60,256 bases of DNA from assembly GCA_938075585.1 (NCBI GenBank), contig CALJHG010000006.1, positions 1 to 60,256 of the forward strand, written 5' to 3'. Every line of letters starts with the position of its first letter. Position 1 is the stretch's first letter. The translations under genes were made by a program, and so were the position numbers. Shown here piece after piece: positions 1 to 60,256 of the stretch. The notes below the pieces were generated by a model that was given only the letters and a program-made list of their open reading frames with translations, had not been told where the DNA came from and did no database searches. The stretch is from an uncultured Gammaproteobacteria bacterium (lineage in GTDB: Bacteria > Pseudomonadota > Gammaproteobacteria > Ga0077536).

Positions 1-1
1 T

Positions 2-385
2 TTAGGCATAAAGGGTGGATATGGAAACACCATAGAACTTCAACATGGTGGAAAATACACTACTCTATACGCGCATCTTTCAAGCTATGCTAGAGAGTTA
101 AAAATTAGATCTAAGGTCACGCAAGGTCAGGTTATAGGCTATGTAGGCAAGTCTGGTTTGGCGACCGGCCCGCATCTGCACTATGAATTTAGAGTTAACG
201 GTGAGCATAGAGACCCCTTAACTGTTAAGCTTCCAGCTGAACGGCCCATAAATATTAAGTATAAGAAGGCTTTTGAAGAACGAAAGGGTATGCTGGTCTC
301 GTTACTCAACTATAGTAAAGTCCACGATACTCGAGAGACTAGAAAAATTACTGAGACTATAATCCGGCTATATTCAAAAAGGTAA
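2..385 (+). CDS. M23 family (MepM-like) peptidoglycan endopeptidase, C-terminal part; 5' end outside window
   Basis: Frame 2 is open from the window start: GYGNTIELQHGGKYTTLYAHLS...GQVIGYVGKSGLATGPHLHYEFR (M23 HxH motif). Lies upstream of anmK. Confidence 0.9.
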   Translation, partial: LGIKGGYGNTIELQHGGKYTTLYAHLSSYARELKIRSKVTQGQVIGYVGKSGLATGPHLHYEFRVNGEHRDPLTVKLPAERPINIKYKKAFEERKGMLVSLLNYSKVHDTRETRKITETIIRLYSKR

Positions 386-389
386 AAAA

Positions 390-1532
390 GTGGAAGGAAG
401 CACTCCAAACGATAGGGACGATATCTTTATAGGCCTAATGTCTGGAACTAGTATGGATGGGGTCGATGCAGTTGCAGTAAATTTTGTAGACAACAAATTG
501 TGCTTGATAGCTAGCCTAAAACTGCCTTACCCATCTTCTATAAAAGAAGATCTATTGGAAATAACAGACGTAAGAAATCGATTCCCACTTAAATACATCG
601 CTTGCCTCGATATAACTATAGGCAATTTTTTCGCAACAACAGTGCAACAACTTATAGACGAATCCCAGATAGCTACCGCAAATATCGTTGCAATCGGCTC
701 ACACGGTCAAACTATAAGCCATCATATCGACAAAAAAACTCCATATAGCTGGCAGATAGGAAATCCATCAAACATAGCAATGAAAACTGGTATAACTACT
801 GTTGCAAGTTTCAGAAGCGCGGATGTCGCCTCAGGCGGACAGGGCGCGCCTCTGGTCCCGGCATTTCATGAATATCAATTCGGGTCCGACAACTGTCACC
901 GAGTGATAGTTAATATCGGAGGAATTGCAAATATCTCAATCTTAAAAAAAAATGCTAGCGGCCTTATCGGCTATGATACTGGACCAGGAAACTGCCTAAT
1001 GGACGACTGGTGTCGACTTAATGGCCAGGGAGAATTTGATGAAGCTGGGCGATGGGCGCAGTCAGGAAATACTATTGTGACTCTTTTGGATGAGTTGTTA
1101 AGTGACGCCTACTTCAATCAAAAACTGACGAAAAGCACTGGGAGAGAACTATTTAATCTCCATTATTTAGACAACATTCTTAACACCCGAAAAGAATGGA
1201 GAAATGCCAACCCTCGTGATGTTCAAGCTACTTTGGTTGAGCTTACCTCGCGGTCAATCACCGAGGAAATTAAAAAACATCAATTAGAGCTAACATCAGA
1301 AATTTATATTTGTGGAGGCGGGGCATCAAATAGATTTTTAGTCAAAAAAATCGGTAGAGAATTTCCGTCACAAGAAGTGAAGACCACAGACACCTTAGGC
1401 ATTCATCCTGACTTCGTTGAAGCTGCAGCTTTTGCGTGGCTAGCTAAACAGCGACTTTTAGGGGCACCAATTAAGCTTGTAACTGGTGGCAAACACAATC
1501 AATTAGTGCTTGGAGGCATATATTCAGCGTAA
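390..1532 (+). CDS. anmK: anhydro-N-acetylmuramic acid kinase
   Basis: IGLMSGTSMDGVD, GSHGQT, GGQGAPLVP, NIGGIANIS, DTGPGN, KSTGRELF, EAAAFAWLA. Confidence 0.97.
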   Translation: MEGSTPNDRDDIFIGLMSGTSMDGVDAVAVNFVDNKLCLIASLKLPYPSSIKEDLLEITDVRNRFPLKYIACLDITIGNFFATTVQQLIDESQIATANIVAIGSHGQTISHHIDKKTPYSWQIGNPSNIAMKTGITTVASFRSADVASGGQGAPLVPAFHEYQFGSDNCHRVIVNIGGIANISILKKNASGLIGYDTGPGNCLMDDWCRLNGQGEFDEAGRWAQSGNTIVTLLDELLSDAYFNQKLTKSTGRELFNLHYLDNILNTRKEWRNANPRDVQATLVELTSRSITEEIKKHQLELTSEIYICGGGASNRFLVKKIGREFPSQEVKTTDTLGIHPDFVEAAAFAWLAKQRLLGAPIKLVTGGKHNQLVLGGIYSA

Positions 1533-1573
1533 TTTTTTAACAGGTCTAGAGAAAAGATTCTGTCAAAATTCTG

Positions 1574-1915
1574 TTAAACAGAAAATGAAGAGCCGCATCC
1601 ACATGTAGTGGTAGCATTCGGATTTCGTATTACGAACTGCGAACCTTCTAAGCCCTCACTGTAATCAATTTCTGCACCTGACAGGTACTGCACGCTCATC
1701 GGGTCGACAAGCAATTTAACACCGCCATTGGAAACTATGGTGTCGCCTTCGCCTTCCTCTTGGTCAAACGTAAACCCATATTGGAAACCTGAGCACCCTC
1801 CCCCAGATATAAACACCCTCAGCATGAGGCTATCATCTCCCTCCTCATTTATGAGTTCTTTTACCTTATGAGCCGCCGAATCGGTAAATACTAGTGTTTC
1901 TACAGCAATGTCCAT
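1574..1915 (-). CDS. erpA: iron-sulfur cluster insertion protein ErpA
   Basis: [11 protein letters not shown] and C-terminal TTCGCGSSF; convergent with anmK. Confidence 0.95.
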
Positions 1916-1977
1916 TGTTATTCTCTATCAGTAGTTTCTGTTTAATGTGTCTATTGTTGTCTCAAATTCTATTAAAA

Positions 1978-2400
1978 TCAATCACTTTCTTGAGGAACGC
2001 CTCCGTAATCTAAAGAAAGCGCAGGCCTTTCTTCGTCAGTGATCCGAACTAATTTCCCATTGACCTCGGCACCAATAGCCATTTCCATCAACCCATAATA
2101 CACGTCTCCCTCAACTCGGGCGCTAGATGCAAGCGCTATTTGTTCTGACGCACGAACGTCTCCTTTAACTAATCCGCTAAGTAAAACGCACTCGACTTGT
2201 ACTTCACCTTCGATAGTTCCACGCTCGCTTACAGTCAAGCATGAATACCCGCCATCGTCAGAACAAACTGTACCTTTAATAGTACCATCGACATGCATTC
2301 CACCACTAAATTTCACATCACCAGTCAGGACACTGTTCCCTCCAACTAGGGAATCTATTTTACCCGGCTTTCGCTTTTTATTTTTGCGCCACATTTTCAT
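1978..2400 (-). CDS. bactofilin (polymer-forming cytoskeletal protein)
   Basis: Beta-helix repeats GDVKFSGGMHVDGTIKG...IEGEV...VKGDV...VEGDV; upstream of erpA. Confidence 0.9.
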   Translation of the reverse strand: MKMWRKNKKRKPGKIDSLVGGNSVLTGDVKFSGGMHVDGTIKGTVCSDDGGYSCLTVSERGTIEGEVQVECVLLSGLVKGDVRASEQIALASSARVEGDVYYGLMEMAIGAEVNGKLVRITDEERPALSLDYGGVPQESD

Positions 2401-2566
2401 TCCTTATACACTAGCAACCATGGATAGCTAAAGAATTTAAAGTTTACCTTCTTTTCGGTTAGTGTTCATCTTTATCCTATAAATTATTTGGGCGAAGTAA
2501 GGTATTATCTTTTACAGCAATACACATCTTGCCATACAAATGAAAATATTAATGAAGCGTTAAGCT

Positions 2567-3007
2567 ATGTACCTATTGTTAAAGTCCTTACATTTAATCT
2601 TTGTAGTTACATGGTTCGCAGGCTTATTTTACCTTCCGCGCTTATATGTGTATCACTCTGCCTCACTAGACAAGACTGGCATCCAACGATTCGAGTTGAT
2701 GGAAAAAAAATTATACTACGGCATCATGTGGCCCAGTATGCTCCTAACGTTATGCACCGGAACTGGTCTTATCGTTATTAACGGCATGCCTTGGGCTTCG
2801 CAATCGTCTTGGCTGCAAATAAAAATACTTATAGTCATTTCTTTGTGCATCTATCAGTTATATTTAGGGTGGCTCCGAAAGGTTTTTGTTCTAAAAGCAA
2901 ACAAGCATGGACATATTTTCTACCGGTGGCTAAATGAGGCGCCGGTCATCGCCCTAATTGCGATAATATTTCTAGCAGTATTTAAGCCGTCATTGTGGGG
3001 TACGTGA
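2567..3007 (+). CDS. hemJ: protoporphyrinogen IX oxidase HemJ
   Basis: KSLHLIFVVTWFAGLFYLPRLYVYH, MEKKL, RWLNEAP, LAVFKP. Confidence 0.93.
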   Translation: MYLLLKSLHLIFVVTWFAGLFYLPRLYVYHSASLDKTGIQRFELMEKKLYYGIMWPSMLLTLCTGTGLIVINGMPWASQSSWLQIKILIVISLCIYQLYLGWLRKVFVLKANKHGHIFYRWLNEAPVIALIAIIFLAVFKPSLWGT

Positions 3008-3018
3008 GAGACGCGCAT

Positions 3019-3801
3019 ATGGTTCACAACGAATCAAAACTCGGAAACGTACTAATTGTATCAGCACACGATCCTAGCGGCGCTGGCCTGCAAGCAGATA
3101 TAGAAACATGTCAGGCGCTCAACTGTTACCCCGCTACTATTGTGACTGGATTAACGACCCAAAATACAAGAAAATTATCTAGTATTAAAAATGTCAGTGC
3201 CCATGACTTCAAGGCACAACTGGAAATGTTGCTCGAAGAATTCGAGCCCGGAGTTTGCAAAGTTGGGCTAATAAATTCAACCGACTTGATGGCCACTTTG
3301 GGTAACGTAATTAGAGAAAAACTGCCAGGTATCCCTTTAGTGATAGACCCTATACTTGGCAGTGGGTCTGGGGCGAAACTGTTTACCGAAGAAATAGTTG
3401 AAGGGTATCTCCAGCATCTAACCCCTCTAACCGAAATCATGACGCCTAATCTGGCCGAATTGCGTCTTTTAAGTAACAGTAAAGATGTCGTGTCTGGCGT
3501 CGATTATTTACTAGGTAAGGGATGTAAAAATGTATTAGTGACTGACACAAATCCAGAGAAAGAAATTATCACTAACCACTTATTCTCAAAAGTTTACGAA
3601 CAGGAGACTTATGAAATGGAGCGCTACCGAGGAGAGTATCATGGTACCGGATGTACGCTAAGCTCCGCGGTTGCCTGCCGCTTAGCAACCGGAATGGACA
3701 TCGGAAGCGCTGTACGATCTGCACAAAAATACGCTCATTCAGCAGTACAATTTGCTCATAACTTTGGATGGTGTCAAAAAATCCCCAATCGATTCTTCTA
3801 A
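3019..3801 (+). CDS. thiD: hydroxymethylpyrimidine/phosphomethylpyrimidine kinase
   Basis: DPSGAGLQADI, TPNLAE, HGTGCTLSSA. ATG at 3019 preferred over the overlapping GTG at 2995. Confidence 0.9.
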   Translation: MVHNESKLGNVLIVSAHDPSGAGLQADIETCQALNCYPATIVTGLTTQNTRKLSSIKNVSAHDFKAQLEMLLEEFEPGVCKVGLINSTDLMATLGNVIREKLPGIPLVIDPILGSGSGAKLFTEEIVEGYLQHLTPLTEIMTPNLAELRLLSNSKDVVSGVDYLLGKGCKNVLVTDTNPEKEIITNHLFSKVYEQETYEMERYRGEYHGTGCTLSSAVACRLATGMDIGSAVRSAQKYAHSAVQFAHNFGWCQKIPNRFF

Positions 3802-3814
3802 AAAGTACCTACCT

Positions 3815-4447
3815 ATGAAATTCAGAAAAAATGGGGTTTATTGGCTGACACCTAGCGGTATTCAAGATACTAAAAAGCTCGTTTCACTTGCAAGGCAAGT
3901 AATGAGCGGTGGAGCATCTATGGTTCAGTACCGTCAAAAGAATTTAAACACTTCACAAAAACGTCATCAAGCGTTGCAATTAAAAAAAGTCTGTGTCGCT
4001 TATAGAGTCCCGTTTATTATCAATGATTCTGTTGATCTTGCGTTAGCTGTGGATGCCGATGGTGTTCATATAGGTAAATCAGACTCCTCCTTGAAGATGG
4101 CCCGCGACAATCTTGGAGACCACAAAATAATCGGTGTATCCTGCTATAATGACATTGATAGAGCGCAGGATATGTTAGATAACGGTGCCGACTATGTTGC
4201 GTTTGGTCGCTTTTATCCATCTTTAACGAAACCGGAAGCACCTATGTGTTCGCCCGAAGTCTTAAAAGTTGCGGGGGAACAATTCTCATCATCAATTGTC
4301 GCGATAGGAGGCATAAACTTGGATAATGCCTCCTATCTTATTAATAATGGGGCAACGCATATAGCGATCGTCGATGCGATATCACAAGCTAAATGCCCTT
4401 ATTTGGCTACAAAACGTTTATCAGGATTATTTAAAAAAAATTTATGA
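3815..4447 (+). CDS. thiE: thiamine phosphate synthase
   Basis: VQYRQK, FIIND, ADGVHIG, IIGVSCY, ADYVAFG, SLTKP, VAIGGI. ATG at 3815 chosen as start. Confidence 0.93.
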   Translation: MKFRKNGVYWLTPSGIQDTKKLVSLARQVMSGGASMVQYRQKNLNTSQKRHQALQLKKVCVAYRVPFIINDSVDLALAVDADGVHIGKSDSSLKMARDNLGDHKIIGVSCYNDIDRAQDMLDNGADYVAFGRFYPSLTKPEAPMCSPEVLKVAGEQFSSSIVAIGGINLDNASYLINNGATHIAIVDAISQAKCPYLATKRLSGLFKKNL

Positions 4448-5727
4448 GTAACAGATCTAAAAGCCTCTTTGAAGCGGCGCTCGCGGTAATGCCTGGGGGA
4501 GTGAATTCACCAGTGCGAGCGTTCAATAACCTGCGAGATAACCCTATCTACTTCACAGAAGGTAATGGGCCTTATTTATTTGATGTTGATGGCAAACGAT
4601 ATGTCGACTATGTTGGGAGTTGGGGACCTGCGATAGCAGGGCATTCGCATCCTGAAGTTGTTTCAGCTGTGAGAACTCAACTTGAATCTGGTCTTAGCTT
4701 TGGGGCTCCTACGGAGATTGAAACCGTTTTAGCCGAAAAAATTATCAAATTAGTCCCATCTGCGGAAAAACTACGCATGACAAGTTCCGGTACCGAAGCG
4801 GCCATGAGTGCTATTCGTCTTGCACGAGGATACACAAATCGTGAGTTGATAATTAAATTTGAAGGATGTTACCACGGACATGGGGACTCATTGCTAGTAA
4901 AAGCGGGTTCAGGTGCCATGACTACCGGAGTCCCAGACTCGGCAGGCGTCCCGAAGGATTTAGCTAGCAAAACCATAACTTTAACTTATAATGATATTTC
5001 TGGCACAATTAACGCGTTTAAAAAACTTGGTGGAAATATAGCTGCAGTAATAGTAGAACCTATAGCGGGTAATATGGGTTGCATACCACCGGTGCCCGGA
5101 TTTTTAGAAACATTACGCGAACTAACCTCAACTAACGAAGCTCTGCTTATCTTCGATGAAGTTATGACGGGTTTTCGCGTGGGACTAGGCGGTGCTCAAA
5201 AGTTATTTAAAATAACGCCAGATCTCACAGTTTTAGGGAAGATTATCGGGGGAGGACTTCCGGTAGGGGCGATTACTGGCAAAGCCCAAATCATCGATTT
5301 TTTCGCTCCGATTGGCCCCGTCTATCAAGCTGGCACTCTATCTGGAAATCCTCTGGCAATGGCAAGTGGTCTAGCAACAATTGAATTAGTCAGTAGGAAA
5401 GATTTCCATAAAAAGCTTGAATTGAGCACCGCCAAATTATCCCAAGGGCTAGAATCCCTGGCCAAAAAAAAAGGCGTGGACTTATGTGTCAACCACGTAT
5501 GCGGAATGTTTGGAATTTTTTTCTCTGATCAAAAAATGATTAGTAACCTAGAAGATGTCAAAAACTGTGATGAAAAAAAGTTTAAATCTTTCTTTAATAT
5601 TATGCTCGAAAATGGCATAAATCTGGCTCCTTCAAGGTTTGAAGCTGGATTTATTTCATCTGCACACGGAGAAGAGGAAATAGCGGAGACACTGCGCGCG
5701 GCAGAGTTGGCGTTTAGCATGCTATAA
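4444..5727 (+). CDS. hemL: glutamate-1-semialdehyde 2,1-aminomutase
   Basis: PGGVNSPVRAF, SGTEA, FEGCYHGH, FDEVMTGFR, GKIIGGGLP, YQAGTLSGNP. Confidence 0.98.
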   Translation: MSNRSKSLFEAALAVMPGGVNSPVRAFNNLRDNPIYFTEGNGPYLFDVDGKRYVDYVGSWGPAIAGHSHPEVVSAVRTQLESGLSFGAPTEIETVLAEKIIKLVPSAEKLRMTSSGTEAAMSAIRLARGYTNRELIIKFEGCYHGHGDSLLVKAGSGAMTTGVPDSAGVPKDLASKTITLTYNDISGTINAFKKLGGNIAAVIVEPIAGNMGCIPPVPGFLETLRELTSTNEALLIFDEVMTGFRVGLGGAQKLFKITPDLTVLGKIIGGGLPVGAITGKAQIIDFFAPIGPVYQAGTLSGNPLAMASGLATIELVSRKDFHKKLELSTAKLSQGLESLAKKKGVDLCVNHVCGMFGIFFSDQKMISNLEDVKNCDEKKFKSFFNIMLENGINLAPSRFEAGFISSAHGEEEIAETLRAAELAFSML

Positions 5728-5732
5728 ACGCC

Positions 5733-6299
5733 CTAAAGTTGTCCTTCTGTAAATAGTCCGACTCTTAGATTCTTTCCTTCGTATATTTTTTCTCCGTCAA
5801 CTTCCATTGTCGCGTCAGCAATTCCCATTACTAGGGCTCTAGAAATGACTCGCCTTACATCTACCGTATAGCGTACAACCTTCTGATCTGGTGTAACTTG
5901 ACCGGTGAACTGAATATCGCTGCCGCCTAATGCCCTGCCTCTCCCCAGACCACCTCTCCACGCTAAATAAAATCCTACAAGCTGCCACATAGCGTCTAAA
6001 CCTAGGCAACCAGGCATAACTGGATCACCTTCAAAATGACAACCAAAAAACCACAGTTCAGGTTTAATATCCAGTTCTGCAGTTACTATTCCTCGCCCAT
6101 ATTTCCCAGAAACACTGTCGATATGTGTAATTCTATCGAACATAAGCATAGGCGGCGCCGGTAGCTGAGCGTTACCGGGACCGAAAATATCTCCCTGACC
6201 ACATCGAATCAACTCCTCGTAGTTAAATTCCTCCTGATAACCTTGGTCTCTTACGATGGGTGCTTCAGGATTGAGCGGCTCATATTTTTTTGATGACAT
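5733..6299 (-). CDS. fabA: 3-hydroxyacyl-ACP dehydratase/isomerase FabA
   Basis: [45 protein letters not shown]. Confidence 0.96.
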
Positions 6300-6416
6300 A
6301 TAGAATCTTCTTTGGTGAAAAATAGCGGAAAAATTTCCGATAAAAAAGATGATTATCCCATAGATCGATTGTCTTGTAACATAGGACGAACTAGAGCTAC
6401 CGATACGGCATCATAC

Positions 6417-7244
6417 TCAATCTTTCGACACTCTAAATGAAACGTCATTCTGCAAAGACGGTATCATAGACCTCGCAACTGAAGACTTTTCAGGGTAAAT
6501 CTCCGCAGTTATGTAGCCTTCATCTACGCCACCATCTGCCAAAACAACCCCCCAAGGATCGACAATCAATGAGTGGCCGTAAGTTTTTCTACCCCATGGC
6601 CGCACGCCAGTTTGGCCGGGGGCAAAAACATAAGACCCTGTTTCTATCGCCCTACTCCGCACTAACGTATGCCAATGTGCGGCCCCTGTCTTTTCAGTGA
6701 AAGCGGCAGGAATGGAAATAAAACAAGCGCCCGCCTGAGCAAGTGACCGGTAAAGCTCAGGAAACCGAACGTCGTAGCATATAGTCAGACCTAAGCCACC
6801 CCATGGCGTTGTTAATAATCTCGCGTGCTCACCTGGAATTACGTTCTGTGATTCTTTATATTCCTGCCCATCTTTAATAGCCACATCGAATAAATGTATT
6901 TTATCGTAAAAACCAATCTCATGTCCCTTAGCATCAAGCAAAATAGAGCGATTATAAACTTTGCGATTAGACGCCTTCACCGGAATAGAACCTAAAAGCA
7001 ACCAACAGGATAATTCACACGCTAAAGCCTTCGCTTGTACCAATGCAGGATGATATTCCATTTCCCAGCCGCGCGCCCAGTAATCCGAGTCATTGGGCTC
7101 TAACACAGAATAAAATTCTGGCAAGCATATTAACTCAGCGCCAGCGTCAGACGCTCCTCTAACCAAGGTTTCAACTTTCGATATGTTTTCAGCCTGATTG
7201 CTACCAGCAGAATTTTGAATACAAGCAACTTTGAAAGAACTCAA
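6417..7244 (-). CDS. carbon-nitrogen hydrolase (Nit1 / deaminated-glutathione amidase-like)
   Basis: E-K-C triad motifs LPE, YDKIHLFD, ICYDVRFPE; also RAIE and GHSLIVDPWG. Confidence 0.9.
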   Translation of the reverse strand: MSSFKVACIQNSAGSNQAENISKVETLVRGASDAGAELICLPEFYSVLEPNDSDYWARGWEMEYHPALVQAKALACELSCWLLLGSIPVKASNRKVYNRSILLDAKGHEIGFYDKIHLFDVAIKDGQEYKESQNVIPGEHARLLTTPWGGLGLTICYDVRFPELYRSLAQAGACFISIPAAFTEKTGAAHWHTLVRSRAIETGSYVFAPGQTGVRPWGRKTYGHSLIVDPWGVVLADGGVDEGYITAEIYPEKSSVARSMIPSLQNDVSFRVSKD

Positions 7245-7283
7245 AATATCTCCTCATGTCCCCAATGCCAATAATTCTGTGAC

Positions 7284-7763
7284 TTACAGTAGCGCGCTCT
7301 TGGAAATGACTATACCGTCTCTATCAGCATACAAATATTTCCCCGGCTCTATTGTCGCATCAGCGAATCTCAGAGCTACGTCTCTCACTCCTTCGCCGCG
7401 TTTCACACTCTTCCTTGGATTGACCCCTATAGCCTTTACCCCCAAAGCAATATCATTGATTTGAGCAGAATCCCGAATACACCCAAAAACTATTATTCCT
7501 GACCAGCCATTTTCTTTTGCTAGAACGGCTAAGTTATCGCCCACAAGTGCGCACCTAAGCGAACCGCCACCATCTATTACTAAAACCTTATTCTCACCGG
7601 ATCTTTCCAATTCAGCTCTCACTAAAGTGTTGTCTTCAAATACCTTAAGCGTTGCTATCTCTCCCTCAAAAACGGATTGACCACCGTAGTCAGAAAAAAT
7701 CGGTGCTAATACAGTTAGCTCCTCGCCAAAGTCGTCGTATAAATCTGCAGTTGCCATTGTCAT
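7284..7763 (-). CDS. rraA: RraA family protein (RNase E regulator / HMG aldolase-like)
   Basis: TADLYD, FEDNTLV, VLVIDGGGSLRCALVGD, GCIRD, YADRDGI. Confidence 0.9.
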   Translation of the reverse strand: MTMATADLYDDFGEELTVLAPIFSDYGGQSVFEGEIATLKVFEDNTLVRAELERSGENKVLVIDGGGSLRCALVGDNLAVLAKENGWSGIIVFGCIRDSAQINDIALGVKAIGVNPRKSVKRGEGVRDVALRFADATIEPGKYLYADRDGIVISKSALL

Positions 7764-7808
7764 CTCTTAGCCCTCAACTTAGGGTGTACCTGATTTGGGG
7801 ATTCATTA

Positions 7809-9179
7809 TCATTTATTTTTGACCGATTTTTTCCGTTTCATCCAGTCCGAAATCGATTTTTGAGGGACCCTCGAAACCGCGAGACTATTTGCATTTACAT
7901 TATCTGTAATAGTACTCCCGGCACCTACAGTGGAACCAGTACCTATGGTCACGGGGGCGACTAATTGTGACCCCGAGCCAATAAAGACCCCATCTTGTAT
8001 GACAGTTTTATGTTTATTTTCACCGTCATAATTACACGTTATCGTACCTGCGCCGATATTGACTCGTTCACCAACTTCGGTATCGCCAACATAGCTAAGA
8101 TGATTAACTTTACTCATCATACCTATATCGGACTTTTTGATTTCCACGAAATTTCCGATTTTCCCTCTGTCTCCTATGAAAGATTCGGGTCTTAAGTGTG
8201 AGAATGGTCCAACCTGAGCGCCTTTTCCTACAAATGAATTTTGGACGACACAGTTAGGTAGTATTGTTGCTGAAGACGAAATCTCGGAGTCTGAGATGAT
8301 ATTATTAGAACCTATAGTAACGCGGTCACCCAAAACTACCCGGCCCGAAAAAACCGTGTTTACATCAATAAAAACATCTTTCCCGCAAATGAGTTCACCT
8401 CGAACATCAATCCTACTCGGATCTGCGACGGTCACACCGTCTCTCATAAGGTTCTTCACCACCCGTGCCTGAAGGGCTCGCTCGGTTGCCGCAAGTTGGT
8501 TGCGATCATTTACTCCCAAACCCAATAACGCGTCACTTAAAACTACCGACCCGACCTTCTTATTTAATTCGAAGGCAATCTTGATACAATCTGTCAAATA
8601 GTACTCATTCTGACCGTTTCTAGCTCCGATTTTCGGAATAACTTCTTGCAGGAACTCGGCGCTTGCGACCATGATGCCAGTATTTATTTCTTTAATTGAT
8701 CTCTGAGAGTCATCAGCATCGACATCTTCGACAATCGAAGTGATTTTGCCTTCTTTATCTCTGATAATTCGGCCATAGCCATCAGGGTTATCCGAATTAC
8801 TTGTTAGGACCGCAACATCGGAGCGAGATCCGCAATCTATCAATTGAGAAACTATTTCATCTGTTAAAAGTGGAACGTCACCGCTAAGAATCAATACCGC
8901 GCCCTTCTCAGAGAGATGAGGTAAAGCTTGTGCCACGGCATGACCCGTGCCGAATTGTTGCCGTTGCTCCACAAACTCAAGTTGCTCTCCCGCCAGATGT
9001 TCGCGCAACATCTCCTGTTGAGATCCGACTATCACGATTACATTCCCCGTGAGTTTCTTCGCGGTAGTTAGCACATGGTCTATCATCGGCCTACCAGCCA
9101 ATTTTTGCAAAACCTTCGGAAACGCAGAATTCATCCGTCTGCCTTTACCAGCTGCTAAAATTAAAACACTCAAACTCAT
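7809..9179 (-). CDS. glmU: bifunctional UDP-GlcNAc pyrophosphorylase / glucosamine-1-P acetyltransferase
   Basis: ILAAGKGRRM, GTGHAV, EYYLTD, GNFVEIK, HLSYVGD, NYDG; follows atpC. Confidence 0.98.
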   Translation of the reverse strand: MSLSVLILAAGKGRRMNSAFPKVLQKLAGRPMIDHVLTTAKKLTGNVIVIVGSQQEMLREHLAGEQLEFVEQRQQFGTGHAVAQALPHLSEKGAVLILSGDVPLLTDEIVSQLIDCGSRSDVAVLTSNSDNPDGYGRIIRDKEGKITSIVEDVDADDSQRSIKEINTGIMVASAEFLQEVIPKIGARNGQNEYYLTDCIKIAFELNKKVGSVVLSDALLGLGVNDRNQLAATERALQARVVKNLMRDGVTVADPSRIDVRGELICGKDVFIDVNTVFSGRVVLGDRVTIGSNNIISDSEISSSATILPNCVVQNSFVGKGAQVGPFSHLRPESFIGDRGKIGNFVEIKKSDIGMMSKVNHLSYVGDTEVGERVNIGAGTITCNYDGENKHKTVIQDGVFIGSGSQLVAPVTIGTGSTVGAGSTITDNVNANSLAVSRVPQKSISDWMKRKKSVKNK

Positions 9180-9271
9180 AGCTGTCCTATTCCCCTTAAG
9201 TCAACACACTTATCATAGTGCGCATAGCAAACGGGGACAATTACCATATGAAAATGAGTATACTAAACTAA

Positions 9272-9691
9272 TTAACGTCCAGTACGACCGCGAAGTCTTT
9301 GAATAGTCTGCAGTTGAGCTATCGTTTCTGCTAACTCTACTCTAGCCTTGGCATAATCTATAGTGGCATCAGTATCTGCTAACGCAATTTCCGCCGCTTC
9401 TTTAGCTTTCAATACCAATGATTCATCCAAGTCTTCCGCCCGCTCAGCAGTATCCGACAATATCGTTACCACTTTAGGTTGAACTTCCAACAAACCTCCA
9501 GACACGTAAAATGAAGATTCTTCACTATTAGCTAATCTCAGCCGAACTTCGCCGGGCCCAAGACGCGATAACATGGGCGCATGCCCAGGGGCTATTCCAA
9601 CTTCACCCAAAATAGCTGGCGCGAATACCATCTCAGCCTCTCCCGAGAAAATTTCTCTCTCAGCACTCACAATGTCGACTTGAACTGTCAT
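9272..9691 (-). CDS. atpC: ATP synthase F1 epsilon subunit
   Basis: DIVSAE, GEVGIAPGHAP, SGGLLEVQP; operon position. Confidence 0.97.
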   Translation of the reverse strand: MTVQVDIVSAEREIFSGEAEMVFAPAILGEVGIAPGHAPMLSRLGPGEVRLRLANSEESSFYVSGGLLEVQPKVVTILSDTAERAEDLDESLVLKAKEAAEIALADTDATIDYAKARVELAETIAQLQTIQRLRGRTGR

Positions 9692-9709
9692 ATTTTTGCC
9701 CCTAGAGCA

Positions 9710-11107
<1,398 letters not shown>

Positions 11108-11143
11108 TTATAAAAGTTTATGTTGAATAAATACCGCATGAAG

Positions 11144-12001
11144 CTATACCGCCGCCGCGCCACTTACAATTTCAGATAATTCTTGCGTAATTGCCGCCTG
11201 TCTAGCCTTATTATATATAAGTTCTAGCTCATCTATTGCTTTGCCCGCATTATCAGAAGCAGACTTCATCGCCACCATGCGCGCAGCCTGTTCACACGCA
11301 ATATTTTCTACCACTCCTTGGTAGACAAGCGACTCAATATACCGCGTTAAAAGTTGATCCATCACCTCTGGTGCCTCCGGTTCATATATGTAATCCCAAT
11401 GATGCGACAAATCACTGGCCTCCTCGGGAACTAATGGCAATAATTGCTCAAACTTTGGCGATTGGGTCATGCGATTTACAAATTCGTTAGAAACTAAATA
11501 CAATTTATCTAACTTGTTACCGTTATATAATTCCAACATAACGTTTACTGGACCTATTAAGTCTTGTAACTTGGGCGCATCACCCAATTGGGACGCTTGC
11601 GCAGAGATGTTTCCGCCTATTCGAGAAAAGAAACTGGTCCCTTTATTACCAATGAGGCAAAGGTGAAGTTCTTTCCCTTCATCCTCCCATTTCTGGAAAT
11701 TACGCAGAGCCTGCCTAAAAAGATTGCCATTTAAGCCACCGCAAAGACCACGATCAGACGAAACTATTATTAGTCCTATACGCTTCTCATCACGATTCTC
11801 TAAAAAAGGGTGTCGGTACTCTGATTTCGCATGAGCTATATGTGAAACTACCTGCCGCATTTTATCAGCATAAGGTCTAGCACTGGTCATACGATCCTGT
11901 GCTTTTCGCATTTTACTAGCTGCAACCATCTCCATAGCTTTGGTTATTTTTTGAGTGTTTTTAACACTGCCTATCTTAGTGCGGATTTCTTTCGCTGACA
12001 T
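11144..12001 (-). CDS. atpG: ATP synthase F1 gamma subunit
   Basis: [36 protein letters not shown]. Confidence 0.99.
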
Positions 12002-12015
12002 ATCGTTTACCTAAA

Positions 12016-12055
12016 AACAACCAATTACCAAGAGTAACAACCAATTACCAAGAGT
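12016..12055. repeat. exact 20-bp tandem duplication spanning the atpA stop codon
   Basis: AACAACCAATTACCAAGAGT at 12016-12035 and again at 12036-12055. Confidence 0.95.
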
Positions 12056-13586
12056 GACTTTCAGAAAAAGAGTCTAGCGCCGCCTTCAAGTTGGCCTTGA
12101 TAGAGTCATCAAACACACCCGATTCATTGATCTGTTGCATCAATCCTCCGTGTCCTTCATTCATGTAGTCAACTAACGCCCCTTCGTATTCGCCAATTTT
12201 CTCCAAAGGCACCTCGTCGATATAACTATTCTCGACCGCGAATAAGCTGACAGCCATTTCTGCTACTGATAGAGGGGAGTATTGCTTTTGCTTCATCAAC
12301 TCCATTACCCTTTGTCCTCTTTCAAGTTGCTTCCTAGTCGCCTCATCAAGATCCGACGCAAATTGAGAGAATGCCGCTAACTCACGATATTGCGCAAGCG
12401 CTAATCTAACGCCCCCGCCCAACTTTTTAATAATTGATGTCTGGGCAGCACCACCAACTCGTGATACAGACAAACCAGCGTTTATAGCAGGTCTAAATCC
12501 CGAGTTAAATAAATCGGTCTCAAGATAGATTTGACCATCAGTGATGGAAATCACATTCGTAGGAACAAAGGCGGAAACGTCACCTGCCTGTGTCTCGATT
12601 ATGGGAAGCGCAGTTAGTGACCCTGTTTTCCCCTTCACTTCACCATTAGTGATTTTTTCCACGTGCTCAGCACTGACACGAGAAGCGCGTTCCAAAAGTC
12701 TTGAGTGCAAATAGAAAACATCACCAGGGTAAGCCTCTCTACCTGGGGGGCGCCTGAGTAAAAGCGACACCTGTCTATACGCCCACGCCTGTTTTGTAAG
12801 ATCGTCATAAATAATGAGAGCGTCTTCGCCTCTATCTCGAAAATACTCGCCCATAGCACAGCCAGCATATGGAGCAATATACTGCATGGCCGCAGAATCC
12901 GACGCTGTCGCAGCGACTATGATTGTATGTTCTAGCGCACCGTGTTCCTCAAGCTTACGTATTACTGCACTGATCGAGGATGCTTTCTGTCCGATAGCAA
13001 CATACACACATTTTATCCCCGTGCCTTTCTGATTGATGATCGCATCTACCGCAACTGCTGTCTTACCTGTTTGGCGATCACCAATAATTAGCTCTCTTTG
13101 TCCCCGACCTACAGGAACCATCGCATCGATAGACTTCAACCCGGTCTGCACTGGCTCGTCAACCGACTGACGTTCGATTACTCCCGGGGCGATTTTTTCT
13201 ATCGGCTCTGTTCGTTCGGTGACAATTTCGCCTTTACCATCTATGGGGGCGCCCAGTGAATCAACAACTCTTCCTAGCAAGGGTTCACCGACGGGTACTT
13301 CCAAAATACGCCCCGTACACCGGCAAGTATCGCCCTCCGACAGGTGCTCATAAGAGCCGAGCACTACCGCGCCCACTGAGTCTTGCTCCAGGTTCAACGC
13401 TAGACCAAACACTCCTCCGGGAAATTCTATCATTTCACCTTGCATGACATCACTAAGCCCGTGTATTCGTGCTATTCCGTCAGACAAGCTGACAATAGTA
13501 CCTTCCGTACGGGCCTCAGTGTTAAGTTCAAGACCTTCAATTCTTTTTTTGATCAGTTCGCTGATCTCTGTTGCGCTGACACTCAT
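12045..13586 (-). CDS. atpA: ATP synthase F1 alpha subunit
   Basis: [31 protein letters not shown]. Confidence 0.99.
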
Positions 13587-13642
13587 TGCAGTCCTCTGGG
13601 GCTATTATTTAAGTTGATTAAAGTTTTCATTCACTAATTTAA

Positions 13643-14176
13643 CTAAATTATTTTTTGCTTCATGTGGACTAAACGCCCACGAAGAGACAAATCTATGACA
13701 GAGTCACCTATCTTTATGACAGCTCCTCCAATTAACCCAAGATCCACTTGAGTTTCCAAATTGCAGCTTTTATTGTAGCGAGCTCCAATCGAAGTTTTCA
13801 GTTTCTCTCGCTCGGAAACACTAAGTTCATAAGCGGAGGTAATCGTCGCAGTGACTACGCCTTCAGACTCGGCATTAAGCGCACTAAATAGTTGCAGAAT
13901 TTGCGGTACGACTCCTAACCTCTTAGCTTCAACCAGCAAACTTAAAAAATTTATTTGTTGTTTCGAAAGGTCTTTGCCTAGCACCTCAACAAGAATCGAG
14001 AGCAAAGTATCGTCAGCGACCTTCGGATTACCAACTAAATTACTCAAACTAGGCTCTTTAAGCGCATCACACAAGCATGAAAGCATATGCATCCAATCGC
14101 CAGAATGTTTTTCTGGATGAGAATAGTTAAAGGCCGCTTCGGCATAGGGTCTAGCGACTGTTAAACTTTCTTGCAC
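13643..14176 (-). CDS. atpH: ATP synthase F1 delta subunit
   Basis: TVARPYAEAAF, LIGGAVIKIGDSVID. Confidence 0.96.
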   Translation of the reverse strand: MQESLTVARPYAEAAFNYSHPEKHSGDWMHMLSCLCDALKEPSLSNLVGNPKVADDTLLSILVEVLGKDLSKQQINFLSLLVEAKRLGVVPQILQLFSALNAESEGVVTATITSAYELSVSEREKLKTSIGARYNKSCNLETQVDLGLIGGAVIKIGDSVIDLSLRGRLVHMKQKII

Positions 14177-14188
14177 GCTTAAATCTCC

Positions 14189-14659
14189 CTAGAGACTCGA
14201 GGACAGTTTGTCGAGCACATCTCGGTGAGATTGCTCATCAACTTCTCGCATTAATATTTGTTCCGCCCCTTGCAAGGCAAGCCCGCCAACTTGTTTCCTC
14301 AACATTTCCAGCATTTGATTGCGCTCTTGCTCGGCTTCTACAGCAGCGGACGCCAAAATTTTAGCTTTTTCTTCCATAGCCTCCATCTTAGCCTTTTCCA
14401 AGATTTCGTCTCTTCTCTTCTGTCCCTGCAATACAAAGTCCTGTGCTTTATTTTTCCCCTCCGATAAAATATCAGCTACGTGCTTTTCTGCATTGGCTAA
14501 CTCGTGCCTACCCTTTTCAGCTGACGCGAGTCCGTCCGCTATTTCAGCCTCACGTGCTTCCAAGGCCGCGATAATCGGAGGCCAAACATATTTCATGCAA
14601 AACCAAACAAATATCGCAAAAGATATTGCTTGGCCCAGTAGCGTTAAGTTCATATTCAT
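14189..14659 (-). CDS. atpF: ATP synthase F0 b subunit
   Basis: [27 protein letters not shown]. Confidence 0.97.
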
Positions 14660-14689
14660 CGCTAATATTCCAACTGTTCTTTAGTTAAT

Positions 14690-14947
<258 letters not shown>

Positions 14948-14978
14948 TTAATCTCCTATAAGTAATTCACACTCAAGC

Positions 14979-15800
<822 letters not shown>

Positions 15801-15861
15801 TCAAAAGTTCCTACTAGTACAATTCAACGATTAATTCCCAAATAACTTGTTCACTCAAATG

Positions 15862-16254
15862 TCAGCCCTGCTCGGACAAATCCAATAATCTCAGACCAAA
15901 CCAGTTCGTCATTGTGACTACAAAATATGACGAAATCATTATCACAAACTGAACGTCTAAATAATTTATCGCTAAGCCGAACAATGCGAGCGTATATAAA
16001 ATTTTTACAAACGCGCCCATATAAATTCTTTGCAAACTTGCAACCGGCTTCTCTGGATAACTAACAGACATCCTCGAAGCCAAATAGTAGCTAGGCAATA
16101 CCGCGATAACACCACCGATGCACGCTGATTTTCCCACCGCAACCGACCCAAGCCAAATTCCCACCAAACTAAGCAGAACTGTCAAAACGCCTTGCAGAAA
16201 AACGATACGGAACATTTTTCTGCGCCAACTGTAGCCTGCTGGATTTTCTAGCAC
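15862..16254 (-). CDS. atpI: ATP synthase protein I (start uncertain: GTG 16254, ATG 16215 or TTG 16356)
   Basis: Four hydrophobic segments; first gene of the atp operon after parB. Confidence 0.8.
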   Translation of the reverse strand: MLENPAGYSWRRKMFRIVFLQGVLTVLLSLVGIWLGSVAVGKSACIGGVIAVLPSYYLASRMSVSYPEKPVASLQRIYMGAFVKILYTLALFGLAINYLDVQFVIMISSYFVVTMTNWFGLRLLDLSEQG

Positions 16255-16370
16255 GGTAAATTTAAACTCTTCGGTCGCTATGAAACCTAATCGGCGAAAG
16301 TATAACGGATTTTCGTGTCTCGTGGCAAGGGACTGCTTTAGCGGGCTACCGTTCAAAGACAGCCAGACAG

Positions 16371-17243
16371 TTAGCGTTTTATGTGTTCCAGTATTCCCTC
16401 AAGTTCGTCCAAAGAATTATAACTTATAACTACCTTACCTGCTCCTGAGTTTCTGTGCCGAATTTGAACTTGAGCCGCGATACGTTCACTAATCGAACTT
16501 TCTAGGCCGGCTATATTTGGATCGCGAGGACTCCCCTCTTTAGGATTTTCTTCGGATTTGGCGCGACTTTTTTTGATCAACCCCTCAACCGCGCGAACAC
16601 TCAACTTTTCTTCAGCAGCACGCGCGGCTATCTTCCCCTGCGATGGACCGGAAACCCCTAGTAAGGCTCGCGCATGGCCCATTTCCAATAATCCATCCTC
16701 AAGTAATTGTCTCGATCGTTCCTCTAAATCAAGCAATCTGATTAGATTACTCACAGTCGCACGGGACTTACCGATGGAAGTCGCAACCTGTGCGTGTGTC
16801 ATACTAAATTCATTAACTAATCGCGCTAAGGCGAGCGCTTCTTCAATTGGGTTTAGCTGCTCACGTTGAATATTTTCAATAAGAGCCACGCTGTGAGCGT
16901 CGCTGTCGTCTATCTCTTTAATAATAGCTGGTAATTCTGGCAATCCAGCCAGCTGACTCGCTCTCCAGCGCCTCTCTCCAGCTATCAATTCATAGCCGCT
17001 GCTATCTTCTAACTTTCGGACAACCACCGGTTGTAGGACACCATGTTCTTTAATTGACTCAGCTAATTCACTTAACGCATTTTCCTCGATCTTTATTCTA
17101 GGCTGATATCGCCCGCGCTTGATCAAATCTATATCAAGCATCTTCAGTTCACTGCTGTCGTCTTTCGACAACACGCCTGTATTCGTATCCACACTCAGCA
17201 GAGCATCTAGTCCTCGACCAAGCCCTCTTTTTTTTATACCCAT
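16371..17243 (-). CDS. parB: chromosome partitioning protein ParB
   Basis: KRGLGRGLDAL, YQPR, IAGERRWRA, ENIQREQL, HTH. ATG 17243 has an AGGTGG RBS. Confidence 0.97.
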   Translation of the reverse strand: MGIKKRGLGRGLDALLSVDTNTGVLSKDDSSELKMLDIDLIKRGRYQPRIKIEENALSELAESIKEHGVLQPVVVRKLEDSSGYELIAGERRWRASQLAGLPELPAIIKEIDDSDAHSVALIENIQREQLNPIEEALALARLVNEFSMTHAQVATSIGKSRATVSNLIRLLDLEERSRQLLEDGLLEMGHARALLGVSGPSQGKIAARAAEEKLSVRAVEGLIKKSRAKSEENPKEGSPRDPNIAGLESSISERIAAQVQIRHRNSGAGKVVISYNSLDELEGILEHIKR

Positions 17244-17278
17244 AAATTTAACCACCTATAACAGTACTGTTGTACGAA

Positions 17279-18052
17279 TTATGCTTTATTTTTGCTCCGT
17301 AACATTTCACCCGCCAGCGATAGGTATGCTAATGAACCCGCGGATGAGCTATCATATACGAGCACTGGAATACCATGACTAGGAGCCTCAGCTAGGCGAA
17401 CATTTCTAGGAATAATCGTTCGATATACCTTTTCGCCAAAATGAGCGATCAGTTGTCCAGACACTTCTCTGGCAAGATTGTTTCGGGAGTCAAACATGGT
17501 CCTTAAAACACCATCTATCTCTAGCTCGGGGTTCAATAATCGCTTAATTTTTTTCATCGTCTCCAGTAGAGCCGACAAGCCTTCCAAAGCATAATATTCG
17601 CATTGGGTTGGAATCATTAACCCATCAGCTGCTACAAGTGCATTTACTGTGAGCATATTCAGCGAGGGAGGACAATCAATAAAGACATACTCGTAATCTT
17701 CTAAGATCGGTTTAAATGCGCACTTTAAACGAGTTTCGCGATGAGCTTGCTCTAACAGGCCGATTTCCGCTCCGGTTAGATCGCTATTTCCGGCTATCAA
17801 ATCATAACCGCCCGCCACATCCCTTAAAATAGCATCGCGAATATTTGATGATTCATCCATCAACACGTCAAAAGCTGAAAATGATAAGGCGTTCTTATCG
17901 ATACCACTTCCAACGGTCGCGTTTCCTTGAGGGTCGAGGTCTACCAGTAGCGTCTTTCGACGAGTAGCGTGCATGGAAGCTGCTATATTAACGCTAGTAG
18001 TGGTCTTTCCCACGCCTCCTTTTTGATTTGCTATGGCAACAATTCGCGACAC
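17279..18052 (-). CDS. parA: ParA/Soj ATPase
   Basis: NQKGGVGKTTT, DLDPQGNA, DCPPSL, QCEYYALEG, NVRLAEAPS. Confidence 0.97.
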   Translation of the reverse strand: MSRIVAIANQKGGVGKTTTSVNIAASMHATRRKTLLVDLDPQGNATVGSGIDKNALSFSAFDVLMDESSNIRDAILRDVAGGYDLIAGNSDLTGAEIGLLEQAHRETRLKCAFKPILEDYEYVFIDCPPSLNMLTVNALVAADGLMIPTQCEYYALEGLSALLETMKKIKRLLNPELEIDGVLRTMFDSRNNLAREVSGQLIAHFGEKVYRTIIPRNVRLAEAPSHGIPVLVYDSSSAGSLAYLSLAGEMLRSKNKA

Positions 18053-18125
18053 TTTTATCTACTCGCATGACTTCGATTATGCAAGAGATTATGGCATAAA
18101 TACATCACAGTCGTACTATGTTTCA

Positions 18126-18767
18126 TTAAGTCTTTTTCATAAACACAAGAGTGCGACTATCATACGACGGCACCGACACTTCCACACACCGTGCTGGCCC
18201 CAGTAAAGCCTCAGCCTCCGATAATTCACTCAATTTAATCCGTGATTTCATCGCAACCACCTCCGTTTGTGAACCGACCAGATGTATACTTTTTTCTACA
18301 AATTTATTAAGAGGCCCAAATGCCCTCGAAATAACGTATCGAAACGATCGGCTCGGGTTATATTGCTCCACCGGCTGAGAATTGATATCAATCATACGCA
18401 AACCTAATTGCATCTTAATATGCTGTAGAAATCTTGAACGCTTACCACGAGGCTCCACTAGAGCGATATATCTTTCGGGATCAGCTATTGCCAATACTAT
18501 GCCGGGTAAACCCGCACCACTCCCGATATCGACAAGAGGTCCTTGGCTCAGAAAAGGAACTACCGCAAGACAATCAATAACGTGACCGGTAATGTAGCTT
18601 TCAACAGAATTAGCACCGGTTAAATTAGCTATTTTGTTCCACTCAATAGCTAATTGAGAATATTTAACAAGCGATTCGGCCTGCCTTTCATTTAGGTCAA
18701 CATTAACGCGTTCACCGAGCCTTAAAACTAATCCCAGGTTATCTTGAGAATACTTAATATGATTCAA
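18126..18767 (-). CDS. rsmG: 16S rRNA m7G527 methyltransferase (GidB)
   Basis: [23 protein letters not shown]; ATGA overlap with mnmG. Confidence 0.93.
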
Positions 18768-20656
18768 GCCGACCGCGCTACCGTGATGCCAGCCCTTTTT
18801 AAAAAAACCGCCAACAGAGAAATAGCAACTGGTGTCACGCCTGAAATCCGTGACGCCTGGCCTAACGTACTGGGGCGAATCTCTGTCAGCTTTTGTACGA
18901 CCTCATTCGAGAGGCCACGTACCTCCGCGTAGGAAAAATCTGAGGGCATCGCAATATTTTCTAATGACTTAAGGCGCTCAATTTCTCCTAACTGCCTATT
19001 AATGTAGCCACTATAAAGAGCCACGTTTTCAATTTGCTCGATAACCCTTTCATCATCTATAGCTGGCCCAGTGTCAGGCAAAGCCATAAGCAATTTATAA
19101 TCAATATTTGGTCTTTTTAACAAGTCAGACAGCCGCTGCTTCTTTCGAAGCGGTTGGCCCATCAAAAGCTTAAATTTTTCGCCTTTATCATCATCCGGAG
19201 AAATCCAGATATCCTCTAAACGGTGCTGCTCCCTTGCAATTAATTCTTGTTTTTTCTGGAAATCAGCCCATTGTACATCACCTACTAGCCCAAGCTCCCG
19301 ACCAACTGGAGTCAATCGAATATCCGCATTATCTTCCCTCAGCAAAAGGCGATGCTCCGCTCGGCTAGTGAACATTCTATAAGGTTCGTCAGTACCCCGC
19401 GTCACTAGGTCGTCTACTAAGACCCCCAAATATCCTTCGTCTCTCTTGGGATACCACTCTGCCTTATTTTGTACGCGCAGAGCGGCATTGACGCCCGCTA
19501 ACAACCCTTGCGCCGCAGCCTCCTCATAACCGGTTGTACCATTAATTTGACCCGCAAAAAATAGGCTATCTATATCGCGAGTCTCTAGCCAAGGATTAAG
19601 ACCTTTTGGATCGAAATAATCGTATTCAATCGCATAACCCGGCCTAGTTATGACCGCTTTTTGAAAACCACTGATCGACTGAACTAATTCAACTTGAACA
19701 TCGTAAGGTAAGCTAGTAGAAATTCCGTTAGGGTATATTTCCCTGACATTAAGCCCCTCTGGCTCCACAAAAATTTGGTGCTTGGCTCTATCCTCAAATC
19801 GAACAACCTTGTCTTCAATTGAGGGGCAATATCTCGGCCCTGTACTTTCTATATTGCCATTAAACATCGGCGATCTAGTTAAACTATTTCTAATTATCTC
19901 GTGTGTGCGGTCATTCGTGTAGGTAATATGACATTCTGTTTGCGCAGGATGTTCTTTTCTGTCTCCCGAAAATGAGAATATTGGCCTAGGTGAATCGCCC
20001 TGCTGGATCTCCATTAAACTGAAATCAACCGTCCGTCCGTCAATCCTAGGGGGCGTACCGGTTTTTAATCTCCCAACTTTCAAATCAAGTGCTCTCAACC
20101 TCCTAGAAAGAGGGTTCGAGGGTGGATCGCCGGCCCTGCCACCAGAGAAATTAGATTCTCCAACATGAATAATACCACCTAAAAAAGTGCCTACGGTTAG
20201 AACAACTACTCCGGCCCGAAATTGCAAACCCATTTCAGTTGTCACTCCGCACAAAACGCCCTGTTCCAAGATCAAGTCGTCCACAGACTGCTGAAAAATA
20301 GTAAGCTTATTTTGATTCTCCAGAACCCTACGTGTTTCAGCTCGATAGAGCTGACGATCAATCTGAGCCCGCGTTGCTCTCACAGCCGGGCCTTTACTCG
20401 CATTTAACGTCCTAAAATGAATACCACATGCATCTGCTCCTCGCGCCATATACCCGCCTAAAGCATCAATCTCCTTCACTAAATGGCCTTTGCCAATACC
20501 GCCAATCGCAGGATTGCAGGACATCTGTCCAAGCGTTTCAATATTTTGAGTTAGTAACAAAGTCTCCGAACCCATCCTGGCAGCCGCAAGTGCAGCCTCT
20601 GTACCGGCATGCCCACCACCAATCACAATTACATCGAATTCATTTTTTACGCTCAT
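18764..20656 (-). CDS. mnmG: tRNA uridine-5-carboxymethylaminomethyl modification enzyme (GidA)
   Basis: [41 protein letters not shown]. Start placed at ATG 20656 (MSVKNEFDV). Confidence 0.98.
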
Positions 20657-20666
20657 AGCAAAACTA

Positions 20667-20675
20667 TTATACACA
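20667..20675 (+). promoter_or_regulatory. DnaA-box consensus match upstream of mnmG
   Basis: TTATACACA fits TTWTNCACA; one-mismatch boxes TCTGGATAA (20810-20818) and TTTGAATAA (20823-20831) lie nearby. Confidence 0.4.
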
Positions 20676-20887
20676 AAGTGTTGATTACTAAAGCACGATC
20701 TTGAGCGCTGACGAATCAATTTCATGGGTAAATCCTAAATGCTAATTAACAATTTTTAATTGTGTGACCCTTGATCCTAAAAAGGATGTGGCTTTAAAGT
20801 ACGTCTCAATCTGGATAATATTTTTGAATAACTAAAAAAATAGTCTCCAAAGGTATAATATGCTCGCAAACTTAATTTAGAGAGAGG

Positions 20888-21865
20888 ATGACATTGGCTG
20901 AGACACTTGTAGAGGTAATCGGGCTGACAAAATCGTTTGGTTCAATAAAAGCCGTCGACAATATTTCACTTTCTGTAAATAGAGGAGAAGTTTTAGGCTT
21001 TCTAGGGCCGAATGGAGCGGGTAAATCGACCTCTATGAAAATGATTACTGGTTTTTTGACTCCGACCAGCGGAACAATAAAAATATCTGGTAATGATATC
21101 AGCGTCAATCCTATAGAGGCTAAAGCAAGCATCGGATATTTACCCGAGGGTGCTCCTGCTTACGGGGAAATGACACCCTTGAACTTTCTGTCCTTTGTTG
21201 CGGAGGTACGAGGAATTGATAAATCTGCAAGAGCCTCCAAAGTAGACGAAATCATCAATAAGATCCATCTAGAACGTGTAGCACATCAGCCTATAGAAAC
21301 TCTTTCAAAAGGCTTTAAAAGACGAGTAGGAATCGCGCAAGCTATACTACATGACCCTGAAATATTAATATTAGACGAACCAACCGACGGTTTAGACCCT
21401 AATCAAAAACATGAGATCAGAGCTCTCATAAAAGAGATGGCAGCCGACAAAGCGATCCTGATATCCACCCATATCCTCGAGGAAGTGGAGTCCGTTTGCA
21501 CCAAAGCCATAATAATTAGTAATGGGGGAGTTATATTCAGTGGTTCACCAATCGAACTATCTTCTAAGTCTCGCTACCACAATGCAATAACACTTGTGGT
21601 AATCAATAAAGATATTGAAAAGACAACCAAAATACTAAAGGAGCTTGAGGAGGTAATGACCATCGAACATGTCGCTGAGGCAGAACTTACTCGCGTGACT
21701 TTAATCCCACACTCATCCGAAGTAGAGATCAGCTCCTTAGTAAAAGCCAGAATGGCTGACTACGAATGTGAGATACTGCAACTATACATCGAACCAGGAC
21801 GTCTGGACGAAGTATTTCGTTCTTTGACTAACCAGCAGGAGAGCGGTGAGGTAATTCGATCATGA
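20888..21865 (+). CDS. ABC transporter ATP-binding protein (GldA-like)
   Basis: GPNGAGKS Walker A, LSKG signature, ILDEPT, STH. Confidence 0.93.
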   Translation: MTLAETLVEVIGLTKSFGSIKAVDNISLSVNRGEVLGFLGPNGAGKSTSMKMITGFLTPTSGTIKISGNDISVNPIEAKASIGYLPEGAPAYGEMTPLNFLSFVAEVRGIDKSARASKVDEIINKIHLERVAHQPIETLSKGFKRRVGIAQAILHDPEILILDEPTDGLDPNQKHEIRALIKEMAADKAILISTHILEEVESVCTKAIIISNGGVIFSGSPIELSSKSRYHNAITLVVINKDIEKTTKILKELEEVMTIEHVAEAELTRVTLIPHSSEVEISSLVKARMADYECEILQLYIEPGRLDEVFRSLTNQQESGEVIRS

Positions 21866-22596
21866 AAGGTTTTTTCCCAATTTTTAAGCGGGAGTTCAGA
21901 TCTTACTTCGACACTCCCGTCGCCTATGTATTTATCGTGATTTTCTTGGTGTTAAACGGGGTTTTCACATTTTATGTTGGCGGCTTTTATGACCGCGGTC
22001 TGGCTGATTTAAGCCCTTTTTTTGAGTTCCATCCTTGGTTATACATGTTCTTAATACCGGCCATCTCTATGAGACTCTGGTCTGAGGAAAGAAAAGCTGG
22101 AACGATAGAACTTATGTTGACGCTTCCAATCTCTTTAAGCGCTAGTGTTTTTGGCAAATTTTTTGCAGCGTGGTGTTTCACAATAGTAGCCCTATTAGGC
22201 ACCGTCCCTATTTGGCTCACGGTCAACTATCTTGGTCAGCCTGATAATACTGTGATTGCGGCAAGCTACCTAGGCAGTATCTTGATGGCCGGAGGATTTC
22301 TATCAATAGGTTCATGCGTCTCCGCGCTAACAAAAAATCAAGTGATCGCTTTCGTTACCAGTTTTATGATCTGTCTGGTGTTTAACCTAAGTGGTTTTCC
22401 AATGGTTCTAGATGTTTTCGCTTCTTGGGCCCCGCAAAGTATTGTAGATGTAATAGCATCTTTTAGCTTTCTTACCCATTTTGACTCAATTCAAAAAGGG
22501 GTAATTGACCTCCGAGATATAATTTTTTTCGCGAGCTTAATCATCTTCTGGTTGTACCTTAATGTGATCGCGATTGAAGTCAATAAAAGTAATTAA
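21862..22596 (+). CDS. ABC-2 permease (GldF-like)
   Basis: Multiple TM helices, SMRLWSEERKAGTIELMLTLP; ATGA overlap with the ATPase gene. Confidence 0.9.
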   Translation: MKGFFPIFKREFRSYFDTPVAYVFIVIFLVLNGVFTFYVGGFYDRGLADLSPFFEFHPWLYMFLIPAISMRLWSEERKAGTIELMLTLPISLSASVFGKFFAAWCFTIVALLGTVPIWLTVNYLGQPDNTVIAASYLGSILMAGGFLSIGSCVSALTKNQVIAFVTSFMICLVFNLSGFPMVLDVFASWAPQSIVDVIASFSFLTHFDSIQKGVIDLRDIIFFASLIIFWLYLNVIAIEVNKSN

Positions 22597-22644
22597 TAAA
22601 AACCACAGTCAAATAATTAAAAAAACCATTTACGAAAAAATATC

Positions 22645-24537
22645 ATGAATCGAAAATTAGTTTCCGTCACCGGTTTAATATTAGCCACAACTATGTTCCT
22701 CGGAATAAATATCATAAGTAACGAGACACTAACCTCAGCGCGACTCGATCTGACAGAAAACCGACTCTATACTCTGGCGCCTGGGACTTACAATATACTC
22801 TCGGATATCAGTGAACCACTTTCAATTCGATTATATTTCTCATCTGAACAATTGGCTGGGCTCCCTCAATTGGCTAATTATGGGAAACGGGTCAAGGATC
22901 TACTCAATGAATATGTCGCTAATAGTAATGGCAAAATAAAACTTTACGTGATCGATCCCGCGCCGTTCTCCGAAGCTGAAGATGAAGCGGTAGGCGCGGG
23001 AATAAGACAGCTGAGTCTCGGGAGCAACGGCGAGGTAGGATATCTGGGACTAGTAGCAACTAATACAACAGACGATCGGGAAGTGATTGAAGTACTTAGC
23101 CCAGATCAAGAAAACGCGCTTGAATATGATTTAACGAAAATAATCTACAAGCTAAACGATCCTAAGAAACGAATTATCGGACTGATTACTGATCTACCGA
23201 TACTTTCGGAAACCGACCCACAAACTGGCCAAGTCATAAAACCAGGCCTTACAGCGATTACGTTCTTGAAAGAATTTCATGAAATAAAACGACTCCCTAT
23301 AGATAGCTCCTTAATAGATGATGAGATAGATACGCTAATATTAGTTCATCCGAAAGATTTATCTATCAAAACTCAATATGCAATAGACCAATTTTTAGTG
23401 AAAGGAGGCAAAGCATTAGTTTTCGTAGACCCTCTAGCCGAGCAGGATCCTACCCAACCCAACCCTGAGACTCCCGGAGTGATGCCGCAGCTGGGCTCCA
23501 GACTTGATACTATTTTTGAGGCGGTGGGAATCAAACTAAATGGTAGCCATGTCATTGGAGATCCGTCATCAGCTGTCCGCGTAAATTTTAATACGGCTCG
23601 AGGTCAGAGAGAAGTGGACTACCTACCGTGGATCCAGCTACAAGGAAAGTCTTTAAACAAGGAGGACTTCACAACAAACCAGCTTAATACAGTAAATGTA
23701 GGTACTGCAGGTAGCCTAGAGATCGACCCCAAACCGAATTTAACATATACGCCACTTTTAACCGCTAGTACCTCGTCTGGATTGATCGATAAAGACTCTA
23801 TTATAACTGCAGATGACCCATCGTCTCTCATTGACGATTTTAATAGCGATGAAAAAAATCATTTAATTGCGGTCCGAGTTACTGGTAACTACACTTCTAA
23901 TTTCTCCGCTCCCCCTTCAAGTGAACTAGAAGTCGAAGAAAGCAAATATGATTTAGATAAAAGTCATTTATTGACATCCGAATATCCGACAAACCTTATT
24001 CTGGTGTCAGATACAGATATTCTAGCGGACCGGTTTTGGGTCCGATTCTCAGGGTTTGCGGGAATGAGAATACCTGAGGCCTTCGCAAATAACGCAGACT
24101 TTCTAGTAAATGCGGTGGATAACTTAGGTGGCAATGACGACCTAATAAGTCTAAGAAGTAGAGGGCAGTATACCCGCCCCTTCGAGGTCGTACTTGACAT
24201 ACAAAGAAAAGCGGAAGAACAGTTTAGAGACAAAGAGCAAGCTCTCCAAGAAAAGCTTAAACTGGCTGAGGAAAACCTTTCTAGAATTCAAGGACAACAA
24301 ATAGAAGGAGAGTTGATACTTAGTGCAGAACAGCAAATTGAAGTAGAAAAATTTAGATCCGAACAAGTAAGCACTAGAAAAGAATTGAGAGCTGTGCAGC
24401 ACGAGCTACAAGATAATATCGATCGACTAGGTAGCATGCTCACATTTGCTAACACTGCTTTAGTACCCTTATTAATATTTTTATCCTTGATGGTAGCTAA
24501 TGGGCTAAAACGATTCCGACCAAATAATAAAACGTAA
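22645..24537 (+). CDS. GldG-like ABC auxiliary component
   Basis: N-terminal TM, RLDLTENRLYTL, YAIDQFL, NADFLVNAVDNL, coiled coil, C-terminal TM. Confidence 0.85.
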   Translation: MNRKLVSVTGLILATTMFLGINIISNETLTSARLDLTENRLYTLAPGTYNILSDISEPLSIRLYFSSEQLAGLPQLANYGKRVKDLLNEYVANSNGKIKLYVIDPAPFSEAEDEAVGAGIRQLSLGSNGEVGYLGLVATNTTDDREVIEVLSPDQENALEYDLTKIIYKLNDPKKRIIGLITDLPILSETDPQTGQVIKPGLTAITFLKEFHEIKRLPIDSSLIDDEIDTLILVHPKDLSIKTQYAIDQFLVKGGKALVFVDPLAEQDPTQPNPETPGVMPQLGSRLDTIFEAVGIKLNGSHVIGDPSSAVRVNFNTARGQREVDYLPWIQLQGKSLNKEDFTTNQLNTVNVGTAGSLEIDPKPNLTYTPLLTASTSSGLIDKDSIITADDPSSLIDDFNSDEKNHLIAVRVTGNYTSNFSAPPSSELEVEESKYDLDKSHLLTSEYPTNLILVSDTDILADRFWVRFSGFAGMRIPEAFANNADFLVNAVDNLGGNDDLISLRSRGQYTRPFEVVLDIQRKAEEQFRDKEQALQEKLKLAEENLSRIQGQQIEGELILSAEQQIEVEKFRSEQVSTRKELRAVQHELQDNIDRLGSMLTFANTALVPLLIFLSLMVANGLKRFRPNNKT

Positions 24538-24544
24538 AAGCAAA

Positions 24545-25570
24545 ATGTTTAAATCAAAAATCATCGTTATTTTTTTTATCGCGCTAATAATAACCGCAAC
24601 TGCCTGGAAGGTTTCAGTAGACAACAAGCCTCAGTCAGAAATTGTGAAAACCAGCCTCTTCCCTACGCTAATTGATAACATCAATGAAATAACCGAGGTG
24701 ACGATTGCAGATAGAAGATTCAAATCGATCCTTAAAAAAATTGATGGTGTCTGGTACCTACATAATAAAGACAACTACCCAGCCTCTACTAGCGGTATAA
24801 AACAATTGGCACTTGAGCTCAGCAACTTAAAAATACTCGAGGCTAAAACTAGTTCAGTCGAAAAATACGCCAAACTAGGAGTAAGTGATCTATCAATTGA
24901 AGGCTCTCGAGCAAGTCAGATAACCGTAAGTGCTAGCAAAAAAGAACTCGTCTCTTTACTAATTGGGCTAAGCCCAAAGGGAGCTAAAAAAGCCCAGCGT
25001 TATGTAAGACTTGCCAATCAAGCTACAGCACAACTGGTGGCTGGACAGATTTCCGCGCCGACGAACCCTATAGAATGGCTCGATCCTCAAATCATTGACC
25101 TGGATAGCAAAAGTATCAAACTACTGACGATAGATGTTCCGGACGAAAAGAAAATCGTTATCTCTAAAAATACCGAATCGGAAGATTTCTTCACTCTTCA
25201 AGAAATTCCCGAATCATTCGAGATGAAATCTAAAACAATTGTATCAAGTATTCCGGCTATTTTAATGGACCTGAGACTAAATGATGTCATCTCAGCAAAT
25301 ATAGTCTCAGATTTAGAACCATCGCAACAAACTACGATCACAACTTTTAGTGGTCTCGAAATACTTCTCACAGATTACATTTGGAAGGATAAACGCTATA
25401 CCGTGTTTGCGGCTAATCGCGGCAATGATAACAAAGAACTAACAGACGCTACGATAGAAAAAATAAATAATAAAGTAAATGGCTGGGCCTATGAAATTCC
25501 CTCTTACAAGCGACGGATGATAAATAGAAAGTTTGAAGACCTGATTCAAGCAATAGAGGAACCAGACTAA
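24545..25570 (+). CDS. DUF4340-like membrane-anchored periplasmic protein
   Basis: N-terminal anchor, W...YPA motif, YVR; usual fourth gene of Gld-like ABC operons. Confidence 0.7.
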   Translation: MFKSKIIVIFFIALIITATAWKVSVDNKPQSEIVKTSLFPTLIDNINEITEVTIADRRFKSILKKIDGVWYLHNKDNYPASTSGIKQLALELSNLKILEAKTSSVEKYAKLGVSDLSIEGSRASQITVSASKKELVSLLIGLSPKGAKKAQRYVRLANQATAQLVAGQISAPTNPIEWLDPQIIDLDSKSIKLLTIDVPDEKKIVISKNTESEDFFTLQEIPESFEMKSKTIVSSIPAILMDLRLNDVISANIVSDLEPSQQTTITTFSGLEILLTDYIWKDKRYTVFAANRGNDNKELTDATIEKINNKVNGWAYEIPSYKRRMINRKFEDLIQAIEEPD

Positions 25571-25726
25571 AACTAGCGACTTTTTCTACCGCCGCATAAT
25601 TTGTTTGCATCTGGAACAACCCGATGAAGCTCAAGCAAGCCCCACAATCTCAGATTTTTCAGTTTTAATGCCTAATTCACGCGCTTACGCTTATAATAAA
25701 GTTAACCAAACAGTATTTGCGTAGAA

Positions 25727-26647
25727 ATGACTAAAAACATAATGGTACCGAGGACATTCCAGGATCTGATCTTCAGACTTCAAAACTTCTGGGGAGAACA
25801 GGGGTGTGTGATCTTACAACCCTATGACATGGAAATGGGTGCCGGGACTTTCCACCCCTCCACCTTCCTAAAAGCTATTGGCCCAGAACCTTGGAAGGCT
25901 GCGTATGTGCAACCATCTCGGAGGCCAACGGATGGACGCTATGGTGAAAATCCGAATCGACTCCAGCACTATTATCAATTTCAAGTATTGCTTAAACCCT
26001 CTCCAAGTAATATCCAAGAACAATATCTCGAGTCCTTAAAAAACCTCGGGCTTGATTTGGAGACACATGATGTGCGCTTTGTTGAAGATAACTGGGAATC
26101 TCCTACATTAGGTGCTTGGGGCTTGGGCTGGGAGGTCTGGCTAAATGGAATGGAAATTACCCAGTTTACTTACTTCCAACAGGTAGGAGGGTTAGACTGT
26201 GCACCGGTGCCAGGCGAAATAACATACGGTTTGGAGAGGATCGCGATGTATCTTCAGGGTGTGGATTCAGTCTATGACTTAATTTGGAACAAGTCAGACG
26301 ATGGAGTCGTATCTTATGGTGACATTTATCACCAAAATGAAGTTCAAATGTCCAAATATAATTTTGATTTAGCCGATACTGAAGCTTTAACAAATTGGTT
26401 CGACACGTGCGAAAGAGAAACCGCGCGGCTTATAGAAGCGGATCTCCCATTGCCAGCATATGAACAAATGATAAAAGCATCTCACACTTTCAATTTACTA
26501 GACGCAAGGAAAGCGATCTCAGTCACAGAAAGACAGCGCTACATTCTGAGGGTTAGAACTCTCGCCAAAGAAATCGCTGAGTCGTACTATGAAGCTAGAA
26601 AAGCACTTGGGTTCCCAATCGGTAAAAGTAACAGGGAACTCAAATAA
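25727..26647 (+). CDS. glyQ: glycine-tRNA ligase alpha subunit
   Basis: [41 protein letters not shown]. Confidence 0.99.
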
Positions 26648-28713
26648 TGGAATCACTACTAATCGAAGTTGGAACCGAAGAATTACCCCCTAAATCACTA
26701 AAAAAATTATGTCTCGCGTTCTCTGACAATATTGTAAAACTTCTGACCAAAAATGGAGTGCAAATTGGAGAGAGTACCGCCTACGCGACTCCTAGGCGAC
26801 TCTCTATATGTATAAAAAACGTAGCTGAAAAACAAAATGATCGAATAGATGAAAGAAAAGGCCCATCAACTGCACATGCGTATGATCAAAAAGGAGAGCC
26901 AACACAAGCAGCAACAGGATTTGCTCGCTCTTGTGGTGTCGACCTCAGCGAGTTATCAACAACGAAGAGTTCTGAGGGGGAGTGGTTGTATCACTCCCAG
27001 AAAATTGAAGGCATCGTCTTAAACAAAATTTTGCCTGATCTCATTCTAGAGGCGTTGAAAACACTCCCCGCAGCAAAAAAGATGAGATGGGGCAACAAGA
27101 AAGATGAGTTTGTAAGACCTATCCAGTGGTTAGTCATTTTGCATGGCAAGCGACTTGTTCCTGCAACCTTAATGGGAGTGAATAGTGGTAATATTACCAG
27201 AGGACACAGGTTTCACGGCCAAAAAAAAATCGTGATTCCAAACGCAGAATCATACGAAGAAGAACTGCGCGTTAAAGGACGTGTGATTCCTTCATTTGAA
27301 AAAAGAAAAGGACGCATACTTGACCAAATTGAGCAAGTGAATGAACAACTAAATGGAAAAATCGAATTAGATGATGACCTTTTGGATGAAGTTGTTGGGC
27401 TAGTGGAATGGCCAACATTAGTAATGGGTAGTTTTGACAAACATTTCTTGTCTCTGCCCGATGAAGTCTTGATCAGCTCTATGCAAAAGCACCAAAAATA
27501 TTTCCCTGTCAGATCTAATGACGACATACTCACCAATGACTTCGTGACCATCTGTAATATTGAGAGCATAGATCCGGATATTGTGCGGCAAGGGAATGAG
27601 AGGGTAATCCGGCCGAGACTAGCCGACGCGCAGTTCTTCTTCCAAACCGACACGTCAAAGTCCTTGGAGAGCCATCAAGAACATCTTGGTCGTATGACTT
27701 TTCAAAAAAAACTCGGAACACTGTTAGATAAAACTAAGCGTATAACGGTTATCGCAAGTGAGATCAGTGAAGTTTGTAACGCTAAGCAAATTGATACTAA
27801 TAGAGCCGCACAGTTGGCCAGGTGTGATTTACTTTCAGAAATGGTCGGAGAGTTTCCTGATCTACAAGGTGTTATGGGAGGCTACTACGCCGAAAAAGAT
27901 GGTGAAAATCCAGAAGTCTGTCTTGCCATTAAAGAGTTTTATCATCCTAGGTTTTCGGGTGATACTATCCCGTCAACTGCTACCGGAAGATGTATAACTC
28001 TGGCCGATAAAATTGACTCGATAGTCGGTTTATTTGGAGTAGGCCTGGCACCAACAGGTGATAAAGATTTTTATGCCCTGCGCAGAGCCGCAGTCGGAGT
28101 TTTCCGGATAATTGTAGAATCCAATATCGAAATTGATCTGCAAAACTTAATATCAATTGCCACGAACCAGTTCAATAAGATTTCATTTCCAGACAAAATC
28201 ACTGTTGATATTTTGACTTTTATAGACGATAGGATGCGTGCCTACTATCTCGATACTGGCTTACCAATCGACACTTTTAATTCCATACCGAGCCTAAAAA
28301 TAATAAGTCCATTGGAGAAAGACCGCCGGATAAAAGCCGTAACCGAGTATCGTGAGCTGCCGGAGGCTCGCAGCCTGTCTGCTGCAAATAAACGCATAAC
28401 CAATATTCTGAAAAAATCGGTAGAAAAAAATCGTGGTGCGTGGAATCAAAAACTACTTATAGATGATAGTGAAAAGAAGCTTGCTGAGAAAATTAGTTCA
28501 CTCAGACCCCAGCTTGACACTCTTTTCAACGAACTAAAATATGTCGGATACATGAAAAAGCTTGCGGAACTAAATGATACTGTTAATAATTTTTTCGAAG
28601 ACGTTATGATTATCTGTAATGAAAAAGACATACAACATAATCGAGTTGCCCTTTTATACGATCTTCAAGACCTATTCGGTAAAATCGCTGACATTGGTAA
28701 AATCCAACTTTAA
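26647..28713 (+). CDS. glyS: glycine-tRNA ligase beta subunit
   Basis: EVGTEELPP, TPRR, MRWG, GNERVIRPRLADA, EFPDLQG. Confidence 0.98.
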   Translation: MESLLIEVGTEELPPKSLKKLCLAFSDNIVKLLTKNGVQIGESTAYATPRRLSICIKNVAEKQNDRIDERKGPSTAHAYDQKGEPTQAATGFARSCGVDLSELSTTKSSEGEWLYHSQKIEGIVLNKILPDLILEALKTLPAAKKMRWGNKKDEFVRPIQWLVILHGKRLVPATLMGVNSGNITRGHRFHGQKKIVIPNAESYEEELRVKGRVIPSFEKRKGRILDQIEQVNEQLNGKIELDDDLLDEVVGLVEWPTLVMGSFDKHFLSLPDEVLISSMQKHQKYFPVRSNDDILTNDFVTICNIESIDPDIVRQGNERVIRPRLADAQFFFQTDTSKSLESHQEHLGRMTFQKKLGTLLDKTKRITVIASEISEVCNAKQIDTNRAAQLARCDLLSEMVGEFPDLQGVMGGYYAEKDGENPEVCLAIKEFYHPRFSGDTIPSTATGRCITLADKIDSIVGLFGVGLAPTGDKDFYALRRAAVGVFRIIVESNIEIDLQNLISIATNQFNKISFPDKITVDILTFIDDRMRAYYLDTGLPIDTFNSIPSLKIISPLEKDRRIKAVTEYRELPEARSLSAANKRITNILKKSVEKNRGAWNQKLLIDDSEKKLAEKISSLRPQLDTLFNELKYVGYMKKLAELNDTVNNFFEDVMIICNEKDIQHNRVALLYDLQDLFGKIADIGKIQL

Positions 28714-28749
28714 ATATATATTCTTTGCAGATCAAGAAGTCACTGAGAA

Positions 28750-29475
28750 ATGCTTACAACAATAAGATCTTGGATGTTTTATGCGGGGCTAATCCCTCTG
28801 ACTATTTTCTTCTCGATTATCAGTGTGTGTGTGCTCATCTTGCCATCCACTCCAAGATACAAAACAATCATAACATGGTCTAAGTTGGCGTTATGGTGGT
28901 TAAAAATAACGTGTAATTTACATTGGGCGGCAAAGGGTATAGAAAATATAACCGATCGGCCGGGAGTTATTTTATGCAAGCATCAATCCGCTTGGGAAAC
29001 GATTGCGATGCAAATGATCTTTCCGAAACAGACTCAAGTCCTAAAAAAAGAGCTGCTGAACATACCTTTTTTCGGCTGGGGTCTCGCGTGCCTTAACCCA
29101 ATCGCTATAAATAGGAAACAGGGTGCTAAATCTGTAAAAAAAATCCTAGATATAGGTCAAAAAAAAATCAAAGACGGATGGTGGGTACTTTTTTTTCCAG
29201 AAGGTACACGTATTGCGGTAGGGAAAAATGGGCGATTCACGCAGACTGGTGCTGCTCTTGCCCTGGAAGCTAACTGTCCAATTATACCGGTAGCCCATAA
29301 TGCTGGAGTTTTCTGGAAGAAAAATACTGTGAAAAAATATCCTGGGACTATTGAAGTCATTATTGGGGCACCAATCTCAACCACAGGACGCAGTAGAAAA
29401 AACATCATCAAAGACGCAGAGAACTGGATCGACACAACGTGCGCAAAATTGCCTAGCGAAATAGGTACCAACTAA
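28750..29475 (+). CDS. plsC: 1-acyl-sn-glycerol-3-phosphate acyltransferase
   Basis: KHQSAWET (HxxxxE variant), KKEL, FPEGTR; usual position after glyS. Confidence 0.88.
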   Translation: MLTTIRSWMFYAGLIPLTIFFSIISVCVLILPSTPRYKTIITWSKLALWWLKITCNLHWAAKGIENITDRPGVILCKHQSAWETIAMQMIFPKQTQVLKKELLNIPFFGWGLACLNPIAINRKQGAKSVKKILDIGQKKIKDGWWVLFFPEGTRIAVGKNGRFTQTGAALALEANCPIIPVAHNAGVFWKKNTVKKYPGTIEVIIGAPISTTGRSRKNIIKDAENWIDTTCAKLPSEIGTN

Positions 29476-30296
29476 TCCCTTCTCGACCTGCGTAATAAAT
29501 AATTCGAGCAATGTATCTTTCGAAATGGGTACAATAGCATATCCTGGAAATTGTTCCCTTGCGCGTTAATATCTGCCACACCAAACTTAAGTCGTGTCAC
29601 CTCGGGTAATGTATAACAGGTATAGGTTTTGAATAATCTATCCCACAAACACAAGCAGAAACCAAAATTCTTTTGGCTTTCGACTACTCCAACCGAATGA
29701 TGAATCCAATGAGTCTGAGGAGTAATAAACACACGCTCTAATATTACTTGGTACCGAGATAGTAGCTTCGAATTACTATGTGAGAAAAGCGAAAAACTGC
29801 TCAACACGATTTCAAAAACCACCACCGCCAAGATACTAGGCCCTATAAGAAATACAATCAACCACTTGTACGCTAGTGAAAAAAAAATCTCTCCCGGATG
29901 GAATCTAAATCCAGTAGTCGCATCTAAGCGCTCATCAGCATGATGTATTTGATGAAAGCGCCACAGAAACGGCACCGCGTGCATGGTGATGTGCTGTAAA
30001 TAGATGAGAAAATCCAAAAGAATCAATGTAATAATAAATGATACCCCTACATGCATTGGAAAAACGTTAAAAATTCCAAAGTCGTTCGATTGAGCAAATG
30101 CCGCAGCGCTGACAGCTGACATCGAAATCAGTAAGCGAGAAGTCCCTACAGTGCCCAATAAAAAAAGCATGTTTGTGAATCGATTTATTGTCCATACTTC
30201 GCGATAGCGGACTAAAGGGCTTCTCCACTCTAGTAACAGCAGCATCAAAAAACATACAGAAAATAAACCTACACGAATTAACGTTTGATTTTCCAC
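29472..30296 (-). CDS. sterol desaturase / fatty acid hydroxylase family membrane protein
   Basis: His boxes HITMH, HQIHH, HSN, HWIHH; RFHP; NFG..WDRLF. Confidence 0.88.
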   Translation of the reverse strand: MENQTLIRVGLFSVCFLMLLLLEWRSPLVRYREVWTINRFTNMLFLLGTVGTSRLLISMSAVSAAAFAQSNDFGIFNVFPMHVGVSFIITLILLDFLIYLQHITMHAVPFLWRFHQIHHADERLDATTGFRFHPGEIFFSLAYKWLIVFLIGPSILAVVVFEIVLSSFSLFSHSNSKLLSRYQVILERVFITPQTHWIHHSVGVVESQKNFGFCLCLWDRLFKTYTCYTLPEVTRLKFGVADINAQGNNFQDMLLYPFRKIHCSNYLLRRSRRD

Positions 30297-30381
30297 GATA
30301 ATTACCTTTAAAAAGATAGATAGTAATATTTACGCTACCACAGTACCTTATTACTATCCTAGTGTAATAAAATTATACTAG

Positions 30382-32830
<2,449 letters not shown>

Positions 32831-32834
<4 letters not shown>

Positions 32835-33910
32835 TTCAACTCTCCTAGCGGTAACCAAACAGAAAATACTGTTTTACCCACTTCACTTTCAAAACCTACT
32901 AATCCGCCCTGTCTCTGTATGAGGGACTGTGCTGTAGGAAGACCTAAACCAGTTCCCTCCGGTCTTCCCGTGACTAACGGGTAAAATATAGAAGTGCCTA
33001 ATTCTGGATCGATACCAGGTCCATTATCGATAATCTGTATCACCAAAACTAATCTGTGGAGCTTCGCACCAATTGTGAATTTTCGCTGTACACGAGTCTT
33101 TAAGGTTATATTTCCTCTCGCAGAAACGACTGCTTGGGCAGCATTGCGCACAATATTTAAAAGAGCCTGGATCAGTTTGTCTCTATCAGCCTTTATAGGA
33201 GGTAAACTGGGATCATAGTCATCTAATATTGAAATCTGTGTCCCGTGTTCCGAATCTACTATCAGCCGAACATGCTCTAAAACTTCGTGTATATTAATTT
33301 CTTCTATGTCTAGTTGACCCGCAGGTTCCAACATCCTATCAACCAGTAACCGCAATCTATCGGTTTCACCTATAATTACTTGGGTATATTCGGCTAGCGA
33401 CTTGCTCGTTAGCTCCCTCTCTAAAAGTTGGGCCGCACCGCGAATACCTCCGAGAGGATTTTTGATCTCGTGCGCTAGTCCTTGGATAAATGCGCTTGCT
33501 GCATAATTTTGAGTAAGCATTTGGCCGTCACGCTGTATATTGCGGTGACGAGCTACGTTGGTCATTTCAATCAAAACGATAGCCGGTGATCCTTCCTCAA
33601 GCCACAAAGGCATAACATTGCAGTCTACAAACACTTTTTCTGACAAATGCATCCCCAGATAGATACCCCTCTCCATGAATGATCGCTCTTCACTTAAAGC
33701 TCGCCGAGCGGCTTTTTCTAGAGCTAACCCCTGTGGGAACAAGTCTCTTAAACAACGACCCTTGAGTTTGGACTCACTTAAAGCAAAAAGAGTTTGCGCA
33801 GAGGCGTTCAAAGTCACTACTCGCAAGGCCGAATTGACCACTAAAACTGAAGTGGCCATAACACTCAGTAAATCTATATCACCTAATTCAATACTTTGAT
33901 CGCGCTTCAT
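32831..33910 (-). CDS. ntrB: nitrogen regulation sensor kinase NtrB (GlnL)
   Basis: PAS domain, GLAHEIKNPLGGIRGAAQLL, DNGPGI, GTGLGL. Start likely ATG 33910, just downstream of the NtrC site. Confidence 0.95.
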
Positions 33911-33927
33911 TGCACTATTTTGGTGCA
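33911..33927. promoter_or_regulatory. NtrC binding site at the ntrB 5' end
   Basis: TGCACTATTTTGGTGCA matches the TGCAC-N7-GTGCA consensus. Confidence 0.85.
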
Positions 33928-34025
33928 TTTAATCACCTGCCGTCCAGAACTTTTAAAAATATTCATACCTTTCGATAAGTTACTATTTGTTTAGGTATCA
34001 AAATTGTTTCTTTATTAATAATAGA

Positions 34026-34041
34026 AGCAAGAATTGGACCA
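34026..34041 (-). promoter_or_regulatory. possible sigma54 -24/-12 promoter upstream of ntrB
   Basis: Minus strand TGGTCCAATTCTTGCT (GG-N10-GC with TTGC). Confidence 0.45.
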
Positions 34042-34056
34042 TGACGAAAAATAACT

Positions 34057-34083
34057 AAAAAAAAGCCCCCTAGGAGGGGGCTT
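34057..34083 (-). terminator. Rho-independent terminator of glnA
   Basis: 9-bp stem AAGCCCCCT/AGGGGGCTT with 3-nt loop, followed by a T-tract on the minus strand. Confidence 0.88.
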
Positions 34084-34102
34084 AATCAACTTTCACAAAA
34101 GT

Positions 34103-35530
34103 TTAGACGCTGTAATACATCTCGAACTCTTTCGGATGCGTAGACATTCTCAGTGCAGTTACTTCCTCCATTTTTAGGGAGATATAAGCATCTATTGCAT
34201 CATCGGAGAATACATTTCCAGCCTTTAAAAAGTCCCGATCAGCATCTAAAGCGGTCAACGCCTCATGCAAAGAAAAACAAACCGTAGGGATCGCTTCGCC
34301 GATAGGAAGCCCGGTTAATTCGTCACTCTCAAGGACGTACAAATCTCTGTCCTGTGGATCGCCTGGATGTATTTTATTCTTTATGCCATCAAGGCCCGCC
34401 ATCAACAAGGCGGCAAACGTGAAATAAGGGTTGCCCGCAGAATCAGGAAATCTGACCTCAATTCTTCGAGCTTTTTCACTATCAACCCAAGGTATCCTAA
34501 CCGACGCTGACCTGTTACGCGCAGAATAAGCTAAAAAAGTAGGCGCCTCGAAACCGGGTACCAATCTCTTATAGCTATTTGTGCTAGCGTTAGAGAAAGC
34601 ATTGATCGCGCGAGCATGTTTTATTATGCCCCCGATATAATAAAGAGCCGTTTCAGACAGGTTCCCGTAGCCATCTCCAGCAAACAAGTTTTTACCGTCT
34701 TTGCTTATGGATTGATGTACATGCATTCCATTACCATTGTCACCAACCAGCGGTTTCGGCATAAAAGTAGCTGTTTTCCCATAACCATGCGCTACATTAT
34801 GAACACAATACTTAAGGATTTGATTCGCATCGGCTCTTTTTACTAGCGTATCAAATTTAGTTCCTATCTCACATTGTCCGGCGGTCGCCACCTCATGATG
34901 ATGAACTTCAGTCTCTATACCCATTTCTTCCATCACTAAACACATCGTGGATCTGATGTCCTGAAGTGAATCCACAGGAGGGACTGGGAAATAGCCGCCT
35001 TTTACACCAGGACGGTGTCCTGTATTTCCATCCTCATAAGATTTACTAGAATTCCAGCCGGCTTCATCAGAATCAATGCTAAATCCTGCGCCTTTCATCT
35101 CGTTGTTATATTTTACATCGTCGAAAACGAAAAACTCTGGTTCAGGGCCAAAATAAGCTGTATCCCCAATACCAGAGTCATTTAGATACGCCTCAGCTCT
35201 TTTTGCCGCTGATCTCGGACAGCGCTCATAACCTTCTCCGGTCGACGGTTCGACCACGTCGCATCGAATATTATAAGTTTTTTCCTCAAAGAATGGATCC
35301 ATCACTCCAGTCGAAGCATCGGGCATCAAAATCATGTCTGACTCGTTAATATCCTTCCAACCGGAGATGGAGGAGCCATCAAACATTTTTCCAGATTTAA
35401 AAAAATCCTCGTTAACTTCTCGTGCGGGAATAGTTACGTGCTGCTCTTTACCCTTGGTATCTGTGAAGCGCACATCGACAAACACCACATCTTCATCTTT
35501 TATAGTCTTTAAAATATTTTCCACGGACAT
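34103..35530 (-). CDS. glnA: glutamine synthetase type I
   Basis: [52 protein letters not shown] 35530 has a GGAG RBS. Confidence 0.99.
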
Positions 35531-35582
35531 TTTAATTTTCTCCAACTTGAGTCATGTAACTTAATCTTTTTATAAAACTACA

Positions 35583-35598
35583 TGCACAAGGCGTGCCA
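35583..35598 (-). promoter_or_regulatory. sigma54 promoter of glnA
   Basis: Minus strand TGGCACGCCTTGTGCA (GG-N10-GC). Confidence 0.85.
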
Positions 35599-35648
35599 TT
35601 GCAAAACACCACAATTAATCCATCTAAAAGGGATCAATGGAGCATATA

Positions 35649-35696
35649 TGATTTAAAATGGTGCAATGTCGGTAATTTATGACTTTTTTTGGTGCA
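35649..35696. promoter_or_regulatory. paired NtrC enhancer sites upstream of the glnA sigma54 promoter
   Basis: TGATTTAAAATGGTGCA (35649-35665) and TGACTTTTTTTGGTGCA (35680-35696), 31 bp apart. Confidence 0.75.
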
Positions 35697-35697
35697 T

Positions 35698-36957
35698 TCA
35701 ATCGATTAGCACGTCTCTCTCGTCGCTAATTAAACTATCAAAGGTCTGCCGACGACGTACAATGCTGTAAGACGATCCATTTATAAGGATCTCGGCGCAC
35801 CGCAAACGAGCATTATAATTCGAGCCCATAACAGAGCCGTATGCTCCGCAATCAGCGACAGCCACAAGGTCTCCTTCAAACACATGTAATCGGCGATCTT
35901 TGGCTAGCGTATCTCCAGTCTCGCAAATCGGACCTACCACATCACAAATATCACCTTCAACACCTGTCAAACTCTCACAATAAGTCAATACGTCGTGCCA
36001 GCCATCATACAAAGCAGGCCGTAATAGGTCATTCATACCCGCATCTACGATCACAAAATTTCTATCTTTTGTCTTCTTAATAAATTCTACCCGTGTAAGC
36101 ATTAGTCCCGCCGGACCAACAATCGAACGACCTGGCTCTAAAACTAATTTAAACTCCTTCGGAACAACTCGACATAACCCGTCTACAAGCTCGTTGATAG
36201 TGGGCGGCGTCTCACCACGGTAATCAATACCCAATCCCCCACCAACATCGATGGTCTCAATTTGTATCCCAATAGTTTTGAGGTCCAAGGCTAAATCAAC
36301 CACATGCCCCACCGCTTCAAGTATCGGATCGACAATAGTTATCTGAGAGCCTATATGGCATGCAATACCTGATGGGTTTAGCCATTTAGAAGAAGAAATT
36401 CTCTGATAGAGTTCTCGTGCGTCATCAATGGGTACTCCAAACTTACTGTCTTTTAGACCAGTTGAAATATAAGGATGAGTTTTAGGATCAACGTCAGGAT
36501 TGACCCTTACAGCAACATTCACGAATACGCCCATATTTGCTGCTACACTTTCTAGTCTTTCGAATTCTTCGCAGGATTCTAAATTAATGGAACCTACTCC
36601 AGCTTTTAGCGCTTCTTCAATTTCGTCTCTAGTTTTCCCAACGCCCGAAAAAACCACACCCGCTGGCTTACCTCCGGCAGCTATCACCTTATTCAGTTCC
36701 CCGATAGACACCACGTCGAAGTCCGACCCAATGAGGGTCAAAGCCTTCAAAATAGATAAATTGTCATTTGCTTTTACCGCATAGCAAATGCGATGTGCCC
36801 TCTCTTTAAAAGCGCTATTGTACTGGCACCATGCTTGCTCAAACGATCGTCGAGAATATACGTAGCACGGGGTTCCTACTTCGTCCGCTATTTGCCCCAA
36901 ATCAACATCTTCGAGATGTAACCGATTATTATGATATTTCAGAAATTTCGATTTCAT
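35698..36957 (-). CDS. lysA: diaminopimelate decarboxylase
   Basis: YAVKAN, SKFG, HIGSQ, GGGLG, EPGR, VGPICETGD, GAYG. Confidence 0.97.
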   Translation of the reverse strand: MKSKFLKYHNNRLHLEDVDLGQIADEVGTPCYVYSRRSFEQAWCQYNSAFKERAHRICYAVKANDNLSILKALTLIGSDFDVVSIGELNKVIAAGGKPAGVVFSGVGKTRDEIEEALKAGVGSINLESCEEFERLESVAANMGVFVNVAVRVNPDVDPKTHPYISTGLKDSKFGVPIDDARELYQRISSSKWLNPSGIACHIGSQITIVDPILEAVGHVVDLALDLKTIGIQIETIDVGGGLGIDYRGETPPTINELVDGLCRVVPKEFKLVLEPGRSIVGPAGLMLTRVEFIKKTKDRNFVIVDAGMNDLLRPALYDGWHDVLTYCESLTGVEGDICDVVGPICETGDTLAKDRRLHVFEGDLVAVADCGAYGSVMGSNYNARLRCAEILINGSSYSIVRRRQTFDSLISDERDVLID

Positions 36958-36981
36958 TTACATCCGCTAGCAATATTTAAT

Positions 36982-37131
36982 TCAATCGGAAGACTGTGAT
37001 CGAGCATCAAGCAGTTGGTTGTTGCCATTACTTTTTGGGATATACAGCTCCCCTTTTTGACCGCAGGACAGATTTGCGACTAATAAAAACATTACCGCAA
37101 AAAACAGCTTAAATTTTTTCATCGTGTTCAT
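36982..37131 (-). CDS. lptM: small lipoprotein, LptM/YifL/LppL family (absent from the ORF track)
   Basis: Hand translation MNTMKKFKLFFAVMFLLVANLSCGQKGELYIPKS... has a lipobox and CGQKGxLY motif; directly upstream of lysA. Confidence 0.85.
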   Translation of the reverse strand: MNTMKKFKLFFAVMFLLVANLSCGQKGELYIPKSNGNNQLLDARSQSSD

Positions 37132-37198
37132 AGCCTAATTCATGAGTACTGTATTGTAACTAAGAAACTTAGCGTGTAATACGGTTTTCACAATATCC

Positions 37199-38638
37199 TC
37201 ATGCATGGTTTTTTCTACGTTTAGAGAATTTCCTATCTTTTAAAGCAGGTTTTATTAAATCCGGAAGTAAACGCTCGTTAACTTGCTCAACCATAATCTT
37301 GTGACCGATATACTCCTCAATACTTTGCAGTGAGAACACATATTCCTCACAGGCTAAACTAATAGCATCGCCCCGAGCTCCTGCTCTAGCAGTCCTCCCA
37401 ATTCTATGCACATAGTCTTCACAATTATTAGGCAGATCATAATTAACTACATGGGTGACGTCTGGGATATGCAAACCGCGAGCCGCCACATCGGTAGCAA
37501 CAACTATGTCGATTTTACCCATCTTAAAATCGTCTATTAATCTTTCGCGTTTTGCCTGCTCCACATCGCCTGATAGAGCTCGCGCCTTATAGCCATTAGA
37601 ATTCAGATAGCCAACAAGTAAACTTACCACTCGTTTTGTATTCGCAAAAATTATCGTTCGAAATGGCTTTTGGGTATTTAGCAGACCCACTAACAAACTG
37701 ATTTTTTCGTCCGAGCTTACATGGTAAAGCACCTGAGAAATTTTACTCGCAGCTCGAGTTTCCGAAGCGATCTCGACTAACTTTGGCGTATTCATGTACT
37801 CATACGCCAACTCATTGACTCTATGCGAGAGTGTTGCCGAATAGAGCATATTTAGTCTCTTTGAGGGGTGAGGCATCCGCCGTAGGAGAAAACGCAGATC
37901 TTTGATAAACCCCAAATCAAACATACGGTCCGCTTCATCTAAAACCAATGCTTCAATGGAGTTCAGGGAAAAAACATTCTGTTTGAAATAATCTATTATA
38001 CGTCCCGGCGTACCTATGATGATATCAGCTCCCGTCTGGAGACTCTTCCGTTGCTTTTCATAATCCACCCCACCATAAATCAAGGCTAAGTTAAATCCTG
38101 TATAGGCTCCTAATATATCTGCGTCTTTCTTAATCTGTATAGCCAACTCCCGAGTCGGTGCCAAAATCAAAGCTCGCGGATTGGCCTGAGGTCCCGTAGT
38201 AGGAATTTTACTTCCGCCGGACTCTTTCAGTAAACGATTCATGGTAGCAAGTAAATAAGCCGCAGTTTTGCCTGTTCCAGTCTGAGCTTGCCCTGCGATG
38301 TCTTCATTTCTCAACAGAGATGGCAGCGATCTCGCCTGTATGGGTGTACAAAATTCAAAACCGGCATCTTCAACACCCTGTAAGAGTCTTGAGTCAACAC
38401 CTAACTCATCAAAACGGACAGTAGAAAGATCGTTGTCGTTCTTCTCTCTCGCTTCGACCATGATGGGCTCGGTTTTCGCTCCCGATGGGACCGGTGCACT
38501 AACTCGTGTCTTACGCCCTCTCCGCTTTCTGGTTTTTTTTGAGGTAATGTCGAACTTTCGTCGGTGACGAAAGAATTTCATTCCTAAAAACAAAAAAATA
38601 ACGACACAAAAGACTTGAATGATTGAGTATGAATTCAT
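37199..38638 (-). CDS. rhlB: DEAD-box RNA helicase RhlB (start uncertain)
   Basis: Q-motif, AQTGTGKT, PTRELA, DEAD, SAT, HRIGRTARAG; divergent from trxA. Confidence 0.92.
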   Translation of the reverse strand: MNSYSIIQVFCVVIFLFLGMKFFRHRRKFDITSKKTRKRRGRKTRVSAPVPSGAKTEPIMVEAREKNDNDLSTVRFDELGVDSRLLQGVEDAGFEFCTPIQARSLPSLLRNEDIAGQAQTGTGKTAAYLLATMNRLLKESGGSKIPTTGPQANPRALILAPTRELAIQIKKDADILGAYTGFNLALIYGGVDYEKQRKSLQTGADIIIGTPGRIIDYFKQNVFSLNSIEALVLDEADRMFDLGFIKDLRFLLRRMPHPSKRLNMLYSATLSHRVNELAYEYMNTPKLVEIASETRAASKISQVLYHVSSDEKISLLVGLLNTQKPFRTIIFANTKRVVSLLVGYLNSNGYKARALSGDVEQAKRERLIDDFKMGKIDIVVATDVAARGLHIPDVTHVVNYDLPNNCEDYVHRIGRTARAGARGDAISLACEEYVFSLQSIEEYIGHKIMVEQVNERLLPDLIKPALKDRKFSKRRKNHA

Positions 38639-38738
38639 AGGATTATGTTTGCCTTTGGTTCTTTAAGCTTACCCTAGCTTTTACTTAAGTTCATTTGGCG
38701 ATGGCCTCTCAACAATTAAAAGGAATAATAGACCCATA

Positions 38739-39065
38739 ATGAGTGAACAATTAATTCAAGTTACCGATGATTCTTTCGAATCAGATGTCCTGCAATCCGA
38801 CGTACCCGTATTAGTAGACTACTGGGCCGAATGGTGCGGACCATGCAAAATGATCGCGCCTATTCTAGACGAGGTTGCGTCGGAATACGCTGGCAAATTG
38901 AAAATAGCGAAATTAGATGTCGATCAAAATGCTGAAACTGCGCAAAAGTACAGCATAAGAAGTATACCATGCTTAATGCTGTTCAAGGATGGAGATATTG
39001 TAGCGACTCAAGTAGGAGCGTTATCCAAGAGCCAGTTAAGCGAATTCATAGACGAAAATTTGTAG
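38739..39065 (+). CDS. trxA: thioredoxin
   Basis: WAEWCGPCK; upstream of rho. Confidence 0.98.
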
Positions 39066-39111
39066 GTCGACTTGCCATGCAAATACCGTAGTAATTTATT
39101 GCCCTCGGGGC

Positions 39112-39140
39112 TAGACTAAGAATAATTGTCATGTTAAGGT
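39112..39140 (+). promoter_or_regulatory. putative sigma70 promoter of rho
   Basis: TAGACT-N17-TAAGGT with an extended TG. Confidence 0.5.
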
Positions 39141-39265
39141 GATAATTCAGCTTGGGTGCAAACCTGCGTTCAAGCACCCCAAAATAACTCTTAATGCGCA
39201 CTCCAACTCTTAGGCATTTTGAAATTTCTAATATCTAAATAATTTAAGTAATCCACAAAAACCTC

Positions 39266-40525
39266 ATGATGAATCTCACCGAATTAAAACAAAAAACTGC
39301 GTCAGAATTATTGGTCCTCACTGAAGAAATGGGCATCGATGGTATCGGACGTTCAAGAAAGCAAGACCTTATCTTTAGTATACTAAAATCTCAGGCCAAA
39401 AAAGGGGAAGATATTTCTGGCGATGGTGTTTTAGAAATCTTACAAGACGGGTTTGGCTTCCTTCGAACCGCTGATTCATCTTACCTAGCGGGAGCAGACG
39501 ATATTTACGTTTCTCCCAGTCAAATTAGACGTTTCAGCCTACGTACCGGTGATACTATCTCGGGAAAGATACGACCTCCAAAAGATGGGGAACGCTATTT
39601 CGCCCTGTTAAAAGTGGGCGAAATTAACTTTGAGCCACCTGAAAACGCTAAAAATAAAGTGCTATTCGAAAATCTGACACCTTTGTTCCCGCAAGAACGA
39701 CTTCAGCTGGAGCTAGGTAACGGAAGCACCGAAGATTTAACTCCTAGAATAATAGATCTAGCATCACCCATAGGAAAAGGTCAGAGGGGACTCGTCATTT
39801 CACCTCCAAAGGCGGGGAAAACAATGATGCTGCAAAGTATCGCTCATTCTCTAGGGGTGAATCATCCTGATTGCTATCTTATTGTGTTGTTAATAGATGA
39901 AAGACCAGAGGAAGTTACTGAAATGCAGCGTTCTGTGCGCGGAGAGGTGATTTCTAGTACCTTCGATGAACCTGCAAGTAGGCATGTTCAGGTAGCTGAA
40001 ATGGTTATAGAAAAAGCTAAACGTCTTGTAGAGCATAAGAGAGATGTAATTATCCTGCTCGACTCTATAACGCGTTTAGCGAGGGCATATAACACTGTTG
40101 TTCCTTCATCAGGAAAAGTTCTAACCGGGGGCGTTGATGCAAATGCTCTCCAACGACCCAAACGCTTTTTTGGCGCAGCAAGGAATATCGAAGAGGGAGG
40201 AAGCCTCACAATTATGGCAACTGCTCTGGTGGATACCGGGTCGCGGATGGATGATGTTATATATGAAGAGTTTAAGGGAACAGGAAACATGGAGGTCCAT
40301 TTGGATCGTAAGATAGCCGAAAAACGTATCTTTCCTAGTGTAAATATCAATCGATCCGGCACTCGACGAGAAGAGATACTGACTAAGCCTGACGAACTTC
40401 AAAAAATGTGGATTCTCCGAAAACTTTTACACCCTATGGAAGAAGTCGCAGCGATGGAATTTTTACTCGAGAGATTTAAGGCGACAAAAAATAATGCAGA
40501 CTTTTTCGACGCGATGAAGCGATAA
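39266..40525 (+). CDS. rho: transcription termination factor Rho
   Basis: [39 protein letters not shown]. Confidence 0.99.
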
Positions 40526-40543
40526 AATTATTTGAAATAATCA

Positions 40544-40888
40544 TTAACCTGGAGGCCAATCGAAGGTTCTGCCTGCCAGTATGTGCAAATGTAGATGAAA
40601 AACGGTTTGTCCCGCAGCAGACCCATTATTGACTACCACTCGAAAACCTTCGGTATAGCCTAATAACCGCGCCACACGAGGGGCCGTTAGTAAGAGATGC
40701 GCCAACAACTTGCCGTCTCCATCGACGGCTTCAGATAACATCTTAAGTGGCACTTTCGGACAAAGCAAAACATGCAAGGGCGCTTGAGGAGCAATATCTC
40801 TGAATGCAATGCACAACTTATCTTCAAACACGATGTCCGCGGGAATTTCTCTCGCAATAATCTTCTCAAACAAAGTAGGTTCGGTCAT
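40544..40888 (-). CDS. HIT family nucleotide-binding protein (HinT-like)
   Basis: FRDIAPQAP, GQTVFHLHLHIL, C-terminal WPPG. Confidence 0.93.
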   Translation of the reverse strand: MTEPTLFEKIIAREIPADIVFEDKLCIAFRDIAPQAPLHVLLCPKVPLKMLSEAVDGDGKLLAHLLLTAPRVARLLGYTEGFRVVVNNGSAAGQTVFHLHLHILAGRTFDWPPG

Positions 40889-40895
40889 ATACTGC

Positions 40896-41495
40896 TCACC
40901 AATGCGTTGTTATTTCAGTTCCATCGCTTTTAAGCTGCGGTTGCATTACAAGCTTACCATCTCGACGAAGAAAATCTCCTACGTGCTGCGAAAACGATCC
41001 AACTTTCACGTCTTGAAAATAAAAACGAAGAGTCTGCGTAATAGTAGGAAACGCTATCTCTGACCAAGGAATTTGCTCCTCGCTGTATAATTGACATTCT
41101 AAGCTTTCTAGCCCCGGCGCAAAATCTGGCTCACTAAGGTCTGCGAGAAACATTACATAGATTTGATTAATTTCAGGAAGACTGAATATGGTAAATAGGT
41201 GAGATATCTCTACCCGCGCACAAGCTTCCTCACGCGTTTCCCTAACCGCTGCCTCAATAAGCGTTTCTCCATTTTCCATATAGCCTGCAGGTAAAGTCCA
41301 CCATCCCAGCCTAGGCTCGATAGCGCGCTTACACAGCAGGATCTGACCTTCCCAAACAGGAAGACAACCGGCGACCACTTTTGGGTTCTGATAAAATACT
41401 GACTCACAATTGCCACAAACATAACGCGCTCGATCGTCACCCTCAGGCACGGACTTACCAACCTCGTTTGATCCACATTTACTGCAGTAATCCAA
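40896..41495 (-). CDS. NUDIX hydrolase with N-terminal zinc ribbon
   Basis: CSKCG...CGNC, YQNPK, Nudix box GYMENGETLIEAAVRETREEA. Confidence 0.92.
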   Translation of the reverse strand: MDYCSKCGSNEVGKSVPEGDDRARYVCGNCESVFYQNPKVVAGCLPVWEGQILLCKRAIEPRLGWWTLPAGYMENGETLIEAAVRETREEACARVEISHLFTIFSLPEINQIYVMFLADLSEPDFAPGLESLECQLYSEEQIPWSEIAFPTITQTLRFYFQDVKVGSFSQHVGDFLRRDGKLVMQPQLKSDGTEITTHW

Positions 41496-41715
41496 TTAAA
41501 ACCCCTTTTGTGCAAACTAGATTAGTTAAGCGGGCCCAACCAGCCGTACCACGAAAAGCTTACATTTATTTAAAAGATTAATTACATTACTTTAGCGTAA
41601 CATAGGCATTATAAAAAGAAGAAAGTGATAGTAGGCACAACCATGCAGCAAAACAATCAAAATACTAAGAGTACGCAGGTATATCTGAATACAACTAATA
41701 GTCTGGTCAGTTAAC

Positions 41716-42807
41716 ATGGCAACTCTGCAAGGAACTGAAAAATTTGAGCACGGGCGAGCACCCAAAGTAGGTGTGTTGCTCTGCAATTTAGGCACTCCCA
41801 AAGCACCTACCGCCCCAGCAGTGAAAAAATACTTAGCAGAATTTTTATCTGATAACAGAGTAGTCGAGTTATCGAAATTACTTTGGCTCCCTATTTTACA
41901 TGCCATCATTCTGAACACGCGTCCTAAAAAATCTGCAAAAGCGTATAAAAGTATATGGACTGACAGCGGCTCTCCTTTACTTGTCTTCTCAGAAGGGATT
42001 CTAAATAAGCTGCAAAAGAAGTTTGAGGCGTTCGATGATAGTAATCTGATTTTCGGATTAGGGATGCGTTACGGCGAACCGTCTATACAAACGGCTATAA
42101 ATGATTTGCAGAAAAAAAATATCAGAAAAATTTTAATATTACCCTTATACCCGCAATATGCGTCGGCCACGACTGCATCAGTTTACGATGCGGTCTTCGA
42201 CTATTTCAAAACTCAGCGCTGGATACCAGAGTTACGCTTTGCATCAGATTATCATGACAATCCTCTATATATTTCGGCAATCGTCGAATCAATCAGACGA
42301 GAGTGGAGAGTCGGTAATAGGGGACAACATCTTCTATTTTCTTTTCATGGCATTCCTAAAGACACTTTCCTTGCAGGTGATCCCTATCACTGCCAATGCC
42401 ATGCGACAACTAGAATGGTCGCGGAAGAACTTGGCTTAACGGACAAAGAATGGACATTAACATTCCAATCTCGATTTGGTCCAAAACAATGGCTCGAGCC
42501 CTATACCGACAAAACGTTAGAAAAGCTGGGGGCAGGAGGAGTCAAAAATGTCGATATAGTTTGCCCCGGATTCGCAGTCGATTGTCTTGAAACGTTAGAA
42601 GAAATCTCCATACTAAATCAAAACCTTTTTCGTGAGCATGGCGGAGAAAAAATCAACTATATTGGTGCATTAAATGACTCTGCCGAACAAATAAACTTGC
42701 TGTCCAATATTTTGGAGAGACATCTTTCAAATTGGGATAAACCTACAGACAAAACACTACTGGAACAATCGGCCTCTAGAGCCTTAGACGCCGGAGCCCC
42801 TAAATAG
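41716..42807 (+). CDS. hemH: ferrochelatase
   Basis: NLGTP, GSPL, LYPQY, FSFHG, QSRFG..WLEPYT, DCLETLEEI. Confidence 0.97.
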   Translation: MATLQGTEKFEHGRAPKVGVLLCNLGTPKAPTAPAVKKYLAEFLSDNRVVELSKLLWLPILHAIILNTRPKKSAKAYKSIWTDSGSPLLVFSEGILNKLQKKFEAFDDSNLIFGLGMRYGEPSIQTAINDLQKKNIRKILILPLYPQYASATTASVYDAVFDYFKTQRWIPELRFASDYHDNPLYISAIVESIRREWRVGNRGQHLLFSFHGIPKDTFLAGDPYHCQCHATTRMVAEELGLTDKEWTLTFQSRFGPKQWLEPYTDKTLEKLGAGGVKNVDIVCPGFAVDCLETLEEISILNQNLFREHGGEKINYIGALNDSAEQINLLSNILERHLSNWDKPTDKTLLEQSASRALDAGAPK

Positions 42808-42811
42808 CAAT

Positions 42812-43372
42812 CTATACCTTGAGTAACACATTCTTTAGGGGTTGACGGAACTGCTTGCCAATACTCTCTGGGTATCCATACCAAAACATCCCTATCGGCT
42901 TCTCTGCACTCATTGTAAATCCTACGATGTTAGCGAAATCACTTGTCTCAATAATACTGCCAGTAGTCCACTTGACTCCAACGCCTTTCGTCCATAAAAA
43001 AAGCATTAAATTTTGTGCGGCACAACAGCATGCTGCATAGTTTTCCTGCTCTTCCTTTTCATTTGCAGACTTTTTGGAAGTAATAACTAACCACCCGGGA
43101 ACAGCCTGCCATCTATTCTTTTTTACCTCAGCAAATCTCGCTCCCTTATTAGTCAAGTTTTCCCTATAATTCATATCTATAATTTGAGCCTTTGGCTTGT
43201 CACTAAGTAGGTAGTACTTCCAAGGCTCTGTTAGAAAGTGATTTGGCGCCCAGCAAGCAACATCAATAGCCCGCTCAATTAAATCATCACTTACTTTTGC
43301 TGTCTCAAATGCATGTACTGTCCTCCTTCCCAAAATCACGCTTTCCAAACTTTGAGACCATTCCCTGCTCAT
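42812..43372 (-). CDS. nitroreductase family protein (YdjA-like)
   Basis: RRTVHAF, WAPNH..TEPW, AAQNLML, W.TG. ATG 43372 has a GGAGAG RBS. Confidence 0.85.
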   Translation of the reverse strand: MSREWSQSLESVILGRRTVHAFETAKVSDDLIERAIDVACWAPNHFLTEPWKYYLLSDKPKAQIIDMNYRENLTNKGARFAEVKKNRWQAVPGWLVITSKKSANEKEEQENYAACCCAAQNLMLFLWTKGVGVKWTTGSIIETSDFANIVGFTMSAEKPIGMFWYGYPESIGKQFRQPLKNVLLKV

Positions 43373-43551
43373 AAACTCTCTCCGAAATATCAATTCAACT
43401 TTATCTCACACAAATTTTGTTAAATATAATATGAAGTATCTGGTTAATATGCGATTATAAATAAGAGAATTAATCGGGCTAATTCTCTGCGTTAGAGTCT
43501 GCGTAGCGTTAAGGCATCATTCTCTCCGCATTAGCAACATATAATTAATCT

Positions 43552-44562
43552 ATGGAATATCAAGCAATGGTTAAACCAGTTATCGGTATCTTAGGCGGGA
43601 GCGGGTTCGTCGGTAGTTATCTCTCAAATGAACTAATAAAAAACGGTTATGCCGTGCGGATAATCACAAGAAAAAGAGAAAATGCTCGGCACCTCTGGCT
43701 TCTTCCGCAAAGTGAAATCAAGGTGACCAAAACTTTTACAAAAGAAGCATTGAGTCAAATACTCGATGGCTGTGTCGCGGTAGTAAATCTTATTGGGATC
43801 CTGAATGAAAAATGGGATAACGGGAAAGGATTTAAAGCGGTGCACACCGATATTACTGAAAATTTATTGGAGGCCTGCAAGCGCCTAGATATCCCGCAGT
43901 TATTACAAATAACCGCGCTAAACGCAAATAAATCTGACGCGAGCTATTATTTAAACTCAAAAAATGCGGCTGAGGCAATATTATTAGCGACTAAGGCCGA
44001 AGAAAGTGCCAAAGCTAATCAAAACGGAAAGGCTACCAGCCTACCTAAGGTGACTATAATCCGGCCATCAGTGATCTTTGGTCCAAGGGACAGCTTTACG
44101 AATCGTTTTCATACACTATTAAAATTCGCACCCCCAATATTTCCTCTAGCTATGGGGCACACCAGACTGCAGCCTATTTATGTAGGGGATGTTGTGAACA
44201 CCATACTTAAGATACTACAAAACCCACAAGTGCAGCGGGAAGCCTTTGACATAGCCGGGCCTGAAATACTAACCCTGAAAGAAATTGTTGAATACATAGC
44301 AAAACTGACTGGCTATAGAACAAAAATCCTTGCTCTAGGTGGAGGCCTATCCGCAATACAGGCTAATATTATGCAATACTGTCCAGGTAAGCCGTTCTCA
44401 AGAGATAATCTTCGCTCTCTTCAAGTTGAATCCATCTGCACTGATGAGAATGGACTTTCGCAACTAGATATCATTCCCACCAGTATGGATTCAATAGTGC
44501 CAGGATATTTGGCGAAAAAAAGCAGCCGGTTTGCGTACTACAAGTTTCGCGATAGAACCTGA
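43552..44562 (+). CDS. NAD-dependent epimerase / NDUFA9-like SDR
   Basis: GGSGFVG, VVNLIGIL, YxxSK, RPSVIFG, QPIYVGDV; upstream of cca. Confidence 0.85.
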   Translation: MEYQAMVKPVIGILGGSGFVGSYLSNELIKNGYAVRIITRKRENARHLWLLPQSEIKVTKTFTKEALSQILDGCVAVVNLIGILNEKWDNGKGFKAVHTDITENLLEACKRLDIPQLLQITALNANKSDASYYLNSKNAAEAILLATKAEESAKANQNGKATSLPKVTIIRPSVIFGPRDSFTNRFHTLLKFAPPIFPLAMGHTRLQPIYVGDVVNTILKILQNPQVQREAFDIAGPEILTLKEIVEYIAKLTGYRTKILALGGGLSAIQANIMQYCPGKPFSRDNLRSLQVESICTDENGLSQLDIIPTSMDSIVPGYLAKKSSRFAYYKFRDRT

Positions 44563-44600
44563 TTATGATGCATATAAAGAGATAGCCAGTTACGACTTAC

Positions 44601-45791
44601 ATGAAGATTTACAAAGTAGGCGGTGCCGTTAGAGACTCGCTGTTAAAAAGAAGTCCAGAAGATACGGATTGGGTTGTAGTAGGAGCCAATGAAAACTACT
44701 TACTAAAAATGGGGTTTGATCGGGTAGGAAAAGACTTCCCTGTGTTCCTCCACCCTCATACCAAAGAAGAGTACGCGCTAGCACGACTGGAAAGAAAAAC
44801 TGGTGAAGGTTACCTTGGTTTTGAAACGACAACCCATGAGTCAGTCACTTTAGAAGAAGATTTATCGAGAAGAGACTTCACCATAAATGCTATGGCGTCG
44901 GATGAATTAGGTAATATAATCGATCCATACGGTGGACTTAATGACTTGAGGAAATGTATCCTCAGGCATGTAACCGAAGCGTTTTTAGAAGACCCCTTAA
45001 GGATTCTGCGTGGCGCAAGATTTGCAGCTAAACTTAATTTTTCCGTTGCGGATGAGACGATCGCCATAATGATGGAAATGGTGGCTAAAGACCAACTCTC
45101 AGAATTAAAAGCGGAGAGAATTTGGTCCGAATTTAAGAGAGCTATAGTCACAGATCATCCACTGGTATTTTTCAAGGTGCTAGCACAATGTCGAGCGTTA
45201 CCAAACCTATTACCAGAATTCAGCCCGCTTTTTGGGAAGTTTTTTAATGGAGAATCTCATTCACAGGATACAAAAATTCTGTCGCTGCTAGATAGAAAGG
45301 ATAGAATCGAACGCGACCCGGAGCTAGTTTTTGCCATTATCTGCCGAGCCTTATTTTTATATAACCAAGAAAATGGAGAGCTCACTTCCAGCCAAATAAG
45401 CTCTTTTTGCGATCGATTAAAGGTACCAAAAAAATTCAAAACTATCGCTAAAAGAGCCAGCGCCTTTAAGCTTATAAAAAAAGAATTTAGAACGCGGTTA
45501 GGCAATGAAATTATACGTTTACTCGATGCAGTTGGCGGCTTTAAAAATGACTACTTATTTTCGAAGCTATTGCTCCTATATGAACTTGAACTAGAAACCA
45601 AACGAGATACCCATAGCTATGTTTCTGCGAAAGAACTTCTGGCGGTAAAAAATGCCATAAAAAACATGGATAACAATGATTTGATCCAGAAAAATTTCAG
45701 TGGAGAGTCGTTCGCCGAGCAGCTCAAAACTAGGAGAATAGCACTCGCTAATGATATGCTTGCTCTGTCTGCCAGAGCTCACGGAGTCTAG
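44601..45791 (+). CDS. cca: tRNA CCA-adding nucleotidyltransferase
   Basis: VGGAVRD, DTD, GKDFPVF, EEYALARLE, RRDFTINAMA, EDPLRILRGARF. Confidence 0.93.
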   Translation: MKIYKVGGAVRDSLLKRSPEDTDWVVVGANENYLLKMGFDRVGKDFPVFLHPHTKEEYALARLERKTGEGYLGFETTTHESVTLEEDLSRRDFTINAMASDELGNIIDPYGGLNDLRKCILRHVTEAFLEDPLRILRGARFAAKLNFSVADETIAIMMEMVAKDQLSELKAERIWSEFKRAIVTDHPLVFFKVLAQCRALPNLLPEFSPLFGKFFNGESHSQDTKILSLLDRKDRIERDPELVFAIICRALFLYNQENGELTSSQISSFCDRLKVPKKFKTIAKRASAFKLIKKEFRTRLGNEIIRLLDAVGGFKNDYLFSKLLLLYELELETKRDTHSYVSAKELLAVKNAIKNMDNNDLIQKNFSGESFAEQLKTRRIALANDMLALSARAHGV

Positions 45792-47124
45792 AGTCACGAC
45801 CGCATTGGTATCTGTATAATTTATATCTAACTGGATTATTTAGATAGTAGTTTTGATGGTAGGACTCTGCAGGATAAAACTGTACAGCAGGTCTTATGGC
45901 GGTAACAATCTTATTATTTGGGAATCGAAAGTTCTGTAATTCTTCTAATTGGCGGTTCGTCTCGCTCTTTTCTTCCTGGTTTGAAAAATACACCACACTC
46001 ACGTACTGCTGCCCCCGATCACAAAACTGTCCTCCTGGATCAAACGGATCAATATTTTTCCAATAAACCTCTAAAAGTTGAGCGAACGAAATTTCTGATG
46101 AGTCGTAAGTTACCCTAATAGCCTCTACGTGACGTGTGTAGCCTTTTGCTACTTCGTTATAAGTTGCATTTTCCTTAGACCCTCCAATATAGCCTACCGT
46201 AGTAGCATTTACGCCGATCACCGAATCAAAAGGTTCTTCTAGACACCAAAAACAACCCCCAGCAAAAATAGCTGATTTGGTATTTTGTATCTGATCTTCC
46301 ACACTCACAGCATGAATTGAGGTGGAATTCATTGAAAATACGATTATAAAAAGTCCTAGAATAAGTCGGTATAAGATAAAGGGTAACATTCCAACCCTAT
46401 CTAGTAGTCGAATAAAATAATAAATCCCCCCATAGGCAAAAATAGCTGATAACGCAGTCATAGTTCCTAACGTAAGCCATTGTCCAGGGCTGATAACAGA
46501 ACTGTTAGCTACAATTTCGTAAACGACAGCCGCCAGTATTGTCGGGATTCCTAGTAAAAATGAAAACCTAACCGCACTTTCACGAGAAAAACCGAGCAAA
46601 AGAGCTGCCGATATTGTGACTCCCGAGCGGGAAGTTCCAGGTATAAGAGCAAGGGTTTGGATCATCCCAATAGATATCGCATCTCTCCAATTCATACTAT
46701 CTAAAAGTCGACTTTTACTGCCAACAGCATCCGAGGCCCAAAGAACTCCCCCGAATACGATGGTCATTACCCCTATTACATAAACAGATCTAAGTTCGGC
46801 CGCTATAAAATCATGAAATACTAAGCCAGAAAGTACTATTGGCAATGTGGCAACGATTAAACAAATAGAAAGAAATTTATCGCCACATCGTATGTCTTTC
46901 CGTTTCTTTGGGAACCATGAGTAGCACAGCCTATTAATATCTTTTCGAAAATAAACACATACCGCAATCAGGGATCCTAAATGAGCAGCGATATCAAGAC
47001 TCAGTCCTTGGTCGGTCCACGTGGTAAATTTAGCTACTAAAATCAAATGGGCGCTACTTGATACGGGTAAGAACTCAGTAACACCCTGAACAAAAGCTAA
47101 CGTTACTAGTTGTAGAAAAGTCAT
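45748..47124 (-). CDS. uppP: fused undecaprenyl-diphosphatase (UppP/BacA, about aa 1-264) and peptide methionine sulfoxide reductase MsrA (about aa 280-458)
   Basis: QGVTEFLPVSSSAH and PGTSRSG, then in the same frame FAGGCFWC, GQFCDRG, FYPAESYHQNYY. Confidence 0.9.
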   Translation of the reverse strand: MTFLQLVTLAFVQGVTEFLPVSSSAHLILVAKFTTWTDQGLSLDIAAHLGSLIAVCVYFRKDINRLCYSWFPKKRKDIRCGDKFLSICLIVATLPIVLSGLVFHDFIAAELRSVYVIGVMTIVFGGVLWASDAVGSKSRLLDSMNWRDAISIGMIQTLALIPGTSRSGVTISAALLLGFSRESAVRFSFLLGIPTILAAVVYEIVANSSVISPGQWLTLGTMTALSAIFAYGGIYYFIRLLDRVGMLPFILYRLILGLFIIVFSMNSTSIHAVSVEDQIQNTKSAIFAGGCFWCLEEPFDSVIGVNATTVGYIGGSKENATYNEVAKGYTRHVEAIRVTYDSSEISFAQLLEVYWKNIDPFDPGGQFCDRGQQYVSVVYFSNQEEKSETNRQLEELQNFRFPNNKIVTAIRPAVQFYPAESYHQNYYLNNPVRYKLYRYQCGRDSRLRELWQTEQAYH

Positions 47125-47126
47125 TT

Positions 47127-48305
47127 TTACCCCAACCTAAAGCGTTCGTTGTCGGCAAATCCAGACATGTTCTTTTCGAGCCGATAAGAACATGCCATGA
47201 ACTTAAAACTCTCACCCATCTGGGAGGGTAAAATTAATCGCTTCGCCTCTTGTGCTACTCTGTAAGCATCAACGCTGTCGCCGACACTCAACGTCGCAAT
47301 GTGATCACCTAGCTTGTTACCTATTAAAAACTTTGCCTGAGAGGTAAAGCCATCGACGGCGAATCCTGCGGATAATGCGCATTCAGCTAAGTAAGAAAAA
47401 TTAACCGACGTGGTGATGTCCTGAAGACCTACGGCGAAGAAGGGGTTATCGTTCAAATGATGCTTAAAGTAGCATCGTAAAGTACCGTCACACCTATCTA
47501 GGTGAAAAAAATCCTGATTAACATATCCATAATCTGCGACTAAAAGTATCCCACGTTTCATAAATTTCTTGAATTGCTCGAACCATATACCTTGTGTCTC
47601 AACATGCTCCGTTGTGTAGCCTTCCGGATAGTTCGACATCTGATCACGTATCAATTCTGGTATGACGGAACATTCTATTATCTCCCAGATGAAATTTTCG
47701 CCATCATAAGCCACCCCCAGTTCCTTTATTTCGCCACGCTGAATAGTAAATCGCTTAGCGGGCATAGCGTCAAATACTTCATTTGCTATAGCAACACCAA
47801 AAAAACCTTCACTAGGACAAGTTGTGTACCACTTAATTTTATCAGCCAATCGGGAGTTGATTTTCGACAGCCTAATTTTTTGTCTCTGTGAAAGATGTGG
47901 ACTCGGCTCTATAATGGAATAATTAAAATTGTCCACTGAAATTTTCCCATCGAAATAACGTATAATCGTGTCCGCGAGGGCGCCTGTCCCAGCTCCAAAT
48001 TCCGTAATCGCCACATCATTTTCATCCAAAATTTCGGCGCATTGCTCGGCAATACAAAAGCCAAAAAGATCACCGCTCTCGGGTGCGGTCACAAAGTCAC
48101 CTTTGGCACCAAAAATCTCTTGTCCAGCGACATAATAACCTAGTGAATCGGCATATAGCGCTAGAGACATGAAACGATCAAAAGGAATTACTTGTTGTCT
48201 AGTAGCTCCAATTTCACTCGAAATTAAGTGCGTGAGTTTCCGAGAACGCTCTAGACCTTTTGGCGAGATATCTTGTAAGCTAAAAGTCTGATCTGAATTT
48301 TTCAT
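47127..48305 (-). CDS. SAM-dependent methyltransferase, MidA/NDUFAF7 family
   Basis: GYY, GDFVTAPE, EFGAGTG, ANEVFDAMP, DYG, QDITTSVNF, MGESFK. Confidence 0.9.
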   Translation of the reverse strand: MKNSDQTFSLQDISPKGLERSRKLTHLISSEIGATRQQVIPFDRFMSLALYADSLGYYVAGQEIFGAKGDFVTAPESGDLFGFCIAEQCAEILDENDVAITEFGAGTGALADTIIRYFDGKISVDNFNYSIIEPSPHLSQRQKIRLSKINSRLADKIKWYTTCPSEGFFGVAIANEVFDAMPAKRFTIQRGEIKELGVAYDGENFIWEIIECSVIPELIRDQMSNYPEGYTTEHVETQGIWFEQFKKFMKRGILLVADYGYVNQDFFHLDRCDGTLRCYFKHHLNDNPFFAVGLQDITTSVNFSYLAECALSAGFAVDGFTSQAKFLIGNKLGDHIATLSVGDSVDAYRVAQEAKRLILPSQMGESFKFMACSYRLEKNMSGFADNERFRLG

Positions 48306-48352
48306 CTAATTCCAGCACACATCATGCATAATAATTTTGGGGGAGGAAAAAA

Positions 48353-49099
48353 ATTAATACTAAAATAGTTCAACCTGTGGCGCTAATCACTGGCGCTGCC
48401 AAAAGAGTCGGTGCCGCGATAGCGCAACAACTTCACGCGGACGGGTACCAAATCGCTATACACCATCATACATCGATCGACGAGGCGTATCAGCTCGAAG
48501 AAGATTTAAATAAAAAACGTCCAAACTCAGCCTTTATTATAAAACAAGATCTAGCGGAAAAAAATGCGGCAAATAAACTCATAAAAATGGTAGTCAATAA
48601 GACCGGCCAAATAAATCTGCTAGTCAATAATGCTTCTATCTTTTTGGAAACACCCTTGGAACAAAGTAAAAGCGTCGAGAATTTATGGGATCTTTTACAC
48701 GCCATTAACGCGCGAATACCATATTTTTTGTCATTAGAAGCAATACCTTTTTTGCGTGAATCGCAAGGCTCTATTGTAAATATTACAGATATTCACTCAG
48801 AGAAACCCAGAAAAAACTACTCTGCCTATTGCTCGTCTAAAGCAGCATTAGTAGCTGTATCTAACTCTCTCGCCCTTGATTTAGCGCCCGATATAAGGGT
48901 CAACTGCGTAGCTCCTGGTGCCATTCTTTGGGCTTCGACCGAGAACCGCGCGGTACAAGATGACGCAATAGGATCAACACCGTTAGCTAGAATTGGTAAT
49001 CCGTTCGATATTGCGCAAGCCGTCAGCTATCTAGCAAAAGCAGAATATGTTACTGGCCACGTACTTAATGTTGATGGGGGGCGAACTCTTAATACCTAA
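48353..49099 (+). CDS. folM: pteridine reductase / dihydromonapterin reductase (SDR); start at ATT 48353 or GTG 48377
   Basis: ALITGAAKRVG, LVNNASIF, NITD, YxxSK, VDGGR; located in the folate cluster. Confidence 0.82.
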   Translation: MNTKIVQPVALITGAAKRVGAAIAQQLHADGYQIAIHHHTSIDEAYQLEEDLNKKRPNSAFIIKQDLAEKNAANKLIKMVVNKTGQINLLVNNASIFLETPLEQSKSVENLWDLLHAINARIPYFLSLEAIPFLRESQGSIVNITDIHSEKPRKNYSAYCSSKAALVAVSNSLALDLAPDIRVNCVAPGAILWASTENRAVQDDAIGSTPLARIGNPFDIAQAVSYLAKAEYVTGHVLNVDGGRTLNT

Positions 49100-49109
49100 A
49101 TTAGCACTA

Positions 49110-49637
49110 CTATATCTTTGCCTCAATCGGAATAAAAGCTTCGACAAACCATGTATCCGCCACTTCTGCGAACCACCAAGTCTGCTCATCTATAATCTCA
49201 ACTAGTGCTCCGGTATCTATCTCATAGAAGGAAATTTTTGCCACAACCCGCGCTTCTCTGCCGCCGTCAGAAATAAAGCTACTCAGCACTGTATAGCTAT
49301 GGATACGATATAAAAAGACACTCTCACCCAGTGGAGCCACTTTTCTGCCATCGCGGTGCTTCACCCATCTATAGGCTTCTCGAAAGTATCCATATTTCAA
49401 ATTTTTTACATAACTTGAAACTGTTTTTTCAAATTCAGCTAATTTCTTATCGGTTTTATTTTGGCCCAAAAACTTAAAAGATGGTGAATGTGCCACGAAT
49501 TCTTCCTCGAGCAAGCCCCCGACATAATCCACACTAGTGCAACTTGCTGTCATCAGCGCTATCGCCACTAAAAGATAGTGCTTCTTGCAAAAATATAGAC
49601 AGCAGGTTAGCTGGCGCACCAAATCGCTAAAACACAT
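49110..49637 (-). CDS. hypothetical lipoprotein
   Basis: Hydrophobic stretch ending LMTASC (lipobox-like); downstream of and overlapping folK. Confidence 0.6.
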   Translation of the reverse strand: MCFSDLVRQLTCCLYFCKKHYLLVAIALMTASCTSVDYVGGLLEEEFVAHSPSFKFLGQNKTDKKLAEFEKTVSSYVKNLKYGYFREAYRWVKHRDGRKVAPLGESVFLYRIHSYTVLSSFISDGGREARVVAKISFYEIDTGALVEIIDEQTWWFAEVADTWFVEAFIPIEAKI

Positions 49638-50136
49638 CTGAAATTTCCTGCAATCGAGGTGATAATTTCTTTATTTTTTTTAATGTCATCGACAGGTCGA
49701 TCTGAGCATCAGGATGGATCCAAGAAGGGTACAGGTTAGCCAGCGGCCCAATGAAATAACTCGTTCTTAAGATGAAACTATAATCCAAACAGTATTCGAC
49801 TTTCGAATCTAACGAACTGTCCGCCAATAAAAAAACCAAATCTAAATCGATAGGGATCTCGTGCGATAGAGAACCTGATTGATGCCGGCCACAACACCTT
49901 TCGATATGTTTTAGCTTCGCTATTAAGTTTGAGTAAGATAGGAAACAGTGGAAACTAACCGCAAAATTCCAATACTTTAGCTCTTTACCGCCAGATAGAT
50001 CATGACTTTCATATAGAACTGATCGACTAATACAAGTAAATTCCCGATTCAACTTCTGCATGCAGGCCTTAATGTTTTCAGCATGCGAGACATTTGTCCC
50101 AATTAAAATACATGCTTTTTTCTCGGAATTATTCAG
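49627..50136 (-). CDS. folK: 2-amino-4-hydroxy-6-hydroxymethyldihydropteridine diphosphokinase, divergent; probable CTG start
   Basis: Frame extends upstream of ATG 50061 with ACILIGTN (family xIGSN strand); also SVLYES, YWN, IERCCGR, IDLDL; follows folB. Confidence 0.75.
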   Translation of the reverse strand: MNNSEKKACILIGTNVSHAENIKACMQKLNREFTCISRSVLYESHDLSGGKELKYWNFAVSFHCFLSYSNLIAKLKHIERCCGRHQSGSLSHEIPIDLDLVFLLADSSLDSKVEYCLDYSFILRTSYFIGPLANLYPSWIHPDAQIDLSMTLKKIKKLSPRLQEISDVF

Positions 50137-50489
50137 AATTTTTCGCCACGCTCAATTACTATACCGACCTCAAAGACCTCTGATAAAACACCGCGTTTTC
50201 CGATAGTCAACTTCACCCACCTCACACTAAACTCACTTAATATGATCTCGGAAATCTTCTCGGCGAGACTTTCCACCAGCTGAAATTCGGTAGACTTAGC
50301 ATATTCAATCACGCGATCGCTGACCGCTTTGTAATCAACTGTGTCAGAAAGGTCATCAGATTTAGCAGCGTCGGTAATATCCGCACCTAGCTCTAAGTTC
50401 AGGATCAAGTTTTGCCTTATATGACGCTCCCATTCCCATACCCCAATGAGAACATCCACTTGTAAGTCACGAAGATATATTATGTCCAT
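50133..50489 (-). CDS. folB: dihydroneopterin aldolase
   Basis: MDIIY, IGVWEWER, TVDY, LVESLAE, GIVIERG. Confidence 0.95.
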   Translation of the reverse strand: MDIIYLRDLQVDVLIGVWEWERHIRQNLILNLELGADITDAAKSDDLSDTVDYKAVSDRVIEYAKSTEFQLVESLAEKISEIILSEFSVRWVKLTIGKRGVLSEVFEVGIVIERGEKF

Positions 50490-50577
50490 AAGTCTCTTGA
50501 AGTTCGCAAAAGTAAGATAGTATCAAACTTCAAAGTCTCTTGGGTGCAATTGTTTAAATTAGGTTAATATTTGCATT

Positions 50578-51177
50578 ATGATAATAATCCTTTCAGTCAA
50601 CATTTTCGCCTACCTACTGGGTTCAATTTCAAGCGCCATTGTCGTAAGCAAATTATTCAAAGTCGCTGATCCAAGGGAAATAGGGTCTGGCAATCCCGGA
50701 ACTACCAATATTCTGCGTTATGCTGGGAAAACAGCCGCTGCTCTGACCCTAATTGGCGATGTCTCAAAAGGAATAATCCCGATAGCTATAGGACATAAGC
50801 TAGGTTTTACGGCGGAGATACTTTCTGTAATTGGACTGTGCTCGCTTATAGGGCACATTTACCCGGTTTTCTATCATTACAAGGGCGGTAAAGGGATCGC
50901 TACGTTTATTGGTATTTTAGTCGCCTTGAATTGGTTGCTGGCATGTTGCTTTGTCCTTACATGGTTAGCAACTGCATTGTTTACCCGCTATTCCTCATTA
51001 TCTGCACTCCTAGCAATAACGGTAACGCCTATGGCCGCCTATATCATAGAAGTTCCTACTACAATGCTGATTGTGCTGACTTGCTGCTCAATAATTATAT
51101 GTGTCCATCACAAAAAAAATATATTAAATCTGGTGAAGGGTGATGAGAAAAAAATAGGCCAGAAGGCCGATCTATAA
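50578..51177 (+). CDS. plsY: glycerol-3-phosphate acyltransferase PlsY
   Basis: YLLGSI, GSGNPGTTNILR, GHIYP, GGKGIAT, HKKNI. Confidence 0.96.
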   Translation: MIIILSVNIFAYLLGSISSAIVVSKLFKVADPREIGSGNPGTTNILRYAGKTAAALTLIGDVSKGIIPIAIGHKLGFTAEILSVIGLCSLIGHIYPVFYHYKGGKGIATFIGILVALNWLLACCFVLTWLATALFTRYSSLSALLAITVTPMAAYIIEVPTTMLIVLTCCSIIICVHHKKNILNLVKGDEKKIGQKADL

Positions 51178-51187
51178 GCTGCCCTAA

Positions 51188-52210
51188 TCATGGCATGGGA
51201 GGACTCATCTCTGATAGTGGCCATCGAGCTTTAACCTGATCCTCGAGAGTGTCTGATTCCCCCGCTACCATCCGGCAATAACCAGCAAAAGCGATCATAG
51301 CTCCATTATCTGTCGTGAACTGCATGGAAGGAAAAAAAACTTCACTTGCCAGATCTTGGCATACACTCTCTAAGCGTCGTTTAATTGCCTTATTCGCACT
51401 CACGCCTCCAGCAACCACTAATTTACGCACCCCTGTTTGCTCTATTGCACGCCGACATTTTACGGAAAGGACATCAACTACAGAATCACTAAAAGCACGA
51501 CATATGTCAGCACGATTTAATTCTATATCTCGAAGATTAGTGATAGTAGTCATTACATGGGTTTTAAGACCACTAAAACTGAAGTCTAAGCCGGGCCGAT
51601 TAATCATCGGCCTAGGAAATGTAAATGCTGATGAGTCGCCCTCTTTCGCTAAAGCCTCAACAATAGGGCCTCCTGGGTAACCTAACCCAAGCATTTTCGA
51701 AACTTTATCAAAGGCCTCTCCCACCGCATCATCGAGAGACTCTCCTAAAATCTCATACTCACCCAGGCTGCGCGCATGTACTAATAGTGTGTGCCCGCCA
51801 GATACTAGTAGAGCTAAAAATGGCATTTCTAGACCTTCTCTACCATCTAGCATTGAAGCCAACAGGTGTCCTTCCATGTGATTGATCGCGAGAGACGGAA
51901 CATCTAACGCCCACGCTAGCGACCGCGCAAAGCCCGCACCAACCAAAAGCGCTCCAGCCAACCCCGGACCAGCCGTATAGGCAATACCGTCCAAAGCCTT
52001 TACATCTAAATCCGCTTTCTCTAAAGCATCCTCCATGAGTGAACCTACTTTGCGAATATGGTCCCTAGATGCTAACTCAGGAACCACTCCGCCGTACTTG
52101 GCATGAGTCTTCACCTGACTAAATAAAATATCAGCTAAAAGGCCGCGTTCGCTATCATAAATAGCCACCCCTGTCTCGTCACAGGAAGTTTCAATACCCA
52201 AAATTTTCAT
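51188..52210 (-). CDS. tsaD: tRNA t6A threonylcarbamoyltransferase TsaD
   Basis: [41 protein letters not shown]. Confidence 0.98.
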
Positions 52211-52316
52211 TATATTTAGCACCCAAAGTATCTAAAAGCGTGACTTACGAACGAATTATAGTTATATTTCGCCAGCTTTAGTAAAAATAATCAACGCAGT
52301 AGGAAACATAAAAAGC

Positions 52317-52532
52317 ATGCCAAACATCCGTGTGAGAGAAAATGAGCCGTTCGATATCGCGATGAGACGCTTTAAGCGCGCGTGCGAGAAAGAAGGTGTT
52401 CTCGCCGAAGTCCACAGAAGAGAGTTCTATGAAAAACCAACTCAGGTGAGAAAACGTAAAGCCGCCGCCGCAGTCAAGCGCTGGCAAAAAAAAGCATCCC
52501 GCCAAATAATTCACCGCAAACGTATGTACTAG
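52317..52532 (+). CDS. rpsU: 30S ribosomal protein S21
   Basis: [19 protein letters not shown]...EFYEKPT. Confidence 0.98.
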
Positions 52533-52584
52533 CAGATCTTCTGCGTGTGAAAAAGTCCTCGAACGAGGTCGGACTTAGTCAAAA

Positions 52585-53031
52585 GTGATAAAAGACAAAT
52601 TACTGGAAGATATAAAAACCGCGATGCGAGCCGGAGAAAAAAGTTCGTTAGCGGCACTTCGACTTGCCTCGGCCGCATTCAAACAATATGAGGTAGATAA
52701 TCGTACTGAAGTTTCTGATGAAACGGCAAATCAAATATTGACGAAAATGGTGAAACAACGACGGGAGTCTATCACGCAGTACGAGGCGGGAAATAGGCAG
52801 GATCTTGTTGATCAAGAGCAATTTGAGATCAACCTGCTAATGACATATCTGCCGAAGCAATTATCTACCGAAGAAATTAAGGTCCGAGTGATATCAGTGA
52901 TCAAAGATTGTGATGCATCGAGCATGCGCGATATGGGCAAAGTAATGGGCGCGCTTAATACCGAACTGCAGGGTAAAGCGGATATGAGTACAGTAAGTAG
53001 CTTAGTTAAGACCCTACTTTCTTCGAGCTAG
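52585..53031 (+). CDS. GatB/YqeY domain protein
   Basis: KQRRESI.QY..G.R.DL, YLPKQLS, DMGKVMG. Confidence 0.92.
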   Translation: MIKDKLLEDIKTAMRAGEKSSLAALRLASAAFKQYEVDNRTEVSDETANQILTKMVKQRRESITQYEAGNRQDLVDQEQFEINLLMTYLPKQLSTEEIKVRVISVIKDCDASSMRDMGKVMGALNTELQGKADMSTVSSLVKTLLSSS

Positions 53032-53075
53032 TAAGTTTGTCTTTCCGATTGTCACTATGCTGTCTACAATGAGCT

Positions 53076-54797
53076 ATGGCAGGACGTATACCCGAACAAT
53101 TTATTGATGATTTAGTCACCAGAATAGACATTGTAGAGTTGATAGAGAATTACCTACCTCTACGAAAGGCAGGCAAGGAATTTCAGGCACTATGCCCTTT
53201 TCACGGTGAAAAAACTCCGAGCTTTACAGTAAGCCGAGAAAAACAATTTTATCACTGCTTCGGCTGTGGCGTTCATGGAACCGCAATAGGGTTTTTGATG
53301 GCTTATCGAAATCTTGAATTCCTTGAAGCTGTCGAAGAACTTGCCGATCTAGCTGGCGTGCAGATCCCAAGAGATACAACTGATAAAAACTTAGTGGACT
53401 CCAAAGAAGTTTTTGAGGTCCTCGGAGAGGCTGAAACATTTTATAAATCGCAATTACGAACGGCCGCTTCCAAAGAGAAAGCTATAAACTATCTCAAAAA
53501 TAGAGGTATCTCGGGAGAGACTGCTAAAGTCTTTGGGATCGGCTATGCCCCAGAAGGTTGGCGGAATCTAATAGATAATCTTGCTAAAAACGGTATAACA
53601 GAAGAAAAACTCGCCAGGGGCGGCCTAGCTATTAAAAAGCAGACATCTGGCTACTATGATCGCTTTAGAGACCGAATCATATTCCCGATACAAGATAAAA
53701 GAGGGCGAGTTTTAGGCTTCGGTGGTCGGGTTCTAGATAAAAGCGAACCAAAGTATTTAAATTCTCCAGAAACTGAAGTGTTCCATAAAGGTACCGAGCT
53801 CTACGGACTAAAACAAGCAGTTGCCTCTGGTCAATTAGAAAGTCTCATAGTAGTGGAAGGCTATATGGACGTGATCTCTTTGTATCAATTTGGAATTAGG
53901 AATTCTGTGGCAACTTTGGGAACCGCTGTCACGGCCACACACTTAGACAAACTATTTCGGCATGTGTCAAAAGTAGTTTTCTGCTTTGATGGTGATAAGG
54001 CAGGGAAGCGGGCCGCGTGGAAAGGGCTAGAACTATCGCTTCCCAAAATACAAGGGAATCGACAAGTCGAATTTTGCTTTTTACCCGAAGGTCACGACCC
54101 CGACAGCGCGGTCAGAGAATTTGGAAGCGATCGCTTTTTCGCCGCGTCCAAAGTTTATAGCCTTATTGATTACCTCCTAGACTCTTTAAGGCAAAAATTG
54201 GACTTAAGCTCGGGTGAAGGAAAAGCCAATTTACTGGCGACTATCAAGCCCTTTATGGAAAAACTATCCGATACTACTCTGAAGGCTGTCGCGGCGCGTA
54301 AAATTTCAGACGCTACAAAATTCGACGAAAATTTAGTGCGACAGGAAATTGGGCTTATCCCGCGTGTCAATCAACGCAAATATATTAACGCAATTAAGAA
54401 CTATACCAGTCGTTCTCTTCAGGAACAGGCTATCGGTTTAATTCTAGCTTCACCTTCGTTAGCTAACCAAATATCTGAAGCAGAAATGGATTTCATCCGT
54501 GATAACTTATCCGACTGCAACATATTATTTGAAGTATGGGAAAAATGTACGAGTGAAGATCTGACCACAGGAAGTCTCATTGAACGATTTCGCGGTACCG
54601 CTACGGAGCAGATTCTATTAGAAATAGCTACCGTCAGTAACCATCTTGAAGAAGGACAATCAGCTGTAGAGCTAAAAGAAGTCTTTAAGAAACTGCATTC
54701 GAAAGGTGTCGAACAACAAATTTTATCAATTAAGAACCTGTCTTTAGCTGACCTTACAGAAGAGCAAAAGCAACTTCTGCGCGGCTATAAAAAATAA
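53076..54797 (+). CDS. dnaG: DNA primase
   Basis: CPFHGEKTPSF..CFGC zinc finger, KYLNSPET, VEGYMDV, FDGD.AG, DPD. Confidence 0.98.
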   Translation: MAGRIPEQFIDDLVTRIDIVELIENYLPLRKAGKEFQALCPFHGEKTPSFTVSREKQFYHCFGCGVHGTAIGFLMAYRNLEFLEAVEELADLAGVQIPRDTTDKNLVDSKEVFEVLGEAETFYKSQLRTAASKEKAINYLKNRGISGETAKVFGIGYAPEGWRNLIDNLAKNGITEEKLARGGLAIKKQTSGYYDRFRDRIIFPIQDKRGRVLGFGGRVLDKSEPKYLNSPETEVFHKGTELYGLKQAVASGQLESLIVVEGYMDVISLYQFGIRNSVATLGTAVTATHLDKLFRHVSKVVFCFDGDKAGKRAAWKGLELSLPKIQGNRQVEFCFLPEGHDPDSAVREFGSDRFFAASKVYSLIDYLLDSLRQKLDLSSGEGKANLLATIKPFMEKLSDTTLKAVAARKISDATKFDENLVRQEIGLIPRVNQRKYINAIKNYTSRSLQEQAIGLILASPSLANQISEAEMDFIRDNLSDCNILFEVWEKCTSEDLTTGSLIERFRGTATEQILLEIATVSNHLEEGQSAVELKEVFKKLHSKGVEQQILSIKNLSLADLTEEQKQLLRGYKK

Positions 54798-54982
54798 AAC
54801 ACGAACAAATTTAGATCTTTAACTGTGGGGACTAGTCGCGCTCTAATTTGCGCGATATAATAAAGGATCAGGTACAGTAGATTGTTAAGTGGTTAGTTTT
54901 GAACCTAAAATCTACGACAAGGCCTAACAGTAAGTCTTTCCTTAAACATATATTTTTTCATTTGAGAGACGCAAGAAAGCAT

Positions 54983-56806
54983 ATGGAATTACAAGAAAAA
55001 GCCAGTCCCCAGTCGCAATTAAAAACGCTTATAGCCAAAGGGAAGGAGCAGGGGTTCCTGACCTATCACGAGGTCAATGACCATTTACCTAGTGACATAG
55101 TTGATCCTGAGCAAATCGAAGACATAGTCAATATGATAAATGATATGGGTATTACTGTGCATGAAGTAGCACCCGACGCAGATGAGCTACTACTAAATGG
55201 CGGTACTACAGTAGACGAGGAAGCAGCAGAAGAAGCGGCTGCGGCGCTCGCATCAGTCGATAATGAATTCGGCCGAACAACTGATCCGGTGCGGATGTAC
55301 ATGCGAGAAATGGGCACAGTCGATCTACTCACCAGAGAAGGTGAAATAAAAATTGCCAAACGTATTGAAAATGGTCTAAAGCAGGCGCTATTTGCGCTGG
55401 CTGATTTTCCGGAGGTGAACGAAGTCTTCCTCGGGTACTACGAACAATATAAAATTGAAGAATGCAAAATAACCGACATAATGTCTGGTTTCATGGACTA
55501 TGACGCGGAAATTCAATCTCTTAACAAGCCCACTGAGACCGGCGAAACAGAAGAGAAAAATGATGGCGATGATGATGATGATGAAGGTAAAGCAACGCTA
55601 GACTTAGAAGATGTTGCAAATCGATTTTCTGCTTACGCGAAGTTATGCAAAAAAGCCGTGAAATCATCGAAAAATAAGGGACGAGAGCATGCCACTAGTG
55701 TAGCGTTACGAGAAGAAATGCAAGAAAAATTCGTAGAATTTAAATTAAATCCAAAACTTTTCGAGGTCTTGGCAGAAATCGTGGCGGGCGTGATTAAAGA
55801 TGTTCGAAAGGCCAAACAATCAATTTTTGATATTTGTGTAAAGCAAGCCAAAATGTCCCGAAAGGATTTCCTGACTAGTTTTAAAGACAATGAAACTAAT
55901 CTTAAATGGGTGGATGGTGTTAGTAAGCAGAAAAAACCTTTCGCTCCTATTATAAAAAAGAATAAATCTATAATTATTGATTACCAAAAAATCTTGGCCG
56001 AGTTAGAGGAGGAAAACGCCCTAACTGTAGCAGAGATGGAAGCTTTAAATCGTCAGATGTCCACTGGAGAAGCTAAAGCCCGCCGCGCAAAAAAAGAAAT
56101 GGTAGAGGCTAATCTTAGATTAGTCATCTCAATTGCCAAAAAATATACTAATAGAGGCTTGCTGTTCTTAGACCTCATTCAAGAGGGTAATATCGGGTTA
56201 ATGAAAGCAGTAGATAAATTTGAATATCGCCGTGGCTATAAATTTTCGACCTACGCAACTTGGTGGATCCGGCAAGCAATCACTCGTTCAATTGCGGATC
56301 AGGCTCGTACTATTCGAATACCGGTCCATATGATAGAAACTATCAATAAACTGAATAGAATTTCGCGACAAATATTGCAGGAACAAGGTAGGGAGCCTAC
56401 CCCTGAAGAGTTAGCCGAGAGGATGGAGATGCCGGAAGACAAAGTGCGCAAAGTGCTTAAAATTGCTAAAGAACCGATATCGATGGAAACCCCAATCGGG
56501 GACGACGAAGACTCGCACTTAGGTGACTTCATTGAAGACCAAAATATGGATGCGCCGGTCGATTCCGCTACCTTTCAAGGATTATGCAGAAACACAAGAG
56601 AGGTCCTAGAGGGTCTTACTCCGCGAGAAGCTAAAGTTTTGAGAATGCGGTTTGGTATAGATATGAATACCGACCATACGCTAGAAGAGGTCGGGAAACA
56701 GTTCGATGTTACGAGAGAGCGGATTAGACAAATCGAGGCTAAAGCACTTCGTAAGCTGAGACACCCTTCCCGCTCGGAGAGACTTCGGACATTCTTAGAT
56801 CAGTAA
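54983..56806 (+). CDS. rpoD: RNA polymerase sigma factor RpoD (sigma70)
   Basis: [54 protein letters not shown] 54983 chosen as start. Confidence 0.98.
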
Positions 56807-56826
56807 GTTAAAAGATAATTTCATTA

Positions 56827-56903
<77 letters not shown>

Positions 56904-56913
56904 TCTTTCTTCC

Positions 56914-56926
56914 AATCAATAACTTA
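56914..56926 (+). promoter_or_regulatory. IHF binding site in the attL region
   Basis: AATCAATAACTTA matches WATCAANNNNTTR. Confidence 0.7.
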
Positions 56927-56968
56927 GAAGCTCTACCAACGGGTTTCGTCCACTGCGTTAGGCCGAAA

Positions 56969-57010
56969 TGAGCCACATGCCCTCACTTCTGACCTACATA
57001 TGGCCTACAT
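56969..57010 (+). repeat. putative integrase arm-type direct repeats
   Basis: TGAGCCACAT (56969), TGACCTACAT (56990), TGGCCTACAT (57001). Confidence 0.6.
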
Positions 57011-57055
57011 TTTTTCACCACGTATCGCGTTACTTAATCTTATGAGGAACGCGAG

Positions 57056-58255
57056 ATGCACAAACTGATTACCAAGAAAGTTATAGAAACTATTCACCTT
57101 TCAGAGGGTAGAGAATTACTGCTGAGAGATACCGAACTAAAAGGATTCGGTATACGGATTAGTCCTTCAGGAAACAAGACCTTCTTTGCAGAAGGGAACT
57201 TCAATAGAAGTCGTCAAACTAAAAGACGTTCTTTGGGACGCTACCCTATTGTCCCTCTGGACACGGCGAGAGGAAAAGCTAGAGAACTCCTGTACCAGTG
57301 GTACATCGGTATGGATATAGAGAAACAGCATATGAAGACTGCTCAAGAGGCAGTAAATACCTTCACTCTGGAAGAGACTATTAATCGTTATTTTTCCTCT
57401 CGCTCGTTAAAGAGCGAAGCAGATTACAGACAGGTAACAAGGAGAGTATTCGGAGATTGGTTCGATAGACCTGTCAGGTCTCTAACCAGAGAAGATATCG
57501 AGAAACGATACTGTGACAGAGTATTTAAAAAGGGCTGTAAAGCACAGACGAATAAGGCGATGAGATATCTCAATGCCATTCTTAATTTCGCCTCAGCGGA
57601 GACGATAAACGGTACTCATCTCTTGCTTTCAAACCCTGTTCAAGTCCTCTCAGATAAGCGTTATGACCGCTCTGTGAAGCCTAAAAAAACCTTTATAGAA
57701 GCTTCTCAATTATCTGGTTGGGTAAACGCTGTTAACTCTTTGTGCACTCCTCTGGCAAGGGATTTATTGCTCCTTCAGATACAGACAGGATTAAGAGACA
57801 GTGAGGCTAAAGGACTCCTTTGGGAAGATGTAGACTTCGAAAATAGACTGTTCACCGTCAGGAATACGAAGAACGGTAGTGACCTTACTATCCCTATGTC
57901 AGAGCAGCTATATGGTCTATTGTCAGAGAGAAAGAATACTGCTACTTCGGATATCTATGTTTTTCCGAATAAGACCCAGATAGGTCCTGTGACTTCTATT
58001 CGGAAACAGAAAGATAAGGTAATAGGAGCGACAGGAATACAGTTTACTCATCACTGTTTAAGGAGAACCTTTGCATCTTTGCTTAACAAGGAATTAAGTA
58101 TCGACATACCCACGATATCTGTTCTTCTTAATCACACTCCTCAAGGAGTAACCCAGAAACATTATTTGACTTCATCACCGAAAGATTTTAGAACGGTCTA
58201 TCAACAGTTCAGTAGTATTGTTCTTAAAAACGAGGAAGTAGTCAGTGGTACTTGA
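57056..58255 (+). CDS. tyrosine recombinase/integrase with P4-like arm-binding N-terminus
   Basis: LRDTELKGFGIRISPSGNKTF, LGRYP; catalytic TGLR, TKNG, HCLRRTFAS, LLNH, KHY. Confidence 0.95.
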   Translation: MHKLITKKVIETIHLSEGRELLLRDTELKGFGIRISPSGNKTFFAEGNFNRSRQTKRRSLGRYPIVPLDTARGKARELLYQWYIGMDIEKQHMKTAQEAVNTFTLEETINRYFSSRSLKSEADYRQVTRRVFGDWFDRPVRSLTREDIEKRYCDRVFKKGCKAQTNKAMRYLNAILNFASAETINGTHLLLSNPVQVLSDKRYDRSVKPKKTFIEASQLSGWVNAVNSLCTPLARDLLLLQIQTGLRDSEAKGLLWEDVDFENRLFTVRNTKNGSDLTIPMSEQLYGLLSERKNTATSDIYVFPNKTQIGPVTSIRKQKDKVIGATGIQFTHHCLRRTFASLLNKELSIDIPTISVLLNHTPQGVTQKHYLTSSPKDFRTVYQQFSSIVLKNEEVVSGT

Positions 58256-58275
58256 TAGGCTCATAGCAAGCGAAG

Positions 58276-59670
58276 ATGTCAAACGACTCACATAGACTAC
58301 AAGACACGTCGGTTCACTTTAGCTACCCCGAGCAATTTGATGATTTCTGCGCAGACCTATGGTCTGAATTTCTAAGCGAAGCGTTTCCTCCCGCAAAAGG
58401 AGTAGGCAGACGACCTCGGGTTTCTCGCGAGGAGCAAATGCGAGTTATTTGGATGAATCTATATTGGCAATGGCATGTTGACCCTGGGCGGATTACCAGC
58501 GTCCCCATGGATGTTCGAATATATGCCAAAGATAAACACTACCAACAACTAGGATTAACCAGAATTCTACCTGACATGATTAGACATCTTATTGATACGG
58601 GCGTGCTCACACTTGTTAAGAAAGGCTCTGAAATCTCAGGCAAAATGACTCGAGTTAAGCCATCCAAAAAGCTCAGGAATCGGTTTAAGCGTTTTGCCCC
58701 TGAAATTAAGCCTGTGCAATTAAAAGATGAGAATAAAAAGCCGATTAACTACGAAGAAACAGCGGATACCTTACGATGGGGAGGCATACTAAGGCGCTAT
58801 AACGCGCTATTAGAACGAACACACATTGATGTCGGGCACTTTACGAATACAGACCATAAAAAGTACGGCTTAAACTTATCACGACGCAAACACGTCTACA
58901 GACAATTCAATAATAGTAGCTTTTCACAATATGGGCGTATTCACGGCGCTTGGTGGCAACTCCTTCCTAGCCAGTGGAGAAAAGATATTCTTATTGATGA
59001 CTTTGAAACTGTCGAGGTAGATTTCACCGCGATGTCGACATATATCACTTACGGAATAGAAGGCGTAAAGCCCCCAATGAAAGACCCTTACAAGCTGAAA
59101 ACGCCGAACGAGTTTATAGATGGTCCCACTCAGAGAAAGTTTCTAAAAAAACTTATTAGCATCGCTTATAACACTGCGAGCGATGCCGATGCACTGTGGA
59201 CGTTTTGCGAAGAGTACAAGAAAGTGGTCACGCCTGAGTTTCTGGCATTTTTTAGAAACCACGGGGAAAGCCTCCTGGAAGCCTTCAGAGATGCACACCC
59301 AGCGATAAGTAAGTACTTATGTACTAATAAAAAACATGGCTTAACGACCATGTTTGAGGATTCACAGCTTGCTATGGCACTAATTGACCACTTTACTGAC
59401 CGCGAAGTACCAATACTGACAGTACACGACTCTTTTGTAGTCCCTGAATACGAAGCTGGGAACTTAATCACCAAAATGACGTCCCTTTTCTTCGAAAGAT
59501 TTGGATTCAAACCAGACCTTAAACAAGAAAACATCAGTATGGTTCAAGCCCAAAGACTCCTAAGAGACGACCCGTTAATCAACGCTAGTCCTCTAGACTA
59601 CTTTCGCACATCTGAACGAAGTGAAGATTACTACTCAAGAAGAGAAGAATTTATAAGTAATATAGCTTAG
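58276..59670 (+). CDS. uncharacterised stand-alone family A polymerase-like (palm/fingers) protein
   Basis: YGRIHGAWWQLLP (R221), VEVDF (D249, motif A), RKFLK (R287/K291, motif B), LTVHDSF (H384/D385, motif C); no exonuclease motifs seen. Confidence 0.65.
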   Translation: MSNDSHRLQDTSVHFSYPEQFDDFCADLWSEFLSEAFPPAKGVGRRPRVSREEQMRVIWMNLYWQWHVDPGRITSVPMDVRIYAKDKHYQQLGLTRILPDMIRHLIDTGVLTLVKKGSEISGKMTRVKPSKKLRNRFKRFAPEIKPVQLKDENKKPINYEETADTLRWGGILRRYNALLERTHIDVGHFTNTDHKKYGLNLSRRKHVYRQFNNSSFSQYGRIHGAWWQLLPSQWRKDILIDDFETVEVDFTAMSTYITYGIEGVKPPMKDPYKLKTPNEFIDGPTQRKFLKKLISIAYNTASDADALWTFCEEYKKVVTPEFLAFFRNHGESLLEAFRDAHPAISKYLCTNKKHGLTTMFEDSQLAMALIDHFTDREVPILTVHDSFVVPEYEAGNLITKMTSLFFERFGFKPDLKQENISMVQAQRLLRDDPLINASPLDYFRTSERSEDYYSRREEFISNIA

Positions 59671-59675
59671 CTATC

Positions 59676-60209
59676 GACGCGTTTAAGACGCGTCTACCTT
59701 TAATTATTAAATCTCTAAATAACGCTCTTACTAAATACTTAACCTTATTCTTCCATGTTTTACATGGAATATCTTAAGGTGATTAATTGGCTATAGGTCA
59801 GAAATCATAGAATGCTTTCTTCCCTTTTAAACTCATAAAGATTACTCCCTGTGCTGCACCATATCGCACAGGAAGTATCCTCAATTCCTAACGTGTTTTA
59901 TGTACTCATAAAAAGGTAGAAAGCTACCTTGTAGCTTTACTACCTCCACCCAATATAATCTCTTAATCTTTCAACTTCCCTTCCCTCCAATATACCCATT
60001 CATTTATTAATCTAGAGTCCACAGTCGCGACCCTTTATCATAAATATATCAGAGGAAAGTACCGCCTCAGGTACTACGTCTCTCTCAATTAGGGGTATCA
60101 GCAGCACCCTTCAGAGCGATTCTAAGCCCCTCTGTGAGGTTTTGACTATTCTTGAATAAACATCTGTAAATATTGTATTTAAATCTATTAGAGAGCCTTA
60201 CAGAGCGTT
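59676..60209. other. ORF-free cluster of inverted repeats (candidate structured RNA or single-strand origin/promoter region)
   Basis: Stems at 59676-59694, 59742-59780, 59843-59877, 59896-59913, 59914-59945, 60058-60075, 60091-60111. Confidence 0.6.
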
Positions 60210-60256
60210 TAAAATGCATACAGTAACAAAGTCTAAGATGGTAGAATAAATACTAA

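What the first reader, a model, noticed from the sequence alone, without database searches (positions are those of the whole stretch)
58276..59670. Stand-alone, exonuclease-less Pol I / T7-type polymerase-like protein
Seen: motifs occur in the expected order: GR..WQLLP..WRKDI (compare Pol I TGRLSS..LQNIP..IR), VEVDF (motif A Asp249), RxxxK (motif B) and VHDSF (motif C). HDSF matches T7 RNA polymerase IHDSF better than Pol I VHDE, while the region before motif A looks like a DNA polymerase. The motif B YG is not canonical (IAYN), and the usual Gln before motif C appears to be Met (GLTTMFEDS). The N-terminal 200 aa is basic, with a possible winged-helix segment (LPDMIRHLIDTGVLTLVKKG). Inference: both catalytic Asp residues are retained, so this could be an active but atypical nucleotidyltransferase (primase-like, RNA polymerase or primer-independent DNA polymerase) with its own DNA-binding domain.
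Basis: partly seen in the sequence, partly recalled or inferred. Interest (0 to 1): 0.8.

Follow-up and report, generated by a model that had tools for sequence, protein, structure and literature searches.

The report
Minimal TV-Pol polymerase of mobile island
This gene encodes a stripped-down, proofreading-free relative of DNA polymerase I joined to a winged-helix domain, a type (TV-Pol) predicted in 2008 to start the replication of small mobile DNA islands, so it is a correct catch but not a new kind of enzyme.

Summary

The gene follows a tyrosine integrase at tRNA-Met. A 62-nt copy of the tRNA 3' end on contig C55 marks the other end of the island.

This matches the TV-Pol family of Iyer, Abhiman and Aravind (2008), in the subset with an N-terminal domain and a linked integrase. 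The most likely role is primase-polymerase or replication initiator of the excised island. That is inference: the only tested relative is the distant CcPol-MP primase. I could not show direct sequence linkage to a named TV-Pol.

Earlier agents of this scan reached the same reading on eight other stretches of DNA in other genomes.

Verdict: new member of a known kind, moderate to low interest.

The parts
56827..56903 (+). tRNA-Met (anticodon CAT), the integration target of the island
   Evidence: ARAGORN; Rfam tRNA 74.5 bits
56846..56907 (.). attL core: 62 nt (the 3' 58 nt of the tRNA plus 4 nt), repeated exactly at G000:C55:1415-1476 (attR)
   Evidence: blastn 62/62 identical. ARAGORN finds no tRNA gene on C55:1-2972, so the second copy is a tRNA fragment.
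56989..57009 (+). CTGACCTACATATGGCCTACA, repeated with one change near attR (C55:1333-1353); a possible integrase arm site
   Evidence: Sequences read. CTGACCTAC occurs 14 times in the 1.95-Mb genome, and two of those lie beside the two att copies. The function is inferred.
57056..58255 (+). Tyrosine integrase, 399 aa, facing into the island
   Evidence: Pfam Phage_integrase E 1.5e-19 and Arm-DNA-bind_3 E 5.6e-9
58276..59670 (+). TV-Pol-type protein, 464 aa (the finding)
   Evidence: ORF; phrog_4756, unknown function, E 1.5e-31; model pLDDT 81.7, pTM 0.79
58276..58710 (+). N-terminal domain (aa 1-145), winged-helix-like
58702..59535 (+). Family-A polymerase core (aa 143-420): Arg hairpin R221, motif A D249, fingers D270 and R287xxxK291 and N299, motif C H384-D385-S386
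59671..60020 (.). Hairpin-rich non-coding stretch that travels with the gene: hairpins at 59676-59694, 59751-59769, 59848-59872 and 59914-59945. A candidate origin or priming site, or simply terminators.
   Evidence: 94.5% identical, together with the gene, in L106/L107, which carry a different integrase. Folds as ssDNA at -44.7 kcal/mol against -17.1 +/- 3.2 in shuffles, z -8.7. Three pairs keep pairing through double changes in L108. The function is inferred and the support is weak.
60056..60256 (.). Repeat module at the contig end, also found at the far end of related elements and once elsewhere in this genome
   Evidence: 78% identical to G000:C56:6630-6779; 88% to L106:8431-8512 and 73% to L108:1144-1310

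Best explanation
The ORF is a member of the TV-Pol (Transposon-Virus polymerase) family. It is a minimal family-A polymerase core without any nuclease domain, preceded by a winged-helix-like domain. It is the first gene after the tyrosine integrase of an island inserted in tRNA-Met.

Proposed mechanism, all inferred. After the integrase excises the island as a circle, the N-terminal domain places the enzyme on the island's DNA. The polymerase core, with D249 and D385 holding the two metals and R287/K291 holding the incoming nucleotide, then makes a primer and a short stretch of DNA. The host replisome extends this. So the protein would serve as both initiator and primase-polymerase of the element, without a helicase or SSB of its own.

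The fold, the conserved active site and the island context are shown. The activity, the choice of nucleotide and the origin are not.
For: - **Active site.** D249 150/150, D385 147/150, R221 148/150, D270 142/150, R287 148/150, K291 149/150. These are the four features Iyer et al. list for TV-Pol.
- **Selection.** dN/dS is 0.19 against the 94%-identical relative in L106.
- **No nuclease.** No Pfam family matches at E <= 1.
- **Mobile context.** tRNA-Met, integrase and a 62/62-nt attL/attR pair. An integrase-like ORF lies somewhere in 42 of 80 loci, the window included. Distribution is patchy: 6 of 61 related genomes match, G000 included, and only two of the other five are substantial. The host keeps its own polA on C34.
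- **Cassette behaviour.** The gene plus 350 nt downstream recur at 94.5% identity behind a different, 526-aa integrase.
- **Literature.** This subset was predicted to prime and copy such elements (PMC2579912). CcPol-MP, placed in TV-Pol by those authors, makes DNA primers de novo with dNTPs (PMC7581432, passages; PMC10061031, part 1 of 5 of the text, through the Introduction).
Against: - No member of this N-terminal-domain subset has been assayed. In 2020 Bebel et al. wrote that no other TV-Pol had been characterised.
- CcPol needs a partner SSB to prime and lacks this N-terminal domain. Here no helicase of the D5, DnaB or MCM type, primase or SSB family is among the 25 most frequent Pfam families of 150 scanned neighbour ORFs; general DEAD (3) and ResIII (2) helicase domains are (150 of 215 candidates scanned; 103 families matched, only 25 shown).
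- Sequence profiles did not link the family to Pol I in my hands. hhalign against a narrow PolA alignment gave probability below 1%. hmmsearch of the PDB found nothing relevant. The A1 profile found nothing in Microcystis phage Ma-LMM01, a named TV-Pol carrier.
- The origin idea is weak. In 26 distant loci with at least 250 nt of non-coding DNA downstream, that DNA is no more structured than 40 control spacers (median z -0.42 against -0.73, Mann-Whitney p 0.94). The non-coding stretch (10/322 differences) is not better conserved than third codon positions in the adjacent 3' third of the gene (8/155, Fisher p 0.31).
- Homologs sit in 29 large phage genomes (about 91-146 kb), where replication of a small island cannot be their role.
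- The island is not fully assembled, so its full gene content is unknown.
Confidence: 0.6

Rival explanations
1. It is a cargo gene rather than a core gene: an accessory polymerase for repair or lesion bypass, or a nucleotide-polymerising part of an anti-phage or phage-interference function. Replication of the island does not depend on it.
For: Islands at tRNA genes often carry defence cargo (general knowledge). Homologs occur in 29 large phage genomes, all annotated hypothetical. Many loci show the gene without a nearby integrase: 38 of 80 have none in the stretch held. No replication partner recurs.
Against: No PADLOC model matches at E <= 10. The gene sits directly after the integrase, and it moves as a unit with its downstream DNA between integrase backbones, as replication modules do. 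The host already has polA.
Confidence: 0.15
2. It copies DNA during transfer rather than during vegetative replication. For example, it makes the second strand after the element enters a cell as single-stranded DNA, or it makes concatemers for packaging by a helper phage, as in a satellite.
For: Marine integrative elements of this size are packaged as concatemers in virus particles (PMC9618062, passages). The stretch is found in many marine and estuary metagenome runs (16 runs with at least half of the sampled words, from 13 coded studies, P1-P13). Hairpin-rich DNA next to the gene would suit single-strand initiation.
Against: No relaxase, terminase or capsid-related gene was seen in the window, on C55:1-1476 or in L106-L108. 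The element is incompletely assembled.
Confidence: 0.12
3. It is a DNA-dependent RNA polymerase that transcribes element genes, a miniature T7-like enzyme.
Against: At 464 aa there is no room for the promoter-binding N-terminal domain or specificity loop of T7-like enzymes (recalled). No Pfam RNA polymerase family matches. The elements carry few genes, which host RNA polymerase could read. DNA polymerases score as well as RNA polymerases or better. The tested relative CcPol prefers dNTPs.
Confidence: 0.07
4. It is a catalytically dead polymerase fold kept as a DNA-binding regulator or as an excision/integration helper of the integrase.
For: It has a winged-helix-like N-terminal domain and sits next to the integrase, possibly in one operon. 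In L106 the two ORFs overlap by 20 nt.
Against: All metal-binding and nucleotide-binding residues are kept across 150 diverse representatives. A dead enzyme would not need them.
Confidence: 0.03

Closest known systems
TV-Pol family (Iyer, Abhiman and Aravind 2008, Biol Direct 3:39, PMC2579912), the subset with an N-terminal globular domain linked to a lambda-type integrase, resolvase or transposase
   Same: Minimal family-A core with a reduced thumb region (a single long helix, 163-180, in the model), an Arg hairpin, two palm Asp, and fingers with Asp and RxxxK. No nuclease. Length within the paper's 400-600 aa range. An extra N-terminal domain. Next to a tyrosine integrase in a mobile island. 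Found in marine Gamma- and Alphaproteobacteria like those in the paper's list.
   Different: The paper predicted an all-helical N-terminal domain; the model gives a winged helix with beta strands. I could not show direct sequence similarity to a named member. The paper's member list is in a supplement that I could not open.
CcPol-MP primase of SCCmec (Bebel et al. 2020, PMC7581432; Rice 2023, PMC10061031)
   Same: A family-A polymerase domain without proofreading activity, encoded by an integrative element, and counted in TV-Pol by Iyer et al. It is the only biochemically tested case: template-dependent, primer-independent DNA synthesis.
   Different: CcPol needs a small OB-fold partner (MP) and sits in an operon with a helicase. 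It lacks the N-terminal domain. Here no SSB, primase or D5/DnaB/MCM-type replicative helicase family recurs nearby, and a winged-helix-like domain is fused instead.
Bacterial DNA polymerase I (Klenow/Taq) and the apicoplast polymerase apPOL
   Different: No Pfam DNA_pol_A match. No exonuclease domains. About 280 residues against more than 400 for the polymerase domain. By motif spacing (my inference), Asn replaces the motif B Tyr, and His or Ser replaces the steric-gate Glu.
T7-like single-subunit RNA polymerases, including phage N4 RNAPII
   Different: About half the size or less. No promoter-recognition modules. No RNA polymerase Pfam match.
Origin-specific plasmid primases such as ColE2 Rep and RSF1010 RepB' (recalled, not tested here)
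   Same: The proposed logic is the same: one element-encoded protein both recognises the origin and makes the primer, which host enzymes then extend.
   Different: Those enzymes have archaeo-eukaryotic-primase-type folds, not a family-A polymerase fold.
Tycheposon-like cargo islands of marine bacteria (Hackl et al., bioRxiv 10.1101/2020.12.28.424599, passages read)
   Same: An inward-facing tyrosine integrase at a tRNA gene, a small replication module beside it, then cargo (here a Gcw_chp outer-membrane protein gene).
   Different: Whether this integrase belongs to the tycheposon integrase lineage was not tested. The host is a gammaproteobacterium-like genome, not Prochlorococcus.

Membership tests
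TV-Pol (Iyer et al. 2008) | Catalytic core with the fold of superfamily A polymerases (thumb, palm, fingers) | tested here: met
TV-Pol (Iyer et al. 2008) | Two conserved palm aspartates | tested here: met
   D249 150/150 and D385 147/150
TV-Pol (Iyer et al. 2008) | Beta-hairpin with a conserved Arg before the palm | tested here: met
   R221 148/150; model strands 208-211 and 221-223
TV-Pol (Iyer et al. 2008) | Fingers inserted after the first palm strand, with a conserved Asp and RxxxK | tested here: met
   D270 142/150, R287 148/150, K291 149/150; helix 283-297
TV-Pol (Iyer et al. 2008) | No fused or linked nuclease domain | tested here: met
   No Pfam family at E <= 1. The N-terminal part is winged-helix-like. 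No proofreading 3'-5' or 5'-3' exonuclease family is among the 25 most frequent neighbour families; restriction-enzyme families (ResIII 2; type I R-subunit domains 1 each) are.
TV-Pol (Iyer et al. 2008) | For this subset: an extra N-terminal globular domain and linkage to an integrase, resolvase or transposase | tested here: met
   Integrase lies 20 nt upstream. An integrase-like ORF is in 42 of 80 loci, the window included. The domain fold differs from the all-helical prediction.
TV-Pol (Iyer et al. 2008) | Significant sequence similarity to a named member (Sputnik V13, Ma-LMM01, CcPol) | tested here: inconclusive
   The A1 profile found nothing in the Ma-LMM01 record at E <= 0.01. Sputnik and CcPol sequences were not on hand. 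The paper's member list is in a closed supplement.
Canonical DNA polymerase I (Pfam DNA_pol_A, PF00476) | Match to the Pfam DNA_pol_A model | tested here: not met
   0 Pfam families at E <= 1. The same model finds the host polA at E 7.7e-162.
Canonical DNA polymerase I (Pfam DNA_pol_A, PF00476) | 3'-5' and/or 5' nuclease domains | tested here: not met
   464 aa in all; the N-terminal 145 aa are winged-helix-like
T7-like single-subunit RNA polymerase | N-terminal promoter-binding domain and specificity loop; match to the Pfam RNA polymerase family | tested here: not met
   No Pfam match. The core of about 280 aa aligns only to the palm, fingers and thumb of 3e2e_A. The list of defining modules is recalled.
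PolA-SSB primases (CcPol-MP type, Rice 2023) | A small OB-fold SSB gene next to the polymerase gene, and a helicase in the operon | tested here: inconclusive
   The contig ends 586 nt after the gene. In L106 and L108 the downstream ORFs are DUF4224, unknowns or host genes. No SSB or D5/DnaB/MCM-type helicase is among the 25 most frequent neighbour families; DEAD (3) and ResIII (2) are. Only 25 of 103 families were shown. MP-like proteins escape sequence models.
Tycheposon-like integrative element | Integrase of the tycheposon-specific tyrosine recombinase lineage | not tested
   No tycheposon integrase sequences were on hand

The most novel reading that the evidence does not exclude
The N-terminal-domain TV-Pols may be self-sufficient, site-specific primases that polymerise ribonucleotides. 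By motif spacing, the Pol I steric-gate Glu is replaced by His (Ser in this clade), the motif B Tyr by an invariant Asn, and motif C reads HDS as in T7 RNA polymerase. That would make this about 320-residue core the smallest family-A-fold RNA-synthesising enzyme. It would be aimed at a hairpin-rich origin by its own winged helix, and the gene plus its site would move as a cassette between integrase backbones.
Probability: 0.15. Interest if true: 0.7.

Novelty: new member of a known kind. Interest (0 to 1): 0.3.

Why it matters
TV-Pols show how little of a family-A polymerase is needed for function. They may be a third way, besides DnaG-type and archaeo-eukaryotic primases, to start DNA synthesis.

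The family is large: 4,235 cluster representatives match at E <= 0.001. It has no Pfam or NCBIfam model, so these genes are mostly annotated as hypothetical.

The subset with a fused DNA-binding domain and no helper genes has never been assayed. A positive primase assay would explain how very small tRNA-inserted islands of marine bacteria replicate after excision. It would also give a compact enzyme of possible practical use.

For this scan the finding is a repeat: the same kind was reported on at least eight other windows.

Tried and rejected
- **Profile-profile link to Pol I.** Comparing the family (A1, A5) with an alignment of seven gammaproteobacterial PolA polymerase domains (A4) gave no significant match (probability 0.6% and 0.3%). 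The PolA alignment was narrow (Neff about 2), so this says little.
- **PDB by sequence.** phmmer and two profile searches gave nothing relevant.
- **Ma-LMM01.** The A1 profile found nothing in the Ma-LMM01 record.
- **Circularity.** I tested whether the many tiny contigs that carry family members are circular. None of the 21 family loci shorter than 8 kb has a terminal overlap of 20-300 nt.
- **attR in the window.** I looked for a repeat of the tRNA end within the window and found none. It lies on contig C55.
- **C56 as a second island.** C56 is not a second copy of the island. Its match to the att core is simply tRNA-Lys.
- **Structured DNA as a family feature.** Not supported (RNA energy parameters, first 200 nt, 20 mononucleotide shuffles). 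An earlier version of that script timed out.
- **Selection on the non-coding stretch.** It is significantly more conserved than the gene's overall third-position divergence (43/464, p 0.0007) but not than the adjacent 3' third of the gene (8/155, p 0.31). I therefore do not claim constraint.
- **Phage and plasmid context.** Uninformative; the neighbours are hypothetical proteins.
- **Laid contigs.** Contigs of four runs were too short to close the gap after 60256 or to show an excised form. No complex prediction was run.

Full report
**Observation.** The ORF 58276-59670 (+) starts with ATG and encodes 464 aa.

It lies 20 nt after a 399-aa tyrosine integrase at 57056-58255 (Pfam Phage_integrase E 1.5e-19, Arm-DNA-bind_3 E 5.6e-9). 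The integrase follows tRNA-Met(CAT) at 56827-56903 and rpoD at 54899-56806 (Sigma70 families).

The window is a whole contig, C6, of a 1.95-Mb draft genome with 76 contigs. The contig ends 586 nt after the ORF.

**No family name from sequence libraries.**
- Pfam, NCBIfam and PADLOC give nothing.
- PHROGs gives phrog_4756, of unknown function, at E 1.5e-31.
- The PDB gives nothing by sequence, for the single protein or for two profiles.

The protein is not an orphan, however. 40 proteins match at E <= 0.001 in the 90%-clustered collection, closest at 94, 85 and 52% identity and the rest near 30%. 4,235 representatives of 50% clusters match at E <= 0.001, and 81 at E <= 1e-30. One ESM Atlas neighbour cluster (score 0.98) is automatically named 'DNA-directed DNA polymerase family A palm domain-containing protein'.

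**Conservation.** I aligned 38 sequences: the window protein plus 37 of the 40 hits, leaving out the fragments P0017, P0037 and P0038. Fifteen columns are invariant, among them R221, D249, D270, R287, K291, N299, H384, D385 and S386.

In 150 sequences (the window protein plus 149 of the 150 listed representatives; P0189 dropped) the counts are as follows:

| Residue | Kept in |
|---|---|
| D249 | 150/150 |
| E247 | 150/150 |
| R235 | 150/150 |
| Y272 | 150/150 |
| K291 | 149/150 |
| R221 | 148/150 |
| R287 | 148/150 |
| N299 | 148/150 |
| D385 | 147/150 |
| D270 | 142/150 |
| H384 | 138/150 |

Position 254 is His in 139 of 150 but Ser in this protein and its closest relatives (4 of 150). Against the 94%-identical copy in L106, dN/dS is 0.19.

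**Fold.** The AlphaFold model built on the 38-row alignment has mean pLDDT 81.7 and pTM 0.79.
- *Foldseek, PDB.* Only the same superfamily is listed. The E-values are modest (best 7.1e-4) and TM-scores low, as expected for a core half the size of its targets.
- *Foldseek, BFVD.* The best 11 hits (E 3.7e-19 to 1.9e-13) are phage proteins of 400-450 aa with the same overall build.

D249 ends strand 243-249. H384-D385 sit at the turn between strands 381-383 and 386-390. R287 and K291 lie on helix 283-297. That is the palm and fingers topology.

**What it is.** These features are those of the TV-Pol family of Iyer, Abhiman and Aravind 2008 (PMC2579912; I read parts 1 and 2 of 3 of the whole text). 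The family is defined by:
- a minimal superfamily-A core with a thumb;
- a hairpin with a conserved Arg;
- a palm with two Asp;
- fingers with a conserved Asp and RxxxK;
- no linked nuclease.

One subset carries an extra N-terminal domain and is found with a lambda-type integrase, a resolvase or a transposase in mobile elements. The authors proposed that the enzyme primes and copies these elements.

The only biochemical test of a family member is CcPol-MP of SCCmec. It extends primers and, with its partner MP, makes DNA de novo from dNTPs (PMC7581432, passages). [quoted passage not shown]

Full-text searches for TV-Pol and its spelling variants returned 11 and 15 papers. From their titles and abstracts, and the passages I read in PMC7581432 and PMC11348598, none reports an assay of the integrase-linked subset. 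Two further searches found none either.

**The island.** The 3' 58 nt of tRNA-Met plus 4 nt (56846-56907) recur exactly, 62 of 62, at C55:1415-1476. No tRNA gene is called there. This is a classic attL/attR pair.

A 21-nt motif, CTGACCTACATATGRCCTACA, lies inside both ends.

So the island runs from C6:56846 over the contig end to C55:1476, with an unknown gap. The C55 part carries a Gcw_chp outer-membrane protein gene (E 6.4e-37).

**Relatives and context.**
- Among 61 related genomes, G000 included, 6 match. Only two of the other five are substantial (E 3.5e-47, and 4.1e-24 with two stops). The distribution is therefore patchy.
- The host has its own polA.
- Of 155 confirmed relatives in species-representative genomes, 80 loci were kept. 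They are mostly marine Gammaproteobacteria (Porticoccaceae, Halieaceae), Rhodobacterales, SAR116 and Pelagibacter.
- With an HMM of the two integrase clusters, an integrase-like ORF lies anywhere in 42 of 80 rows (79 loci plus the window), within five ORFs in 27, and directly upstream on the same strand in 6.
- I scanned 150 of 215 ORFs within two positions of the gene. The commonest Pfam families were guanylate cyclase (5), DEAD (3) and TPR_2 (3). No primase, SSB or helicase of the D5, DnaB or MCM type was among the 25 families shown, out of 103 matched.

**A travelling cassette.** Two metagenome contigs (L106, L107) carry a 94%-identical protein. DNA identity to the window (94.5% over 1,757 nt) starts 9 nt before the ATG and ends 350 nt after the stop. 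Upstream of that is a different, 526-aa integrase. In L108 the same downstream DNA is followed by host genes.

The 330 nt after the stop fold as single-stranded DNA at -44.7 kcal/mol, against -17.1 +/- 3.2 for shuffles (z -8.7). There are four hairpins. Three pairs are kept through double changes in L108.

I take this as a candidate origin or priming site, but the support is weak for three reasons:
- One hairpin also reads as a terminator on the minus strand.
- The stretch is no better conserved than third codon positions in the neighbouring 3' third of the gene (10/322 against 8/155, p 0.31).
- Distant family members show no such structure downstream (26 loci against 40 controls, p 0.94).

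**Mechanism and rivals.** The best reading is a replication initiator and primase-polymerase of the excised island (confidence 0.6). Fold, active site and context are shown; activity is inferred.

The rivals are an accessory or defence polymerase (0.15), second-strand or concatemer synthesis during transfer (0.12), a miniature RNA polymerase (0.07) and a dead fold used as a regulator (0.03).

The nucleotide preference is open. By motif spacing (my inference, with Pol I and T7 numbering recalled), the Pol I steric-gate Glu position is His or Ser, and the motif B Tyr position is an invariant Asn.

**Verdict.** The class has been in print since 2008. The scan has reported it on eight other stretches, all read as TV-Pol; I reached the same reading from the literature before opening those notes.

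This is a new member of a known kind. Direct sequence linkage to a named TV-Pol was not obtained. The paper's member list is in a supplement that I could not see.

Noticed in passing
window 56846-56907 and G000:C55:1415-1476: The island's right end lies on another contig. The att core is an exact 62-nt repeat, and the last island gene before attR (C55:370-1158) is a Gcw_chp family outer-membrane protein (E 6.4e-37). The gap between 60256 and C55:1 is not assembled.
   Followed up: partly
window 60056-60256: The contig ends in a 150-200-nt module. It recurs upstream of a 133-aa ORF on C56 (78% identity) and at the far end of related elements (L106:8431-8512 at 88%, L108:1144-1310 at 73%). This may be why the assembly broke here. 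Its function is unknown.
   Followed up: partly
window 58417-58566: Against the L106 copy, 35 of 150 nt differ in this patch, compared with 1-9 per 150 nt in the rest of the gene. 15 of the 26 amino-acid differences fall in residues 71-100 of the winged-helix-like domain. This could be a recombination patch or a changed binding surface.
   Followed up: no
L106:1611-3191 against window 57056-58255: Nearly the same polymerase gene sits behind two unrelated-looking tyrosine integrases (526 aa and 399 aa). The junction is 9 nt before the ATG. In L106 a 3.5-kb block lies between the hairpin region and the end module; it holds a DUF4224 protein, two unknown proteins and a small protein with weak, sub-threshold helix-turn-helix matches.
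   Followed up: partly
L004, L012, L017, L023, L024, L028, L030, L031, L035, L060, L069, L077: In isolate assemblies many family members sit on contigs of only 1.3-5 kb, some with high coverage in their names. This suggests multi-copy or episomal elements. No terminal overlaps were found.
   Followed up: partly
L028, L050, L054, L056, L058, L078, L079: In 7 of 79 loci the polymerase-like frame is split into two adjacent ORFs. These are likely frameshifted or decaying copies.
   Followed up: no
window 59416-59883 and 60055-60216: Contigs from a metatranscriptome library (X17) cover the 3' end of the gene, the hairpin region and the end module, but not most of the gene. DNA carry-over cannot be excluded, so this is only a hint of an RNA from this region.
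   Followed up: no
phage records H1-H29: Homologs at 22-29% identity occur in 29 large phage genomes (Vibrio, Aeromonas, Klebsiella, Pseudoalteromonas, Shewanella), all annotated hypothetical. Their role in phages with full replication gene sets is unexplained.
   Followed up: partly

Follow-up and report, generated by a model that had tools for sequence, protein, structure and literature searches.

The stretch of DNA analysed here (60,256 nt, hereafter the window) is the entire contig C6 of a 1.95-Mb gammaproteobacterial genome, and it ends at an assembly break within an island. The genes toward this end are arranged in the order rpoD, tRNA-Met(CAT), tyrosine integrase, and a 464-aa polymerase ORF, followed by a non-coding stretch (Table 1). 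A 100% copy of 62 bp from the 3' part of the tRNA-Met gene lies at C55:1415-1476 and is the likely attR, and the pair of 9-bp repeats of the attL side recurs at C55:1334-1353 and in a related island (L059). An integrase at a tRNA gene, a duplicated tRNA 3' end, and arm repeats, as in tRNA-targeting integrative elements, are all found here, with attL and attR on separate contigs. We infer that C6 and C55 are the two ends of one island whose middle is unassembled. IHF-consensus boxes are also found behind the tRNA genes of L059 and L063 and just before that of L003.

Table 1. Features of the island portion of the window (positions counted from its first letter)
Feature	Position	Strand	Basis or remark
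tRNA-Met(CAT), integration target (attL side)	56827..56903	+	3' 62 bp recur at 100% on C55
IHF-consensus box beside attL	56914..56926	+	match to the consensus
Tandem 9-bp repeats, likely integrase arm sites	56990..57009	+	sequence repeats
Tyrosine integrase with arm-binding domain, 399 aa	57056..58255	+	PF00589 E 1.5e-19, PF13356 E 5.6e-09
Minimal PolA/T7-RNAP-superfamily polymerase, TV-Pol-like, 464 aa	58276..59670	+	alignment, predicted structure
Module A, hairpin cluster tied to this polymerase subfamily	59671..60020 (end approximate)		folding, conservation
h1, 7-bp stem, 5 nt past polymerase stop	59676..59694		arms in sequence
h2, perfect 8-bp stem, 3-nt loop	59751..59769		arms in sequence
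h3, 12-bp stem with one mismatch, 11-nt loop	59843..59877		arms in sequence
h5, 14-bp stem, 3-nt loop, terminator-like on minus strand	59914..59945		arms in sequence; minus-strand U-tract
Module B, common to the island family whatever the integrase or polymerase	~60055..60256		truncated at the contig end; relatives have ~290 bp
130-mer resembling a strong gyrase site, predicted cut near 60160	60097..60226		E. coli gyrase matrix

The integrase and the polymerase are shuffled among related islands (window 57056-59670 compared with L003, L058, and L063). In L003 the window's polymerase is paired with a different, 526-aa integrase, and in L063 the window's integrase accompanies a different polymerase subfamily. 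Only the first 51 nt of a tRNA-Lys(TTT) gene precede the L003 integrase (L003:1411-1461), and this tRNA appears to be interrupted and not restored. Positions 59792-59803 match the attL arm region over 10 bp in inverted orientation, probably by chance, as the match is altered in L005. No joint of an excised circle was seen in the RNA-library contigs, for which a stretch without attR was compared.

The polymerase consists of a ~140-aa N-terminal domain followed by the polymerase core. R221, D249, R287, K291, and H384-D385-S386 are invariant in an alignment of 34 sequences. In the predicted structure (pLDDT 81.7), residues 141-416 match yeast mtRNAP (Z 14.6, rmsd 3.5, 254 aligned), T7 RNAP (Z 13.4), and apicoplast PolA (Z 13.1), so that the model is about as close to family A DNA polymerases as to the RNA polymerases of mitochondria and T7. 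The invariant residues and the structure matches thus uphold the earlier designation of this gene as polymerase-like, the protein having a PolA/single-subunit-RNAP fold. The position that we take to be that of the steric-gate glutamate, according to Klenow/T7 numbering, is Ser here and His in most homologs, and the presumed position of the motif-B tyrosine is an invariant Asn; because of these two residues, an RNA or DNA product is not callable from sequence. The TV-Pol hallmarks (thumb, Arg hairpin, two palm Asp residues, and fingers RxxxK) are represented by R221, D249, D385, R287, and K291, a likeness that follows the description of published members in parts of PMC2579912 rather than a profile comparison.

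With 4233 clusters at E<=0.001, this is a large family, and homologs occur in marine alpha- and gammaproteobacteria. Our protein matches phrog_4756, a family of unknown function. Pfam and NCBIfam contained no family for it, a PDB sequence search gave no match, and residues 10-150 had no usable match in the Atlas. Among the 34 members, none matched nuclease families and 3 weakly matched PF00940. No tested activity for this family was found in the literature searched. Three metagenome loci (L003, L004, and L005) encode the same polymerase with 93-94% identity, L003 and L004 being near-identical.

More distant homologs (~420-440 aa) annotated as hypothetical occur in 80-140-kb phages (L013-L051 and phage records), and two viral contigs each carry two copies. 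In L009, L010, L011, L012, and L083-L129, the assemblies break in or just after the polymerase gene, or the gene lies on 1-4-kb contigs, and these frequent breaks suggest multicopy or variable elements.

A preliminary description of the non-coding stretch, made from the letters alone, had proposed a dense array of dissimilar hairpins, most of them possibly enclosed by a long-range pair, that would serve either as a structured ncRNA or as an origin or hairpin-promoter region for the adjacent polymerase. All eight of its stems are present in the sequence, h3 with the one mismatch described and h7 with the help of one G-T pair, and h1, h2, h3, and h5 are indeed different from one another. The stretch is also, as had been noted, the longest ORF-free one in the window, with 585 nt (its length within the window, as the contig end cuts it) against 249 or 362 nt for the runner-up, depending on the ORF cut-off. 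Positions 59671-60256 fold with -137.8 kcal/mol on the plus and -168.2 kcal/mol on the minus strand (z of -5.19 and -5.50), far better than the shuffled controls that had been suggested as a check (0/100 shuffles equal). Among the 59 ORF-free stretches of at least 300 nt in the genome, the first 300 nt of this one rank first (z -10.1, next -4.4); the ranking used 12 shuffles, and with 15 shuffles the same 300 nt gave z -6.9, so that these z values are rough.

The folding signal is confined to 59650-60050 (150-nt windows, best z -5.9). Since the 150-nt windows from 60000 onward give z of only -1.3 to 0, h6 and h7 are not above chance, and the dense array is real in 59650-60050 but not beyond. 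Of the long-range pair (59721-59728 with 60202-60209), the 5' arm is changed in both relatives, and the region of its 3' partner lies past a 3.5-kb gene block from the hairpins in L003. Homology between L003 and the window ends at window position 60020 and restarts at 60056 past this block, which contains an excisionase, a weak SSB match, and HTH genes; in L005 the interval is occupied by a third block, also found in L058. The feature is real, but it consists of two independent modules, A and B, and not of one hairpin array: a single enclosing ncRNA is not borne out, as the long-range pair is unconserved and the last third of the stretch forms a module of its own that lacks structure.

The third block is a non-coding module C, which is 87% identical between L005:905-1125 and L058:7221-7442 and lies between the polymerase and module B in these two islands, which carry different polymerase subfamilies.

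The stems of module A are conserved. Using stems defined on the window's own sequence, L003 differs from the window at 0/83 stem positions and 18/267 others (p 0.009), and L005 at 6/79 stem positions and 69/249 others (p 1e-4); for comparison, the four-fold sites of the polymerase gene differ at 24/168 (L003) and 16/64 (L005). As judged from these substitution patterns, the stems are under selection. Individually, h1 is retained in L003 and has one U-G change in L005, h2 has an identical stem with an altered loop in L005 and one change in L004, and the inner stem of h3 is retained with a varied loop in L003 and L005. As read by eye, a single compensatory change from C-G to T-A preserves the inner stem of h5 in L005, where h5 no longer has its U-tract on the minus strand. 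In contigs of three RNA libraries, one h1 pair is broken, and the h5 variants fall in the loop, fall in the bulge, or give G-T. The covariation evidence comes from three distinct sequences with one clear compensatory pair, and the covariation term of RNAalifold is unfavourable (+2.31), partly from misalignment of h5.

A hairpin tract behind the whole polymerase family was rejected as a candidate. A z of -3 or below in the 300 nt after the gene was obtained for 5/77 loci, namely the window, L003, L005, and 2/74 other homologs, as compared with 2/76 controls inside genes and 1/66 upstream; the loci left out of the 77 included three genome loci with short tails and 39 viral loci. A covariance model of module A found only its three training sequences in 98 sources, and a set of 81 genomes added none, and the module A pattern was not found in the viral contigs. 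In the sequences compared, module A thus occurs only behind this polymerase subfamily. Of the two original proposals, a hairpin origin or promoter fits such selected, subfamily-linked stems, and one enclosing ncRNA is not supported.

Could module A then be a discrete structured ncRNA of ~300 nt, either extending a transcript at its 3' end or transcribed from a promoter of its own, that binds the polymerase as a template, primer, or regulator? Its folding is the strongest of the 59 long intergenic stretches, its stems are conserved with linkers near neutral, and several changes yield plus-strand G-U pairs. Other wobble-type changes favour the minus strand, so that, as previously remarked, wobble pairs single out neither strand. 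The Rfam search that had been proposed found no family in the region, by gathering score or by E-value (best 24 bits against a cut-off of 49), the covariance model recovers no sequences beyond those it was trained on, the enclosing helix is unconserved, and promoter-like sites are no more numerous than expected by chance (2 against 2.0). Contigs of the three RNA libraries cover the integrase, the polymerase, and both modules patchily at a depth under ~9, with tRNA depths in the thousands for two of the three libraries; since such contigs may partly stem from DNA and reveal neither the level nor the strand or ends of a transcript, they speak neither for nor against it. We consider a discrete ncRNA quite unlikely, and less likely than terminators or mRNA-end hairpins, which rank as a close rival for module A.

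As RNA-level punctuation, h1-h3 would protect and end the integrase-polymerase mRNA, and h5 would terminate the convergent excisionase operon of fuller elements. Accordingly placed, h1 begins 5 nt past the stop codon, h5 is terminator-like on the minus strand, and in L003 the leftward excisionase gene ends at the edge of module A, with the minus-strand terminator-like site of h5 exactly where that leftward operon ends; moreover, folding of this region is not family-wide. Yet four to five selected stems across 350 nt exceed the needs of two terminators, and L005, which has no excisionase operon beside module A, keeps the inner stem of h5 but not its U-tract. The observation that the stems mostly lack terminator U-tracts applies to the plus strand, where it also speaks against punctuation, but not to h5 on the minus strand. 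Punctuation is a somewhat doubtful account of module A. The selection on the stems and their link to the polymerase subfamily would agree with a hairpin origin or promoter, and wobble-type changes on both strands are what is expected for cruciforms. We therefore name as our own, tentative choice that module A might be an origin or priming site for the polymerase. No DnaA boxes were found in the region with the DnaA-box consensus.

Module B has a wider distribution than module A. It also occurs on contig C56 of the same genome (G000:C56:6578-6824), behind a different polymerase subfamily in L058, joined to a tRNA-Phe and an integrase stub in L059, and ~100 bp behind a tRNA-Gln without an integrase in L060, while L061 and L208 have its 3' half alone. 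It is present in 5/7 genomes of the genus and 0/74 other genomes of the family; a class sample of 400 genomes added only three matches of 28-29 bp. A blastn comparison of the region with phages and plasmids gave short, chance-level matches only.

Minimal islands at tRNA-Phe or tRNA-Gln, which have lost both integrase and polymerase, keep module B or its 3' half with cargo directly after it (L059:3425-4043, L060:888-1353, L208, and G000:C56:6578-6824). Beyond the window end, a small conserved imperfect palindrome lies at the 3' end of module B, past an IHF-type box and right before the cargo (L058:~7950-7980, L005:~1395-1415, L059, and L060). The cargo behind module B in L005 (L005:1805-3546) is presumably a polyamine cassette, with two S-adenosylmethionine-decarboxylase-like ORFs and one spermidine-synthase-like ORF.

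A core 16-mer of module B (window 60111-60126) is found in 50 viral stretches of unrelated phages, often intergenic, and its viral flanks consist of alternating G+C and A+T blocks. Because of this alternation in the flanks, we drew an analogy to the gyrase site of pSC101 par and scored module B with a gyrase matrix. The matrix, derived from E. coli, was rebuilt from supplementary data of PMC6379681 (Suppl. DS4A, DS10) and was composition-centred on account of its G+C bias, the centring being our own modification. Our implementation reproduced two published scores and placed two known strong sites ~2 units below the published values; the known pSC101 site was its top-scoring position in the entire plasmid, and in a 3-kb stretch the annotated Mu cut likewise came out on top.

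The 130-mer in module B has a centred score of 14.9, which ranks 3rd of 1,944,306 genome positions (raw score 7.3, rank 215), and the known sites of Mu and pSC101 have centred scores of 18.2 and 17.8. Other copies of module B reach 17.5, 16.5, 15.3, 14.8, and 13.3. Only 1/2000 shuffles of module B attain its score, as against 1348/2000 for module A, which is at chance, and with the core 16-mer masked the 130-mer still scores 12.5. In four of five copies the same-register score exceeds that obtained by random placement of the substitutions (p 0.003, 0.016, 0.012, and 0.039), the exception being the C56 copy (p 0.21); this comparison is ungapped and thus rough for L005 and L060. Strong gyrase sites of the Mu and pSC101 type have a G+C periodicity of about 10.75 bp in their arms; here the periodicity peaks at 11.0 bp in both arms, with a power of 0.5-0.6 compared with ~0.9-1.0 for the Mu right arm and pSC101. 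Within 3 kb of polymerase homologs, scores of at least 14 occur in 0/59 downstream and 1/55 upstream flanks. Given these counts and the 2/74 hairpin tracts, neither module is required family-wide.

All seven module B copies that reach far enough contain an IHF-consensus box. It lies 96-100 bp from the predicted cut in the four copies measured, and such boxes occur in the genome at 0.086 per kb. The window stops just short of this IHF-type box, and contigs of the three RNA libraries run beyond the window end in its direction. Genes for GyrA and IHF-alpha (gyrA and ihfA, above cut-off) are present in the host. From its sequence features, module B is probably bound by gyrase and IHF, and this gyrase reading of module B is firmer than the origin reading of module A. 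That the region is decayed island debris with patterns arising by chance is suggested by its mosaic junctions and several truncated copies, but the stem-specific conservation, the retained phasing, and the fixed IHF-type box in 7/7 copies make this extremely improbable, and the conservation tests have already largely refuted it.

Only a handful of elements are known to have strong gyrase sites, namely Mu, pSC101, pBR322, and BIMEs (PMC6379681). Like pSC101 par and the Mu SGS, module B contains a phased predicted site of ~130 bp that the E. coli gyrase matrix places among the highest-scoring positions of its genome, in a cis-acting position on a mobile element, and its right arm resembles the pSC101 arm in the same register, at equal distance from the predicted cut. 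It differs from them in residing in a tRNA-integrated island, in being A+T-richer with a weaker pure G+C periodicity, and in having a fixed IHF-type box ~100 bp away. With module A taken as punctuation, module B would be an unrelated gyrase/IHF site for circle supercoiling or for the meeting of att ends, a role in end synapsis being ascribed to the Mu SGS in excerpts of PMC10052514. This separate function for module B seems rather unlikely to us.

Module B could instead be mainly a packaging or transfer signal through which a helper phage would carry the islands, integrase-less minimal ones among them; in that case the phasing that resembles a gyrase site would belong to a cos/pac-type bent-DNA site with IHF. 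Module B is what the minimal islands retain, a 27-nt part of it matches at 25-26 positions upstream of the terminase small-subunit gene in one marine phage family, and in 7/35 distinct viral contexts a terminase gene is found no more than ~700 bp from the core 16-mer (44/64 listed ORFs scanned, some contexts related, and no matched control). In the remaining contexts the neighbours are tail, replication, or unknown genes, none of 50,697 phage records matches the region over a long stretch, and the scanned ORFs of L003 included no recognisable terminase or capsid gene. Both the phasing as a packaging feature and the signal itself are improbable. A narrower candidate, module B as a pac mimic from one phage family, was demoted in view of the 50 viral stretches with mixed neighbours.

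When the 16-mer is masked, 26/35 viral contexts score z>2 with the gyrase matrix, at offsets chosen after seeing the data. On the viral contigs L153-L202, the 16-mer lies in phased, gyrase-site-like flanks, often beside terminase or replication genes. It may be that strong gyrase sites are common in mobile elements and go unannotated. A literature search with the 16-mer-type motif returned only two primer tables, in which a similar word occurs in primers for pAMbeta1-type plasmids (the tables of PMC8727053 and PMC4055356).

The two-module anatomy, the stem selection in module A, and the gyrase-matrix score and conservation of module B are established by these comparisons. As our preferred reading, we tentatively propose that modules A and B form a cis-acting replication or maintenance region of the island that acts at the DNA level. 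The integrase would excise a circle, and host gyrase would load at module B and keep the circle negatively supercoiled, like pSC101 par beside its origin. Supercoiling together with IHF bending would open the short-loop inverted repeats and A+T-rich linkers of module A, the TV-Pol-like enzyme would recognise one of its hairpins and prime synthesis, and host enzymes would complete the copy. The step in which gyrase-supplied supercoiling helps the short-loop hairpins to open for the polymerase is conceivable and similarly tentative. Against an origin, no helicase gene was seen in the longer related element L003 (only some ORFs scanned), and modules A and B are separated by 3.5 kb in L003 and by a third block in L005; their adjacency in the window may be a deletion product.

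In a bolder and unlikely form of this proposal, the islands would replicate via a supercoiling-switched hairpin origin, at which the 464-aa single-chain enzyme primes without a helicase or partner protein. The element's own strong gyrase site would pump negative supercoils into the circle until the cruciforms of module A extrude, and the polymerase-less mini-islands would keep the gyrase/IHF module and be mobilised in trans. If true, a first cognate cis site would thereby be known for a large polymerase family (4233 clusters) that is as yet uncharacterised.

TV-Pols beside lambda-type integrases have been predicted to be primase-polymerases (Iyer, Abhiman and Aravind 2008, PMC2579912), and the parts of that paper covered here name no origin or hairpin region. 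Our element shares with those elements a minimal superfamily-A core with an N-terminal extra domain and no nuclease domain, adjoining a lambda-type integrase, but unlike them it has no D5 helicase that we could see. An A-family polymerase domain on an integrative element is also found in CcPol-MP of SCCmec, for which excerpts of PMC10061031 report de novo priming, and in PolA-SSB primases (PMC10061031 and PMC7581432, in part). These, according to the same excerpts, depend on an OB-fold partner encoded next to them and are accompanied, in Bacillota, by a helicase and serine recombinases. Our element, by contrast, has a tyrosine integrase and no adjacent partner, with a weak SSB match elsewhere in L003 only; neither in the window nor in L003 is there an ORF for an OB-fold partner or helicase between integrase and polymerase or after the polymerase.

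The early hairpin promoters of N4 likewise combine a polymerase of the single-subunit superfamily with short inverted repeats, and the N4 vRNAP requires gyrase-driven hairpin extrusion, as described in part of PMC4496689. That vRNAP is a virion enzyme of ~3500 aa with three sequence-conserved promoter hairpins, in contrast to a 464-aa protein and dissimilar stems here; repeated hairpins sharing a stem-loop sequence, as in N4, are not found, since h1, h2, h3, and h5 differ. As small tRNA-targeting integrase islands of marine bacteria with cargo and deleted derivatives, the islands resemble the VEIMEs (PMC9618062) and the tycheposons. Differently from such marine phage satellites, no terminase or capsid gene was recognised in them.

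In the literature searched, which lay outside subscription journals and preprint supplements, neither a gyrase site nor a hairpin origin was found described for islands of this kind. We regard the combination of a predicted strong gyrase site and a hairpin region in a TV-Pol-like integrative element as new and its parts as being of known kinds. The conserved predicted gyrase site in a marine island family, together with its core in unrelated phages, suggests that mobile elements commonly carry their own docking site for gyrase. With this locus, a widespread polymerase family gains a candidate substrate that is short and defined, through which the 2008 primase-polymerase prediction becomes directly testable.

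Outside the island genes, the window contains on its minus strand (45748-47124) an ORF that we take to encode a UppP/BacA-like undecaprenyl-diphosphatase; it continues in frame into a presumed MsrA-like domain, an apparent fusion.
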